This document shows positions 1 through 64,000 of a DNA stretch of 64,000 nucleotides, piece after piece (positions within the stretch are counted from its first letter, which is position 1; the number at the start of each line of letters is the position of its first letter). A program made the translations under genes and the position numbers. This stretch comes from Dictyostelium discoideum (lineage: Eukaryota), in assembly GCA_000004695.1 (NCBI GenBank), contig CM000151.3, positions 3,776,001-3,840,000 on the forward strand, written 5' to 3'. A model generated the notes under the pieces. That model was given only the letters and a program-made list of their open reading frames with translations. It did no database searches and had not been told where the DNA came from.

Positions 1-195
1 TTATTTTGGAAATTATTTAGAAATAAAGCAATTTATAAAAAGATATTCTCATTTATGGATAAACAATTCTCATCTGATTATGATTCAATATCATCAATAG
101 AGAATCTTTTAATATATTAAAAGAAAATGTTTATAGAAATTGTAGATTGTATTTACATTTCGGTTTTAGTCTTAAAGATTTGGAAATACATCCAA

Positions 196-236
<41 letters not shown>

Positions 237-434
237 GAGAAATTATTTTCAACAATTAAAGATGATTATAAATTCTATAGAAACTTTTTAAATGGTAATA
301 ATTGTTATTGATATAAATGAATTCAAATATAAAAAAATTAATTGGTTCCTTTTCAATGATTGATGGATTGTTTGATTTATATTGAATTAGTAATGATTCA
401 AAGTGTTGTAATAATAATTACAAACTTCTAAAAA

Positions 435-1072
<638 letters not shown>

Positions 1073-1144
1073 TAATAATAATAATAACAATAGTCTTAAA
1101 AAAAAATTATTTTTTAATTTAAATAGGCCAACAACTATCATTGT

Positions 1145-1216
<72 letters not shown>

Positions 1217-1876
1217 AAATAAATAAATAATAAATAAAAAAATAAAAAACAATTATTTAATAATAAAAAAACAATTAAATTACCATAACTATAAAATAAA
1301 ATAAAAAATATAAAAAAATAAACCTAATATATATATAGGTTACACTTTTTTTTTATTTTATATATTTTAAAAAAAAAAAAAACATATTAAATATATTTCT
1401 GAAAATGTATAAAATAGATTTTTGGATGTCAGTCATTTTGGTGCTTTTAATACATAATAATTTACTATAAATTATATTTTATTTTTTTTGTATTTTATAT
1501 ATTTTTTACGATAGCATCTTATGTTATAGCATAGTTCCAGAACCAACTCCATCAATTGATGATGATTCCACATGTATTTATGATTCAACCAATCTAAATT
1601 CAATAGATCTCCAACCAACGATTGGAACTAATGTCAAATGAAAAAAGAACTTCATTATTATCTTTCAACTTCTCTAACATGCACCGATATAATCACTCAT
1701 AAAAACTTGTACAATTTCTTACTCAACTTATGTTTGCATTAAAACCAAATAAATAATTAAAAATAAATAAAAATAATCTTTTATCATTAAATATATGGAA
1801 TGATTGCTTAAATTTTAATAAATTATTATTATTATTATTATTATTTTTTTAATGTTTAGATATTTATTTTATATAT

Positions 1877-3287
1877 TTAATATTTGTAATCTTTTACATA
1901 TAATGATTCAGATGCTGAACCAGTTGATTCCTCACCAGTGTATTTACCGAGTTGAGCAAGAGAGTTACACTTGGCACGATGTAAATAAACTTTACGAGCA
2001 GCTTCAACGTTGGCAGATTCACCTTTCCAAGTGGAGATGACAGAGGCCTGTAAGGCACGACCGTATGAGAAAGAGAGAGCCCATGGACGATTTGGTAAGA
2101 CATTCATAGCGTTTAAGTTTGCAGTGGCTTCAATTTCAGTTTGACCACCAGATAAGAAAACAACACCAGTAAGAGCTGGTGGAACAGTACGTTGAAGGGT
2201 ACGGACGGTGAATTTACCAATTTGTTCAGAGGTGGCTTTGATTGGACAGTCGGTACCATTGACGACCATATTTGGTTTTAATAAGGCACCTTCTAATAAG
2301 ATATGATGGTCATTGAGTGCTTTGAAAACTGCAGCTAAAACTTTTTCAGTGACTTCAGCAGATTGCTCGACAGTGTGATTACCATCCATTAAGATTTCTG
2401 GTTCGACGATTGGGACCAAACCATTCTCTTGACAAATTGCAGCATAACGAGCTAATGTGTGTGCATTTTCAGTGATTGATAATTGGGATGGACAATTCTT
2501 GGCAAGATCAATCTTTAAGACTGCTCTCCATTTTGCGAAACGTGCACCTGCTTCATAGTATTTCTTACAACGCTCTGCAAGACCATCTAAACCTTGGGTT
2601 GAGGTTTCACCATCGGTACCTGGAATTGGTACAACACCCTTATCAACTTTAATACCAATGTGAATCTTTTGTTCTCTTAAAACATCTGTGAATAATCTAC
2701 CATCTGCCATCTTTTGGTAAAGAGTTTCTTCATATAAAATAATACCACCAATAAATTCGTTAACACCATTACCAGTACCAATTAAAAGTTCTCTGTAGGC
2801 TCTTCTGTTCTCTTCATTGTTTTCTAAATTAATCTTTTTGAAACGAGCTCCAATTGTATTGGTTGATTCATCTGCTGCTAAAATACCTTTACCTGGTGCT
2901 ACAATTGCTTTCTGTTTTTAAAATAAAATAAATAAAAAAATAAAAAAATAAAATTTTAAAAATTAATAAAAATAATAAGAATAATAAGAATAATAAATTA
3001 ATAAATAAAATTTATTAATAATTAATAAAAGAATGAATAAATAGATAAAAAAAGGAATAAAAGAAAAAAAAAAAAAAAAAAAAAACTCCGAAAAATTGTC
3101 GGACAATTGTCGGACAATCTTTCACATAGGAGATAATATTTTTTTTTTTTTTTTCCAATCTTTTTTGATTTAAAAAAAAAATAAAAAAATAAAAAGAATA
3201 AAAAAAAAAAATAATAATCAAAAATTTAAATAGTTGATTAAAACTTACAGCAGTTGCAATTAATTCATCAGCAAATTTAGAATTCAT
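1877..3287 (-). CDS. fba: Fructose-bisphosphate aldolase, class I; join(3249..3287,1877..2911), one intron 2912..3248.
   Basis: Exon 1 ATGAATTCTAAATTTGCTGATGAATTAATTGCAACTGCT|GTAAGT gives [13 protein letters not shown]. Acceptor ...TTTTAAAAACAG|AAAGCAATTGTAGCACCAGGTAAAGGTATTTTAGCAGCAGATGAA gives [15 protein letters not shown]. The rest matches class I aldolase throughout ([24 protein letters not shown]-terminal Y). The phases of the two exons agree. Confidence 0.93.
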
Positions 3288-5188
3288 TTTAAAAAAAAAA
3301 GTATATAGTATAATGGTGTGCAATATAAAATATTGAAGAATGAAAAAAAAAAAAAAAAAAAAAAACAAAAAAAAAAATAAAAATTTTGAAGATAAAAAAA
3401 AAAATTAAAAAAAAAAAAAAAAAAATTAAAAATTAAAATTTTAAAAAATAAAAATTATAAAAATAAAAAAAAAATAAAAAATAATCCCCATCCTGTTTGT
3501 ATTCTCGGGTAGATATATAGGGTAATACTTTTTTTTTTTTTTTATCAACCCCTAATAAAGAATTGAAATTTCAAAAATATCACAAAGAAATTTAATTTTT
3601 TTTTACTTTTTAAATATCTTTTTTTGTGATTTACAACTTTTTTTTTTTTTAATTTTTTTTAAATTAAATTATTTTCTTTTTTTTTGATCATTCTTTATTA
3701 TTATTATTTTTATTTTTTTTTAAAAAATTATTTTACCTTCTTAATTTTATATATTTTATTATTTATTTTTCCTTTATAATTTCTTTATTTTTATGGTTAT
3801 TATTAAAAATTAAATAATAAAAAAAAAAAAAAAATATAAAAAATCTGGAAGTGGCGAAATGAATTTTCATTTTATTTTCCCTTTCACCAGTAAAAAGTTA
3901 TTGATTGAAAAAAAAAAAAAAAAAAAAAAATTATATTAATTTTAACACAAAGCCTATTCTTTAATTTCTTGTTTATTTATTTTTGGTATCAATTTTTTTT
4001 AAAGTTTTATTTTTATTTTTGATTTTATTTTTATTTTTTCTTAATTTTTTTGTTTGTTAAATAAAGGCACACATTCTTAAAATTTTAAGAAAATGACTTC
4101 AAAAATAGATGATATAGATATCGATAATGGAGAAGAGATTTTGAAGACCAAGATAGTGATGATGATGCATCTAAATCCAAATAAGATTCAAATAGAAAAC
4201 GAAAGGTTTCAACACCAGCCCTAAAATCAATACCAAAATTACCATTATTCAACAACCTAAAAATGATACAAACATCATAGAAAAGGATATTTTTTTTTTT
4301 TTATATGATAAATTCAAAATAGTATTTATTTTATTTGATTTCAATCTACAAATAAACAGATCCGACTGATTTTGATTTATCTTTTGGATGAAAAATTTTG
4401 AATTGTTTCATAAATGTTTTGTGATGCATTTCAATTGCCAATTTATTTGATCTAAATTGATGTCACAGTTAGTTTCATACTACAACCTTAGTTTCTTTGT
4501 ATTGTTTCGAACGGGTGTTTTTAAAAACACCATTTGGTTTCATCTTTATTTTCTATTCTAACAAATGGATCTACACTATTATCAAATGAACTATCTGTAA
4601 TTTCACCAGTAATAAAAAAAAAAAAATTAACAATATTATCAGAAGATGATGATTTTTTTCCTAATGTTTCATTTTTGCCACCCAAGTTACCTTTTTTTTT
4701 TTTTAAAAATAATATAAAATATATTAATATCCATCATTAAAATCCATTTATTTTATTTTATTTTTTTTTATTTTTACCTTGTTTAGTTTGTTCATTTATT
4801 ATATCGTTCATTAAAGGCTTTCTTTTTTTTTTTTCTTATTTATAAAATTTCTTTTGAAATTTCAATTTTTTACTTTACTCCAAAGCTTTTTAATTTTTTT
4901 TTTTTTCAAATAATTTCGATCAACACAAAAATCAGATATTTTTTTAATTTAAAAAAATGAAAAGTTTAAGAGTTTCGGGAGTCTGGAAGGTAAGAAAATA
5001 AAAAAAAAATAAACAACATCGAATTTGGAAAAATAAAAAAAAAAATAAATAAATAAATAAAATTAAGATAATTAATTTTTTTTTTTTTTTTTTTTGTTTA
5101 TTTTTTTTTTCTTCTCCTTTTGTGTTTCTTAATTGTATTCAATGATAAATACAATTTTTTGTATATTATTGAGTGTTGGATCTTTTTA

Positions 5189-5236
<48 letters not shown>

Positions 5237-5237
5237 C

Positions 5238-6033
5238 TTAAACGTGTAAGTGCAAATGTTCAAAATCATTGTAAGTGTCAGTTTCTTTATTATCATCTAT
5301 ACTTTCATTGATATCAATGTGTCTTGAGGAAGAGTCATTTGATGAAGGTGCTTGATCAATAGCATTTGAATCGTCTTTGATACAGATTACATTACACTTT
5401 GCATGTTCAAGGATGTAACGAGAAGTTGAGCCAATGAATATCCTTTTGATTGGTCCAATTCCTCTTCTTCCAACTACTAGATAGTGAATATCTTTTTCAA
5501 CTGCTGCTTTAATTACAGCTTCTCCAACATGATTTCCATGGCCTAACAATGCTTTAACATTTTGAACACCTAAATTTTTACATAAATTAGCTCTGTTTAT
5601 TAAAATTGATTTGTGTTTTCTCTCAATTGCTTTCAATGTTTCTTTAAAATATATATTAATGTAAATATTAATATTTAATTTTTTTTTTTTGTTTTTTTTT
5701 TTTTTTTTTTTATTTTATTTTATTTTATTTTATTTTATTTTATTTTATTTTATTTTATTTTATTTTATTTTATTTTATTTTATTTTATTTTATATATATT
5801 AATTAATTTATTAATTTATTTTATTTTATTTATTTATTTATTTATTTTTTAAAAAAAGACATACCTGAAACAACAACCGCAGAAATTGCGGACGATGGGA
5901 ATGTAATTGGATCCTCTGCTACAGAAATTAGGTATAACAAATCCTTATCTTTTTGAAATACATGATTAATAATTTCTTTGATTGAATGTTCAGTATTACT
6001 TCCTTCATCCACTGCTATCATATAATTTACCAT
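5238..6033 (-). CDS. Universal stress protein (UspA) family protein; join(5865..6033,5238..5641).
   Basis: Exon 1 MVNYMIAVDEGSNTEHSIKEIINHVF...AVVVSG ends before GTATGT (phase 1). Exon 2 follows TTTTAAAG and contains VKALLGHGNHVGEAVIKAAVEKDIHYLVVGRRGIGPIKRIFIGSTSRYILEHAKCNVICIK, which is the USP ATP-binding G-x2-G-x9-G-S/T motif. The intron holds a (TATTT)n repeat. The ORF-track M at 5636 is actually TTG. Confidence 0.85.
5711..5790. repeat. (TATTT)n repeat, about 16 units, inside the USP intron.
   Basis: Read directly from the sequence. Confidence 0.95.
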
Positions 6034-6246
6034 TTTTTTTTTTTTTAATTAATTTTTGGATAAAAAAAAAAATTTTATTGGTATTATTTTTTTTTTTTTT
6101 TTTTTTAATTGAAATTACAACAAAAAATAATAAAATTAAATTTTTTTAATTATTTTTTTTTATTATTTTTTTTATTTTTTTTATTTTTTTTTTTTATTAT
6201 TGATTTTGTATGAAAAAATAAAATGGTAAATTATATTATTTTAATT

Positions 6247-6310
6247 TTTAGAAGATGAAATACAAAATTTTATTATTTTTTTAATACAATTTTGTATTTC
6301 ATCTTCTAAA
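6247..6310. promoter_or_regulatory. Perfect 23-bp inverted repeat (TTTAGAAGATGAAATACAAAATT / AATTTTGTATTTCATCTTCTAAA) with an 18-nt spacer, in the divergent USP / glycosyltransferase promoter.
   Basis: Arms at 6247..6269 and 6288..6310 are exact reverse complements. Confidence 0.6.
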
Positions 6311-6355
6311 TATTAAAATAATACAATAAAAAAATTTATATAAATATAACCAATC

Positions 6356-6394
<39 letters not shown>

Positions 6395-6579
6395 CCAACG
6401 AACGTTCGTTTTTGTTTTTTTTTTTTATTATTTTTTTTTAATATTTTTTTATTTTTTTTTTTATTTTTTTTTTTTTAAATTGGTTCAATTAAAAAGTTTG
6501 CTAGTCAAACGATTTAGGCAAATAGTGTAATATTACGAAAATAAAACAAATAAATAACAAATATTTAAATAAAAAAATC

Positions 6580-6702
6580 ATGATTTCAAAGATTTTTTCA
6601 AAACAATCAATATTTGCAATATTTGTTATATGTTTGTTTATATTCATTTTAAATAATAATATTATTGACACAAAACTAAAAGAAAAACATATTAAAGAAC
6701 AA

Positions 6703-6791
<89 letters not shown>

Positions 6792-9402
6792 TAATAATAA
6801 AAAATCAAACGTAAAGAAAAATTCATATAATAGTTTTAGAAATATTAATTTTTTAAATGAAGAATTTCCTCAGCTCTACACATATAATCCTGAAGAGCAG
6901 AATATAGAAACATACCACTACTACGAGGAAGAGGAAGAAGAAGAAGTAGAAGTAGAAGTAGAAGAGGGAGAAGAAGAAGAAGATAATTATCAAGATAAAA
7001 ATAAATTAAAGATATTTAACAATGAGATTAAAGAGGAATGGTCAAAATTACCAAGTGATATAATGGATAAAAAGAGGATTTGTATAGTTACAACTGAAAT
7101 AGAGGGACCAGTTTTGGGAGGTGGTATTGGAACGGCATATACAGCATTATCACAAAAATTGAATGAGGATGGACATCAAATTACAATTGTTTTAGTGAAT
7201 AAAGTGAAGAGATTAACAATGGAGCATTGGATAGAACTTTACGGACGACAAGGTATAGAGTTGGTGATTTTAGATTTCTTTCTATTGGATCCTCTATCGG
7301 TTGGATCAAAGGTTGCAATGGAAAATCAGAATAAATTGAACCCAAATGAAACTGATAATCTCATTGGAATGATAGGTTGTACTGGACCATGCATTAGATC
7401 CTATCGTACTTATCTTTGGTTATCAAGACACGAGAATCAATTTGATTTCATACATTTTCATGACAATGGTGGTATGGCCTATTTCTCAACTCTATCACAA
7501 CGTCAAGGTTTACACTTTCAAGAGGTAAACATTGTCATTGGTGGTCATGGTCCACATCTTTGGGAAAGAATCGCAAATTCTGCCAATCTAGATGATGGTA
7601 AACATTTCGAAGTAGATTATTTAGAAAGAAAATCGGTTCAATTCTCAAATTATCTTATATCACCAAGTAATTATATGTTAAATTGGATGACTTATAATCG
7701 TTGGGAAATTCCAAAGAATTCTTTTGTTCATCAAAATTTATTACCTGGTAAAAATCAACAATCCTTATCACCAATGTTATTAAATGATTTTTTATTTAAA
7801 CAACAACAACAACAACAACAAGATATTAATGCTGATCAGCAAGATGATGACAATGATAATGGTTTAGAATTACATGATTTTAATGAAATATTATTTTTTG
7901 GTAGATTAGAGTCAAGAAAAGGTTTAGATATATTTTTAAAAGCTTTAGAATCATTATCACAACAAATAAAGAGTTATTCAATGAAAATTACATTCCTTGG
8001 ATCAAATACGAAATTAATGGAATTCAATGTAATGGCTGATTTATATATTGATTCAGTTTGTAGACGATTGGATATTTATTGTCAAATTTTAGTTGGAAAA
8101 TCTCATACTGAAGCAATTCAATATTTAACTACCAATAAACATGATAAATTGGTTGTGGTCGCTTCACCCATTGATAATTCTCCAAATACCGTATTGGAAT
8201 GTTTAACTCATCGTTTATCTTTAATTGCAACCAATGTTGGTGGTATACCTGAACTCATTCATCCAAATGATAGAAAGAGGGTTTTATTCGATCCAAAACC
8301 AAAATCATTGATCAAATTAATTAAAACTTTAAAAGAAACTGGTATCTCTGCTGCTAGATTTTCAACTGATGAATGGACTCGTCAAATGATTTGGAGTAAT
8401 TGGCATTCTATTGCACAATTGGATTCTTCAATAACAAATAGAAATAGAAAATTAAATAGTGTTAGATTAGATAATATCAAAAAGAAATTATTAACTATAG
8501 TTTTAATATATGATAGAAGTAATTTAGAAACTTTATTAAAAAATATAAACTCTATTTCATCTCAACCATCACCATACTTTAATTATAATATTTTAATAGC
8601 AAAATCTTCAAAGATTCCTGGTGGTTCAACTGATAAAATCTCTCCAAAACTTTCAAAACTTTTAAAATCTTTAAATATTTTTTATCTTGTAACTGAAATT
8701 AATGATAGTTTATTACAACCATTTCAACCATGGAACTCAAAAGAAATATTAGAACATTCAACAGGTGATAATATCCTCTTTTTAGATCCTTTAGATTATC
8801 TCTCTTCAAATGCTTTATATCTATTAGGAAGAGTTGATCAATTTACAAATGCTCAAATTATCACTGGTTCAGTTTTATTCAGTGGAAATAATTCAATTAT
8901 AATTGATAAAGTTTTTGATCAAATTAATAAAAATATTGGAACTACTACTACCACTACTACCACCACCACCACCACTACAACCACCACTACAACTTCTTCA
9001 ACTACATCTTCTTCTTTAGATCATTCACCAGATACAAGTATAACTTCAATTTATATGGGATGTACTGGTATGCCTGGTATAATGTATAATTGTTATGGTA
9101 GTAGTAATTTATTAATAAGTAGAGTAGCTTTACAAGAATTAAGTAATCAATATCCTGTACTCAAGAAAAACAATAGCGCTGATAATGATCATTTTGATCA
9201 TTTAGATTTCAATAGCGATATTGAAAATAGTGGTACTTGGGACTTTTATGCTCATGCAACAAGTAATGGTTATTCTTTACAAACTATACCAAAGGTTTTA
9301 TTTATCTCTGATAGATTAGAATATGAACCTCAAATTACCTATAGTCAAGAAACTAGAGTTTTAAAAAATTTTGATAGTAAATATTATAATATTTTTATTT
9401 AA
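6580..9402 (+). CDS. Type II membrane glycosyltransferase with an N-terminal signal anchor. It has a GT4 (GT-B fold) catalytic domain followed by a second, GT2-like region. It is probably spliced at 9376/9377 to the downstream sulfotransferase exon (see next feature).
   Basis: MISKIFSKQSIFAIFVICLFIFILNN is a signal anchor. GT4 signatures are ICIVTTEIEGPVLGGGIGTAYTAL and the EX7E-type motif ECLTHRLSLIATNVGGIPELI. The GT2-like stretch is LTIVLIYDRSNLETL. The ORF is 940 codons with an acidic/poly-N linker. A phase-1 GTAAAT donor at 9377 sits 9 codons before the in-frame stop. Confidence 0.85.
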
Positions 9403-9409
9403 TTTTATT

Positions 9410-9457
<48 letters not shown>

Positions 9458-9501
9458 AATTAATTTTTAATTTTTTTTTTTTTTTATTATCCAAAAAATA
9501 G

Positions 9502-10646
9502 ATATTCTACCACCAACATTTGAATTATCATCATTAGCGACAAGACATTTTTTAACAACAAAGAAGTTATATTTAAATGAGATTATTAATGTAAATACAA
9601 AATCAAAAGAATGCGAAAGATTATTAAATAGTGGTAACATCAATAATATTAATAGTAATAATAATAATAATAATAATAACCAAGAGTTAATTAAAATATC
9701 AAATGATAATTTTAATGAAAATGGTGAAGAGAATCATATGGAAAGTAGAAATCATATTAAAATGTTATTTGTTAGAGGTCATGAAAAGAGTGGAACAAGT
9801 TGGTTAAAAAAAGTTATTGATTTACATCCAAGAATTTTCATGGCAAAACAAGAGTTTCATTTCTCTATTATGGAGGAAGGTTTAGATAAATTTACATCGA
9901 AACCATGGGCAGCTGCACAAGAACCATATAAATCTTATAGTAGAAAATGGTATAGATCATTTGTTAGAAATATTTTATTATCAGGTGTATCACCATCATT
10001 GGCTCCATTAATTAATTGGATCGGTGAGAAAACTCCATCACCATTGGCACCAATTATCTCTGGTTCAAGATATATTCTAATCATTAGAGATGGTCGTGAT
10101 GTGGTTATAAGTTTATTTTGGCATTATGTAAGATTAGGTGGTTTTGAAAATTGGTGTGGTCCAAATCAACATCATTTAGTCAATCCAGATTATGTCAAAG
10201 AGTATCGTGCTGATAATGGTACAAAAGATTACTTCTCAATTTATCCAGAAAGATTATTGGAAAAAGAAATTTGCTTTAGAAAAATCGCTTCTGGTTGGGC
10301 AAAACGTGTTAGAGAGGATCAATCTGTCATTGATGCATTACAATCGAATCCAGTTGCTTCGGTTTTCTCTTTACGTTATGAAGAATTACATAGAAATCCT
10401 GAAGAAAATAGAAAAGCTCTTTACCAATTTTTAGATTTAGATTATAATGAAGCTGAACCATTATCTGTTGAAGATAAAACTATACCCGGTGGTTTCGATG
10501 AAAAATCTGATAAAAATAAATTCTTTAGAAAAGGTGAAATTGGTGATTGGAAAAATTATTTCACTGATAATAATAAACGTTGGTTTAAAGAAGAAACTGG
10601 TAGTTTATTAGTTGATTTAGGTTATGAATTAAATAATGATTGGTAA
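9502..10646 (+). CDS. Sulfotransferase domain exon (PAPS-dependent, Sulfotransfer_1-like). It has no start codon of its own and is most likely the 3' exon of the upstream glycosyltransferase gene via intron 9377..9501. Combined model: join(6580..9376,9502..10646).
   Basis: The 5'-PSB motif is RGHEKSGTSWL and the 3'-PB motif is IIRDGRDVVISLFWHY. The reading frame is open with no ATG from 9471 to the first M at 9738, which is 80 sense codons in 78% AT DNA (chance probability about 4e-4). Acceptor AAAAAATAG|AT at 9501 needs one carried nucleotide. The GTAAAT donor at 9377 in the upstream ORF supplies exactly phase 1, and the splice gives ...NFD-N-ILPPTFELSS... Confidence 0.7.
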
Positions 10647-10696
10647 TAAATAAAATAATAAACTATATTTAATAATATTTATTTATTTGTTTTTTT

Positions 10697-10727
<31 letters not shown>

Positions 10728-10785
10728 CATAATATTTAATAATAATTTATTTTATTTTATTTATTTTTTTTGATTTAAAATTGAT

Positions 10786-12150
10786 TTATCTTAATTTAAC
10801 AGATAAATGATTTTCTAATTTTTCACGTAAATTAAATTGAAGAATATCAATCTCTTCATTTGTTAAATTTCTATCCATTGAACGATAATAAATTCTATAG
10901 CAATGAGAAGTTTTATTTAATTTTTTATTTGTAAAATTATCAACTAAATCAACTCTTTCAACTAAATCACCACATGATTCACGAACAAATTCATAGAATT
11001 TATTTTCATGAAAGTTTTCTTCATCTTCTAACCAAAAACTAACATCTTTAAAGCATGATGGATATTTACTAAATTGTTGAAATTGAACACCTTTAATATC
11101 TATATCAGATAATGTTGAGGAGGAGGAGGAGGAGGAGGAGGAGGAAGAGGAAGATGAAGTACTGATAGACTTATCAACTCCTTTAAATTGATTATGAAAT
11201 CTATTATCTTCAGTCCAAAATAAACGAATATCAGGAATATTGAATAGGATCATTGCTAATCTTTCTAAACCAATACCAAAGGCCCATGCTCTATCATTCG
11301 ATAAACCACAATTATTCATGATTGAAGGATGAACAACACCACAACCTAAAACTTCTAACCATTGACCTTGGAAATAAATTTCCATTTCAAATGAAGGAGA
11401 AGTGAATGGGAAATAAGCATCAATCCAACGAACTTGTAAATCTTGACCAATGACACTACGTATCATTGATTCTAATGATTGTTTAAGATCTTTTTCAACA
11501 TCTTTTACTGATTGCAATTGTTTATAGTTATTATCTTCATAGTAATCTATGGTTTCATCGAATGGTTTACCATCTATAGCTAAATTTACTTTATCTTTGA
11601 ATACTTTTACACCTTCCATTTGATGAAAAACTGGATAGTGTACAGCATCGATAGTATCTCTACGATAGACATCACCTGTTACCAAGAATGCTTTTTCTTG
11701 CTCACGTAAAAGTTGAGATTGATGTGCACTTGTATGAGTTCTTAACAATTGATCCTTACTGAAATAGTAGGTATCATTTGGACTTCTTCCAACATGATCC
11801 ACTGGAAATAATAATTCATCAAAGTTCTCTTTAACACTTACTTTTGGTTCAAATGAATCAAAGAATTGGAATTTATGTTCTTCATCTGATAATTTATTTT
11901 GAAAATGATATTGAATCTTTTTCTTTATAATATTCAATGGATGATCTCTTTTACAATGTAAATTCTTACCAATCTTTTCTGTAATTGATTTTGAAATATT
12001 TCCATTCTCTGGTATTAACTTTGTATAGTCAATTTTACCACTACTATTGTTAGTTGTAGAACAATAAAAATTTATATTTAAATAACTTTTATTTAATCCA
12101 TCATATCTATTAACTATATTATTATTAATATTTCTTAAAATTTTGATCAT
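10786..12150 (-). CDS. mpheS: Mitochondrial phenylalanine--tRNA ligase (monomeric FARS2-type), single exon.
   Basis: Class II aaRS core with FPFTSPSFEMEIYFQGQWLEVLGCGVVHP and GIGLERLAMILFNIPDIRLFW. C-terminal FDX-ACB anticodon-binding domain (FSKYPSCFKDVSFWL...HCYRIYYRS). Confidence 0.9.
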   Translation of the reverse strand: MIKILRNINNNIVNRYDGLNKSYLNINFYCSTTNNSSGKIDYTKLIPENGNISKSITEKIGKNLHCKRDHPLNIIKKKIQYHFQNKLSDEEHKFQFFDSFEPKVSVKENFDELLFPVDHVGRSPNDTYYFSKDQLLRTHTSAHQSQLLREQEKAFLVTGDVYRRDTIDAVHYPVFHQMEGVKVFKDKVNLAIDGKPFDETIDYYEDNNYKQLQSVKDVEKDLKQSLESMIRSVIGQDLQVRWIDAYFPFTSPSFEMEIYFQGQWLEVLGCGVVHPSIMNNCGLSNDRAWAFGIGLERLAMILFNIPDIRLFWTEDNRFHNQFKGVDKSISTSSSSSSSSSSSSSSTLSDIDIKGVQFQQFSKYPSCFKDVSFWLEDEENFHENKFYEFVRESCGDLVERVDLVDNFTNKKLNKTSHCYRIYYRSMDRNLTNEEIDILQFNLREKLENHLSVKLR

Positions 12151-12354
12151 TTTTTTTTTTTATTTGGATATTAAAAAAAATAAAAAAAAATTAAAAAAAA
12201 ATTAAAAAACAATTTAACCACAATTCGTTCGATTTTTTTTTTTTTTTTTTTTTTAATTTTGTTTTTATTTTTTGGTTTTTTTTTTCTTTCTCGCATTAAT
12301 AAAAAATATATTAATATATAAAAAAAATAATAAATTAAAAAAAAATATAAATAA

Positions 12355-13149
12355 ATGAAGAATATAGATTTAGATGAAATTGATAGATTAATAGAAGGAA
12401 GAGTTACAAATATAAATTCAGCATATAAATCTGAAGAGTTTAAAAAGTCAGTAGAGTCATGGAAAGAACAAAGAAACTCTCTAAGAGAATCTCTTTTAGA
12501 ATTTTGGCAAGATAATGAAGAAAAAATAAAATTTACAAATTGGTGGAAATCTTTATCAAGACAATATAAACAAGGTATGTTTTTAGAATATTCAATTTTT
12601 AAAAAAATAAAAATAAAAAAAAAAGAAATTCTTACTTTTAATTTCTCTCAAATTCTAATATTTTTTATTTTTATTTTTATTTTTATTTTTATTTTTATTT
12701 TTATTTTTATTTTTATTTTTATTTTTTTTTTCATTATTGTAGCAATGATATTAACATCAATTGACGATTTAAAACAATCATTAGATTTATATGATAACTA
12801 TGCACCAATTGCTAGTCCAGAATTATCAGAAGAAGAATTAGATTTTTTATTATTAAATGATATCCCAAAGGATAATAATGACCCAATCGAGGAGGATAGC
12901 TTTTTTAAACCACCACCAACACCAACTCTCATTAAACTTATAAATAGTTTGGTAGATTCAAAAGAAAATGACCCAAAAATATTCATTGGTCTTGATAGAA
13001 TGAAATTGTTTTTTAGTGATTTGGATGACCCTTCCAATGTAGTTCAATCAATGTTGGTCGTTAGATCTTGGATAATAATGGGTTTTATTGTAAAAATCCT
13101 CGGTTTATTTAATTCAGAGTTGGATCAACCAGAAGAAGAATTTAATTAA
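12355..13149 (+). CDS. Hypothetical protein; join(12355..12574,12743..13149).
   Basis: GTATGT donor at 12575 (phase 1). Acceptor TTATTGTAG at 12742. The intron is 168 nt, a multiple of 3, so the ORF track reads through it as poly-IF junk. Exon 2 begins AMILTSIDDLKQSLDLYDNYAPIASPELSEEELDFLL. No confident family assignment. Confidence 0.65.
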   Translation: MKNIDLDEIDRLIEGRVTNINSAYKSEEFKKSVESWKEQRNSLRESLLEFWQDNEEKIKFTNWWKSLSRQYKQGMFLEYSIFKKIKIKKKEILTFNFSQILIFFIFIFIFIFIFIFIFIFIFIFFFIIVAMILTSIDDLKQSLDLYDNYAPIASPELSEEELDFLLLNDIPKDNNDPIEEDSFFKPPPTPTLIKLINSLVDSKENDPKIFIGLDRMKLFFSDLDDPSNVVQSMLVVRSWIIMGFIVKILGLFNSELDQPEEEFN

Positions 13150-13212
13150 TTTACTATATGGAAATATATTTTAATTATAATTTTTTAAAAGGTAATTGAA
13201 ATTTTTTTTTTT

Positions 13213-13244
<32 letters not shown>

Positions 13245-13444
13245 TTTTTATTCAAAGTACTTTAAAAAAAATAATAATAAAAAAAAAAAAATAAAAAAAA
13301 AAATTGGTTTATTCTATTTTTAATTTTATTTTTATTTTATTTTATTCAATGAAATTTCATTTTTTTTTTCTTTTTTTTCAAAAAATTGTTTAGATAAAAA
13401 AAAAAATAAAAAAAATAATTTGTGAAAAAAAAAAATTAAAAATC

Positions 13445-13453
13445 ACCCCACAT
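13445..13453 (+). promoter_or_regulatory. DUSE-like motif ACCCCACAT ([AT]CCCA[CT]AA-type ncRNA upstream element), embedded in the 12-bp palindrome CCCACATGTGGG.
   Basis: Matches the Dictyostelium upstream sequence element consensus with one mismatch. It is followed at +44 by the shared motif AAACACAACAG. Confidence 0.35.
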
Positions 13454-13820
13454 GTGGGAATTAATTTTCAATTAAATAATAATAAATTAAACACAACAGA
13501 GGGGTAATAATGGCCTATAATTTATTGTTTTAAAAATCTAAACATTTTTAAAATAATATTAAAATTAAAATAAATAAAAAAAAAGTTTAAAATTAAAAAA
13601 AGTTTTTTTTTATTTATTTTTTTTTTATTTAATTTTTTTTTTTTTTTTTTTTTTTTTCTCAAACTAACCTCAAAAAATTCCAAATTAGAAAAATCTGGCA
13701 TATTAAGGCTTTGGGGTTAAAATAAAAAAAATAAAAAAGAAAATGAAAAATAAAGAAAATAATATTAAAATTTAAATTAATATTAATTTCATCGGTTAAT
13801 GCATCAAAAAATTAATTCAC

Positions 13821-13829
13821 ACCCCACAA
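13821..13829 (+). promoter_or_regulatory. DUSE-like motif ACCCCACAA (exact match to the [AT]CCCA[CT]AA consensus), with a TATA-like CATATAAAC 30 nt downstream.
   Basis: Second copy, 376 bp from the first, followed at +36 by the same AAACACAACAG motif. Confidence 0.4.
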
Positions 13830-14130
13830 ATTCCTTTTTTTCAAATAACATCATATAAACACAACAGTAACACTAATATTAAAAAAAGATCCTTTTTTTT
13901 GTTTTTCTTAACCTATTTTTTTTTTTTTAAAAAAAAAAAAATAAAAAAAAATAAAAAATATTTTTTAAAAAAAAAATCATAATAAATACTTTAAAACCTT
14001 GTATTAAAATAAAATATATAGAATTTATATGTTATATTTTTCTTATTTTTTTCTATACATAAAAATTCTTTGTAATACTAAAAAAAAATAAAAAATTAAA
14101 ATAAATAATAAATAAATAAATAAAAAAATA

Positions 14131-14190
<60 letters not shown>

Positions 14191-14252
14191 AATAAAACAA
14201 AATAAAATAATTTAAAATAATTAAATTATAATATAAAATAATAATAAATAAA

Positions 14253-15311
14253 ATGGGTTTAAAAATTGTTGACGGTTCAATTGTACATGACAATTTAACT
14301 TCTTCATCGCCTCCATCAGTCACAAATTCTTCACCACTTTTAAATACTAAAAGAAGAAACAGTATTACTAGTTTAAGTGATTATAAAAAAAATAAAGATA
14401 CTTTAAATAATTCAAATAATAATATAAACCAACCTTTTGAAAATAGTAATAATTTTAATAACAATAGTAAAGAAATAAAAAATGAAAATAAAATTAAAAA
14501 TTTTTTCCAACATTTATTTTCAATATTACTATTAAAAAATCCAACAATGATTCAAATAATTGAAACATTAGAACTCTCAACAAACATTTACAATATTCAA
14601 TTTAAATTAAAATATTTATTGGCCATATGTGTTTCCTCTCAAATAATTTTCAAATCTTCTGGATTACTTATTACTTTGTTAGTTTTATATTTGGGAACAT
14701 TTTTTAATAAAATTTCAATAAATAATAAAGATAAAAATAAAAACAATAATACAATAGATTATAGTTTAAAAAACAATAATATTGATACAAGTTTAATTAA
14801 AGATATAAATAATAGTGTTATTAGTAATAATAGTAGCAATAGCAATAATAATAATATTAATAATAGTAATAATAATAACAATAATAATAATAGAATATTG
14901 TCACCGAATCAGTTATCAAAATCATCAAATGTTGAATATAATAAATGTAAATGTAAATCACCAACAACATCATCCAATAACTATCTTTCAAGTAGTCAAA
15001 GTAGAGTTCAAACATTATCTTCACCAAATATTTCACCTTGTAATATTTGTGTTTCACCAAATCTTTTATATAATTCATTATCGTCATTATCATCATCGTT
15101 ACCAATCAATTCATGCAACTATAGTATGAGTGAACAAGAAGGTGATGAATTTGAAAGTAACTTTGACTTTGAAGATAGCCAATATGAAGAGTCTGATGAG
15201 GAAGATAACTCTAGTCCAGCTTTTCATCTTTATAGCTCACCAAATCTCAGAGTTGCTTGTAATAAAATATCAACATTTTCACCAAATGGAAGAAAATTAG
15301 GAACAAATTAA
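14253..15311 (+). CDS. Hypothetical Asn/Ser-rich low-complexity protein.
   Basis: 352-codon ORF with an ATG start. The compositional bias is typical of Dictyostelium proteins. No domain recognised. Confidence 0.5.
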   Translation: MGLKIVDGSIVHDNLTSSSPPSVTNSSPLLNTKRRNSITSLSDYKKNKDTLNNSNNNINQPFENSNNFNNNSKEIKNENKIKNFFQHLFSILLLKNPTMIQIIETLELSTNIYNIQFKLKYLLAICVSSQIIFKSSGLLITLLVLYLGTFFNKISINNKDKNKNNNTIDYSLKNNNIDTSLIKDINNSVISNNSSNSNNNNINNSNNNNNNNNRILSPNQLSKSSNVEYNKCKCKSPTTSSNNYLSSSQSRVQTLSSPNISPCNICVSPNLLYNSLSSLSSSLPINSCNYSMSEQEGDEFESNFDFEDSQYEESDEEDNSSPAFHLYSSPNLRVACNKISTFSPNGRKLGTN

Positions 15312-15789
15312 TAAAATTATATATATATATATATACACACTAAATAATATTAAAAAAATAAAATTAAACTAATTGTATATTTTTGTAATCAATCTATATT
15401 TGATAATGAAAAAAATAAGATAAAAAAAATTGAGAAAATTAAAAGAATTCTTTTATAAATATCAATAATCTTTAATATATTATTTTAATATATTTTATTT
15501 GTCTTTTAAGTGTTATTAAAAAAAATAATAAACTGAAATAATTAACTAAAAAAATTCATTTTCATCAATATGCTAATTTTTTGGATATATTTTTAAAAGT
15601 TCATAAAACAATTAATTTTTTTTTTTTTTTATATTTAATTATTTATTTTTATTATTTTTATTAAAATTAGTCTTAACTATTTTAAAAAAAAAAAGATTTG
15701 AATAGATAATACCTAAGATTCATAGGTTAGATATAGATAATTTCGAAAACTAATTTTATTTTTTTATTTTATTTTATTTTATTTATTTT

Positions 15790-17130
15790 TTAATCATATA
15801 ATTGTTTAGTCCAATCAAACGGATCAAAATTTTGTTTAAAATTTTTAATTAAATAACTTTCATCAGATTTTGATCTTCTTTTATTATGAATATCATCTAA
15901 ATTTAATTCTAAAATTCCCATTACAACCGTTTTAGCAAAGTCATGTGGAAATTCGGATTCCTTATCGATTGGATGAAGATAGCCAATTTGTTTATAACCA
16001 AATTCAACCCAAAGATAAGGAAATCCTTTTGGGATTGAATTTTTAAGTCCACCTTTCTTTATTGTATCGATTAGTTTATGAGGTGCCCATTCACTTTCAC
16101 TTTCGATTAAGGATTTTTTAAAGTAAGCTGGAGCAGTTGTAAAGTTATCGTAGGTTAAAGGAATACAATCGATGATGGTGTGGCGTTGTTGTTTAAATTT
16201 CATAGCGGTTTCAATAAAGATTGGATAACGATCTTGTTTTGCAAACATTTGAATTAAACATTTCTTAAAGTTTTGAATTTCATCCCAAGTGTCTTCATCA
16301 GTTTCTACACAAGAAATTGTATGAGCAATTGGTATAATTTGACAATGACCACTTGCTAATTGACCTCTACTTGGTAGTTGTAAATAACAAGATGTTCCAG
16401 TTGCAATCACCATCTCTTTTATTACATTGGATTGACAATACCAACATTTATCTAAAATCATAGAAACACGGCGATCAGATTCAATGGCTTTTTCTTTGAA
16501 TCTTTGAATATCTTTCCCTTGTGCCTCTTTTCTCTTCTTTTCTGATGGTTGTTTTTGATTTGACTTATCAAATTCAGGACCAAAATCTTCACGATCATCC
16601 TTTGTCCATGCATTTGATTTCGATATTGTCTTTAAGAAATCATAATCCATATCTCTACTACTCTCAAATGTTCGTGATTGTTTCTTTTCCATTGATACCA
16701 ATGTTTCCAAATCATAATGTTTATCATCACTATAGTATTGGTTTTGTTCTTGTTCTCCTTTTTTTAAATCAAATCTTTCTCTAATCTTTGGATCCATTGA
16801 TTTCAATTTCTCTTGTTCTTCCTTTTCTCTATTCGATGTTGTTGTACTGGATATATTATTCTTTTCATTTAAAAATATCTTTCTACCAAATTGATCTAAA
16901 CCTGATAATTTTATTTTTGATGAATTATCAATAGTATTGTTGTTTGTTGATTCTACTATTGTTGAATTGGTGGTGGTTGTTGTTGTGGATGCTGATGTTG
17001 ATTCTTTTAATTGCTTAATTTGGCTTTCAATTTTTTCAATTTTTTCTTTATCTCCAATCATTTTTGCTTTCATTAATTCACCCGATAATTTATTTAAGTT
17101 CATTGGTTTTTTAATTGCTGTTGTTGTTGC

Positions 17131-17176
<46 letters not shown>

Positions 17177-18477
17177 GGTAAAGTTGAAGAAGTTGTTGGT
17201 AAAGTTGTTGTTGTTGTTGTTGTTGCTGCTGCTGTTGCAGGTGATATAATTGTATTATTTAATTCATGTGATTCATTTGATTCATTTGGCTTTATTTCTT
17301 TTTTGACATAATCTTCAAGCCTTGGTTGCTCAGTTCTTACAACCTCATACCTTTTTTCATCTCTCTTTGCTTCATTCTTGTGCTTTTCGGTAATGAATCC
17401 TTCATTTCTTTTAAAATTTTCACTTTCTTTATCATAATGAGTTCTATTATCATAATTACCACTATCTTTATCATTTCTACCACTATCTTCATTATCTCTA
17501 CTTCTATTCCTATCTTCATAGTCTCTATCTCTGTCTCTGCCTCTATCTCTATCCCTATCTCTGTCTCTATCTCTATCTCTGTCTCTATCTCTATCTCTAT
17601 AGTCTCTATCTCTGTCTCTGTCTCTATCTCTGTCTCTATAGTCTCTGTCTCTATAGTCTCTATCTCTGTCTCTGTCTCTATAGTCTCTATCTCTGTCTCT
17701 ATCTCTATCTCTTTCAGATGACGAAGAAGATTTTCCCCATTTTAATTGAGAGAATTGATTTGGTTTTTTCATTTGTTGTGAAATGTCATCAGTTTTGTCA
17801 TCATTTAAGAGATAATCTTTTGTTGGTTCTTTTGATCTATGACGATGACTTCCTGTATGATATGGATATTTTGAAGAAGATGATGATGATGATTCTATTT
17901 TATTTATCTCTGATTGATCGAATCTTTCATTTAATACCTTATTTAAATCAGTATCTGTTTCGATTGCTTGTTGTTTTGAACGTAACAATTTCTTTGCTCT
18001 CCAAGAGGCCCCACCATCTCCAACAAAATATGAAGGTTTAGCATCATTGGTAGAGGATGATGATGATGATGATGATGATGAAGATGATGTTTGATTATTA
18101 CTATTTTTATCTCCTCCTTCTAAATTATCTCTTAAGATATCCAATGATTTAACTAAACCAGATGTCTTTGATAAAATTCGGGTCAATTCTTCATCCCTTT
18201 CTCTCTTTTTATCTCTCTCGCTTTGTTTATCTTGATTCTTATTAAATTGTTGTAACCATGACTCGCTTTCAAACTTATCGCTACCAGCACCACCATTGTT
18301 GATTGGTAATGACATCCAATCATCTCTTTTTACTTCATCTTTTGGGTTTTCTTGAAAATTATTACTTTTATCATTTTCACTTTTATTTTTTTTATTACTC
18401 TTTTCTTTATTTTCTTTTTTCTTTCTTTTGCCACTATCAGAATTTTCTTTAACTTCGATCCATTCGTCGTCTGACAT
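15790..18477 (-). CDS. cwf19l2: CWF19-like protein 2 (splicing-associated; CwfJ C-terminal domains 1 and 2), single exon.
   Basis: C-terminus has CWYCQSNVIKEMVIATGTSCYLQLPSRGQLASGHCQIIPIAHT...FFVEFGYKQ-type CwfJ_C_1/CwfJ_C_2 signatures. N-terminal half has RDRDRDYRDRD dipeptide repeats and a poly-Thr tract, the same architecture as CWF19L2. Confidence 0.88.
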
Positions 18478-18806
18478 TATTATGATATTTTATATTTTTT
18501 TTTTTATTTTTTTTTTATTTTTTTTTTATTTTTTTGATCTCATGAATAAATTTAAAAAAAAAAAATAAAAAAACCAAAATAAAAAAAAAAAATAAAAATT
18601 ACAAACCGTATGATAGTTTGTAATATATAAAATTATTATTTATTTGTCTTTAAAATTTTTAAGAGATTATATAAAAAAAAAAAAAAAAATAAAATAAATA
18701 AAAATTAAAAAAAATAAAAATTAATTTAATTAAAAAATAAAAAATAAAAAATAAAATTTATTCCCACTTTTTTTTTTTTTTTTTTTTTAATTTTCTTTTT
18801 CCTTTT

Positions 18807-18844
<38 letters not shown>

Positions 18845-18896
18845 GTAATTTTATATATATATTAATTTTTTACACATTAATTTTCAACAATTAAAA

Positions 18897-20212
<1,316 letters not shown>

Positions 20213-20505
20213 ATCAAAACTTCTTTTTTTTTTTTTTTTTGTTCATTATTTTGTAAATAGATTATATATAAAGAGAAATAAAATTATTTTGATAAAAGTT
20301 TAAACTTTAAAAATAAAAAAAAAAAATTAAAAAAAAAATAAAAAAAAAAAACCAATTCAATATTAGATTAAGACAATGTAATTTATTAAAAAATAATCAA
20401 TTTGATTATTATTTTTTTTATTATTTTTTTTATTTTTTTTTATTTTATTTATTACTATTATTATTATTATTTTTAAATTTTTAATATTATTTAGTAGCAG
20501 TATTT

Positions 20506-22173
<1,668 letters not shown>

Positions 22174-22553
22174 TTTTTTTTTTTTTTTTTTTTTTAATAT
22201 TTATTTTTTTTTTTTTTTTTAATATTTATTTTTTTTTTTTTTTAATATTTAATAATAATATTTATATTTTTAATTTTTTTTTTATTATTATTAACTCTAT
22301 AGATGAAAAAATATTTTATTGAAATGATATCATTATAGAAAAATTATTATATTTAATTTCTATAATTTTAATTTTATTAGATTTATTAATTTTCATATGG
22401 ACAAATGATTATAATTTAATAAATTTTTTTTTGAGAAAAAAAAGAAAGAAAGAAAAAAGAATTTGAACCTTTTTAAAGATTTATAAAAATTATTTTGATT
22501 TTATTATAATTTTAAAAAAACATTTAAATTAATAAAAAAAAAATAATAATAAT

Positions 22554-22584
<31 letters not shown>

Positions 22585-23718
22585 CCAATTAAAAAAATTA
22601 AAAAAAAAAAAATTTTAATTAAATAGAATACAACAGAATAAGTATTAAAGTATTGAAATCCAATTGTTTTTATTATAAATTTAGAAAACAGTAATATATT
22701 CCTGTGTTAATGTGTGGTTTGTGTGTTGATTTATTCCATTTTTAAGCTTTAAAAATGCAGTGGAATATATATAATTTTTTTTTTTTTTTTTTGGACAAAA
22801 AAAAGGGGGGTTGCCATATTTATTTAAAAAAAAGCAATAACAATAATAAAAAGATAATATTGACAAAATTTAAAATACTTCCTAGAAAATATAAATATTA
22901 ATAAAATATTATAATAAATTATAAAAATTAATATAATAATCAATAACCCACTTATTTTACATAAAAATCCAAACTCCAAACAAACATTGTGGTAGTATAA
23001 AATTGTATTTAAAAAAGAAGAGTTTTAATTGAATAAAAAAAAACACCCATTAAAGAAAAATAAATTAAAAAAATAATTTTATTTTCTACCCACTGTGTGG
23101 TTATTATAATAAATCTTGTTAAAAATAAAAATTGTAGAGATATCAAAGGTATAAATATTTAACAATACTATTATGTACTCTTTCTAAATATTATTTTTGA
23201 CATTACGATTTAAAAAAAAAGAAGAAAAAAAAAATTAAAAAATTAAAAAATCTTTTTTATATTTTTTTATGAAAATCTATTTATTATTTTATTTATCTTT
23301 TTATTTTTTAAACTGAAAAAAAATAACCAGAAAACAGTAAAAAAAAAAAAAAAAAAATGAAATTTTAAAAAAAAAAGACAATAGATGAGAAATTGACCGG
23401 CAAACTTTTAAATTTATTTTGATTTTATTTAGTTATATGGAAATTTGTTTTTATATTATTTTTTATTTTTTTTTATTCATTTTTTAATTCAGTTTTATTG
23501 GAAATTAAAAATATCTTAATTATTTTTTTTTAATTTTTTTTATAATTTTTTTTTTTGCCGATTACATGGAGTTTGTCGTTTCCCAAAGATATTTTTTAAA
23601 TAATGGAGTTTTTTTTTTTTTTTTTTTGAAAAAATATATTTTAAAATAATTAATTTAGTTATGTTTTTTTTTTTTTTTTTTTGATGGTATTAAAAAATAA
23701 AAATTAAAATAAATAAAT

Positions 23719-24146
23719 ATGAATCTGAAATTTTATAACTTAATTTTTTTTATTTCATTTTTAATATGTTGTATACATGGGCAAAGGTACTTACCTGTTG
23801 AAGGAGGAAAATGTGAAAAATATATAGGAGATGGGGATAGTGGAAAAAGGATTTGTAATGGATACTTGGCTAACCCTGGTAAATATTGCTTTTAAAAATT
23901 ATTTATTATAAACATAAACTAACTATTTTTTTAAAAAAATAAAAAATAAAAAATAAATAAATAAAAATAATAATAATAAATAATAAATAAATAATAAATA
24001 ATAAATAAATAATAAATAAATAATAAATAATAAATAAATAATAAATAATAAATAATAATAAATTATAATAAATAATAAAAAAAATATTGAGTCTAATTTT
24101 TTTTTTTTTTTATAATAAATAATAAATAATAAATAATAAATAATAA

Positions 24147-24193
<47 letters not shown>

Positions 24194-25901
24194 AGATTCA
24201 GTATATGTACATAATAAAACCCAACAAGAAACACTAAAAGATTTAAGAAGTTTAATTAATCTTTTAGAATTAAATAATCCTAGTAAAGAATGCATAAATC
24301 CAAGTAATTATAAGATTATGTGTGCAATGATGTTTCCAGAGTGTATTGAAATAAATGGAACAAATATAGTGAAACCTATCACATTACCAATTTATACATG
24401 TAATAGTTTTTGTAAAGAAGCATTAGTTACATGCTCAGTTCCTAATACAATAGCATCATGTGATGGTGGGACAAATCTACCAATTCAACTTCCATATACA
24501 CCAATTGAATGGGTTAAATATAATCTAACTATTTATGGAGGCGTTGATGATTATAGAGTAAATTGCACAGATCCAACACTAATAAGCGACAGTGGTAGTA
24601 GTAGTGAAATAGAAGTTGGTTGTGTTGAACCCTTAATTAAAAGACCGACCAACGATACCAAAGGTGATTTGGAGAAAGGCTATTTCTATGTTAATAGTCA
24701 ATGTGTAATAAATTGTCCAGTAACGGGAATGCATCCAAAATCAGTTTGGAATCAAATTTTCAAGATTAATGATGTATTATCGAGTATATCATTAGCATGT
24801 ACATTGATTCTATTATTTACATTTGGAATATTAAATCCAAAATTAAATAGATTTGATAAAAAGAATTTATTTTTCATTGCCGGTGTATTTGGAATGTCAG
24901 TTTCAGGTGTATTAATAGCAGCCAATGGTTCAGAGAAAACTGTATGTCCAACACCTGAAAGATATGCTGTTAATACCGATAGAGTATGTGTTGCATCTGG
25001 ATTTTTAGTACATTTCTCCGCTTTATTTGCAATTCTATGGTGGACTATTGGTTTAGCAGATGTTTATTATGGAATTAAATTTGTTGGAAAAAAGATTAAA
25101 ATTAAGGTTCGTTACTATCTTTTGGCAACATTAACTATATCATTGGCATTTACATTGGTTCCATTAGGTACTGGCCAATATCAAGCTGGTCTTTCAAATG
25201 TTATGTGTTTCCTAAAGGATGAAATTTATCAATCAATGACATTTTTTGTACCACTTGGTATTTGTTTAACCATGGGTACAATATTAATGATATTAGTAAT
25301 GAGAGAGATTTATGTAATTGTAAAATCAAATTCAACTTCTTCCTCCTTTTCCTCCTCCTCCTCCAAATCCAAATCCAAATCCAAATCTTCAGATTCAATA
25401 TCATATCTTAAACTTCAAGTTAAACCAATGTTAAATATTATATTATTTTATTTTACATTTCTTTATCTTTTCCTATTTGTTCGTGTTATCAATAGTAGAT
25501 ATCAAGAATATGAAGATTCAGCAATTCCCTATATGCTTTGTTTAGCAAAAGGCGGTGGTGACTCTTGTCGATTAAAAGGTCCATCTGCTGGTTCATTAGG
25601 TTATTTCGCATATTGTTTACGTATCTATGGTATTTATCTTTTCATAATTTCTTTCTTATCATCTCGTACCATAAAGATTTGGAAAGAATCAATCATTTTA
25701 AATAATGCTTTTGTTACTCCAATCATTAAATTCATTGATTCTTCCTTCAGTAATAGATTCTCATCAAGTAAAAATACCTCTACTACTCAAAATTCAACTT
25801 TAAATAATACTGAAAGTGATACAAGTAAACGTGGTAATTCTTCTGCTGTTTCCATAAATTTAGAATCTAGAAATTATAATACTGATGATGATGATCTTTA
25901 A
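23719..25901 (+). CDS. Frizzled/Smoothened-like 7TM receptor (Dictyostelium fsl family); join(23719..23878,24196..25901).
   Basis: Exon 1 is signal peptide MNLKFYNLIFFISFLICCIHG plus the start of the cysteine-rich domain. GTAAAT donor at 23879 (phase 1). Acceptor ATTAG at 24195. Exon 2 continues the Fz CRD (…NPSKECINPSNYKIMCAMMFPEC…), followed by seven hydrophobic helices. Confidence 0.85.
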
Positions 25902-25962
25902 ATAAATAAATAAATAAAATAAATAAATAAATGTTGTAATAAAAAAATAAAAATTTTAAAAT

Positions 25963-27636
25963 TTATTTCAATGGTTTTAAACCTAATTTTGCTCTTAATT
26001 CATTCATTTGTTCAATTTCTGTTTTTTCATTGGGTACATTATTATCATTGGCTGTTGTAGTTTGTTGTTTTTCATACTTTGAGATATCTTTTTTCTTTTT
26101 TACACTTGTTGAAATTGATCCTTCTTCATTGTCTGATGTTGATGGTGACGATAGTTTTTTATCATTTTGAGAAGAAATATCACTATAATCTCTTTTATAT
26201 CCATTTCTATCCCTAATTGATTTATTTCTATTGTTGAAATCATCTTCATTATCATATCTATCTTTACTTTTATATCTATCATATTCATCTCTATAATTTC
26301 TATCTCTTTCACCTTCTCTTTCCCTATCTCTTTCTCTATCCCTGTTTCTATACCTATCCCTATCCCTATAGCTATCGCTATCTCTATATCGGTCATCTCT
26401 ATCCATTCTGTAGTATTCATCCCTTTTAGGTTCTCTATCTATGTCTCTATATCTATCTCTATCCCTATCTCGATTGGAGTCTTTATGATATTTTGTGGAT
26501 CTATCTCTATCATTGTCATCATATTTGTAATTATCTCTATCTCTGTAACTATCTCTATCTCTATCTCTGTACTTATCTCTATCTATGTATCTTTCCTTTT
26601 CCCCATCTTTATTATCTTTTTCTTTATATCTTTTATTTTCATTTTCGTTTTCATTTTCTTTATGTTTTTCTTTATGTTTTTCTTTATGTTTTTCATTTTC
26701 ATTTTCATTTTCAATGGTGGTGGTGGTGGTGGTGGTGGTGATGGATGATGATGACGATGATGTTGTTGTCGATTTTGATTTTAATTTTAAAATTTTATCA
26801 TATTCCTCCTTTTCAATTTGTTTTAAATCTAATAAACCCAAAGCCAATAGAGGTGATTCTCTTTCTTTGAGTAAAGATTGTTGAATTAAATTTGCTCTTG
26901 AAGGTATATGAGGTAATGCAATATCACAAGAGTAATTAGTAGTAAGTAACTCCTCAATGAATTGATCGACGAAAACCTTTGTTGAACCCATATCAGTTTT
27001 TCTTCTTAATGCTCTAAAATCTTTATATAATGGATCCAATTGATTATAGATATCCACTGGTTTGCCAACCAATCTTAAATAGATTGCCCCTAAAATTCTA
27101 ACATATTTAAAATCTTCATTCTCTATAAACTCTTTAATTATATCCATCTCTGGTTGAATTTGTAACATCTTTAATAATAAACATAAAAAATGTGTTGGTT
27201 GTTTGTTACCTCCAAAACAACCACCATATGATTCTAATGCCATAGCTCTATCTACTAAACTTTCCTCTTTTTTTTTTTAAAAGAAAAATAAATTCTAATT
27301 AATAAAATAAAAAATAAAGAAAATAAAAAATAAAGAAAATAAAAAATAAAAGAATAAAAGAATAAAAAAATAAAATAAAAATAGTTACTTACCATTTAAA
27401 CCAATACATTTTTCTTTCCAATAAGGATGACTTTGAATTTTTATACGTGTAATTTTTTCAATTAAATTTCTTGGATTAACACCATGAATTGATTTTATTT
27501 TTAATTTTCTTTTTTCATTGTTTATATTAGATGATGATATGTCACTTTGGTCTGTATCATTCTCTGATACCTCTGAATCATTATCATTTTCACTTTCATC
27601 TTCACTATCTATATTATTATTGATATCCTCACTCAT
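25963..27636 (-). CDS. Pre-mRNA splicing factor PRP38 family; join(27393..27636,25963..27266).
   Basis: Exon 1 reads ...KSIHGVNPRNLIEKITRIKIQSHPYWKEKCIGLN|GTAAGT. Exon 2 reads EESLVDRAMALESYGGCFGGNKQPTHFLCLLLKMLQIQPEMDIIKEFIENEDFKYVRILGAIYLRL, which is close to human PRPF38A. The C-terminus has RDRDRDSYRD repeats in place of an RS domain. The first ATG of the ORF track (27690) lies in a poly-T/K run; I prefer M at 27636. Confidence 0.85.
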
Positions 27637-27690
27637 TCCACTTGATTTTTTTTTTTTTTTTTTTTTTTTTTCTAAAACAATAAATTCCAC

Positions 27691-27734
<44 letters not shown>

Positions 27735-27760
27735 AAAATTTTTTAAAGTAAGAGATTTGC

Positions 27761-27796
<36 letters not shown>

Positions 27797-28180
27797 CTGT
27801 TTTGGGATGAAAAAAAAAAAAAAAAAAAATAAAATAAAATAGAATGGGTGAGGGATAAACAATTAAAAATTGTGTAGATAAAAAAAAATTATGGCAGTGG
27901 AATATTTGTTTAGGAATTTATCGATTAATTTTTTTTATTTATATAATTGAAGATGATAATTTTTTTTTTATTTTTTTTTTATTTATTTTTTATTTTATGT
28001 TTTATTTTTTCAAATAATGATATTAATTGATTTTCATTCATTTGAATGGATTTTATATTTTCAATTATCAAATAAATCTGAGGAAATAATTAAAAAAAAA
28101 AAAAAAAAAAAAAAAAATCCAATAGAAAATAAAAAAAAAAAATAAAAAAAATTTTTATTGCCGTTAAAGTTTGGGTTGCC

Positions 28181-28252
<72 letters not shown>

Positions 28253-28520
28253 TTTTTTTTTTTCCAAAACATACACACATAAAATTTATACATATAATTT
28301 TTTTTTTTTTTTTTTTTTTAATTCAAACTCTTGCACATATTAAGAAAGTTGTACATATAAAGTGATAGTTAGTAGAATAGTAATAGTAACAGTGTAAAAG
28401 CTTTTTTTAAAAGAAAAAAAAAAAATAATAAAAATAATAAATTTAAAACTTGTTTAAATAAAACTACAAGAAAAAATAAAACAAAACACCTGTATAATAT
28501 AAAGTAAAAAGAAAAAAAAA

Positions 28521-28594
28521 ATGTCAGAACCAGAATTAAAGGTAAGTTAAACTCTTTATTTTCATCAAATAACTATTAGATTATCTAATACAAT

Positions 28595-28636
<42 letters not shown>

Positions 28637-28942
28637 AATATCTTTTTTTTTTCTATTTTTATTTTTTTTTATTTTTATTTTTATTATTATTATTATTATT
28701 ACTATTATTAATTAAATTCTTTAGGTTTCAGTATCACAATTAGCACCAAGTGACAGAGAAGGTTGGTTAACAAAACAAGGTGGTTCAATTAGAACATGGA
28801 GAAGAAGATGGTTCGTTTTAAAAGGAAAAAAATTGTTTTATTTCAAGAGTAAAGGTGTAAGTTTTTTTTTTTTATTATTTTTTTTATAACACAACAAATT
28901 TAAAATGGATCACGATAAGAAATTTTTATTTGAATTTCCAAA

Positions 28943-28977
<35 letters not shown>

Positions 28978-28982
28978 AAAAC

Positions 28983-29024
<42 letters not shown>

Positions 29025-29526
29025 AAAACCAAAAAAAAAAAAAATCAAAAAACCAAAAAAAAAAAAAAAAAAAAAAAAACCAAAAAATGAAACTAATCGA
29101 AAATGTATATTATTATAGGATATTGAAGCAACAGGTTTAATTGAATTAGAACAAAATTCATTTGTAAAGGAAGAAAAAGATAAAGATAAGAAAAAGAAAT
29201 ACATGTTCACAGTTGGAACATCAAAGAGAGTATTTTACATATTTGCAGAGACTGAAACTGATATGAAACAATGGATGGAGTCAATTAAACGTAATTTAGA
29301 TGGCGAAGGTGGCATGAAGAGTGGAGGTAACGATATTGTTTCTTCACCAAAAATCAACAGCGAACCAACACCAAAAGTAAACCAAAATGGATCAGCACCT
29401 GAAAAATCATCATTATCATCACCAAGATCAAAGATATCAAATGCCAAATCAATCATTCCATTCTTAAGAGAAGTAAGTACTATATATATCATAATTTTTA
29501 AAGAGTTTCAAATCATTTAACCAATA

Positions 29527-29602
<76 letters not shown>

Positions 29603-30675
29603 GTTATTATTTTTATTATTAGGAGGAGAGTAAAGTACTTGAATTTTGGCAAATTTGGTCAGAATCAATTCCACCACAATCAGATTTACAAAGTGGAACA
29701 GCTATTGAATTCCATGTAGCAACATCAATAGATATGCAAAAGTTAACATGGAGAACTGCAGGTCCACAAAATATTTTCATTCAAAAGATGGTAGATTTCT
29801 TCTGGAATGTAGGTGCGCCAGAAAGTGAAATCGATAGATTAAATGATGTAGGTGCAATCATTAACCCTGTAAAGATTGGTTCTTGGATTGATATGTCTGA
29901 TAAAGGTGGTATGGATGGTGGTTGGTATTTCCCTGTTGATATTCCATTAAAATTAGCTATTGAAGCTTCTGATGCTGGCGAACCAACTCGTAAAGTAATT
30001 ATTGGTTTTTATAAGTCTTTTTAAAACTTTTTTTTTTTTTAAAAAAAAATATTAATATCCATATGTTTTTTTTTTTATAATAGTTATCAGAATGGGCAGA
30101 ATCAAATGAAGTTGTAAATTGTTATTCAATTGGTCGTGATATGGTAAATATTGATTTTTAAAAAAAATATATGTATTTATAAAAATAAAAAAAGTGCTAA
30201 TTGTTTTTAATTTTTTTTTTTTTTTTTAAAAAATAAGGGTGCTGCACCACCAAGACAAACTGAAACTAGATTTAAATTACCAGGTCCAGATTTTATAGCA
30301 CAATTAAATTTGGCAGTTGATGCATTCAAAACCTTTGAATTCCCACCAATTCCATCAAATGCATTGGAAATTTTATATCAAAGTTCAAATACTTTAGAGG
30401 CTGGTGGTTTATGTCTCAGTGTAATTACATCAAGTGAAGGTTTCGTTAGATTAGGTCTTTTAATTCCAAAACCAACTCGTGATGTTGTTGGTCAACTTTG
30501 TGAAATTGGTCAAGCTAACAGAGAAAGAATCTCCAAATTTGAAACAGCATTGGGTGGTTGTGGTCCAGCATTTGTTGAATTCCAATATTTACAAAAAGGT
30601 TTTGGTTATACAGTCTATAAGGAAGGTTTCGATATTGTTTTCCATTATATGGTTGGTGAGGATCAATCCGAATAA
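28521..30675 (+). CDS. PH domain-containing protein with a conserved C-terminal domain of unknown function; join(28521..28541,28725..28856,29119..29472,29623..29994,30084..30143,30238..30675).
   Basis: Exon 1 is MSEPELK|GTAAGT. Exons 2-3 hold the PH domain GWLTKQGGSIRTWRRRWFVLKGKKLFYF...KYMFTVGTSKRVFYIFAETETDMKQWMESIK. All junctions are phase 0 with GTAAGT/GTAATT/GTAAAT donors. Intron 3 contains (ATT)n. I cannot place the C-terminal 300 aa (EFWQIWSE...GGWYFPVDIPLKLAIE...FVEFQYLQKGFGYTVYKEGFDIVFHYMVGED) in a named family. Confidence 0.72.
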
Positions 30676-30837
30676 AGGTTTCATCTTTGTCAATTTTCCT
30701 TTTTGATGTTTACAATTATCCCTTTTTGACAAATATAAATATTCCCGCTTTCATCAATGTTTAATAGTAATCATCTCGATATTTCAAGATCTTTTCAAAA
30801 TTTTGGATTGATTTAAAAAAAAAAAAAAAAAAAAATG

Positions 30838-30871
<34 letters not shown>

Positions 30872-31702
30872 AAAATTAAATTATAAATAAAATAAATAAA
30901 TCTGTATTGTAATACGTTTTTTTAAAACCATTGTTTTATGGTTGTATTATTTGTTTATTTTTTATTTATTTCTTTTTTCGATCTTAAAAAAAAAAAAAAA
31001 ATCCAGATTTCATTTCTAAATAAAAAAAAAAAAAAAAAATTAATAAATTTCAGGAAATAAAATGATTGTTCGCAATGAGGATATTTAATAAAAATTCCCC
31101 ATCAATTTATTTGATGTTTAAAGAAAAATCTTTTAATAAATAAAATTTTTTTTTTTTTTTTATTTAATTTTATTTTATTTTATTTTGTATTTTTAGAAAA
31201 AGTGAAAGAGTTTTAACAATGCCGAGAAAATTTCAAATATCATTCGGTAAATTGTATCTTGTTAAATTAATAATAAAATTAAATTAATTTTAATTTTTTT
31301 TTTTTTTTTTATGAAAAACTAAAACAATGAGCAATAGTTTTTTTTTTTTTTTTTTTTAAAATAATAGAAAATTAAAACAATGCACAATAGTTTTTTTTTT
31401 TTTTTTTTTTTTTGATTGCCCATTAAAAGATTTTTTATTTTCAATATAAAAACAAGTAAAAAAAAAAAATTTTTTAAAAAAATCTATACCCAAAGGGTTT
31501 CTAAATGGTCATGATGATTTCAAAAAAAAAAAAAAAAAAAAAAGATATTTTCATTGATTTTTTTTTATTTTATTTTTATTTTTTTATTTTTTTTTTTAAT
31601 AATTATTTTTTTTTTTAAAAAAAAGTTTAAAAAAGTTTTTTTTTTTTTTTTTTATTCACTTTTCTAAAATCCAGAATTGGTAGATATATATATATAATAA
31701 AA

Positions 31703-32566
31703 ATGAATAAATTATTTTCATTAATTTTAGCTTTATTCCTTGTCAACTCCGCTGTTGTCTCTTCACTCGACTCATGTAGTATTTGTGTTGATTTTGTTGG
31801 TAACTCACTCAATGATCTTTTAAATATTATCCTTAGTAAGTAAATTATTATTTTTTTATTTTTTATTTTTTTGTTTTAAATATTTACCAATTTTATTTTT
31901 TTATTTTTTATTTTATAAAAAGACTCTGGTGTTATTGGTACCTGTGGTGATCTTTGCTCAGCTGTTCCAGGTGGTCAAATTGTTGATACCGTTTGCGACT
32001 TATTATGCGATTATGTTGGCGTTGATGAATTTATTAAACTCATTTCAGATGTTGACCCAGATCCAATTTACATTTGTGAAAAGATCAGTGTTTGCAAAAC
32101 CAACGATAACGCAGCTGCTTCATTAGATTTAGTTCAAATTAACCCACAAAACGGTACTGTCGGTGGAACATTCACCCTCTCAATTGCTTACACTGTTACC
32201 AACACCATCGCCACTGGTCAATTAGCTTTCAATATCATCGATCCAACCGGTAATGCTTTTGGTGATGCCGTTTTATTAGTTCAACAATCACCAGAACAAT
32301 ACACCCAACAATTCCAATTCCAAGCTACCCCATCAGAACAAGAATCATTCCCAAATGGTTTATACACTGTCCAAGCTCTCGTTTGTGAAGGTTCATGTGG
32401 TTCACCACATCCAAACACTTACACTCTTGCCAACGGTACCACCACTTTCACCATCTCTGGTGCTGATTCTTCATCAATGTCTGGTGCTGGTTCTTTCTCT
32501 GGTTCTTCCCAATCAACCCAAACTGGTGCCGCCTCTGGTTCAGGTTCAGGTTTTGCTTTATTTTAA
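31703..32566 (+). CDS. Secreted saposin-like protein, probably countin family (258 aa); join(31703..31835,31923..32566).
   Basis: Signal peptide MNKLFSLILALFLVNSAVVSS. Saposin-B-type cysteine pattern CSICVDFVGNSLNDLLNIIL.SGVIGTCGDLC...VCDLLCDYVGVDEFIKLISDVDPDPIYICEKISVC. GTAAGT donor at 31836 (phase 1). Acceptor AAAAAG at 31922. Ser/Gly-rich tail. Confidence 0.72.
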
Positions 32567-33243
32567 AAAAATACTTATTAAAATAAATATTTAATTTTAT
32601 AATTTTTTATTTAATTCTATAAATAACTTGGATTTTTTTATTTTTTATTTTTAAAATTAAAATTTTTTTTTTTAAAACCAATATTCCCTCTCGTTTTTTC
32701 AAAAATAAAAAAAAAAAAAAAATAAAAAAAATTAAACGATTTAGATCCCCAACTCTCTATATCTAAAAAATGTTTAAAAAATTAAAAAAAACTTATTCCA
32801 TAAAAAAAAAAAATTAAAAAGAAAATCATATTTTTACGAAATCTATAAAAACCGGATTTATAAATCTGTTTTTTTTTTAAACAACCAACCACCCAACTTG
32901 TTATTTAAAAACAAAATTAGTTATGTTTTGATTAAAACTAAATAAAAATAAATTTTTATGTTTTAATTTAAAAATTCTTTATGTATATTTTTATTAATTG
33001 TTTTTTTATTTTTTTTTTTTTTTTTTATTTTTTTATTTTAATTCCAAGAATTAAAGTCATGACCAACCAACAAATAATTTTTTCACAATTTGGAAAAATA
33101 AAAAAAAACAGAATGGTTACACTCATTTTTTTGAGTATTTTAGAGCTCTATTTATCTACTAATTCATATTAAAAATAAATAAAATTAGATAATTTTTTTA
33201 AAAAAAAAAATATTTAAATAAAATAATATTAAAATTTGTAAAA

Positions 33244-33281
<38 letters not shown>

Positions 33282-33415
33282 GCCAAATTTAAATTTTTTA
33301 TTTTTTATTTTTTTTTTAAAAAAAAGGAGGTCAAAGAAATAATATTTCATTCAAATAATATTTCATTCAAATAATATTTCATTCAAACAAAAAAAAGAAA
33401 AATTATTTACCGATT

Positions 33416-39112
<5,697 letters not shown>

Positions 39113-39182
39113 AAAACAAATATGTTTGCCCCTTTATAAGGGTATCTTTAAAAAAATGGATATTTTATCGGTTTTTATTTTA

Positions 39183-39868
39183 TTAATATAATGGCATACA
39201 TGGGCTTTCATAAAAACATATAACCTTTACAAAATTTTCAAATTGTGAGGCTGATTTTATAAACTCCTCACGAGACATTCCTTTTTGATAATCTGCAATA
39301 TGACGACACGACGTAATAAAGACTGCTTAGTCAATAGCGTCATTGATTGAATAACCTAAACCTTTACCACAACATACAACTATATTAACTAATTAATCTA
39401 CCTCTTCTCTTTCAAGATAACCACTTTTATCACTATCAAACAAATCAAAAAAGATTCCTAATTAATCTAAAGTTGGCGCTTTGGCCATTAAATATAATGC
39501 TGTTATAAACTCTTTTACATCAATTACTCCATTCTATTTTTTTTTTTTTTTTTTTTTAAACCAATTTTAACAATAATTAAAAATTAATATAAATTAATAT
39601 GTATTTTTAATTATTACACTAAATACTAAAAATTACTTACACCATCAGAATCAAATAATGTAAACATTCTAACCATCGAAGCTTCATCCCAATTACTAAA
39701 ACGAACCTTGAAGAATTTGATAAACTCCTCTTGTGAAAAACCAGATTTTTTATCAGATGCTGCTGCTACTTTAAAGTCTTTAATTAATTGTTCAATATCC
39801 TCTGGAGTATATTTGGTTTTTTTAATTATTTCTTCTTTCTCCTCTTTTGATAGTTTTGAATTTCCCAT
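39183..39868 (-). pseudogene. Pseudogene copy of the adjacent myristoylated NCS-like EF-hand gene. Exon 1 (39641..39868) is intact. Exon 2 (39183..39533) carries three in-frame TAA stops.
   Basis: Exon 1 MGNSKLSKEEKEEIIKKTKYTPEDIEQLIKDFKV...LFDSDG|GTAAGT is 85% identical to the paralog. Exon 2 aligns codon-for-codon with the paralog but has TAA at 39462-64, 39393-95 and 39327-29 (at paralog codons AAA, AAA, TTT), plus an in-frame 7-codon insertion. Confidence 0.65.
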
Positions 39869-40300
39869 GTTTTAAATGTATTGATTTTAAAAAAAAATAA
39901 AATTTTTTGAAAGTTTTAAATAACAACTTAGAAAGTTTTTTTTTGATTTGTTTTTTTTATTTTTTTTTTTCAAAAAAAACATTTAAAAAATATCTTTTCA
40001 GCAAAATTTTTTGGGTTCAGATTTTTTTTTTAATCATTTTCATTTAACTTTTTTTTTTTTTTTTTTTGGGCAACCCAAAAGTAGTTTTTAATAATTTCAT
40101 TTTGAATAATAAATGATAATAAAAAAATTATTATAAAAATAATCATAATAATAAATTTCTAAATAAATTATTATTGCATAATTTAGTTTTTTTTTTTTTT
40201 TTTTTTTTTTTTTTGAGACCATATATAAGAATATAATCTTTAACCCCATTTTTTTAATAATTAATAGTAAAATAATTTCATTTTTTTTATTATTTTTATT

Positions 40301-40995
40301 TTAATATAATAATTGTTTGCAAGGGTTGTCATAGAAACATATCATTCTAACGAACTTGTCTGATTGAGAAGCTGATTTTACAAATTCTTCACGAGAAATT
40401 TTTATGGAAGTGATAGAATAAACAAAATCAATTGCTTCACTTGTTGTGTAACCCATTGCACTGCTACATACAACTACAATATTAACTAATTTTTCAATTT
40501 CTCCAGCTTCAAGATAACCACTTTTATCACTATCGAATAAATCAAATAAAAATCCTAATTTATCTGTAGTTGGTGCTCTTGTCATCATATAAAGAGCTGT
40601 AATAAACTCTTTAACATCAATCACACCATTCTTTTTTTTTTTTTTTTTATTATTATTTTTTTTAAAATTAATAAGTTTTAAAATATATATATACATATTT
40701 TTAAATTAATAAGTTTTAAAAAACATATATTGGTTTAAATAATTTAATAATATTATAAATTACTTACACCATCAGAATCGAATAATTTGAACATTCTAAC
40801 CATTGATGCTTCATCCCATTCGTTGAAACGGATTCTGAAGAATTTGATAAATTCCTCTTGTGAAAAACCAGCTTTTTTGTCTGATGCAGCAGCAACTTTG
40901 AAATCTTTTGTTAATTGTTCAATATCACCAGAGGTATATTTGGTTTTTTTCATTATTTCATCCTTTTCTTCTTTGGATAGTTTTGAATTTCCCAT
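40301..40995 (-). CDS. N-myristoylated EF-hand calcium-binding protein, NCS/recoverin-like, 185 aa; join(40768..40995,40301..40630).
   Basis: MGNSKLSK myristoylation consensus. EF-hand loops DSDGNGVIDVKEF and DSDKSGYLEAGEI. GTAAGT donor at 40767 and acceptor (A)nAG at 40631, both phase 0. Confidence 0.85.
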
Positions 40996-41434
40996 TTTTG
41001 AATGTAATTATTTACAAAAAAAAGAAAAAAATAATGATAAATAATAATAAAAATTAATAATAAAAAAAAAAAAAATGATTTCTCTTTCCAAAAAAAAAAA
41101 AAATTCGATAAGTTGAAAAATCTAAAATATTCACCACTAAAAATAAAAAATTACAATTTTTTTTATTTGAAAATTTTTCTTCATAAAAAAAAAAAAATCG
41201 CTATCAATTTTAAAATTATTATAATTAAAAATTAATAAAAAAAGTGGAAAACTCAATAATTGACCATATTTTTTGAATCTTATAATTTAAAATTAAGAAA
41301 AAGGAAAGAAAAAAAAAAATATAAAAAAATATAAAAAAAAACCTCTTAACTGTGTGGATTGAGTTTGGTACAAAAATTAGGTTACAAACAATCCTTTTTT
41401 TTCATTATTATTGCGCCATACGTATTTATTAAAT

Positions 41435-42020
41435 TTATTCTTGAATAGCGATATCAGAGCATTGATAAAAATCTGGCTCTGGTTCTCCTGCATTATTACT
41501 TATATATCTAACTCTTAATACACAACTTTTGCAAGTTTGTGTTGGAAGGGTAACCTATTTTTAGATTTATTTTAATTAGTTAATTTGAAATGAAAAAAAA
41601 AAATAAAAATAAAAATAAAAATAAATATAATAGTAAACTTACTGAAACACTATAATTGGTTTGAGTAACCATATCCCAAGCATTGAAATCATCAATTGTT
41701 GGACTAAGTACAATATAGTCACCATTATCGCCATCGTATGAGAGTGAAACATCTAAATAACCAGGATTTGGTTTATACCAATGATTGTAATTTTGTTGGA
41801 AGAAAACTTGGATGGTAGATTCAGGGCTATATGATTTAACTGGTGCTCCAGTTGTTGTATTACCACAATTACTACTAACTCTATAACATGCGTTGTCACC
41901 TGGTTGAATTGGAACTCCCCAATTTGGTTCTCTTTGTGGTGGATCAAATAAACATAGATGTGCTAAAGCAAAACTATTTAACTGTAAAATTATAATAATA
42001 GCAACAATATATTTTATCAT
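41435..42020 (-). CDS. Secreted 165-aa protein with a mature N-terminal His, LPMO(AA10)-like; join(41643..42020,41435..41554).
   Basis: Signal peptide MIKYIVAIIIILQLNSFALA, with cleavage predicted before HLCLFDPPQREPNWGV (compare AA10 H-G-x-V-x-x-P-x-S-R). An internal His sits in NHWYKPNPGY. The C-terminal exon ends DFYQCSDIAIQE, resembling the AA10 FYxCxDV terminus. GTAAGT donor at 41642 and acceptor AAAAATAG at 41555 are both phase 0. The ORF-track start at 42161 lies in a poly-T run. Confidence 0.65.
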
Positions 42021-42301
42021 TTTGAACAAATAATAAATAAAAAATAAAATAACTTTTTTTTTTAGTTTTTTTTTTTTTTCAGAACACAACAGAAATTTAA
42101 AAAAAAAAAAAATAAAAAAAAAAAATGAAATGGTTTTGGAAAAATCATTCGAATGCATCATTCGAATAATATCAAAAAAAAAAAATCAAAAAAAATCAAA
42201 AAAAATCAAAAAACCACTGTTTGAAAAAAAACTAAAAAACTAAAAAAAAAAAAAAAACTTTTTTTTATCATAAAACCATATACAAAAAAAAAGTATATAG
42301 A

Positions 42302-42844
42302 ATGATTAAATATTCAATTTTATTAATTTTATTCATTGGTATCCAAAGCATTTTATCATCATACAATTGTTGTGTCCCAAGTCAATGGCAAGGTTCATCA
42401 TTGAGCTATGATGATTCTGGTAGAGAGTTCACAAAGAATTATTATTATGACGCAGATAAATTATTAGTTAGAATCGATATAATTTATTCAGATGGTAGTT
42501 TTAATCAAAGTACATACAGTAGTTATGCAAGTTTAACTCAAACAGGTACAGAATGGGTAATGAATAATTTGGATGGCACTTGTTACCAAACTGGACCAGA
42601 TTTTTGGAATGCTCAATGTTTTGGTGATAAATATGGTGTTCCATTCTCTAGTTCCACCAACAAAATCAATACTTTCTCTAACCCATCCAATGGAATCACT
42701 GTTATTACCGATATATATTGTTTACCAGTTTCAATTACCAATAAACTTGCAAACCTCCAATTTAAATTTTTCAACACTCAAGCTCATGTTTCTGATGAAT
42801 CTGTGTTTAGTGCCCCACCAGCTTGTAGCAGCAGCAATAATTAA
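42302..42844 (+). CDS. Ependymin-related secreted protein (EPDR-like), 180 aa, single exon. It is transcribed divergently from the LPMO-like gene.
   Basis: Signal peptide MIKYSILLILFIGIQSILS. The mature start CCVPSQWQGSSLSYDDSG matches ependymin C-x-A-P-x-x-W-E-G-R…LSYDG. The C-terminus FSAPPACSS matches ependymin VFTPPSTC. Confidence 0.65.
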   Translation: MIKYSILLILFIGIQSILSSYNCCVPSQWQGSSLSYDDSGREFTKNYYYDADKLLVRIDIIYSDGSFNQSTYSSYASLTQTGTEWVMNNLDGTCYQTGPDFWNAQCFGDKYGVPFSSSTNKINTFSNPSNGITVITDIYCLPVSITNKLANLQFKFFNTQAHVSDESVFSAPPACSSSNN

Positions 42845-43066
42845 TTAAAATTTATTAATAGCGTTCAAAATAGAAATAAAAAAAAACTGTTTTAAAAAGT
42901 GATAAAAAATAAAGAATTATTCCTTTTGGAATATTTTCTCAAACTACACTTTCTATTCATTAATGTTTTTGTTTTTTTTAACATCTTTAAAGGGAAATGA
43001 ATTATAAAAACTGAAATTATTTGGATTTGGAATAAAAAAACCTTCTATTTTAAAAATAATAATTTC

Positions 43067-43097
<31 letters not shown>

Positions 43098-43293
43098 GGT
43101 CGAATATAATTTGAAATTTGGTATATGGAAGTAAATGATATTTTTAATGACATAAGATAATTTTGTTATTAATTCTTTTAATTTTCTTTTAATTAAAAAA
43201 ATAAAAATATCGTGATATTTCCAGCAAAGCAAAACTTTTCGAAAAAAAAATATATAAATTTTTTTTTTAAAAAAAAATAGTAAACAGATTTAT

Positions 43294-43325
<32 letters not shown>

Positions 43326-43334
43326 AGAAAGAAT

Positions 43335-43590
43335 ATGAAAGAATTAAAATTATTATTTTTATTAATAATTGTTGTATTACAATATTGTATGGTAGATGGC
43401 GCAGTAATAAATTTTGTACCAGTTCTATCAGACTCAAGATAGTAGTGTTGAACAACCAAATTCATCTTCTGCATCATCCTCTTTAGAGGGCTTAAATTGT
43501 ACTGAACCATATCAATATCAATCAAAATGTTATGAAATTGCTTCCGAAGCTTATACTATAAGTTATTGTTATGATCCAAATTATAATTAA
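43335..43590 (+). pseudogene. Small secreted Cys-rich protein ORF interrupted by a +1 frameshift or stop (possible pseudogene or sequencing indel).
   Basis: MKELKLLFLLIIVVLQYCMVDGAVINFVPVLSDSR* in frame 0. It continues in frame +1 as QDSSVEQPNSSSASSSLEGLNCTEPYQYQSKCYEIASEAYTISYCYDPNYN*. No GT..AG pair of plausible length reconciles the two frames. Confidence 0.3.
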
Positions 43591-44040
43591 TTTTATAAAA
43601 AAAACTAATAAAAAATCCATAATTTTGATATCTAAAGTTTTAGGGATTTATTTATGTTTCAGTGAGTTATTAATATATCCCTTTTTTTTTTAAAATGAAT
43701 TTTAAAAACAATTTATAATAATTTCTTATTATTTTTATTGTAATTTACTAAAAATTATTTATTTATACAAAAAAAAAAAATAAATAAACTTGTTTTATTT
43801 TAAGTATTTATTGAATGAAATGATAATAAAAAACAATCAAAATAAATATTATAATATATTATTGACTAAATATATTAATATCTGAATAAATGTTATGAAT
43901 ATAAATAAAAAAAAAAAGGTAGTAAAAATACCTTTTAATAAAATCAAAATAAAACCAAAGTATAGAACAATAAAAAAAAAAAAGTAAATTAAAACTTTGA
44001 ACCTTTTGGGTCTTTTTTATTTAAATTTAAGAAAAAAAAA

Positions 44041-44076
<36 letters not shown>

Positions 44077-44080
44077 TTAA

Positions 44081-44235
<155 letters not shown>

Positions 44236-44319
44236 ATTTACTATTATGTTTTTTTTTTTTTTTTAAAACTTTTCAATTTCTAGTGATATCATATTTTTGT
44301 GTTTATTTTTTATTTTTCA

Positions 44320-44356
<37 letters not shown>

Positions 44357-44359
44357 TTA

Positions 44360-44734
44360 TTAAAATAAGGTTGCAGATTTAAACTGTTTACTAATTGAAA
44401 GTGTTGGTGGTGGTGAAATTGATAGTAAACCAAGCTCAGCGCCTTGTTGGAATAGATCGCTTTCGGTGAATGCTTGGTTCATAGTTATTGGATTATGAGT
44501 ACGTATTGGAGGTGTCAATGGTTCAGAGCCATTGAAGCAATTCAATGGTGAATAGCTATGAATAAAAAGTGGGATTTTCATGTCAAGTGTTCCATCGCTA
44601 TGATTTTCGGTAATAGTATCTATGGTTTGACTTAACAAAATATTATCATTACTATTACTTTCATCCACTTTGGTGTTAATGTTATTATTATTATCATTAT
44701 TATTTGAATTATTATTATTATTATTATTATTTGA

Positions 44735-44768
<34 letters not shown>

Positions 44769-45553
44769 ATGGTAGTGATGATTTCACTACCCTTTTCACT
44801 ACCACTGATAGCTCCTTGCCCATTATTATATGAAGGCGAAATGGAAACCCTACTTTCAAAGGTATCCAAAAAACTAATTGTTTGTGGTTGGGATGATGTT
44901 GGTGTTTGCGTTTCTAATTTACATTTTAAAATATTATTGACAATATTGTTTGGTGTTATATATTCGGTGTTTATATTTTCATTATCATCGATCTGTATCT
45001 CATTGTTTCGCAAATTTGAACAGGATTCGATATTTATCGCTATTTTACTATTGTTATTGTTAACAAGTGAGTTAATGTTATTTTTACTATTTACTTTACA
45101 TGTCATTATAGTTTTATTATTATTATTATTATTATTAACTTTACTATTATTATTTAAAAAACTAACCAATTTAGGTTTGGTTGGAGTTGGTCTAATGCTA
45201 ACAAGTTGTTGTGGAGAGCTTAATGATTGTCTTATTGGTGGTTGAAAATTGTAGTCATCATTTTTGTTGTTGTTATTATTATTGTTGTTGTTGTTATTAT
45301 TATTATTACTATCTACAGAATCATCGTATATATTAAAAGAATGTAAGATGATAGTTTGAATTTCATTTCCTGCTTCCTCAAATAAACTCTCTTCAACAAA
45401 TTTTGTACAGTTGGTTGATGTTGATCTAGAGTGAGAGGGTTTCCATGGTTTGGGTGCGACAATCTTCTCCAAGTTATTATAATCTATACTTATCCCATGG
45501 TCACCCATAAAGGTACGAGGAGAAAATGACCTGTTTGGCATTATTTTGTTCAT
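44360..45553 (-). CDS. Hypothetical Asn-rich protein.
   Basis: 397-codon ORF. The non-repetitive N-terminus is MNKIMPNRSFSPRTFMGDHGISIDYNNLEKIVAPKPWKP. No recognised domain. Further 3' exons cannot be excluded. Confidence 0.5.
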
Positions 45554-45622
45554 TCCTTTATATTTTTTTGTTTTTTCTTTATTATTTTACTTCTTTATTT
45601 TATCTTTTTTTTTTTGTATTTT

Positions 45623-45653
<31 letters not shown>

Positions 45654-45753
45654 CTTATAATCTTTTTTTTTTTTTTTTTTTTTTTATTTGTTTGTTTGTT
45701 TGTTTATTTACAAAGGTTGGGAGAGTATTTAAATATTTTCTCTTTTCTTTTTT

Positions 45754-45784
<31 letters not shown>

Positions 45785-45996
45785 TTAGTTCTTGTTTCTT
45801 TAAAGTCTGGTAACAATAACGGCGAGGAAAAAAAAAAAAATAAAAAAAATAAAAAAAGAAAATAAAAAAAATAATAAAAAAAAAAAAAAAAAAAAAAAAT
45901 AAAAATAAAAATAAAAAGTTGTTTTTGATGGCACTTACATTTAATTTTTTATTTATTTTATTTAAAAACTAATATATACAATTAAAACTAAAATAA

Positions 45997-46027
<31 letters not shown>

Positions 46028-47029
46028 CCTAAGGTTTATTATTACTATACAAAAAATTTATTTACTATACATATAAAACAAATAAAACTATTATTATTAC
46101 ATAACAATATAAAAAAAAAAAAAACAAATATTTATTACATATATCATATATGTATATAATTTATATTGTACACAAAAAAAAAAAAAAAAAAAATAAAATA
46201 AATAAAAAAATAAAAATAAAAATAAAAAAAAAAATAAAGAAAAAAAAAAGAAAAATTTAATTAAAATAAAATAAAAAATTAAATAAAAAAATAAATAAAG
46301 TTGAAAAAATCTTTTTATGTTACTTTAACACACCACTCACCTTAAAAATTTTTTTTTGTGTGTAAAATTTTTAATGTTGGAGGTGTTTGCTTTGTTTTTT
46401 TATTTTTTTTTTTTTTTATTTTTAATTTTTATTTTTATTATTATAATTTTATTTTATTTTATTTTATTTTTATTTTTGCCCGAAACAATACTAATTATAA
46501 AAAGTAATAAAAAACAACAAAAAAGATGAGAACCCTTCTATTTTGGTTAGATTATATTTTTTTTTTATTATTTTATTAATAGAGTGTTCCTTTGATTGTT
46601 TGAAATTTATCCGATTTTTTATTATTTTTATATTTTTAATTTTATTTTTTTTGATTTTGTCCAAATAAATTAAAGGAAATTGGAAAATATTAAATCCTAA
46701 AAACCTACAAATTTGGATTTTAATTTAAAAAAAAATAAAAAAAAAAAAATCAGGAATAAAAATTTTTTTTTTTTTTTTTTTTTTTTGTTACTTAAAAGTA
46801 ATTAAAGTTTTTGGATGAATTCATTTCCAATAGGACATAAATTACTTCAAAATATCCATAGTAATTACTGTCTCTTCTCAAAAAGGAAATGAATTGTGCA
46901 ATTGTTTTATTTTGATTTTTGATTTTTTTATTTTTTTTCATTTTTTTATTTTATTTTTATTTTTTTTTAATTTTTTTTTTTTCAAATTAAATTTTTTTTT
47001 TTTTTTTTAAATTTCAAAAATTTTTTTTT

Positions 47030-47063
<34 letters not shown>

Positions 47064-47147
47064 CTTATTTCATAAAAATTTTTTATTACTTTTTTTTTTT
47101 TTTTCATATATTTTATTTGGGAAAAATAAATAAATAAATAAATAAAT

Positions 47148-48719
47148 ATGTCAGCTCCAGTTTTAACCACCAGTAGTGGTTCACCAATTGATAACAATTT
47201 AAACTCAATGACCGCAGGTGTTAATGGTCCAATTTTAATTCAAGATTTCACTTTAATTGATAAACTTGCTCATTTCGATCGTGAACGTATCCCAGAACGT
47301 GTTGTACATGCTAAAGGTGCTGGTGCCCATGGTTATTTCGAAGTTCCCTCAAGTGATGTACCAAAATGGTGTAAAGCTAAATTCTTAAATAAAGTTGGTA
47401 AGAGAACACCAATCTTCACCCGTTTCTCTACTGTTGGTGGTGAAAAAGGTTCATCCGATTCTGAAAGAGATCCAAGAGGTTTCGCTGTCAAATTTTATAC
47501 TGAAGAAGGTAACTTTGATATGGTCGGTAATAATACTCCAGTTTTCTTTATTCGTGATCCATCAAAATTCCCAGATTTCATTCATACACAGTAAGTAAAA
47601 AAAAAATAAAAAATAATAAAAAAATAAAATAGATGCTAATATATTTTTTATTTTTTTTTTAAAAAAATTAGAAAACGTAATCCACAAACAAATTGTAAAG
47701 ATCCAAATATGTTTTGGGATTTTTTAGGTCAAACACCAGAATCAACACATCAAGTATCAATTTTATTCTCTGATAGAGGTACACCAAAATCATATCGTCA
47801 TATGCATGGTTTCTCATCACATACCTTAAAATTTGTTAATGCTCAAGGTAAACCATATTGGGTTAAATTACATTTCACCAGTGAAACTGGTATTCAAAAT
47901 TACACAGCTGAAGAAGCTGCCAAGATGTCAATGAACGATCCAGATTCAGCAACTCGTGATCTCTTTGAAACCATCGCCAAAGGTGGTGAACCAGCTTGGA
48001 AAGTTTCCATTCAATTGATGGAATTTGAAGATGCCTTAAAGTATCGTTTCAATCCATTCGATGTAACAAAGATTTGGTCACACAAAGACTATCCATTAAT
48101 TCAAATTGGTCGTATGGTTTTGAATCGTAATCCAGAGAATTACTTTGCTGAAGTTGAACAAGCTGCCTTCTCACCATCCCACATGGTTCCAGGTATTGAA
48201 CCATCACCAGATAAGATGTTACAAGGTCGTCTCTTCTCTTATCCAGATACTCATCGTCATCGTTTAGGTGTAAACTATCAACAAATCCCAGTCAATTGTC
48301 CATTCGCCGTAAAGGGTGGTGTTAAAAACTACCAACGTGATGGTTTCATGGCTGTCAATGGTAATGGTGGTAAAGGTCCAAACTATCAACCAAACTCTTT
48401 CGGTGGTCCAGAGCCACATCCAGAATTTGCTCAACATAAATTTGACGTCTCTGGTTTCGCTGCTCGTCAACCATACAATCATCCAAATGACGACTTTGTT
48501 CAACCAGGTGATTTATATAGACTCATGTCTGAAGATGCCAAATCTCGTTTCGTCTCTAATTTAGTCGGTCACATGTCCGGTGTCACCATCAAAGAAATTC
48601 AAGTTCGTGCCGTTTCAAACTTTTACAAGGCTGACAAAGATTTAGGTGCTCGTTTATGTAAGGGTCTTGGTATTGATGTTAATGATGTCATCAAATTCGC
48701 TGCTAGATCAAACTTGTAA
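47148..48719 (+). CDS. catA: Catalase A (monofunctional heme catalase), 496 aa; join(47148..47590,47672..48719).
   Basis: Catalase signatures [18 protein letters not shown] and [14 protein letters not shown], plus the distal His and the heme-ligand Tyr region. GTAAGT donor at 47591 (phase 2) and acceptor ATTAG at 47671 give ...[22 protein letters not shown]-terminal ...ARSNL. Confidence 0.95.
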
Positions 48720-49255
48720 ATCAATATATTAAAAATAATAAAAAAATAAAAAAATAAAAAAAAATAAAAAATTAAATCTCAATCTTTTTTTAATTATAAA
48801 AAAAAATAAAAAAGAAAAAAATTAAAAAAAAATAAAAAAGAAAAATTAAAAAAAAAAAACAAAAAACAAAAAACAAAAAACAAAAAACAAAAAACAAAAA
48901 AAAAAAAAAAAAAAAAAATCAAACAAATGGACCATAGTATGAAAGTTTGATCAAACTTGTTGACATATTTTTGCATCACCTATAGTGTAGTATATGAAAT
49001 GTTGTTGTATGTACAAAATTTAAATAAAAAAAAAAAAAAATCAAACAAATGGACGATAGTATGAAAGTTGACATTTTTTTGCATCACCATAGTATGAAAT
49101 TTTAAAAAAAAAAATTTTTTTTATAATTTTTTTTTTTATAATTTTTTTTTTTTTTTTTTTTTTTTTTTTGATTTTTTTTTTTTTTTTTTAAATTTTTTTT
49201 TTTTTTCTTTTAATTAACACAAAAAAAAAAAAAAAAATCATATACAAATAACAAT

Positions 49256-49352
49256 ATGGGTAATAAACAAGGTAAATCCCCAAATAATAGCAAAGGAGGT
49301 AAAAAATACAGTAAGTAATATTATATAATTCACATTTTATTTAATTTTATTT

Positions 49353-49398
<46 letters not shown>

Positions 49399-50396
49399 TT
49401 AAATTTTGTACATACTAATTTTTATATGAATTTCTAAAAATAGAAATTGATAATGATGTAGTCAAACAACTCCAAGAATCAACAAATTGTAAGTAATATT
49501 ATATATATTTATAAATATTTAAAATAAATTAATTATTTATTCTATTTTATTAATTTCTTCTTTTTTGTTTTATTTTTTATTTTATTTTTTTTTTATTATT
49601 AATTTTTTTTATTATTAATTTTTTTTTTTTTTTAATATTTTTTTTTTTTTTAATATTAAAAGTTGACAAGGTTGAAGCTAAAAAATTATATGAAGTTTTC
49701 TATGATCTTTCAAATGGAGGTAAAGAACCATTAAATAGGGATAGATTCAAAGAAGGTTTAACCAAATTAGAATCATGTGGTTTAAAGAATCTTGATAATT
49801 CACCATTTGGTGATCGTTTATTCGATTTACTCGATACCAATAAAGATAATACTGTTGATCTTCAAGAATTTATTAGTGGTTTATCAATTTTATGTAAAGG
49901 TACTGCCGAAGAAAAACTCGAATGTAACTTTCAATTTTATTTATTATATATATTTATTTTTTTTTATTTTTTTATTTTTCCAATAATAATATATATATAT
50001 ATATATTAATACTTCTTTTTTTTTATTTTATTTTATTTTATTATTTTATTTTTTATTATTTTTTTCAAAAAAAATTTAGTATCATTTAAAGCATATGATA
50101 TAGATGGAAATGGATATATTACAAAGAGTGAATTATCACAAATGTTTCAACAAGCATGGATTTCAGGTTTCAAAGCATTATCATATCAAACTAATGAAGA
50201 AGTCAACAAGGATGATTTAAATAATTTTTCAGAGGAAATGGCACAAATCTTTGCAGATGGTGCTTTCTCATCTTTAGATGTTAATGGTGATGGTAAATTA
50301 TCTTTCAATGAATTCAAACAATTCGCAATGTCTCATCCAAAAATTACTGCCACATTAAATGGTTCAAAGAGAGACGTGCCAATTACTTTTGATTAA
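49256..50396 (+). CDS. N-myristoylated EF-hand protein, calcineurin B / CHP-like, 225 aa; join(49256..49310,49444..49488,49663..49923,50080..50396).
   Basis: MGNKQGKS myristoylation signal. All three introns are phase 1 (donors GTAAGT, GTAAGT, GTAACT). Across exon 3/4 the sequence EEKLELSFKAYDIDGNGYITKSEL matches calcineurin-B [24 protein letters not shown]. The last EF-hand is LDVNGDGKLSFNEF. Confidence 0.78.
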
Positions 50397-50768
50397 ATTA
50401 ATCATACAACCATTTCTTTATTAATAAAAAAAATCAAAAAAAAAAAAGTATATAAATAAATTGTAATTAATAGATTTTAACTAAAAAAAAAATAAAAAAA
50501 AAACCCTCTTTTATGGTTTAATTTATTTTGTTTTGGAAGAAAAAAAAAAAAAAAAATATCATAAATACTTAGAATAAAAAATAAAAAAAAAAATAAAAAA
50601 AAAAATCACAAATTTTTTTTTTTTTTTTTTTTTCTTTTTTGTTTTTTTTTTTTTTTTTTTTTAATATATATTATTATTTTTTTTTTTATATATACAATTA
50701 CTACTTTTTTTGTCATTTTTTTTTTTTATTATTTTTTTATTTTAAAAAAAATACTCGAATTTTAAAAG

Positions 50769-51055
50769 ATGAGTAAGTGGGGAAATTTTAATTTTGACAT
50801 ATCAGCAGTTGGGAAGGTTATTAAAAATGTTGAAAAATCAATTGACAAGGCAATTGGTATACCAGATCAACCAGAAGGTACTGAAAACAATGATAACAAT
50901 ACATCATTTTCTTCATCTCCGGGTGGAGGTACTAGTTTCTTTGGATATTCATTTTCAACACCAACAAAATCTACTTCAAATAATACACCAATAACATCGA
51001 CACCAACAAAATTACAAAGTGGTCAAACTCTCACTCCAACTCTTACTCCTATTCA

Positions 51056-51131
<76 letters not shown>

Positions 51132-51805
51132 AATAATAATAATAGCAATAAACAAACAAACAATAGTTCAAATAATAGTTCAATATTAAATATAACACCA
51201 ATAAAACCAAAAATAGAACAACAATCCATTCCCACACCTAAATATAGTGAAAATACAAGTGAGGAAATTGGATTAAAAAATAAAGAGGATAATAAAGGTG
51301 AAGATGAGGATGAAGATGAAGATGAAGAAAAACCACTATATCAAATAGATGCTAATTTAGATTCAAAATCTGAAAATATTTTAAAAGAAGAGAAGGTAAA
51401 TAAAAATCATGATAATGGCAACAATCAAAATGAAAATGAGAATCAAAATGAAAGTGAAAATGAAAATGAAATTGAAAATGATAATAATAATAATAATAAT
51501 AGTATGAATATATCAAAATCATTACAAATGGATAAAAGTGAGCTCAACCAAGAGGTAAATGGGTCATGGGTAGATGATGATGATATCCTTATAGATGATA
51601 CAAATATTATTGTTGATAAATAAAAATACAAATATAGATTAATGAAATTGATACTAATAGCCTTCAAATAAATACTGATCATAACAAAGATCTCCTCAAT
51701 ATTGACTCAATTAATAATACAAATGAAATTAATAATAAAGAAAATGATAATAATATAGAAAAGGAGGAAATACAAGAAATAAAACCTATTAATAATGAAA
51801 ATGTT

Positions 51806-51883
<78 letters not shown>

Positions 51884-51938
51884 GATAATATTATTGATTA
51901 TAATAATAATAATAATAATATTGATAATAATAATATTA

Positions 51939-52029
<91 letters not shown>

Positions 52030-53563
52030 ATTAATAATAAAAGAAAATAATGAATTAAAACAAACTATTAAAGAAATGGAAAATAAAATGAATATAGTTG
52101 TAATGATAAATAATGAACAAAAGAGAATAGTAACAGATAAAGAAAAGGTTATAGAGGATTTAACAGGTAAAATGTCAAAATTAGCGATATTGAATGATCA
52201 ATTATTGGGTGATATTAACAAATTGAATGTTGATTCAAAGAAAGAAGATTTAGAGAATTTAAAAGAAGAATTTAGTAGAAGATTAGGTCAAGTAGAGAAA
52301 AAGCTATCAAATGTTACCAAAGAACGTGATCAATTAAGATCTGGTACAACGCTACCAGAGTCAATTCAAATTACAGTGAAAGAAAAAGATGAAAAGATCA
52401 CTCAACTCATTACAGAGGGTACAAATTTAAGTCATCGTATTTTAGCATTGGAATCATCATTAAAGAAATCGAAACAAACCACCAAAGAAAATGAAGATAC
52501 CATTACAATGTTAAATGAAAGAATTAATAACACCGAGCAATTACTTTTAACTCGTTCAGAGAGATTAAAAGAATTTGAAGAGGCTGATAAACGTTATCAA
52601 GATACAATCAATACAATGAAGGAAGTTAGTGATTCTGCCTCAAAGAAATTGGATAAACGTGATCAAGAGGCTGATAAGGCTATTAGACAAGCAACCGATT
52701 TACAGGCAGCTTTAGATAAAGCTTGGAAAGATATTCAAGACTTAAATAAACATCATTCCATTGAGATTGATCGTTACAATAAACAGTTACAAGAGGAGAG
52801 ATCCAGAATTAAAAGTGAATTCCAATTGATTGCAAACAATGAAAAGAAAGAGTTTCTTGATAAAATAGAACAATTGGAAACTTTTATACAAGAACATCGT
52901 TCAACTATCAATAGAAATAATGAGAAACAAACTTGGAAAGAGGAGGAATTAAATAAAGAGATAGCTCATCTTCAACAACGATGTAGAGATGCTGAAATTC
53001 GTAATGATCAATTAAGCTCTTCAATACCTCAAGCAACTCGTCCACTCTTAAAACAAATTGAATCCATTCAAGAACAATTCAATGAAAGACAATCGACTTG
53101 GGAAACTTTAGAGAAACAATTAAATAATCAATTACGTGAAGAACGTTTAAAAGCTGAACATGTAGTTAGAAATCAACAAGAGATCCTCTCTGAATTGGAA
53201 GAGTTAACTCTAAAATTCCAATTATTAGAGAGTGAAAGTAAAATTGATAAAAAGAAATTAAAATCTACAATCACAGAGTTACAACAACTTAAATCCATAC
53301 AATCGGATCATCTTTCAAAAATACAAGATTTAGAATCCTCTTCTTCAACTTTACAATCAAAAATCGATCAACATTTAAATACCATCTCAATATTGGAAGA
53401 ACGTTTAACACTTTCAAATAAAGAACTTAAAGATTTAGAAGATAAAAGACAAAAAGAAAAAGAACTTTATGAAAAAGAAACTTCAAACTTTTTAAAAAAA
53501 CAACAACAGTTATTATTACAACAACAATTACAACAACAACAACAACAAGAAAATCAAAATCAA

Positions 53564-53609
<46 letters not shown>

Positions 53610-54106
53610 GTTCGTCATTATCAAATAGTACAGATAAAATTAATAATGGTTCAATTTCAACACCACCACAACAACAAAATAAAGGATTATTTAGTGGATT
53701 AAAGAAAACACCAAGTAACCATGACTTTTTAAATCATTCAGTTGGAAATGGATTATTACCAGCATCTTTAGAGTATTTACAATCTTCATTATCACAAAAA
53801 GAGGGTGAAGCAATGTCATTACAAGCTCAAGTTCAATCATTAAATCATTCAAGAAAGAAATTAGAGGATGAATTAGTAAAACTTACCACTGATAATGAGG
53901 AATTATTAAGTGAATGTAAAGAATTGAAATTACAACGTCAAGAGATTAAAGATATTCAACAACGTTATCAAACCACTTTGTTAATGTTGGGTGAAAAAGA
54001 AGAAGCTGTAAATGAATTACGTTTGGATATTATGGATTTAAAGGATTTATATAAAAATCAAATTAATGAATTATTATTACAAATTGAAGTTTTAAAAAAG
54101 AAATAA
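50769..54106 (+). CDS. TMF/TATA-element-modulatory-factor-like golgin. A 5' exon from 50769 runs to about 51537, and a 3' exon 52044..54106 follows. The intron bypasses the in-frame stop at 51621 and is built from an (AAT)n tract.
   Basis: N-terminus MSKWGNFNFDISAVGKVIKNVEKSIDKAIGI matches human TMF1 MSWFNASQLSSFAKQALSQAQKSIDRVLDI. The 676-codon downstream ORF is continuous coiled coil ending in a TMF_TATA_bd-like segment (LLMLGEKEEAVNELRLDIMDLKDLYKNQINELL). The only phase-compatible pairing I find is a phase-1 donor (GTGAGC at 51538, or GTATGA at 51502) with acceptor AAAAG at 52043. The exact junction is uncertain. Confidence 0.7.
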
Positions 54107-54151
54107 AAAATAAAAAATAAAATAAAAAAAAAAAAAAAAAAAGTTATTTAT

Positions 54152-55720
54152 TTAAATAAAAGGTCTTTTATTCTTTTTTTTAATTTCTTGTAACTTTAAT
54201 AAATTTTCATGATTATTTGCTTTTTCATATTTTTCAGCATTTTTTATTTTTGATGAAGCTTTTGACTCTTGAATTTGATTAAAATTTGTTGTTGCCACGG
54301 CAGTATTATTTAATTTTGGAGGGATCTTTGAAAATGGGAAATAATTAATTTGATTATTTTCATCGAAAACTATTGATTCTTCTATTTTTTCAAAGTCTTT
54401 ATGATCACGAAATTGGAAATTACCAGTTAGATTTGATTTTGACCAATCATAGAATGATGAATGATTCTTTAGATTTGTATAGAGTGTTTCAGCTAATTTA
54501 TAACCTAACCAAGCGTCTATAGCTGCATATTTATGTTGATCCATATCATTGATGGTTTGAGTTATCCAATCTTCACGATTATTTGGTTTTGCTTTATATT
54601 GACGGTGGAAATTATATTTACCTAAACCAAGTAAATCAATTGCCAATACTTCAAGTGGTAAATAATTATTTGTAATACCACTTCTGAATGCAACACAACC
54701 AACATCCAATGCTGATTCACTCTTTACACTTGGAAATATCTTTGATATACGTTCAAAATCACTTTTAACACCAGTACCTGCTTTAATTATACTTTTATCC
54801 TTTAATAATTTAATTAAACCATCTGTTAATTTACCCATTGCTTTGATGTATATAACAGCTGATACGGTTTTTGTTGATATTTGAATAGAATATGGTATTG
54901 TACCCTCTAAATCAAATCCAACTATTATCCTCTTACTACTTAATGTAGAGTTATATGCTATTGATAACTCTTGATAATAGATTGATGTTATCATATTTAC
55001 AAAGAATTCACATTCTACCTCTTCAAAAATTACAAGAATAGTTGGTGATTCATTTATATTTTTTGACCATATAATATTTGAAAATTTCTCTTTAATACTT
55101 TCAAACCAAGGTAACTTTTTAAAGTCTATCTTTTCCATATCTTCTTTATTATTATATATTAATATTTCTTTTATTATCTTTTCATTATTATCATTATTAT
55201 CATTATTATCATTTTCATTATTATCTTCCAAGTTTTCATTTTCTTTAAATTTATTATCTTTTTCTAATTTTATATTATTATTATTATTATTATTATTATC
55301 ATCTTCAAGTTCATTTTCTTTTAATTTACCAGAGTTTAATTCTTTTATTTCTATATTATCTTTTTTTTCATTTTTATCTTTTTTTTCATTGTTTTCTTTG
55401 CGTTCATCTTTTTTATCTTTTTTATCTTTTTTATCTTTTTTATCCTCGTTGTTTATTTCTTTATTATCTCTACTTTTATCTGAACAGCCTTTATCCAAAT
55501 CATTTTCATCTTTCTTTTCTTTCTTTTCTTTCTTTTCTTTCTTTTCTTTTTTTTCTTTCTTTTCTTTCTTTTCTTTCTTTTCTTTCTTTTCTTTCTTTTC
55601 TTTCTTTTCTTTTTTATTTAATTCTTTTTCTTCATGTTTATCCCTTTTTAATTTTTTCTTTTCTATTTCTTCATCAGATGATTCATTTTCTATATTTTCT
55701 TTTGATCTCTTTTTGGCCAT
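54152..55720 (-). CDS. 3'-5' exonuclease domain protein (DEDDy / WRN-exo / Mut-7-like), single exon.
   Basis: Exo I motif RIIVGFDLEGT. Exo III YAAIDAWLGYKL. The N-terminal 200 aa are (KKE)n/(KKD)n lysine-rich repeats. Confidence 0.85.
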   Translation of the reverse strand: MAKKRSKENIENESSDEEIEKKKLKRDKHEEKELNKKEKKEKKEKKEKKEKKEKKEKKEKKEKKEKKEKKDENDLDKGCSDKSRDNKEINNEDKKDKKDKKDKKDERKENNEKKDKNEKKDNIEIKELNSGKLKENELEDDNNNNNNNNIKLEKDNKFKENENLEDNNENDNNDNNDNNEKIIKEILIYNNKEDMEKIDFKKLPWFESIKEKFSNIIWSKNINESPTILVIFEEVECEFFVNMITSIYYQELSIAYNSTLSSKRIIVGFDLEGTIPYSIQISTKTVSAVIYIKAMGKLTDGLIKLLKDKSIIKAGTGVKSDFERISKIFPSVKSESALDVGCVAFRSGITNNYLPLEVLAIDLLGLGKYNFHRQYKAKPNNREDWITQTINDMDQHKYAAIDAWLGYKLAETLYTNLKNHSSFYDWSKSNLTGNFQFRDHKDFEKIEESIVFDENNQINYFPFSKIPPKLNNTAVATTNFNQIQESKASSKIKNAEKYEKANNHENLLKLQEIKKKNKRPFI

Positions 55721-56236
55721 TTCGTAAAAATAAAAAAGATTGGATTTTTTTTTTTTTTTTTTTGTCGTTGGAATTTTTTTTTTTTTTGTGTATGAAAATA
55801 TAAAAATAAATAAAATTTATTTATTTTTGGAAAACTCCTGTTTCAAAAAAAAAAACATAACCTTATTATACTGTGTGTAAGAAATTTTTTGATAATAATT
55901 TTATTGATCTTGAATTTAAAAATTGGAAATTTAGATATTTTTTTATTTATTTATTTTTTTTTTTGAAAAAGAAGGTAATTTTCTTTATCATTTGACAGAT
56001 ATCCTTTGGACGAGTTTTGACGCAAAAAAAAAAAAGAAATATTATTCTTTAAATTTAAATGTTATAACTTTTGATTGAATTTGAATATTTCTAGTTAATT
56101 CTAAATTATCATTAGTTTTTTATGAGTTTTGATATCTACAAAGTTTAAATCTAACTATTGATGGAACTGTTGAAAAAAACAATTTCAATATAAAATAAAA
56201 GGAGTTGATAAAAATAATTGTGTTTAAACACAATTG

Positions 56237-56973
56237 TTATAAATCATCCCTTATTGGGATTAAAAATGACATATCTTCAGCAGGGTCTTTATATTTTCCA
56301 TACTTTTCATCAAGAAAATTACTTTTATGATTTCTAGAAAGGTATTCTTTAGCCTCTTCTTTTTCTTTTTCTTTCATTTTTCTATGTTCCTCTATAATCT
56401 TTTTAGTGACTTTACAATTTATTTTTCTTTTTTTTAATATTTCAAGTTTATTTAATTCTTTAGAAAGTTCACTATGAATTAATAAAATAAATATTTTCAA
56501 TTATTATTTATTCAATTATTATTAAATATTGTTATTTTTATAATTTAATTATTAAATTAATGAAGAAGAAATAATAATAAAAATAATTGATAAGAGGGGC
56601 GATATACATACTCTTTTTGAACTTTAATTAAACTACCTAACCATGCATATTGAGATTTAGCATTCACAATTTTCTGATCTAATTCCAAGGATTTCTTTGA
56701 TTGTTGTTTCTCTCCAAGATCTTTTGTTGTTTCTTTATTTTTAGGAGGGTCCAATTTAAACTTTTTATTATTTAATTCGTGTACCAATAATTTTACTATT
56801 CCTGTTGTGTGATCAGTTACTTTTTCATGATCTATTAAATCAATTTCGGCATCCCTAGCAACATTTGCTGATATATGTTCTATAAGTGTTATAACATCCA
56901 TTTTAGATGATTTTGGAATAAAATATGCTTCCATTTCTTTTTCTGAGTTTTTACTTGTTTTTCTTTTACCCAT
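56237..56973 (-). CDS. Hypothetical basic/coiled-coil protein (about 200 aa, likely nuclear); join(56612..56973,56237..56471).
   Basis: MGKRKTSKNSEKEMEAYFIPK... A GTATGT donor at 56611 (phase 2) and acceptor TTCATAG at 56472 join ...LIKVQK-D-ELSKELNKLEILKKRK...IPIRDDL*. Both exons are stop-free. Confidence 0.65.
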
Positions 56974-57247
56974 TTTGAATTTTATTTTATTTTTAGATTA
57001 GTTGATGGCAATGATGATGATAAGGTTGTGGTTGGTAAAAATAAAATAAAAAAAAAAAAAAAAAGAAAAAAAAAAAAATTTTGAAAAAAAAAAAAAAAAA
57101 CAAAAGGAAAAGTTATTTTTTTTGTTGGAAAAACTTATTAGATTTCCAGAAATCTAAAAAGGTATTTTTTTTTTTTTTTTCATAATTTTTTATTTTTTAT
57201 TATTTAAATATTTTTATTTTTATTTTATTTATTATTATTATTAAATA

Positions 57248-58138
57248 TTAAGGTTCTCTTAAATTTAAAATTGCACGTGGGTATAAATGTAAATCTAATA
57301 AAGTTTTTGAATTATCAGTTAAAGATTCTTTTGGGAAATTGGTTACTAATTCATAGGTTGATAAATTTATTTGAGAGTTTGAATCGAATAAATGAATATC
57401 TACCCAATCACGAATTGATTGAAAAGTGTTATTTACAAAGAATTTTCTAGTGATTCTAGTACCATCAGGTGGTAAACTGATTGAGATTTCACAAATTTTA
57501 ATAGGAGAAGATTTAATTTGATCCAGAGATAATCCAATCGATGGATCCACTGGTAATCTATCTCTTTTTATGGAGATTTGAGTTTGTTGTTCAATTTCCA
57601 TCGATAATTTTAAAGCTCTCTCTAATTCTTCCTCTTCTTTCTTTTCTCTATCTTTTTTCAAAGATTCATTAAATTCTCTCTCTTGTTCCTCTCTAATCTT
57701 TCTTGAATCTTTTATCATTTTCTTATGTTCTAATCTACCTTTATCTATTGATGATAGAAATTGTTGTGCTTCTGGATTATTCTCATAATATTCTTCTTCA
57801 TTATCATCAGATTCATTACTAATATTTAAACAATTATTAACTCTATAACCATATTTATTATTTTGATTATTTTGATTATTATTTTGATTATTATTATTAT
57901 TATTACTACTATTATTATAGTTTCCGCTATTTTGTTTATATTCATTAATTTCATCATTTGGTGATGACCCACCAAATCTAACCTTTCTTCTTGATGGTGT
58001 ATTTGGTGAGCCTAAATTTGGTTTATTTGTTTGATTATTATTTTTTGATTGTTGTGATTGTTGTGGTGATTGTTGTGATTGTTGTTGTTGTTGTTGTGGC
58101 GGTGGTGATGGTTGTCTATGATTATTTTGATTATTTTG

Positions 58139-58217
<79 letters not shown>

Positions 58218-58427
58218 GTTTGCTTTGTTTTTTGTTGTTGTTGTTTTTGTTGTTGCTGCTGTTGTTGTTGTAATCTTATGGATTCATTAATAGCTCTTTG
58301 TAAAGCAATATCTTCATCTTCATCACCTTGATAGTCAGAGAATCTATCATTACGACGACGTTGATTTGATTGTTGTGTAGTATGATCAGTATTATCAGCA
58401 TTATCATCATCATCTTCATATTCTTCT

Positions 58428-58458
<31 letters not shown>

Positions 58459-59236
58459 CGTTATCATTTTCATCATAAATTTCTTCAAGATTTGCTTTAT
58501 TTTCCATTTGTTGTTTTCTTAATTGAGTTTGTTCATAAATATCTTGTGGTCTCATATGACCTAATGGTGCTCTTGGTTGACCAATGATATTATTCATAAA
58601 ATCTTTACTAAGAAAAGGCGTATAATTACCAAAATGACCACCACCATCTCTATTTACATTTGGTGCCATCAAATTATCAACTGATCCTTGTGGATATTGC
58701 ATTCCTGTAGATGATGATAAATTAATTGGACCACCACCAGGTAATGGTTGCATCATACCTCCACTACTACCTAAAAGACCACCAACACTATATACTCCAC
58801 CATTACCATTACCATTATTATTACCATTATTATTATTGTTACTTTGAATACAACTAGATGAAGATGATAATGTTGAGGTTGTAGTTGTATTTTTAACACC
58901 ATTAATTATCTTTTTTGAAGTTACACTTGTGGATCCACCACCACCACCACTACCACCACCACTATTATTATTACCTGATGAATCAAATGTTGATTCTTCA
59001 ATAATTTCTTCACTCATTGATGTACCATTACTACTAATACTACTATTACTACCATTACTATTAGTTCTTCTTGAAGATGATGCTGATGAATAACTTCCAC
59101 CACCACCACTACTATTGCTATCATTACTATAATTATTATTTCTACGATTACGATTACGATTTGTACTCTTATTTATACCACCAATACTTTTACCACTTGA
59201 TGTTGTTGGTCCATTATAATTATTATTCCTACTCAT
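57248..59236 (-). CDS. UBX domain-containing protein with UIM motifs, single exon.
   Basis: C-terminal UBX domain (IKICEISISLPPDGTRITRKFFVNNTFQSIRDWV...LHLYPRAILNL). UIM-like motifs DEDIALQRAINESI and EEELERALKLSME. Gly/Asn/Gln-rich low-complexity N-terminal half. Confidence 0.82.
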
Positions 59237-59275
59237 TTTTTATTTTTATTTGTTTTAATCTATTATTTATTATTT

Positions 59276-59314
<39 letters not shown>

Positions 59315-59655
59315 TTTTTTTTCTCTTTTTTTTTTTTTTAATTTATATTTTTTTTTTTATTTTTTTATTTTTTTTTAATTATTTGTTATATGGAAAGATA
59401 AAATAAAAGTGATAATATAAAAAAAAAATGTTATATTTTTTTTTTTTAAAAAAAAAAAATTTAATATTTGTTTATTTATTTTTATTTTTTTATTTAATTT
59501 TTAATTTTTAATTTAATATTTGTTTATTTTTATTTTTTTTTTTTTTTTTTTTTTTTTTTATTTTTGGAATTATGTGTGGTGTAATTTATTTATGTTGTGT
59601 GGTAAATTTATTATTGAGGAGGGGATATGTATATACAAATAAAAATATGATAATC

Positions 59656-59707
<52 letters not shown>

Positions 59708-59946
59708 TTATTATTTTTATTATTTTCATTATTTATGTATTTCCTGGATGATGTAATATTGATTTTTAAAATATTTTAATCCATATTGCTATTTTCTAAA
59801 ATGTGTAAATTGAAAATTTATTATTATTATTATTTTTTTTATTATCTTTATTATTATTCATTTTATTTTTTATTTTTTATTTTTTTATTTTTTTATTTTT
59901 ATTTATTTTTATTTTATTTTTTAAATTTAATGAATTAATTTATCAA

Positions 59947-59949
<3 letters not shown>

Positions 59950-60042
<93 letters not shown>

Positions 60043-60046
60043 GATG
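59950..60046. repeat. (TTG)n microsatellite of about 32 units, which is (CAA)n on the minus strand, immediately 3' of the membrane-protein gene stop.
   Basis: Read directly from the sequence. Confidence 0.95.
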
Positions 60047-60053
60047 ATGATGA

Positions 60054-60504
60054 TTAATTATCAATTAATTCATCAAATTGTTGTTGATCTAATTGATCTT
60101 GTTCTAAACGTTGACGTTGTAATTCTAAGATTTCAGGTTCAGATTTCCAAGAGATTTCATTGTGAACTTGGTTAATTTTATCTTTTTTTTGTTCAATGAT
60201 GATTAAATTATAGATTGATTTTATTAGAGGAGCCAAAGCGATAAAGATAAAGAATATTTCACCTTCATGAATATGTAAATTTGGAGGAACACCATAAATC
60301 CATAAGAGAGAGGCGGCAATGGTCCAAATGAAAACAATGATAAAGTTTTGGGTTATCAATACCTCTGGTATGAATGATGGTAAAAACTTTACATCCAAGG
60401 AGAATAAATTAAATGAAGAAGGATCAATTTGATTTGATTTTAATCTTTTTGATAATGGATTTGATTGTTGAGAAGTGTTAGAGGTGGTGTTGGTGGTAGT
60501 ATTA

Positions 60505-60535
<31 letters not shown>

Positions 60536-62168
60536 GATGATATTCATGAAATATCGAATAAAGATAACTTGAAATTAAAAATGTATGATAAATAAAAGAA
60601 CCAACAATAATTGTCCAAAGGAAAGAAACCAATTTCATTTGATAAACATTTTTGGTATCGTATAAAGTTGATTGATGTAAAGCCAAAGATTCGATTGATA
60701 ATGGATAGAAATAATTAACCAAACGCATTACAATTCCAACAGAACCCAAGAACAATTCACGAGCAGGTGAAAAGGAACTAATCTCTGATAGAGAATTTGA
60801 AAGATGATTTACACAATAGAATATATCCTCTTGACCATTGACTTGATTACCAATCAATAGAGTTTGAATAAAGTATAAAAGAACCAATGACCAAAACAAC
60901 ATGGATAGCAATGGTATGACCAACAATGTAAGAATACTATGTAAAAATTGTAATGGTAAATTGGATTTGATAATAATTTCCTTTTCAGCTAAACGAGTTG
61001 CAAATAACCAAACCACGAATAAAATCACACCAAACAATATACAAGAACCAAATATTTTTAAATTTTTTAATTCCTGAACTGTTGAGAATTCTTTTGGTAT
61101 TGATGTATTACCACCATCACCACCATCACCACCACCATCACTGTAATCAATTGGATTAAAATTATAATTTGAACAGAGGAAATTTGAAACACCAACAATT
61201 GAGAATCTTCTCCAATTATCTTTGAATGCTGTTAATTTGGTTGCAATTGATGGATTGTTGAAATCGAATTGATCAAATTCACCAGTGGTCTTTGAAGTTT
61301 GAATGGATGGTCCAGTTGGTGACATTATGATATGTTTCAAATGTGGTAATGGTAGATAAAAGATGATAGCCACCAATGAGATCAATAGAGCCATTGATAT
61401 CAATGCTCTAATCCATTGATGATTAATCTTTGTTGTTAAACCAAGTGAGAGGAAATGATAACTCTTTGAAGCCATTGATGGATTACGGCGAATCTCACTT
61501 GACAATCTTTCCAATTGTGCCTCTGTATAATATTTACTCTGAAGTTCACAATTTTGTTTGGAAATTTGTAAACATTTAGATGGCGTATACATATCACCCC
61601 ATGATTGTTCACCCATCTTCTCTATGATGTTCTTTGATGACTTACCACCTGAAACTGTATTCACTGTACCATTAATTTCATTTCTTTTTCTAATTGGTGG
61701 ATTATAAAATATAGTTTCAGTTTTAATTGGTTCTGTTGGTGTATTATTATTATTATAATTATTATTATTATAATTATTATTATTATTGATATTATTATTA
61801 TTATTATTATTATTATTTAAATAATAATTTTCATCACCATCATCATCATCGTCATCATCACTATCAATATATTCTTCTTGTTTATCTTTCTTTTTTTCTT
61901 TCTCTTTATCATTGTGTTGATTTATTGGTGTTGTTGTTGTTGCTGTGGTTCTGATTGAAGTGAATACAATTTCATCTTCATCATCTTCATCATCATCATC
62001 ATCTTCTAGTTCTTCTTCTTCTTCTTGAAATTCATCATTTACTTCATCTCTTTGTTCAACTACTTCTTCAATTTCTTCAACTATTTCTTCAATAATTTCA
62101 TCATCGTCATTGAATTCTTCAACTTGTTTTACTTTTTTAATGGTTTTTTTTGTTGCCTTTCGAACCAT
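60054..62168 (-). CDS. Multi-pass integral membrane protein with at least 7 predicted TM helices and an acidic N-terminus; family not assigned.
   Basis: 704-codon ORF. Acidic DEEI-rich N-terminus. Hydrophobic helices include WIRALISMALLISLVAIIFYL, IFGSCILFGVILFVVWLFA and LHSILTLLVIPLLSMLFWSLVLLYFI. A (CAA)n tract lies in the 3' UTR. Confidence 0.72.
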
Positions 62169-63383
62169 TTTAATTTTTTTTTTTTTTTTTATTTTTTTTT
62201 ATTTTTTAATTTTTTTTTTTTTTTTTTTTAATTATTTTTTTTAATTATTTTTTTTTTTTTTTTATTTTTTTTTTTAATTAACCAATTATTTATATATATT
62301 TTTTTTATGTTCGTGAACATAAAATTAATAAAAAAATAAAAAAAATAAAAAAATAAAATTAAAAAAATAAAAAAAAAAAAAAATATACCGGAAAAAATTT
62401 CAAATTTAATAATTAATGAATTAGGGGTAACATTGGAATTTGTAAAATGAATATTTAATTTTTTTTTTATTTTTTTAATTTCAAATAATTCATTACAGTT
62501 ATTTTTAACAATTTTTAAAAAAATGTAAGTGCTACCATATGGATTTAGTATAATTTGATTTTATTTTTTTATTTAGTTATTTTTATTTATACTCCAAACC
62601 TTATTTTTAAATGTTATTTTACATTTAAAAAAAAATAAAAAAAAAAAACAAAAAAAAAAAATATAAAATAAAAGAAATAAAAAAAAAAAAAAAATAATGG
62701 CATGTAAAAAAAAAAAAAAAAAAAAAACTTACCTTATAATTACTAATTAATTTTTTAATTTACAAATAAATAAACGAGAAAATAAATAAAAAAAAAAAAA
62801 AATAAAAAAAAATTAATTCAATAACAATTAAGATGAGAATTGAACTCGCAACTTAATGTTGGTCAATTGTTCAATTCTTGCAAGAATCTATTTTTTTTTA
62901 AATTTTAAATAATAAAATTCTTTATTATAATTTTAATAATGTCCAATCCAACTAAACAAAATAAATTAATTAGGAAATTAAAATAATTTATAATTTTTTT
63001 TTTAATGGTATTAAAAATATAATATCAAAACCATTATAATTTTTTTTTTTTTTTTTATTTTTTTATTTGTGGTGTATTTATATTTAAATTTTTTAATAAT
63101 GATTAATGACACCTGTCATGTCATTTGAAAATTCAATCTGTTTAAATTTTTTAAATGGGGGTAAAAAAAAATTAAAAAAATAAACAATTGACTAAAAAAA
63201 AGCATGAATAAATAAAAAAAATAAAATTTAAATATTATTTAACCGAAAAACGATAAAAAAAAAAAAAAAAACTTTTAAAAAAAAAAAAATTAGTTATACA
63301 ACCAAAAAAAATAAAAAAAAAAAAAATTAGTTATACAACCAAAAAAAAAAAAAAAAAAAAATTAATTGTATATATATTATAAT

Positions 63384-63521
63384 ATGGGCAGAAAATTTAA
63401 ATTTATAATATTATCTCTATTTATAATATCTCTTTTTCTTATACTCAATTATTCAATTATAAATAATAAAAATAAATTAAATTCGGATAATTATAATAAT
63501 AATAATAATAGCAATAATAGC

Positions 63522-63579
<58 letters not shown>

Positions 63580-64000
63580 GTAAAAATAATAATAATATAA
63601 ATAATAAAATTAATAAAAATAAAAATATTAATAATGAAAATATATTAAAGAAACAATATAAATATGAAAAAGATAAAATTTCATTATTAGAGAGTAACTT
63701 TTTATTAAGAACCAATGGTTTAATGGAGTTAAAAGAAACTAAAATATTACTTAGAAAATGTGAATATGTGGATTTAGTATATACATGGGTTAATGGTTCA
63801 GATCCAAACCATATTAATAGTAGACGAAAATATAATATAGATCTCGGTAATCAAAATTATCCTTCTTCAAGTGATGATCATAATGTTAATAATAATAATA
63901 ATAATAATAATAAAAATAATAATATTGGAAATTATAGTAGAGATGAAGAAGAATCAAATAATAGTATACCAGAAGATGACACTCAAAGATATAGAGATTA
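63384..64000 (+). CDS. Stealth-family N-acetylglucosamine-1-phosphotransferase (GNPTAB-like). This is the 5' part of the gene, which continues past the window end.
   Basis: Signal anchor MGRKFKFIILSLFIISLFLIL, then a poly-N tract, then the Stealth CR1 motif CEYVDLVYTWVNGSDPNHINS (compare GNPTAB IDVVYTWVNGSD). The frame is open to the window end. Confidence 0.75.

Follow-up and report, generated by a model that had tools for sequence, protein, structure and literature searches.

We analysed a 64,000-nt stretch of Dictyostelium discoideum DNA (the window), in which positions 6580-10646 hold two open reading frames on the forward strand that can be joined in frame across a predicted intron. With a probability of roughly 0.8 we read this region as one two-exon gene that would encode a type II membrane protein carrying a GT4 glycosyltransferase (GT) module, a decayed GT2-derived module and a PAPS-dependent sulfotransferase (ST). 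tRNA and Rfam scans of the entire 64,000-nt window returned no match. The features assigned to the gene are as follows:

6580..9376, + strand: exon 1, codons 1-932 and the first base of codon 933 (ORF and donor seen directly in the sequence; protein colinear with orthologues P0001-P0009)
6607..6666, + strand: predicted N-terminal signal-anchor, residues ~10-29, SIFAIFVICLFIFIL... (Kyte-Doolittle, modelled helix)
6703..6798, + strand: (AAT)n tract encoding poly-Asn in the stem region (read directly)
7066..8412, + strand: GT4 (retaining GT-B) catalytic module, residues ~163-611 (Pfam, motifs, fold matches)
8479..9369, + strand: GT2-derived (GT-A type) module with degenerate catalytic motifs, residues ~634-930 (aligned to bacterial PF00535)
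8932..9030, + strand: poly-Thr/Ser low-complexity insertion within the GT2-like module (read directly)
9377..9501, + strand: spliceosomal intron, 125 nt, GTAAAT...AATAG, phase 1, 96% AT
9502..10646, + strand: exon 2, completing codon 933 with its last two bases and continuing through codons 934-1313 to the stop
9504..9737, + strand: coding linker ILPPTFELSSLATRHFL..., a predicted long helix then a low-complexity stretch (no ATG of its own; peptide kept in all orthologues)
9756..10643, + strand: PAPS-dependent sulfotransferase domain, residues ~1018-1313 (Pfam, model, fold matches)
9774..9806, + strand: 5'-PSB loop RGHEKSGTSWL (K1028, S1029, G1030, T1031; alignment invariance)
9852..9854, + strand: E1050, candidate catalytic base (invariant, equivalent to E117 of alignment A3)
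10080..10127, + strand: 3'-PB motif IIRDGRDVVISLFWHY (R1128, S1136; alignment invariance)

The first reading frame, read directly, spans 6580-9402 (940 aa) and closes with a TAA (9400-9402) 26 nt past the end of exon 1. A GTAAAT donor at 9377-9382 makes 9376 the last exon base and leaves phase 1, and the acceptor AAAAAATAG at 9493-9501 begins exon 2 at 9502, where exactly one carried base is required. The GT...AG boundaries at 9377 and 9501 restore a single reading frame, giving a spliced CDS of 3,942 nt that translates into 1,313 aa without an internal stop. The G+C content was 27% in exon 1, 4% in the intron and 4-11% in the flanking intergenic DNA, and within exon 2 it was 20% in the 236 nt ahead of the ATG at 9738 and 31% in the remainder; the exon/intron assignment is supported by this contrast. 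The ST frame is closed upstream of that ATG by the TAA at 9468-9470, leaving a stop-free run of 89 codons, or 78 if counted from the acceptor. The initial annotation had put the run at 80 codons with a chance of about 4e-4; the run is open but its length is amended here, and the estimate was about right, as a stop probability of 0.091 per codon (window composition) gives 2e-4 for 89 codons and 6e-4 for 78. After shuffling of the window, 7 of 5,832 stop-free runs reached at least 78 codons. All of the sequence features listed in that annotation are present, at the same or nearly the same positions. Retention of the intron may additionally yield a 940-aa GT-only isoform.

The phase-1 intron was found at the identical codon in D. 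purpureum (63 nt), P. violaceum (78 nt), H. album (68 nt) and C. fasciculata (89 nt). In a second D. discoideum strain the donor and acceptor are identical and the intron measures 82 nt compared to 125 nt in the window, and since the difference of 43 nt is not a multiple of 3 the intron behaves as non-coding sequence. In T. lacteum the intron is precisely absent and an uninterrupted genomic ORF of 3,456 nt (P0006) encodes the entire protein. The sequence P0003 from a Polysphondylium-like species is also uninterrupted and intron-less, on 8 independent contigs of ~3.7 kb that span the junction. The junction is further spanned by a Ceratiomyxa transcript (P0222), colinear across the GT4, GT2-like and ST modules, and by a partial Physarum transcript (P0042) covering half of the GT2-like module, the linker and the ST. 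The junction peptide, ...RVLKNFD/N/ILPPTFELSSLATRHFL, was kept in 9 orthologues, and the Met encoded at 9738 is replaced by V, L, Q or T in other species. A word-index search with the junction peptide for D. discoideum transcript fragments gave no match, and the same search also missed the known P0001-P0009. The in-frame splice 9376/9502 that had been proposed from the window sequence is thus borne out by the conserved intron, the T. lacteum ORF and the junction-spanning contigs of other species, and on this comparative sequence evidence the product is a fused polypeptide.

The dictyostelid orthologues represent the same gene (47-96% identity over the full length) and comprise D. discoideum KAM9954340.1, D. 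purpureum DICPUDRAFT_42846, P. violaceum CYY_000548, T. lacteum, H. album PN500 and C. fasciculata. They have in common the GT4 / GT2-like / ST order and the junction peptide, and all except T. lacteum carry the identical phase-1 intron; the lengths of their low-complexity tracts vary, and the N-terminus of the C. fasciculata model is missing through annotation. It had been asked whether other dictyostelids keep the fusion, and it was present in every dictyostelid genome examined (six species), as well as in Physarum (partial transcript) and Ceratiomyxa, so that the predicted architecture is old. The ST of the Ceratiomyxa orthologue is degenerate, which indicates that the coupling of GT and ST is not kept universally. 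Outside the slime moulds, the nearest relatives of both halves are bacterial.

The gene is not new, since a fused D. discoideum model (KAM9954340.1) is already public in NCBI, and the suggestion that such a protein was new to amoebozoans does not hold, as fused models exist in NCBI/UniProt for D. discoideum and five other dictyostelids. The orthologues are named 'putative glycosyltransferase'. A literature search for natural GT-ST fusions and for the window gene found only a one-line mention of 'gtr1', listed as a putative sulfotransferase in a 2013 paper (PMC3534706). The window gene is probably D. discoideum gtr1, annotated 'putative glycosyltransferase'.

From its N-terminus, the protein would consist of a short cytoplasmic tail, the signal-anchor, a low-complexity poly-Asn/acidic stem, the GT4 module, the GT2-derived module, the helical linker and the ST. 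The highest-scoring 19-residue Kyte-Doolittle windows begin at residues 5-12 (maximum 2.54), and residues ~10-29 form the sole strong hydrophobic segment of the 1,313-aa protein, in agreement with the type II topology first proposed. An N-terminal hydrophobic segment also occurs in P0002-P0004, P0006 and P0008; it is missing from the P0005 and P0007 models, and P0009 is N-truncated. The poly-Asn tract has a pLDDT below 50 and differs in length and composition in the other D. discoideum strain (P0001). The linker helix corresponds to positions 10-41 of the exon-2 structure model.

The GT4 and ST assignments both scored above the Pfam cut-offs, upholding the original calls. The GT4 module reached 44.5 bits for Glycos_transf_1 (cut-off 26.4) and 38.7 bits for Glyco_trans_1_4 (cut-off 27), and it contains the (E/D)x7E, GR..KG phosphate-binding and GG..E motifs. 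Residues G181-T185, H323, GRLExRKG 441-448, E540 and GG..E 554-558 are invariant or near-invariant across dictyostelids and bacteria, with D532-x7-E540, G441/R442/K447/G448 and G554/G555/E558 invariant or nearly so in 15-36 sequences. The structure model has a pLDDT of ~90 or higher for most of residues 160-610, except for loops near 240-260 and 390-430, and the best 50 matches in a PDB fold search were all GT-B enzymes (e.g., glycogen synthase, starch synthases, MshA and BshA; GT4/GT5). The modelled GT4 module accordingly has the two-Rossmann GT-B fold.

The ST scored 47.2 bits for Sulfotransfer_1 (cut-off 22) and 35.6 bits for Sulfotransfer_3 (cut-off 27). Across 45 sequences the 5'-PSB residues G92, G97, T98 and W100 and the 3'-PB residues R195, D196, G197, R198, D199 and S203 (alignment numbering) are invariant; the corresponding cores in the window are HEKSGTSW and RDGRDVVIS. 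The 5'-PSB loop aligned to PKSGT of SULT7A1 and PRSGT of TPST, and the 3'-PB to RNPKDTAVS of SULT7A1 and RDGRAVVHS of TPST. E1050 aligned to the second Glu of the TPST CGEE motif, which we take to be the catalytic base of TPST (TPST2), making E1050 the candidate base here. The 5'-PSB, Glu, Lys and 3'-PB residues are all intact. The ST core was modelled with a pLDDT above 90 and gave 60 PDB matches at E <= 1e-3, the best 50 of which were almost all sulfotransferases, the one exception being a sulfotransferase-fold retinol dehydratase. The best folds were those of TPST1/2, followed by SULTs.

The GT2-like character suggested for the middle region was confirmed in terms of descent: it is colinear with the PF00535 domains of bacterial GT4+GT2 homologues, and a profile of the joint alignment (A2, positions 433-656) matches solved GT2 structures with E-values down to 8e-22. 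An HMM search of residues 600-930 had been proposed as a check, and while homology is supported, the Pfam Glycos_transf_2 threshold was missed (15.4 bits, cut-off 23.3); P0007 scored 22.6 bits and P0008 gave no hit. A Foldseek search with the 940-aa model returned only GT-B structures among its best 50 matches and no GT-A fold match for the middle module. A GT-A fold is nevertheless predicted from the sequence profile together with the predicted alternating beta-alpha pattern. The canonical motifs are replaced (KSS for DDG, D-P-L-D for D-D-D-N, GSSN for GDxN and E...GTW for EDW), and equivalent losses of the DDG, DxD, GD.N and ED acidic residues occur in all dictyostelids, whereas most of the bacterial homologues keep theirs. 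Because these acidic residues are lost, the module is probably non-catalytic. Some unusual activity is possible, given that the module is well conserved within Dictyostelia, with an invariant first Asp (D736). The poly-Thr/Ser insertion (pLDDT below 50 at residues 785-817) is missing or different in the orthologues.

Three other explanations were weighed against the main reading. Two independent genes could lie at the locus, the GT ending at the TAA 9400-9402 and the ST being translated from its own mRNA at ATG 9738, as each ORF is complete alone in the raw sequence. We regard this as very improbable: the peptide encoded by the 78 codons ahead of ATG 9738 is kept in all orthologues while the ATG itself is not kept, five genomes agree in intron position and phase, the T. 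lacteum genomic ORF is continuous, transcript contigs from three other species span the junction, and the read-through tail SKYYNIFI (followed by the stop) has no counterpart in other species. The description of a three-module glycan-modifying enzyme is correct for the number of modules; that all three are catalytic, with a working GT2 so that two different sugars and a sulfate are added, appears unlikely. Homology to GT2 domains, the confident model, the conservation of the module and of D736 in dictyostelids and a VDVDD sequence in one orthologue (P0007) would fit such an enzyme, but non-acidic residues replace DDG in 10 of 10 dictyostelid sequences, DxD lacks its third Asp, GD.N and ED have each lost their Asp, the DxD site of T. 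lacteum reads FDYQNQ, and the Pfam GT2 score is below threshold.

Similarly doubtful is a role of the ST on protein tyrosine or a non-glycan small molecule, in which case the fusion would merely co-localise two unrelated activities. Tyrosylprotein sulfotransferases provide the nearest solved folds and the best N-terminal sequence alignments, and stand-alone bacterial relatives of ~300 aa have no known substrate. Identity to TPST is, however, just 15-16% and cytosolic SULTs score similarly, the fusion is retained across Eumycetozoa, and the same ST subfamily is repeatedly fused to bacterial GT4 or GT2 domains, which points to glycan substrates.

Under the favoured reading of a fused enzyme with a decayed GT2-derived module, the protein would enter the secretory pathway with its modules lumenal. 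The GT4 module would add a sugar from a nucleotide sugar and the ST would sulfate the same or a neighbouring residue of the glycan so made, coupling glycosylation and sulfation on one chain, with the GT2-derived module most likely serving as a non-catalytic scaffold or acceptor-binding domain. A more specific proposal, which we hold tentatively and at somewhat less than even odds, is a Eumycetozoa-specific enzyme of bacterial ancestry in which GT4 and ST act in tandem on a dead GT2 scaffold and build an undescribed, Kil1-independent sulfated glycan. If true, it would provide a natural glycosyltransferase-sulfotransferase fusion amenable to biochemistry, the first from any eukaryote. Experiments can be guided by the intact GT4 and ST motifs, the decayed GT2 and the retention of the fusion from Ceratiomyxa to Dictyostelium.

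Among known systems, the bacterial GT4+GT2 polysaccharide glycosyltransferases (metagenomic and Planctomycetota/Ensifer sequences P0010-P0040, labelled 'O-antigen biosynthesis protein' or 'cell wall biosynthesis') have ~25-30% identity to the window protein over GT4+GT2 (query coverage <=57%, E down to 1e-65) and the GT4 motifs in common with it. In some, the place of the ST is taken by another C-terminal modifying domain, e.g., the methyltransferase PF13489 in P0010. Most keep DDG, DDD and ED in the GT2 domain, unlike the Dictyostelium protein, and none of those retrieved has a GT4-GT2-ST order or a eukaryotic signal-anchor. On visual inspection the N-terminal extension of P0012 resembled the C-terminal half of a sulfotransferase, but Pfam gave no such match and the idea was dropped. 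Bacterial GT-ST fusions of the same ST subfamily (GT4-ST in P0140 and P0161, GT4-ST-ST in P0224, GT2-ST in P0235 and P0237) carry an ST 31-36% identical to that of the window with a glycosyltransferase on the same chain, but they differ in domain order and number and have no degenerate GT2 spacer.

NDST is a type II Golgi protein whose single chain performs two successive steps of glycan processing and carries its PAPS sulfotransferase at the C-terminus, and the likeness drawn to it in the initial annotation stands as logic only, that is, as two glycan-processing activities on one chain. The first domain of NDST is a deacetylase where the window protein has a glycosyltransferase, and membership was rejected as Pfam found no deacetylase domain in the window protein and matches to heparan sulfate (HS) sulfotransferases were marginal (E ~1e-4), the ST being nearest to the TPST/SULT type. 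TPST1/2 (PDB 3ap1, 5wri, 9wwe) gave the best fold matches to the ST (TM ~0.6 on target) with the 5'-PSB, Glu, Lys and 3'-PB residues aligned; these are, however, stand-alone enzymes of low identity (15-16%) to the window ST, and their substrate class is probably different.

Kil1, a sulfotransferase from the same organism, is the only characterised Dictyostelium sulfotransferase and is needed for the Man-6-sulfate epitope on glycoproteins (PMC3534706). It differs from the window protein in being described solely as a sulfotransferase, with a glycosyltransferase module nowhere mentioned (PMC3534706). All detectable Man-6-sulfate epitopes were reported lost in kil1 knockout cells, and the sulfated factor required for bacterial killing is still unidentified (PMC3534706). 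Since the knockout removes the detectable sulfated epitope, the window enzyme probably makes a product different from the Kil1-dependent epitope, or is a minor contributor to it. As a second conserved Dictyostelium sulfotransferase, and one coupled to a glycosyltransferase, it can reasonably be put forward as a source of other sulfated glycoconjugates.

Joining positions 9376 and 9502 gave a coding sequence of 3,942 nt and a predicted protein of 1,313 aa. The closest matches to the window in database searches were D. discoideum proteins. The sequence features listed in the initial annotation were all found in the window, which has an AT content of 77.6%:

6580-9402 (+), ORF of 940 aa from ATG to stop
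9377-9382 (+), donor GTAAAT, with exon 1 ending at 9376 in phase 1
acceptor AAAAAATAG (+), ending at 9501
9502 (+), start of exon 2, which requires one carried base
9468-9470 (+), in-frame TAA upstream of the sulfotransferase (ST) ATG (9738)
9774-9806 (+), RGHEKSGTSWL motif
10080-10127 (+), IIRDGRDVVISLFWHY

The open run before the ST ATG, previously put at 80 codons, was 89 codons long, or 78 when counted from the acceptor, and the chance probability attached to it (4e-4) fell within our recalculation from the window composition (2e-4 to 6e-4). G+C composition cleanly divided coding from non-coding DNA at the locus, with 27% in exon 1, 4% in the intron, 20% in exon 2 before the ATG, 31% in the rest of exon 2 and 4-11% in intergenic DNA.

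The splice proposed in the initial annotation (9376/9502) proved correct: several independent lines of evidence from orthologue loci and from transcripts of other species, namely a conserved junction and intron, an uninterrupted ORF in Tieghemostelium lacteum and the transcripts themselves, agree that it is real. The junction peptide (RVLKNFD-N-ILPPTFELSSLATRHFL in the window) was kept in a second D. discoideum strain, D. purpureum, Polysphondylium violaceum, T. lacteum, Heterostelium album and Cavenderia fasciculata, as well as in three dictyostelid transcriptome or metagenome proteins. The Met at 9738 was not conserved among orthologues. An intron was present at the identical codon and phase in the genomic loci of four other species:

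D. purpureum, intron of 63 nt, phase 1
P. violaceum, intron of 78 nt, phase 1
H. album, intron of 68 nt, phase 1
C. fasciculata, intron of 89 nt, phase 1

The second strain of D. discoideum (GCA_054859355.1) had identical donor and acceptor sequences, and its intron measures 82 nt compared to 125 nt in the window. This 43-nt difference came from (AAT)n and poly-T variation and is not a multiple of three, so the intron behaves as non-coding DNA. The intron was precisely lost in T. lacteum (locus L009, 1001-4456), in which a 1,151-aa GT4/GT2-like/ST protein is encoded by an uninterrupted genomic ORF of 3,456 nt, making the fusion independent of any splice prediction. Eight independent contigs (3.7-3.8 kb; JGI and Logan assemblies) each encoded P0003, a near relative of the P. 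violaceum protein, without a break and carried no other gene, the pattern expected of spliced mRNA. All three modules were colinear with the dictyostelid protein in a Trinity transcript of Ceratiomyxa fruticulosa (P0222; 1,059 aa), and a Physarum polycephalum transcript (P0042) comprised the latter half of the middle module together with linker and ST. Whether other dictyostelids keep the fusion, a point raised in the initial annotation, was answered by its presence in all six dictyostelid genomes examined; judging by these genomes together with Ceratiomyxa and Physarum, the fusion is old. A minor intron-retaining, GT-only isoform may occur in D. discoideum.

The public C. fasciculata model (P0009; 871 aa) was N-terminally truncated. 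Its missing GT4 half lies just upstream (locus L010, 2212-3708) in one frame running into the annotated model, and this segment matches H. album residues 69-513 at 55% identity (tblastn).

The gene is flanked by two neighbours on the opposite strand:

5238-6033 (-), Usp-domain gene, upstream and divergent, annotated as Usp+FNIP at the locus of the second D. discoideum strain (L008 451-2370)
10786-12150 (-), phenylalanyl-tRNA synthetase (PheRS)-like ORF of 454 aa, downstream and convergent, with PF01409 and FDX-ACB recorded for its L008 counterpart

A Usp gene also lies upstream in C. fasciculata (L010 571-1252), which suggests that local synteny with the Usp gene is conserved between D. discoideum and C. 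fasciculata; other genes adjoin the locus in D. purpureum, P. violaceum, H. album and T. lacteum. The downstream neighbour fits a mitochondrial-type single-chain PheRS and contains an internal poly-Ser tract, read as (GGA/GAG)n on the forward strand (~11118-11150). AT-rich intergenic DNA upstream of the gene holds a near-perfect palindrome of ~45 bp (6230-6327; wider arms 6166-6275 and 6282-6391) with a folding energy of -41 kcal/mol (z-score -10.8 compared to shuffles) and no Rfam match. The 21-nt core of its arms occurred within the window at its two arm sites only, and the second strain of D. discoideum has a single exact arm copy at the corresponding site (L008 2666-2686).

The sole strongly hydrophobic segment of the 1,313-aa protein spans residues ~10-29, indicating a type II signal-anchor protein and bearing out the topology first proposed. 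It is followed by a poly-Asn and acidic stem of low complexity, modelled with low confidence, and by the GT4 module (residues ~163-611), which matched Glycos_transf_1 (Pfam) above threshold. The GT4 motifs were intact (glycine-rich loop GGIGT, H323, GRLExRKG, D532-x7-E540, GGIPE), with residues invariant or nearly so, bacterial homologues included. The protein as modelled by AlphaFold (mean pLDDT 78, and >90 over most of the catalytic domains) resembled retaining GT-B enzymes of the GT4/GT5 type in a structure search. Three repeat tracts of the window had other lengths in the second D. discoideum strain (L008): an (AAT)n poly-Asn tract (6703-6798), an ACN poly-Thr tract (8932-9030) and the intronic (AAT)n (9412-9455). 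The two coding tracts lie within low-confidence loops of the model.

The GT2-like module (residues ~634-930) gave only sub-threshold Pfam GT2 matches. However, its nearest relatives outside slime moulds were bacterial GT4+GT2 proteins whose alignment extends across the module (E down to 1e-65, 57% coverage), and over precisely this stretch a profile from the joint alignment matched solved structures of GT2 enzymes. By these alignments the module is homologous to GT2 despite its Pfam score. Compared column by column, most bacterial homologues carry VDDGS, FMDDDN, GDxN and EDW in the GT2 domain, whereas the corresponding motifs carried non-acidic replacements in all ten dictyostelid sequences (AKSS, FLDPLD, GSSN and E-NSG-TW in the window), with only the first Asp (D736) retained. 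Given this motif loss, we read the module as a probable GT-A relic lacking DxD-type catalysis and kept as a scaffold or binding domain. The three-module enzyme originally described thus stands as three modules on one chain, the middle one probably dead.

Exon 2 begins with a conserved helical linker, followed by the ST domain, whose assignment was upheld by matches above Pfam thresholds to Sulfotransfer_1 and Sulfotransfer_3. Aligned with 44 relatives, the domain showed no variation at G, G, T and W of the 5'-PSB, at E1050, at the GEKTP Gly or at RDGRD...S of the 3'-PB. Profile alignment to solved structures placed K1028-S-G-T on PKSGT/PRSGT, RDGRDVVIS on the 3'-PB motif, E1050 on the Glu of TPST CGEE and K1109 of GEKTP on the Lys of TPST NKDP. 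The core of the ST model had pLDDT >90, with TPST1/2 and then cytosolic SULTs as best PDB matches. With intact motifs and fold, the ST looks catalytically competent. The ST motifs of the Ceratiomyxa protein were degenerate (AYEETGLD for GHEKSGTS; RDGRHILVD for RDGRDVVVS), and in that lineage the ST may be a dead module.

The splice inference was correct, yet the fusion, presented in the initial annotation as apparently undescribed for an amoebozoan enzyme, is not new, since public databases already contain the fused gene model. For D. discoideum this is NCBI KAM9954340.1, of 1,303 aa, which has 96% identity to the window product and the same junction; low-complexity tract lengths are among the differences. 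The orthologues bear the label 'putative glycosyltransferase' or 'hypothetical protein', and both Pfam domains are recorded for them. Searches of the literature library covered here found no characterisation of this gene, which is already annotated and biochemically uncharacterised. Le Coadic et al. (PMC3534706) cite gtr1 as a putative sulfotransferase; a glycosyltransferase-type name combined with that citation fits the locus, making gtr1 a candidate identity for the gene at 6580-10646. Our additions are modest: the age of the fusion, the GT2 degeneracy, an intron conserved among orthologues but lost in T. lacteum, the ST motif decay in Ceratiomyxa and the bacterial affinities of both protein halves.

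Behind a signal-anchor, a single polypeptide combines a GT4 and an ST that are both intact with a GT2 that has decayed. The protein would be a lumenal enzyme of the Golgi/secretory pathway, in which the GT4 would transfer a sugar with retention and the ST would sulfate the same glycan using PAPS, the relic GT-A domain and helical linker holding both active sites together. A glycan acceptor is supported by two observations in bacteria, where the same ST subfamily is repeatedly fused to GT4 or GT2 domains (P0140, P0161, P0224, P0235, P0237) and where GT4+GT2 homologues have a methyltransferase in the position of the slime-mould ST. Caution comes from the nearest solved folds, which are protein-tyrosine sulfotransferases. 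The C-terminal domain of two metagenomic bacterial GT4+GT2 proteins (P0010, P0011) is class I methyltransferase-like (PF13489 recorded for P0010; P0011 aligns with P0010), which suggests an exchangeable 'terminal modifier' slot at the C-terminus of GT4+GT2 proteins. A second caution is that cells null for kil1 were reported to lack any detectable Man-6-sulfate epitope (PMC3534706), so that this enzyme would have to make a different product or only a minor one. The boldest reading, given a probability of about 0.4, is a coupled GT4-sulfotransferase making a Kil1-independent, slime-mould-specific sulfated glycan. The likeness to NDST drawn in the initial annotation does not extend beyond design logic, and as design logic it holds.

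Follow-up and report, generated by a model that had tools for sequence, protein, structure and literature searches.

On the minus strand of a 64-kb stretch of Dictyostelium discoideum AX4 chromosome 2 (hereafter the window, by which we mean the whole of the DNA analyzed; its G+C content is about 22% throughout), positions 40995-39183 are occupied by two head-to-tail EF-hand genes, each composed of two exons and identical in structure (Table 1). Both copies start with the sequence MGNSKLSKEEK, end their first exon with ...LFDSDG, enter the second exon through an acceptor AG followed by AATGG, and use TAA as their terminator. All the features by which an earlier note had described this tandem pair are present where it had placed them, and the reading of the DNA also bears out that copy B carries three in-frame TAA codons, each of them preceded by GAT or GAC. 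The truncated product of 76 amino acids envisaged in the same note has to be corrected: the first stop is codon 100, so that a 99-residue peptide would result, and 76 is the length of exon 1.

Table 1. Genes, stop codons and sequence landmarks of the cbpK-like/cbpK locus, in window coordinates
Feature	Position	Strand	Remarks
Copy A, cbpK-like	40995..40301	-	185 codons, intact; ATG at 40995
Copy A exon 1	40995..40768	-	228 nt
Copy A intron	40767..40631	-	donor GTAAGT
Copy A exon 2	40630..40301	-	
Copy B, cbpK	39868..39183	-	192 codons; ATG at 39868
Copy B exon 1	39868..39641	-	228 nt
Copy B intron	39640..39534	-	donor GTAAGT
Copy B exon 2	39533..39183	-	contains three in-frame TAA
TAA, codon 100	39462..39464	-	AAA (Lys) in six of six other assemblies; Lys in the cDNA protein
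TAA, codon 123	39393..39395	-	AAA (Lys) in six of six other assemblies
TAA, codon 145	39327..39329	-	TAT (Tyr) in six of six other assemblies
Patch of differences, nearly all private to AX4	39105..39485		near-perfect identity on both sides
21-base homopolymer, A21 in gene sense	39537..39557		at the 3' terminus of the cbpK intron; first discrepant base follows 52 bp downstream
30-base homopolymer, T30 in gene sense	39082..39111		cbpK 3' UTR; the patch ends here; shorter in the other assembly

The locus is the known tandem pair cbpK-like/cbpK of the AX4 strain. In a protein search, the translation of copy A was identical to the AX4 protein XP_643890.1 (UniProt Q86IV8, 'Calcium-binding protein K-like'). 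Copy B is cbpK (UniProt Q86IV7, 192 aa; cDNA AY655132/AAT72748, 'NCS-1/frequenin-related protein'), and its translation, once the three TAA codons are taken out, equals AX4 XP_643889.2 exactly (189 aa, 'calcium-binding protein'). For the cbpK cDNA, Coukell et al. 2004 is reportedly the work that is named. In the survey of Kollmar (BMC Genomics 2006; PMC1634994), from whose table the assignment of the locus to chromosome 2 is taken, cbpK appears as 'Frequenin2' with 192 aa and falls into the frequenin class of the tree, cbpK-like is listed as 'Frequenin6, cluster with cbpK', and neither of the two is marked as a pseudogene, although other CBP genes are. The recognition of a tandem pair of NCS-like EF-hand genes, which holds in Pfam and phmmer searches, was hence already published (PMC1634994), and both the pair and a workaround for the stops are already present in the databases.

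This workaround takes two forms. The RefSeq protein XP_643889.2 leaves out exactly the three TAA codons, while UniProt Q86IV7.2 and the cDNA protein AAT72748 carry K100, K123, and Y145. With its TAA codons removed, copy B differs from UniProt Q86IV7 at seven positions, all of which lie within the patch (39105..39485; Table 1) to which we return below. At the level of the DNA, the reference differs from the cDNA-like or AX2-like cbpK sequence by three TAA codons, four or five missense, and seven synonymous differences. The UniProt entry is itself a mixture, in that Q86IV7.2 retains the Ala93 and Glu23 of the genome and has cDNA-like residues at seven further discrepant sites; residues 23 and 93 of the cDNA protein are Gly and Thr.

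Pfam assigns both genes to generic EF-hand families only. A phmmer search of the PDB gave end-to-end alignments of CbpK to NCS-1, neurocalcin delta, and hippocalcin (E-values of 1e-15 to 1e-11), closely followed by calcineurin B, CBL, KChIP, and recoverin; the alignment with the Schizosaccharomyces pombe NCS-1 structure 2l2e (E 2.7e-15) joins residues 3-184 of CbpK to residues 5-186, and those with neurocalcin (neurocalcin delta, E 2.2e-14) and hippocalcin extend over residues 3-181. With about 190 amino acids, four EF-hand motifs, and these end-to-end alignments, CbpK thus resembles the family of NCS-1/frequenin, neurocalcin, hippocalcin, recoverin, and KChIP, with which it also has in common a Gly at position 2, a degenerate EF1, and canonical EF2 and EF3. 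As read from the sequence, 12-residue Ca2+-binding loops of the canonical type are present in EF2 (DSDGNGVIDVKE) and EF3 (DSDKSGYLEREE), and EF1 and EF4 are degenerate. CbpK departs from the family in its degenerate EF4, in the EF1 region (KVAAASDKKSGFSQEEF), which lacks the Cys-Pro (CPxG) signature, and in the N-terminus MGNSKLS, where residue 6 is Leu instead of the usual Ser/Thr of the MGxxxS/T motif. N-myristoylation of CbpK is plausible but, with Leu at position 6, not assured, and 'NCS-like' is a fair description of what is predicted to be a functional 192-aa Ca2+ sensor of the NCS/frequenin class. The canonical NCS-1 homologue of Dictyostelium is a different gene, ncsA (PMC1634994). The tandem paralogue cbpK-like (Q86IV8) has the same two exons and intron position, is 73% identical to CbpK, and lacks a block of eight residues.

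AX4 and AX2-214 both descend from the isolate NC4. To compare the locus between strains and species, we used orthologous DNA from six newer assemblies, three of them from D. discoideum (L001, L002, L006; L001 is GCA_054883475.1), two from D. cf. discoideum (L003, L005), and one from D. citrinum (L004). These stem from BioProject PRJNA1300491 and combine Illumina and Nanopore sequencing (Holland et al., PNAS 2025; PMC12745789). The strains treated as D. discoideum in that study are AX2-214, CR116C, and OT3A, M4B and S6B are regarded as possible cryptic species, and three D. citrinum strains and D. dimigraformum were included as well; AX2-214 was sequenced at 79x coverage, compared with 8x for the AX4 reference (PMC12745789). 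Outside the patch, L001 is 99.97% identical to the window, whereas L002 and L006 reach about 96.3% (and about 91% inside the patch). From this difference, together with the strain list of the paper, we infer that L001 is strain AX2-214.

Over window positions 33169..45891, the pairwise alignment with L001 shows only five substitutions and some homopolymer-length differences in the approximately 12.3 kb outside the patch. Within the 381 bp of the patch, 23 substitutions and three indels are found. A 6.7-kb multiple alignment gives the same picture, with mismatches between the window and L001 at 2 of 6288 positions outside and at 24 of 374 positions inside (Poisson p ~1e-46; Fisher p ~1e-28). 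Of the 26 sites that distinguish the window from L001, 21 show a base found in the window only, with the five other assemblies agreeing with L001, and this applies to all three TAA codons as well; at the remaining five sites the other genomes are mixed. L001 was the odd one out at none of the 26 differing sites in the multi-assembly alignment. Intact proteins of 192 aa are encoded in three other D. discoideum assemblies, in two cryptic sister species, in D. citrinum, and in D. dimigraforme, and K100, K123, and Y145 are present in the D. citrinum and D. dimigraforme orthologues as they are in all 192-aa orthologues. In the protein search, no Logan or ENA assembly of D. discoideum carrying cbpK was found.

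A few differences lie elsewhere. Within copy A, window position 40388 belongs to the Glu codon of ISREEF, which is GAA in AX4 and GAT or GAC (Asp, giving ISRDEF) in L001 and the other genomes of the discoideum clade; the difference may be a genuine AX3/AX4 variant or one more isolated error of the reference. Between the two copies, at the edge of an A-run, a C at position 40069 is private to AX4 (A in L001 and three other assemblies). All other indels between AX4 and L001 concern the lengths of long A or T runs (33271-33278, 44071-44075, 45646-45666, 45781-45784), as is typical of homopolymer-length uncertainty in one or both sequencing technologies. The gene that is convergent to cbpK starts about 90 bp downstream of it and extends over window positions ~33200-39090 on the plus strand (~1861 aa; minus strand of L001 at L001:6779-12446). 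In L005, the deposited models for this region comprise two genes, and the 481-aa product of one of them contains AAA_11/AAA_12 (Upf1/Sen1-like helicase) domains. The T30 run sits in the short 3' intergenic region that this neighbor shares with cbpK.

The patch itself pays no attention to the border of the coding region and runs from exon 2 into the 3' UTR. The density of differences is highest in its last 70 bp (39170..39105), where about eight substitutions and three indels (seven bases in total, at 39110-39129) are followed abruptly by identity. Transitions and transversions stand at roughly 8:15, close to the ratio of about 1:2 expected of random miscalls, and in 13 of the 23 changes the base lost is an A of the gene-sense strand. 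Among the 15 substitutions that fall into the coding sequence, seven are synonymous, five missense, and three nonsense. Synonymous changes (7/15) are somewhat over-represented, since eight or fewer amino-acid-changing events out of 15 arose in only 3-4% of simulations; this excess is not expected of purely random miscalls. At least three stops were obtained from 15 substitutions in this A+T-rich exon in about 5% of the simulations; it is the clustering of the substitutions that departs far from chance.

The regular appearance of the stops, all of them in the context D-TAA, has a simple basis. The true sequence contains the decamer GATAAATTAG at codons 100 and 123, and in both places the window has GATTAATTAG, with the same A-to-T change. 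Two of the three stops, and with them the D-TAA regularity, are accounted for because one and the same decamer was altered identically twice. The underlying D-K and D-Y contexts belong to the helices that flank the EF3 loop and to the first helix of EF4 (LDKL, VDKL, IDYA).

How the two copies have evolved was assessed with dN/dS values calculated according to Nei-Gojobori. Between the AX2-like cbpK and that of other strains of the discoideum clade, dN/dS ranges from 0.07 to 0.31 (dS 0.06-0.13); between D. discoideum and D. citrinum it is 0.10 (dS 0.43), and between copies A and B it is 0.13 (dS ~1.1). These values indicate purifying selection on the cbpK orthologues and constraint on both copies. 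With a dS of about 1.1 between its products, the duplication is old, and it probably predates the split from D. citrinum. In D. citrinum, copy A is absent between the LPMO_10-like gene and cbpK (L004:2075-3648), where it has probably been lost, since the dS of the paralogues (~1.1) exceeds that of cbpK between D. discoideum and D. citrinum. For D. dimigraforme, we found a cbpK-type match only. A similar correction applies to the 7-codon insertion that the earlier note had attributed to copy B. The difference in length is real; it consists of an 8-codon block and one codon near the C-terminus, and the block is not an insertion. It is present in all cbpK orthologues, those of D. citrinum and D. 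dimigraforme included, and also in Tieghemostelium lacteum, and it is missing from copy A, which lacks eight residues in the loop region of EF4 (the RHIADYQKG region). The block thus represents the ancestral state, from which copy A departs by a deletion; structurally, the intact copy is the derived one. The copy A of L005 (L005:1949-2793, locus tag prefix ACTFIY) has cbpK-type bases over its first ~85 nt (EEIIKKTKYTPEDIEQL), as a short tract of gene conversion by copy B might have left them. Read with the standard intron, it runs through a frameshift into its C-terminus (...ICFYETLPNNYY...), which the deposited model of 173 aa avoids by a different structure.

Three in-frame stops behind a perfect exon 1 invite the view that cbpK is a decaying duplicate throughout the species, perhaps one that still yields a truncated N-terminal EF-hand peptide, and a young pseudogene was indeed one of two alternatives left standing in the earlier note. 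We consider this scarcely credible. A pseudogene should show its stops reproducibly in the DNA of the organism, yet all six assemblies and the cDNA protein lack the three of them; it should show relaxed constraint, with dN/dS near 1, yet values of 0.07-0.31 are found among the orthologues and 0.13 between the paralogues. The intact 192-aa proteins of the other D. discoideum strains, the cryptic species, D. citrinum, and D. dimigraforme, the full-length cDNA protein AAT72748, and the age of the duplication (dS ~1.1 between the copies vs 0.43 for cbpK between D. discoideum and D. citrinum) all speak against it. The young-pseudogene alternative accordingly fails, given that the stops and some 20 other differences are private to the reference, the duplication is old, and the 8-codon block is ancestral. 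Equally hard to entertain is a reading in which the TAA codons are decoded, by readthrough or by a suppressor tRNA that reassigns them, or are lost from the mRNA. The RefSeq protein, which omits exactly these three codons, would at face value imply 3-nt excisions; to our knowledge, introns of 3 nt without GT..AG cannot be spliced. Reassignment or programmed readthrough calls for one consistent meaning of the codon and for a different terminator, but both genes genuinely end in TAA, and the orthologous positions hold Lys, Lys, and Tyr, to which no single decoding fits. Furthermore, the related genomes have sense codons at these sites, the cDNA protein reads K, K, Y with nothing deleted, and ARAGORN detected no tRNA gene within the 64-kb window. 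Somewhat less remote, and still very unlikely, is a mis-assembly in which reads from elsewhere in the genome, stemming from a third, diverged paralogue or pseudogene, ended up at cbpK. A divergence of about 6% that is limited to one segment would fit a collapsed paralogue; however, the protein search revealed no close one, the nearest protein in D. discoideum being copy A at 73%, copy A shares none of the private bases, and the patch takes in unique 3' UTR, with indels that increase towards the homopolymer. Gene conversion from copy A was rejected, as no private base matches copy A at aligned positions. We also rejected RIP-like mutation: the changes are mostly A-to-N transversions and occur in unique 3' UTR sequence as well, and exon 1, where the two copies resemble each other most, is untouched. 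The 'hypermutable hotspot' known from Dictyostelium (PMC12745789) concerns recombination and duplication at tgrBC on chromosome 3, not clusters of point mutations.

There is a small chance that the differences are real in the AX4 clone and go back to a local burst of mutation, for instance through error-prone break repair, that struck the AX3/AX4 lineage once it had parted from AX2, which would make cbpK a recent strain-specific pseudogene. The odd bases do stand in the deposited reference, and the slight synonymous excess and the Ala93 of UniProt Q86IV7.2 are left unexplained by pure miscalling. On the other hand, such a burst would have to place some 24 substitutions, and indels besides, into 380 bp over decades of culture, at a mutation rate for AX4 of 2.9e-11 per site per generation as measured by Saxer et al. 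(2012; PMC3466296), and to leave only five substitutions in the flanking 12 kb. About 24 true mutations in 380 bp beside 12 kb of near-identity cannot have arisen by ordinary mutation on a laboratory time scale. The spectrum is rich in transversions and random-like, an identical change occurs twice in one decamer, the boundaries of the patch coincide with long homopolymers, and annotators have handled the stops as errors. The specific form of this reading, a kataegis-like burst that put some 24 point mutations along with small indels into just 380 bp between two long homopolymers and silently knocked out cbpK in the AX3/AX4 laboratory lineage, has a chance that is marginally smaller again; if it were true, cbpK would have been silently lost in the most widely used reference strain.

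By far the most probable explanation is that the TAA codons are not biological and that they belong to a low-quality stretch of the 8x Sanger AX4 reference. We conclude this because the differences are clustered, nearly all private, extend beyond the coding sequence, and are absent from L001 and from the cDNA protein. A patch of base-call or assembly errors should be private to one assembly and missing from an independent assembly of the same lineage, and it should be clustered, sharply bounded, indifferent to the borders between coding and non-coding DNA, and accompanied by indels; all of this is observed at cbpK. The assembly error that the earlier note had offered as its other alternative is in this way strongly supported by the private, clustered nature of the differences and by their absence from L001, the related genomes, and the cDNA protein. 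About 24 wrong base calls and a few indels would thus have entered a stretch of some 380 bp in the Sanger era, and three of them would have produced TAA codons. Sanger reads that crossed the A21 or the T30 run may have degraded, so that a low-quality tail was accepted where coverage was thin. This explanation has weak points of its own. An average coverage of 8x predicts that several reads start within a 425-bp island, so that thin coverage is an assumption, and neither the synonymous excess nor the mixture in the UniProt entry with its Ala93 is explained by pure miscalls.

That the AX4 reference contains residual errors is known. Saxer et al. (2012; PMC3466296) counted 1917 candidate differences from the reference, of which 1916 were common to the AX4-derived lines, and they ascribe these shared differences to reference errors, to differences of the ancestor clone, or to mutations that preceded the experiment. 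The cbpK patch would be one such place; as the cbpK locus does not figure in the text consulted (PMC3466296), the connection is drawn by analogy.

The patch at cbpK implies no new biology. Anyone who works from the AX4 reference DNA or from the 189-aa RefSeq protein uses a wrong CbpK sequence, from which three residues are missing and in which four or five are wrong, and this affects the design of primers, guides, and knock-ins, mass-spectrometry databases, and structure prediction. For cbpK, the AX2-like sequence of 192 aa should therefore be preferred to the AX4 model. More generally, clustered in-frame stops in the AX4 reference, especially where they lie between long homopolymers, are more likely to be errors than to mark pseudogenes.
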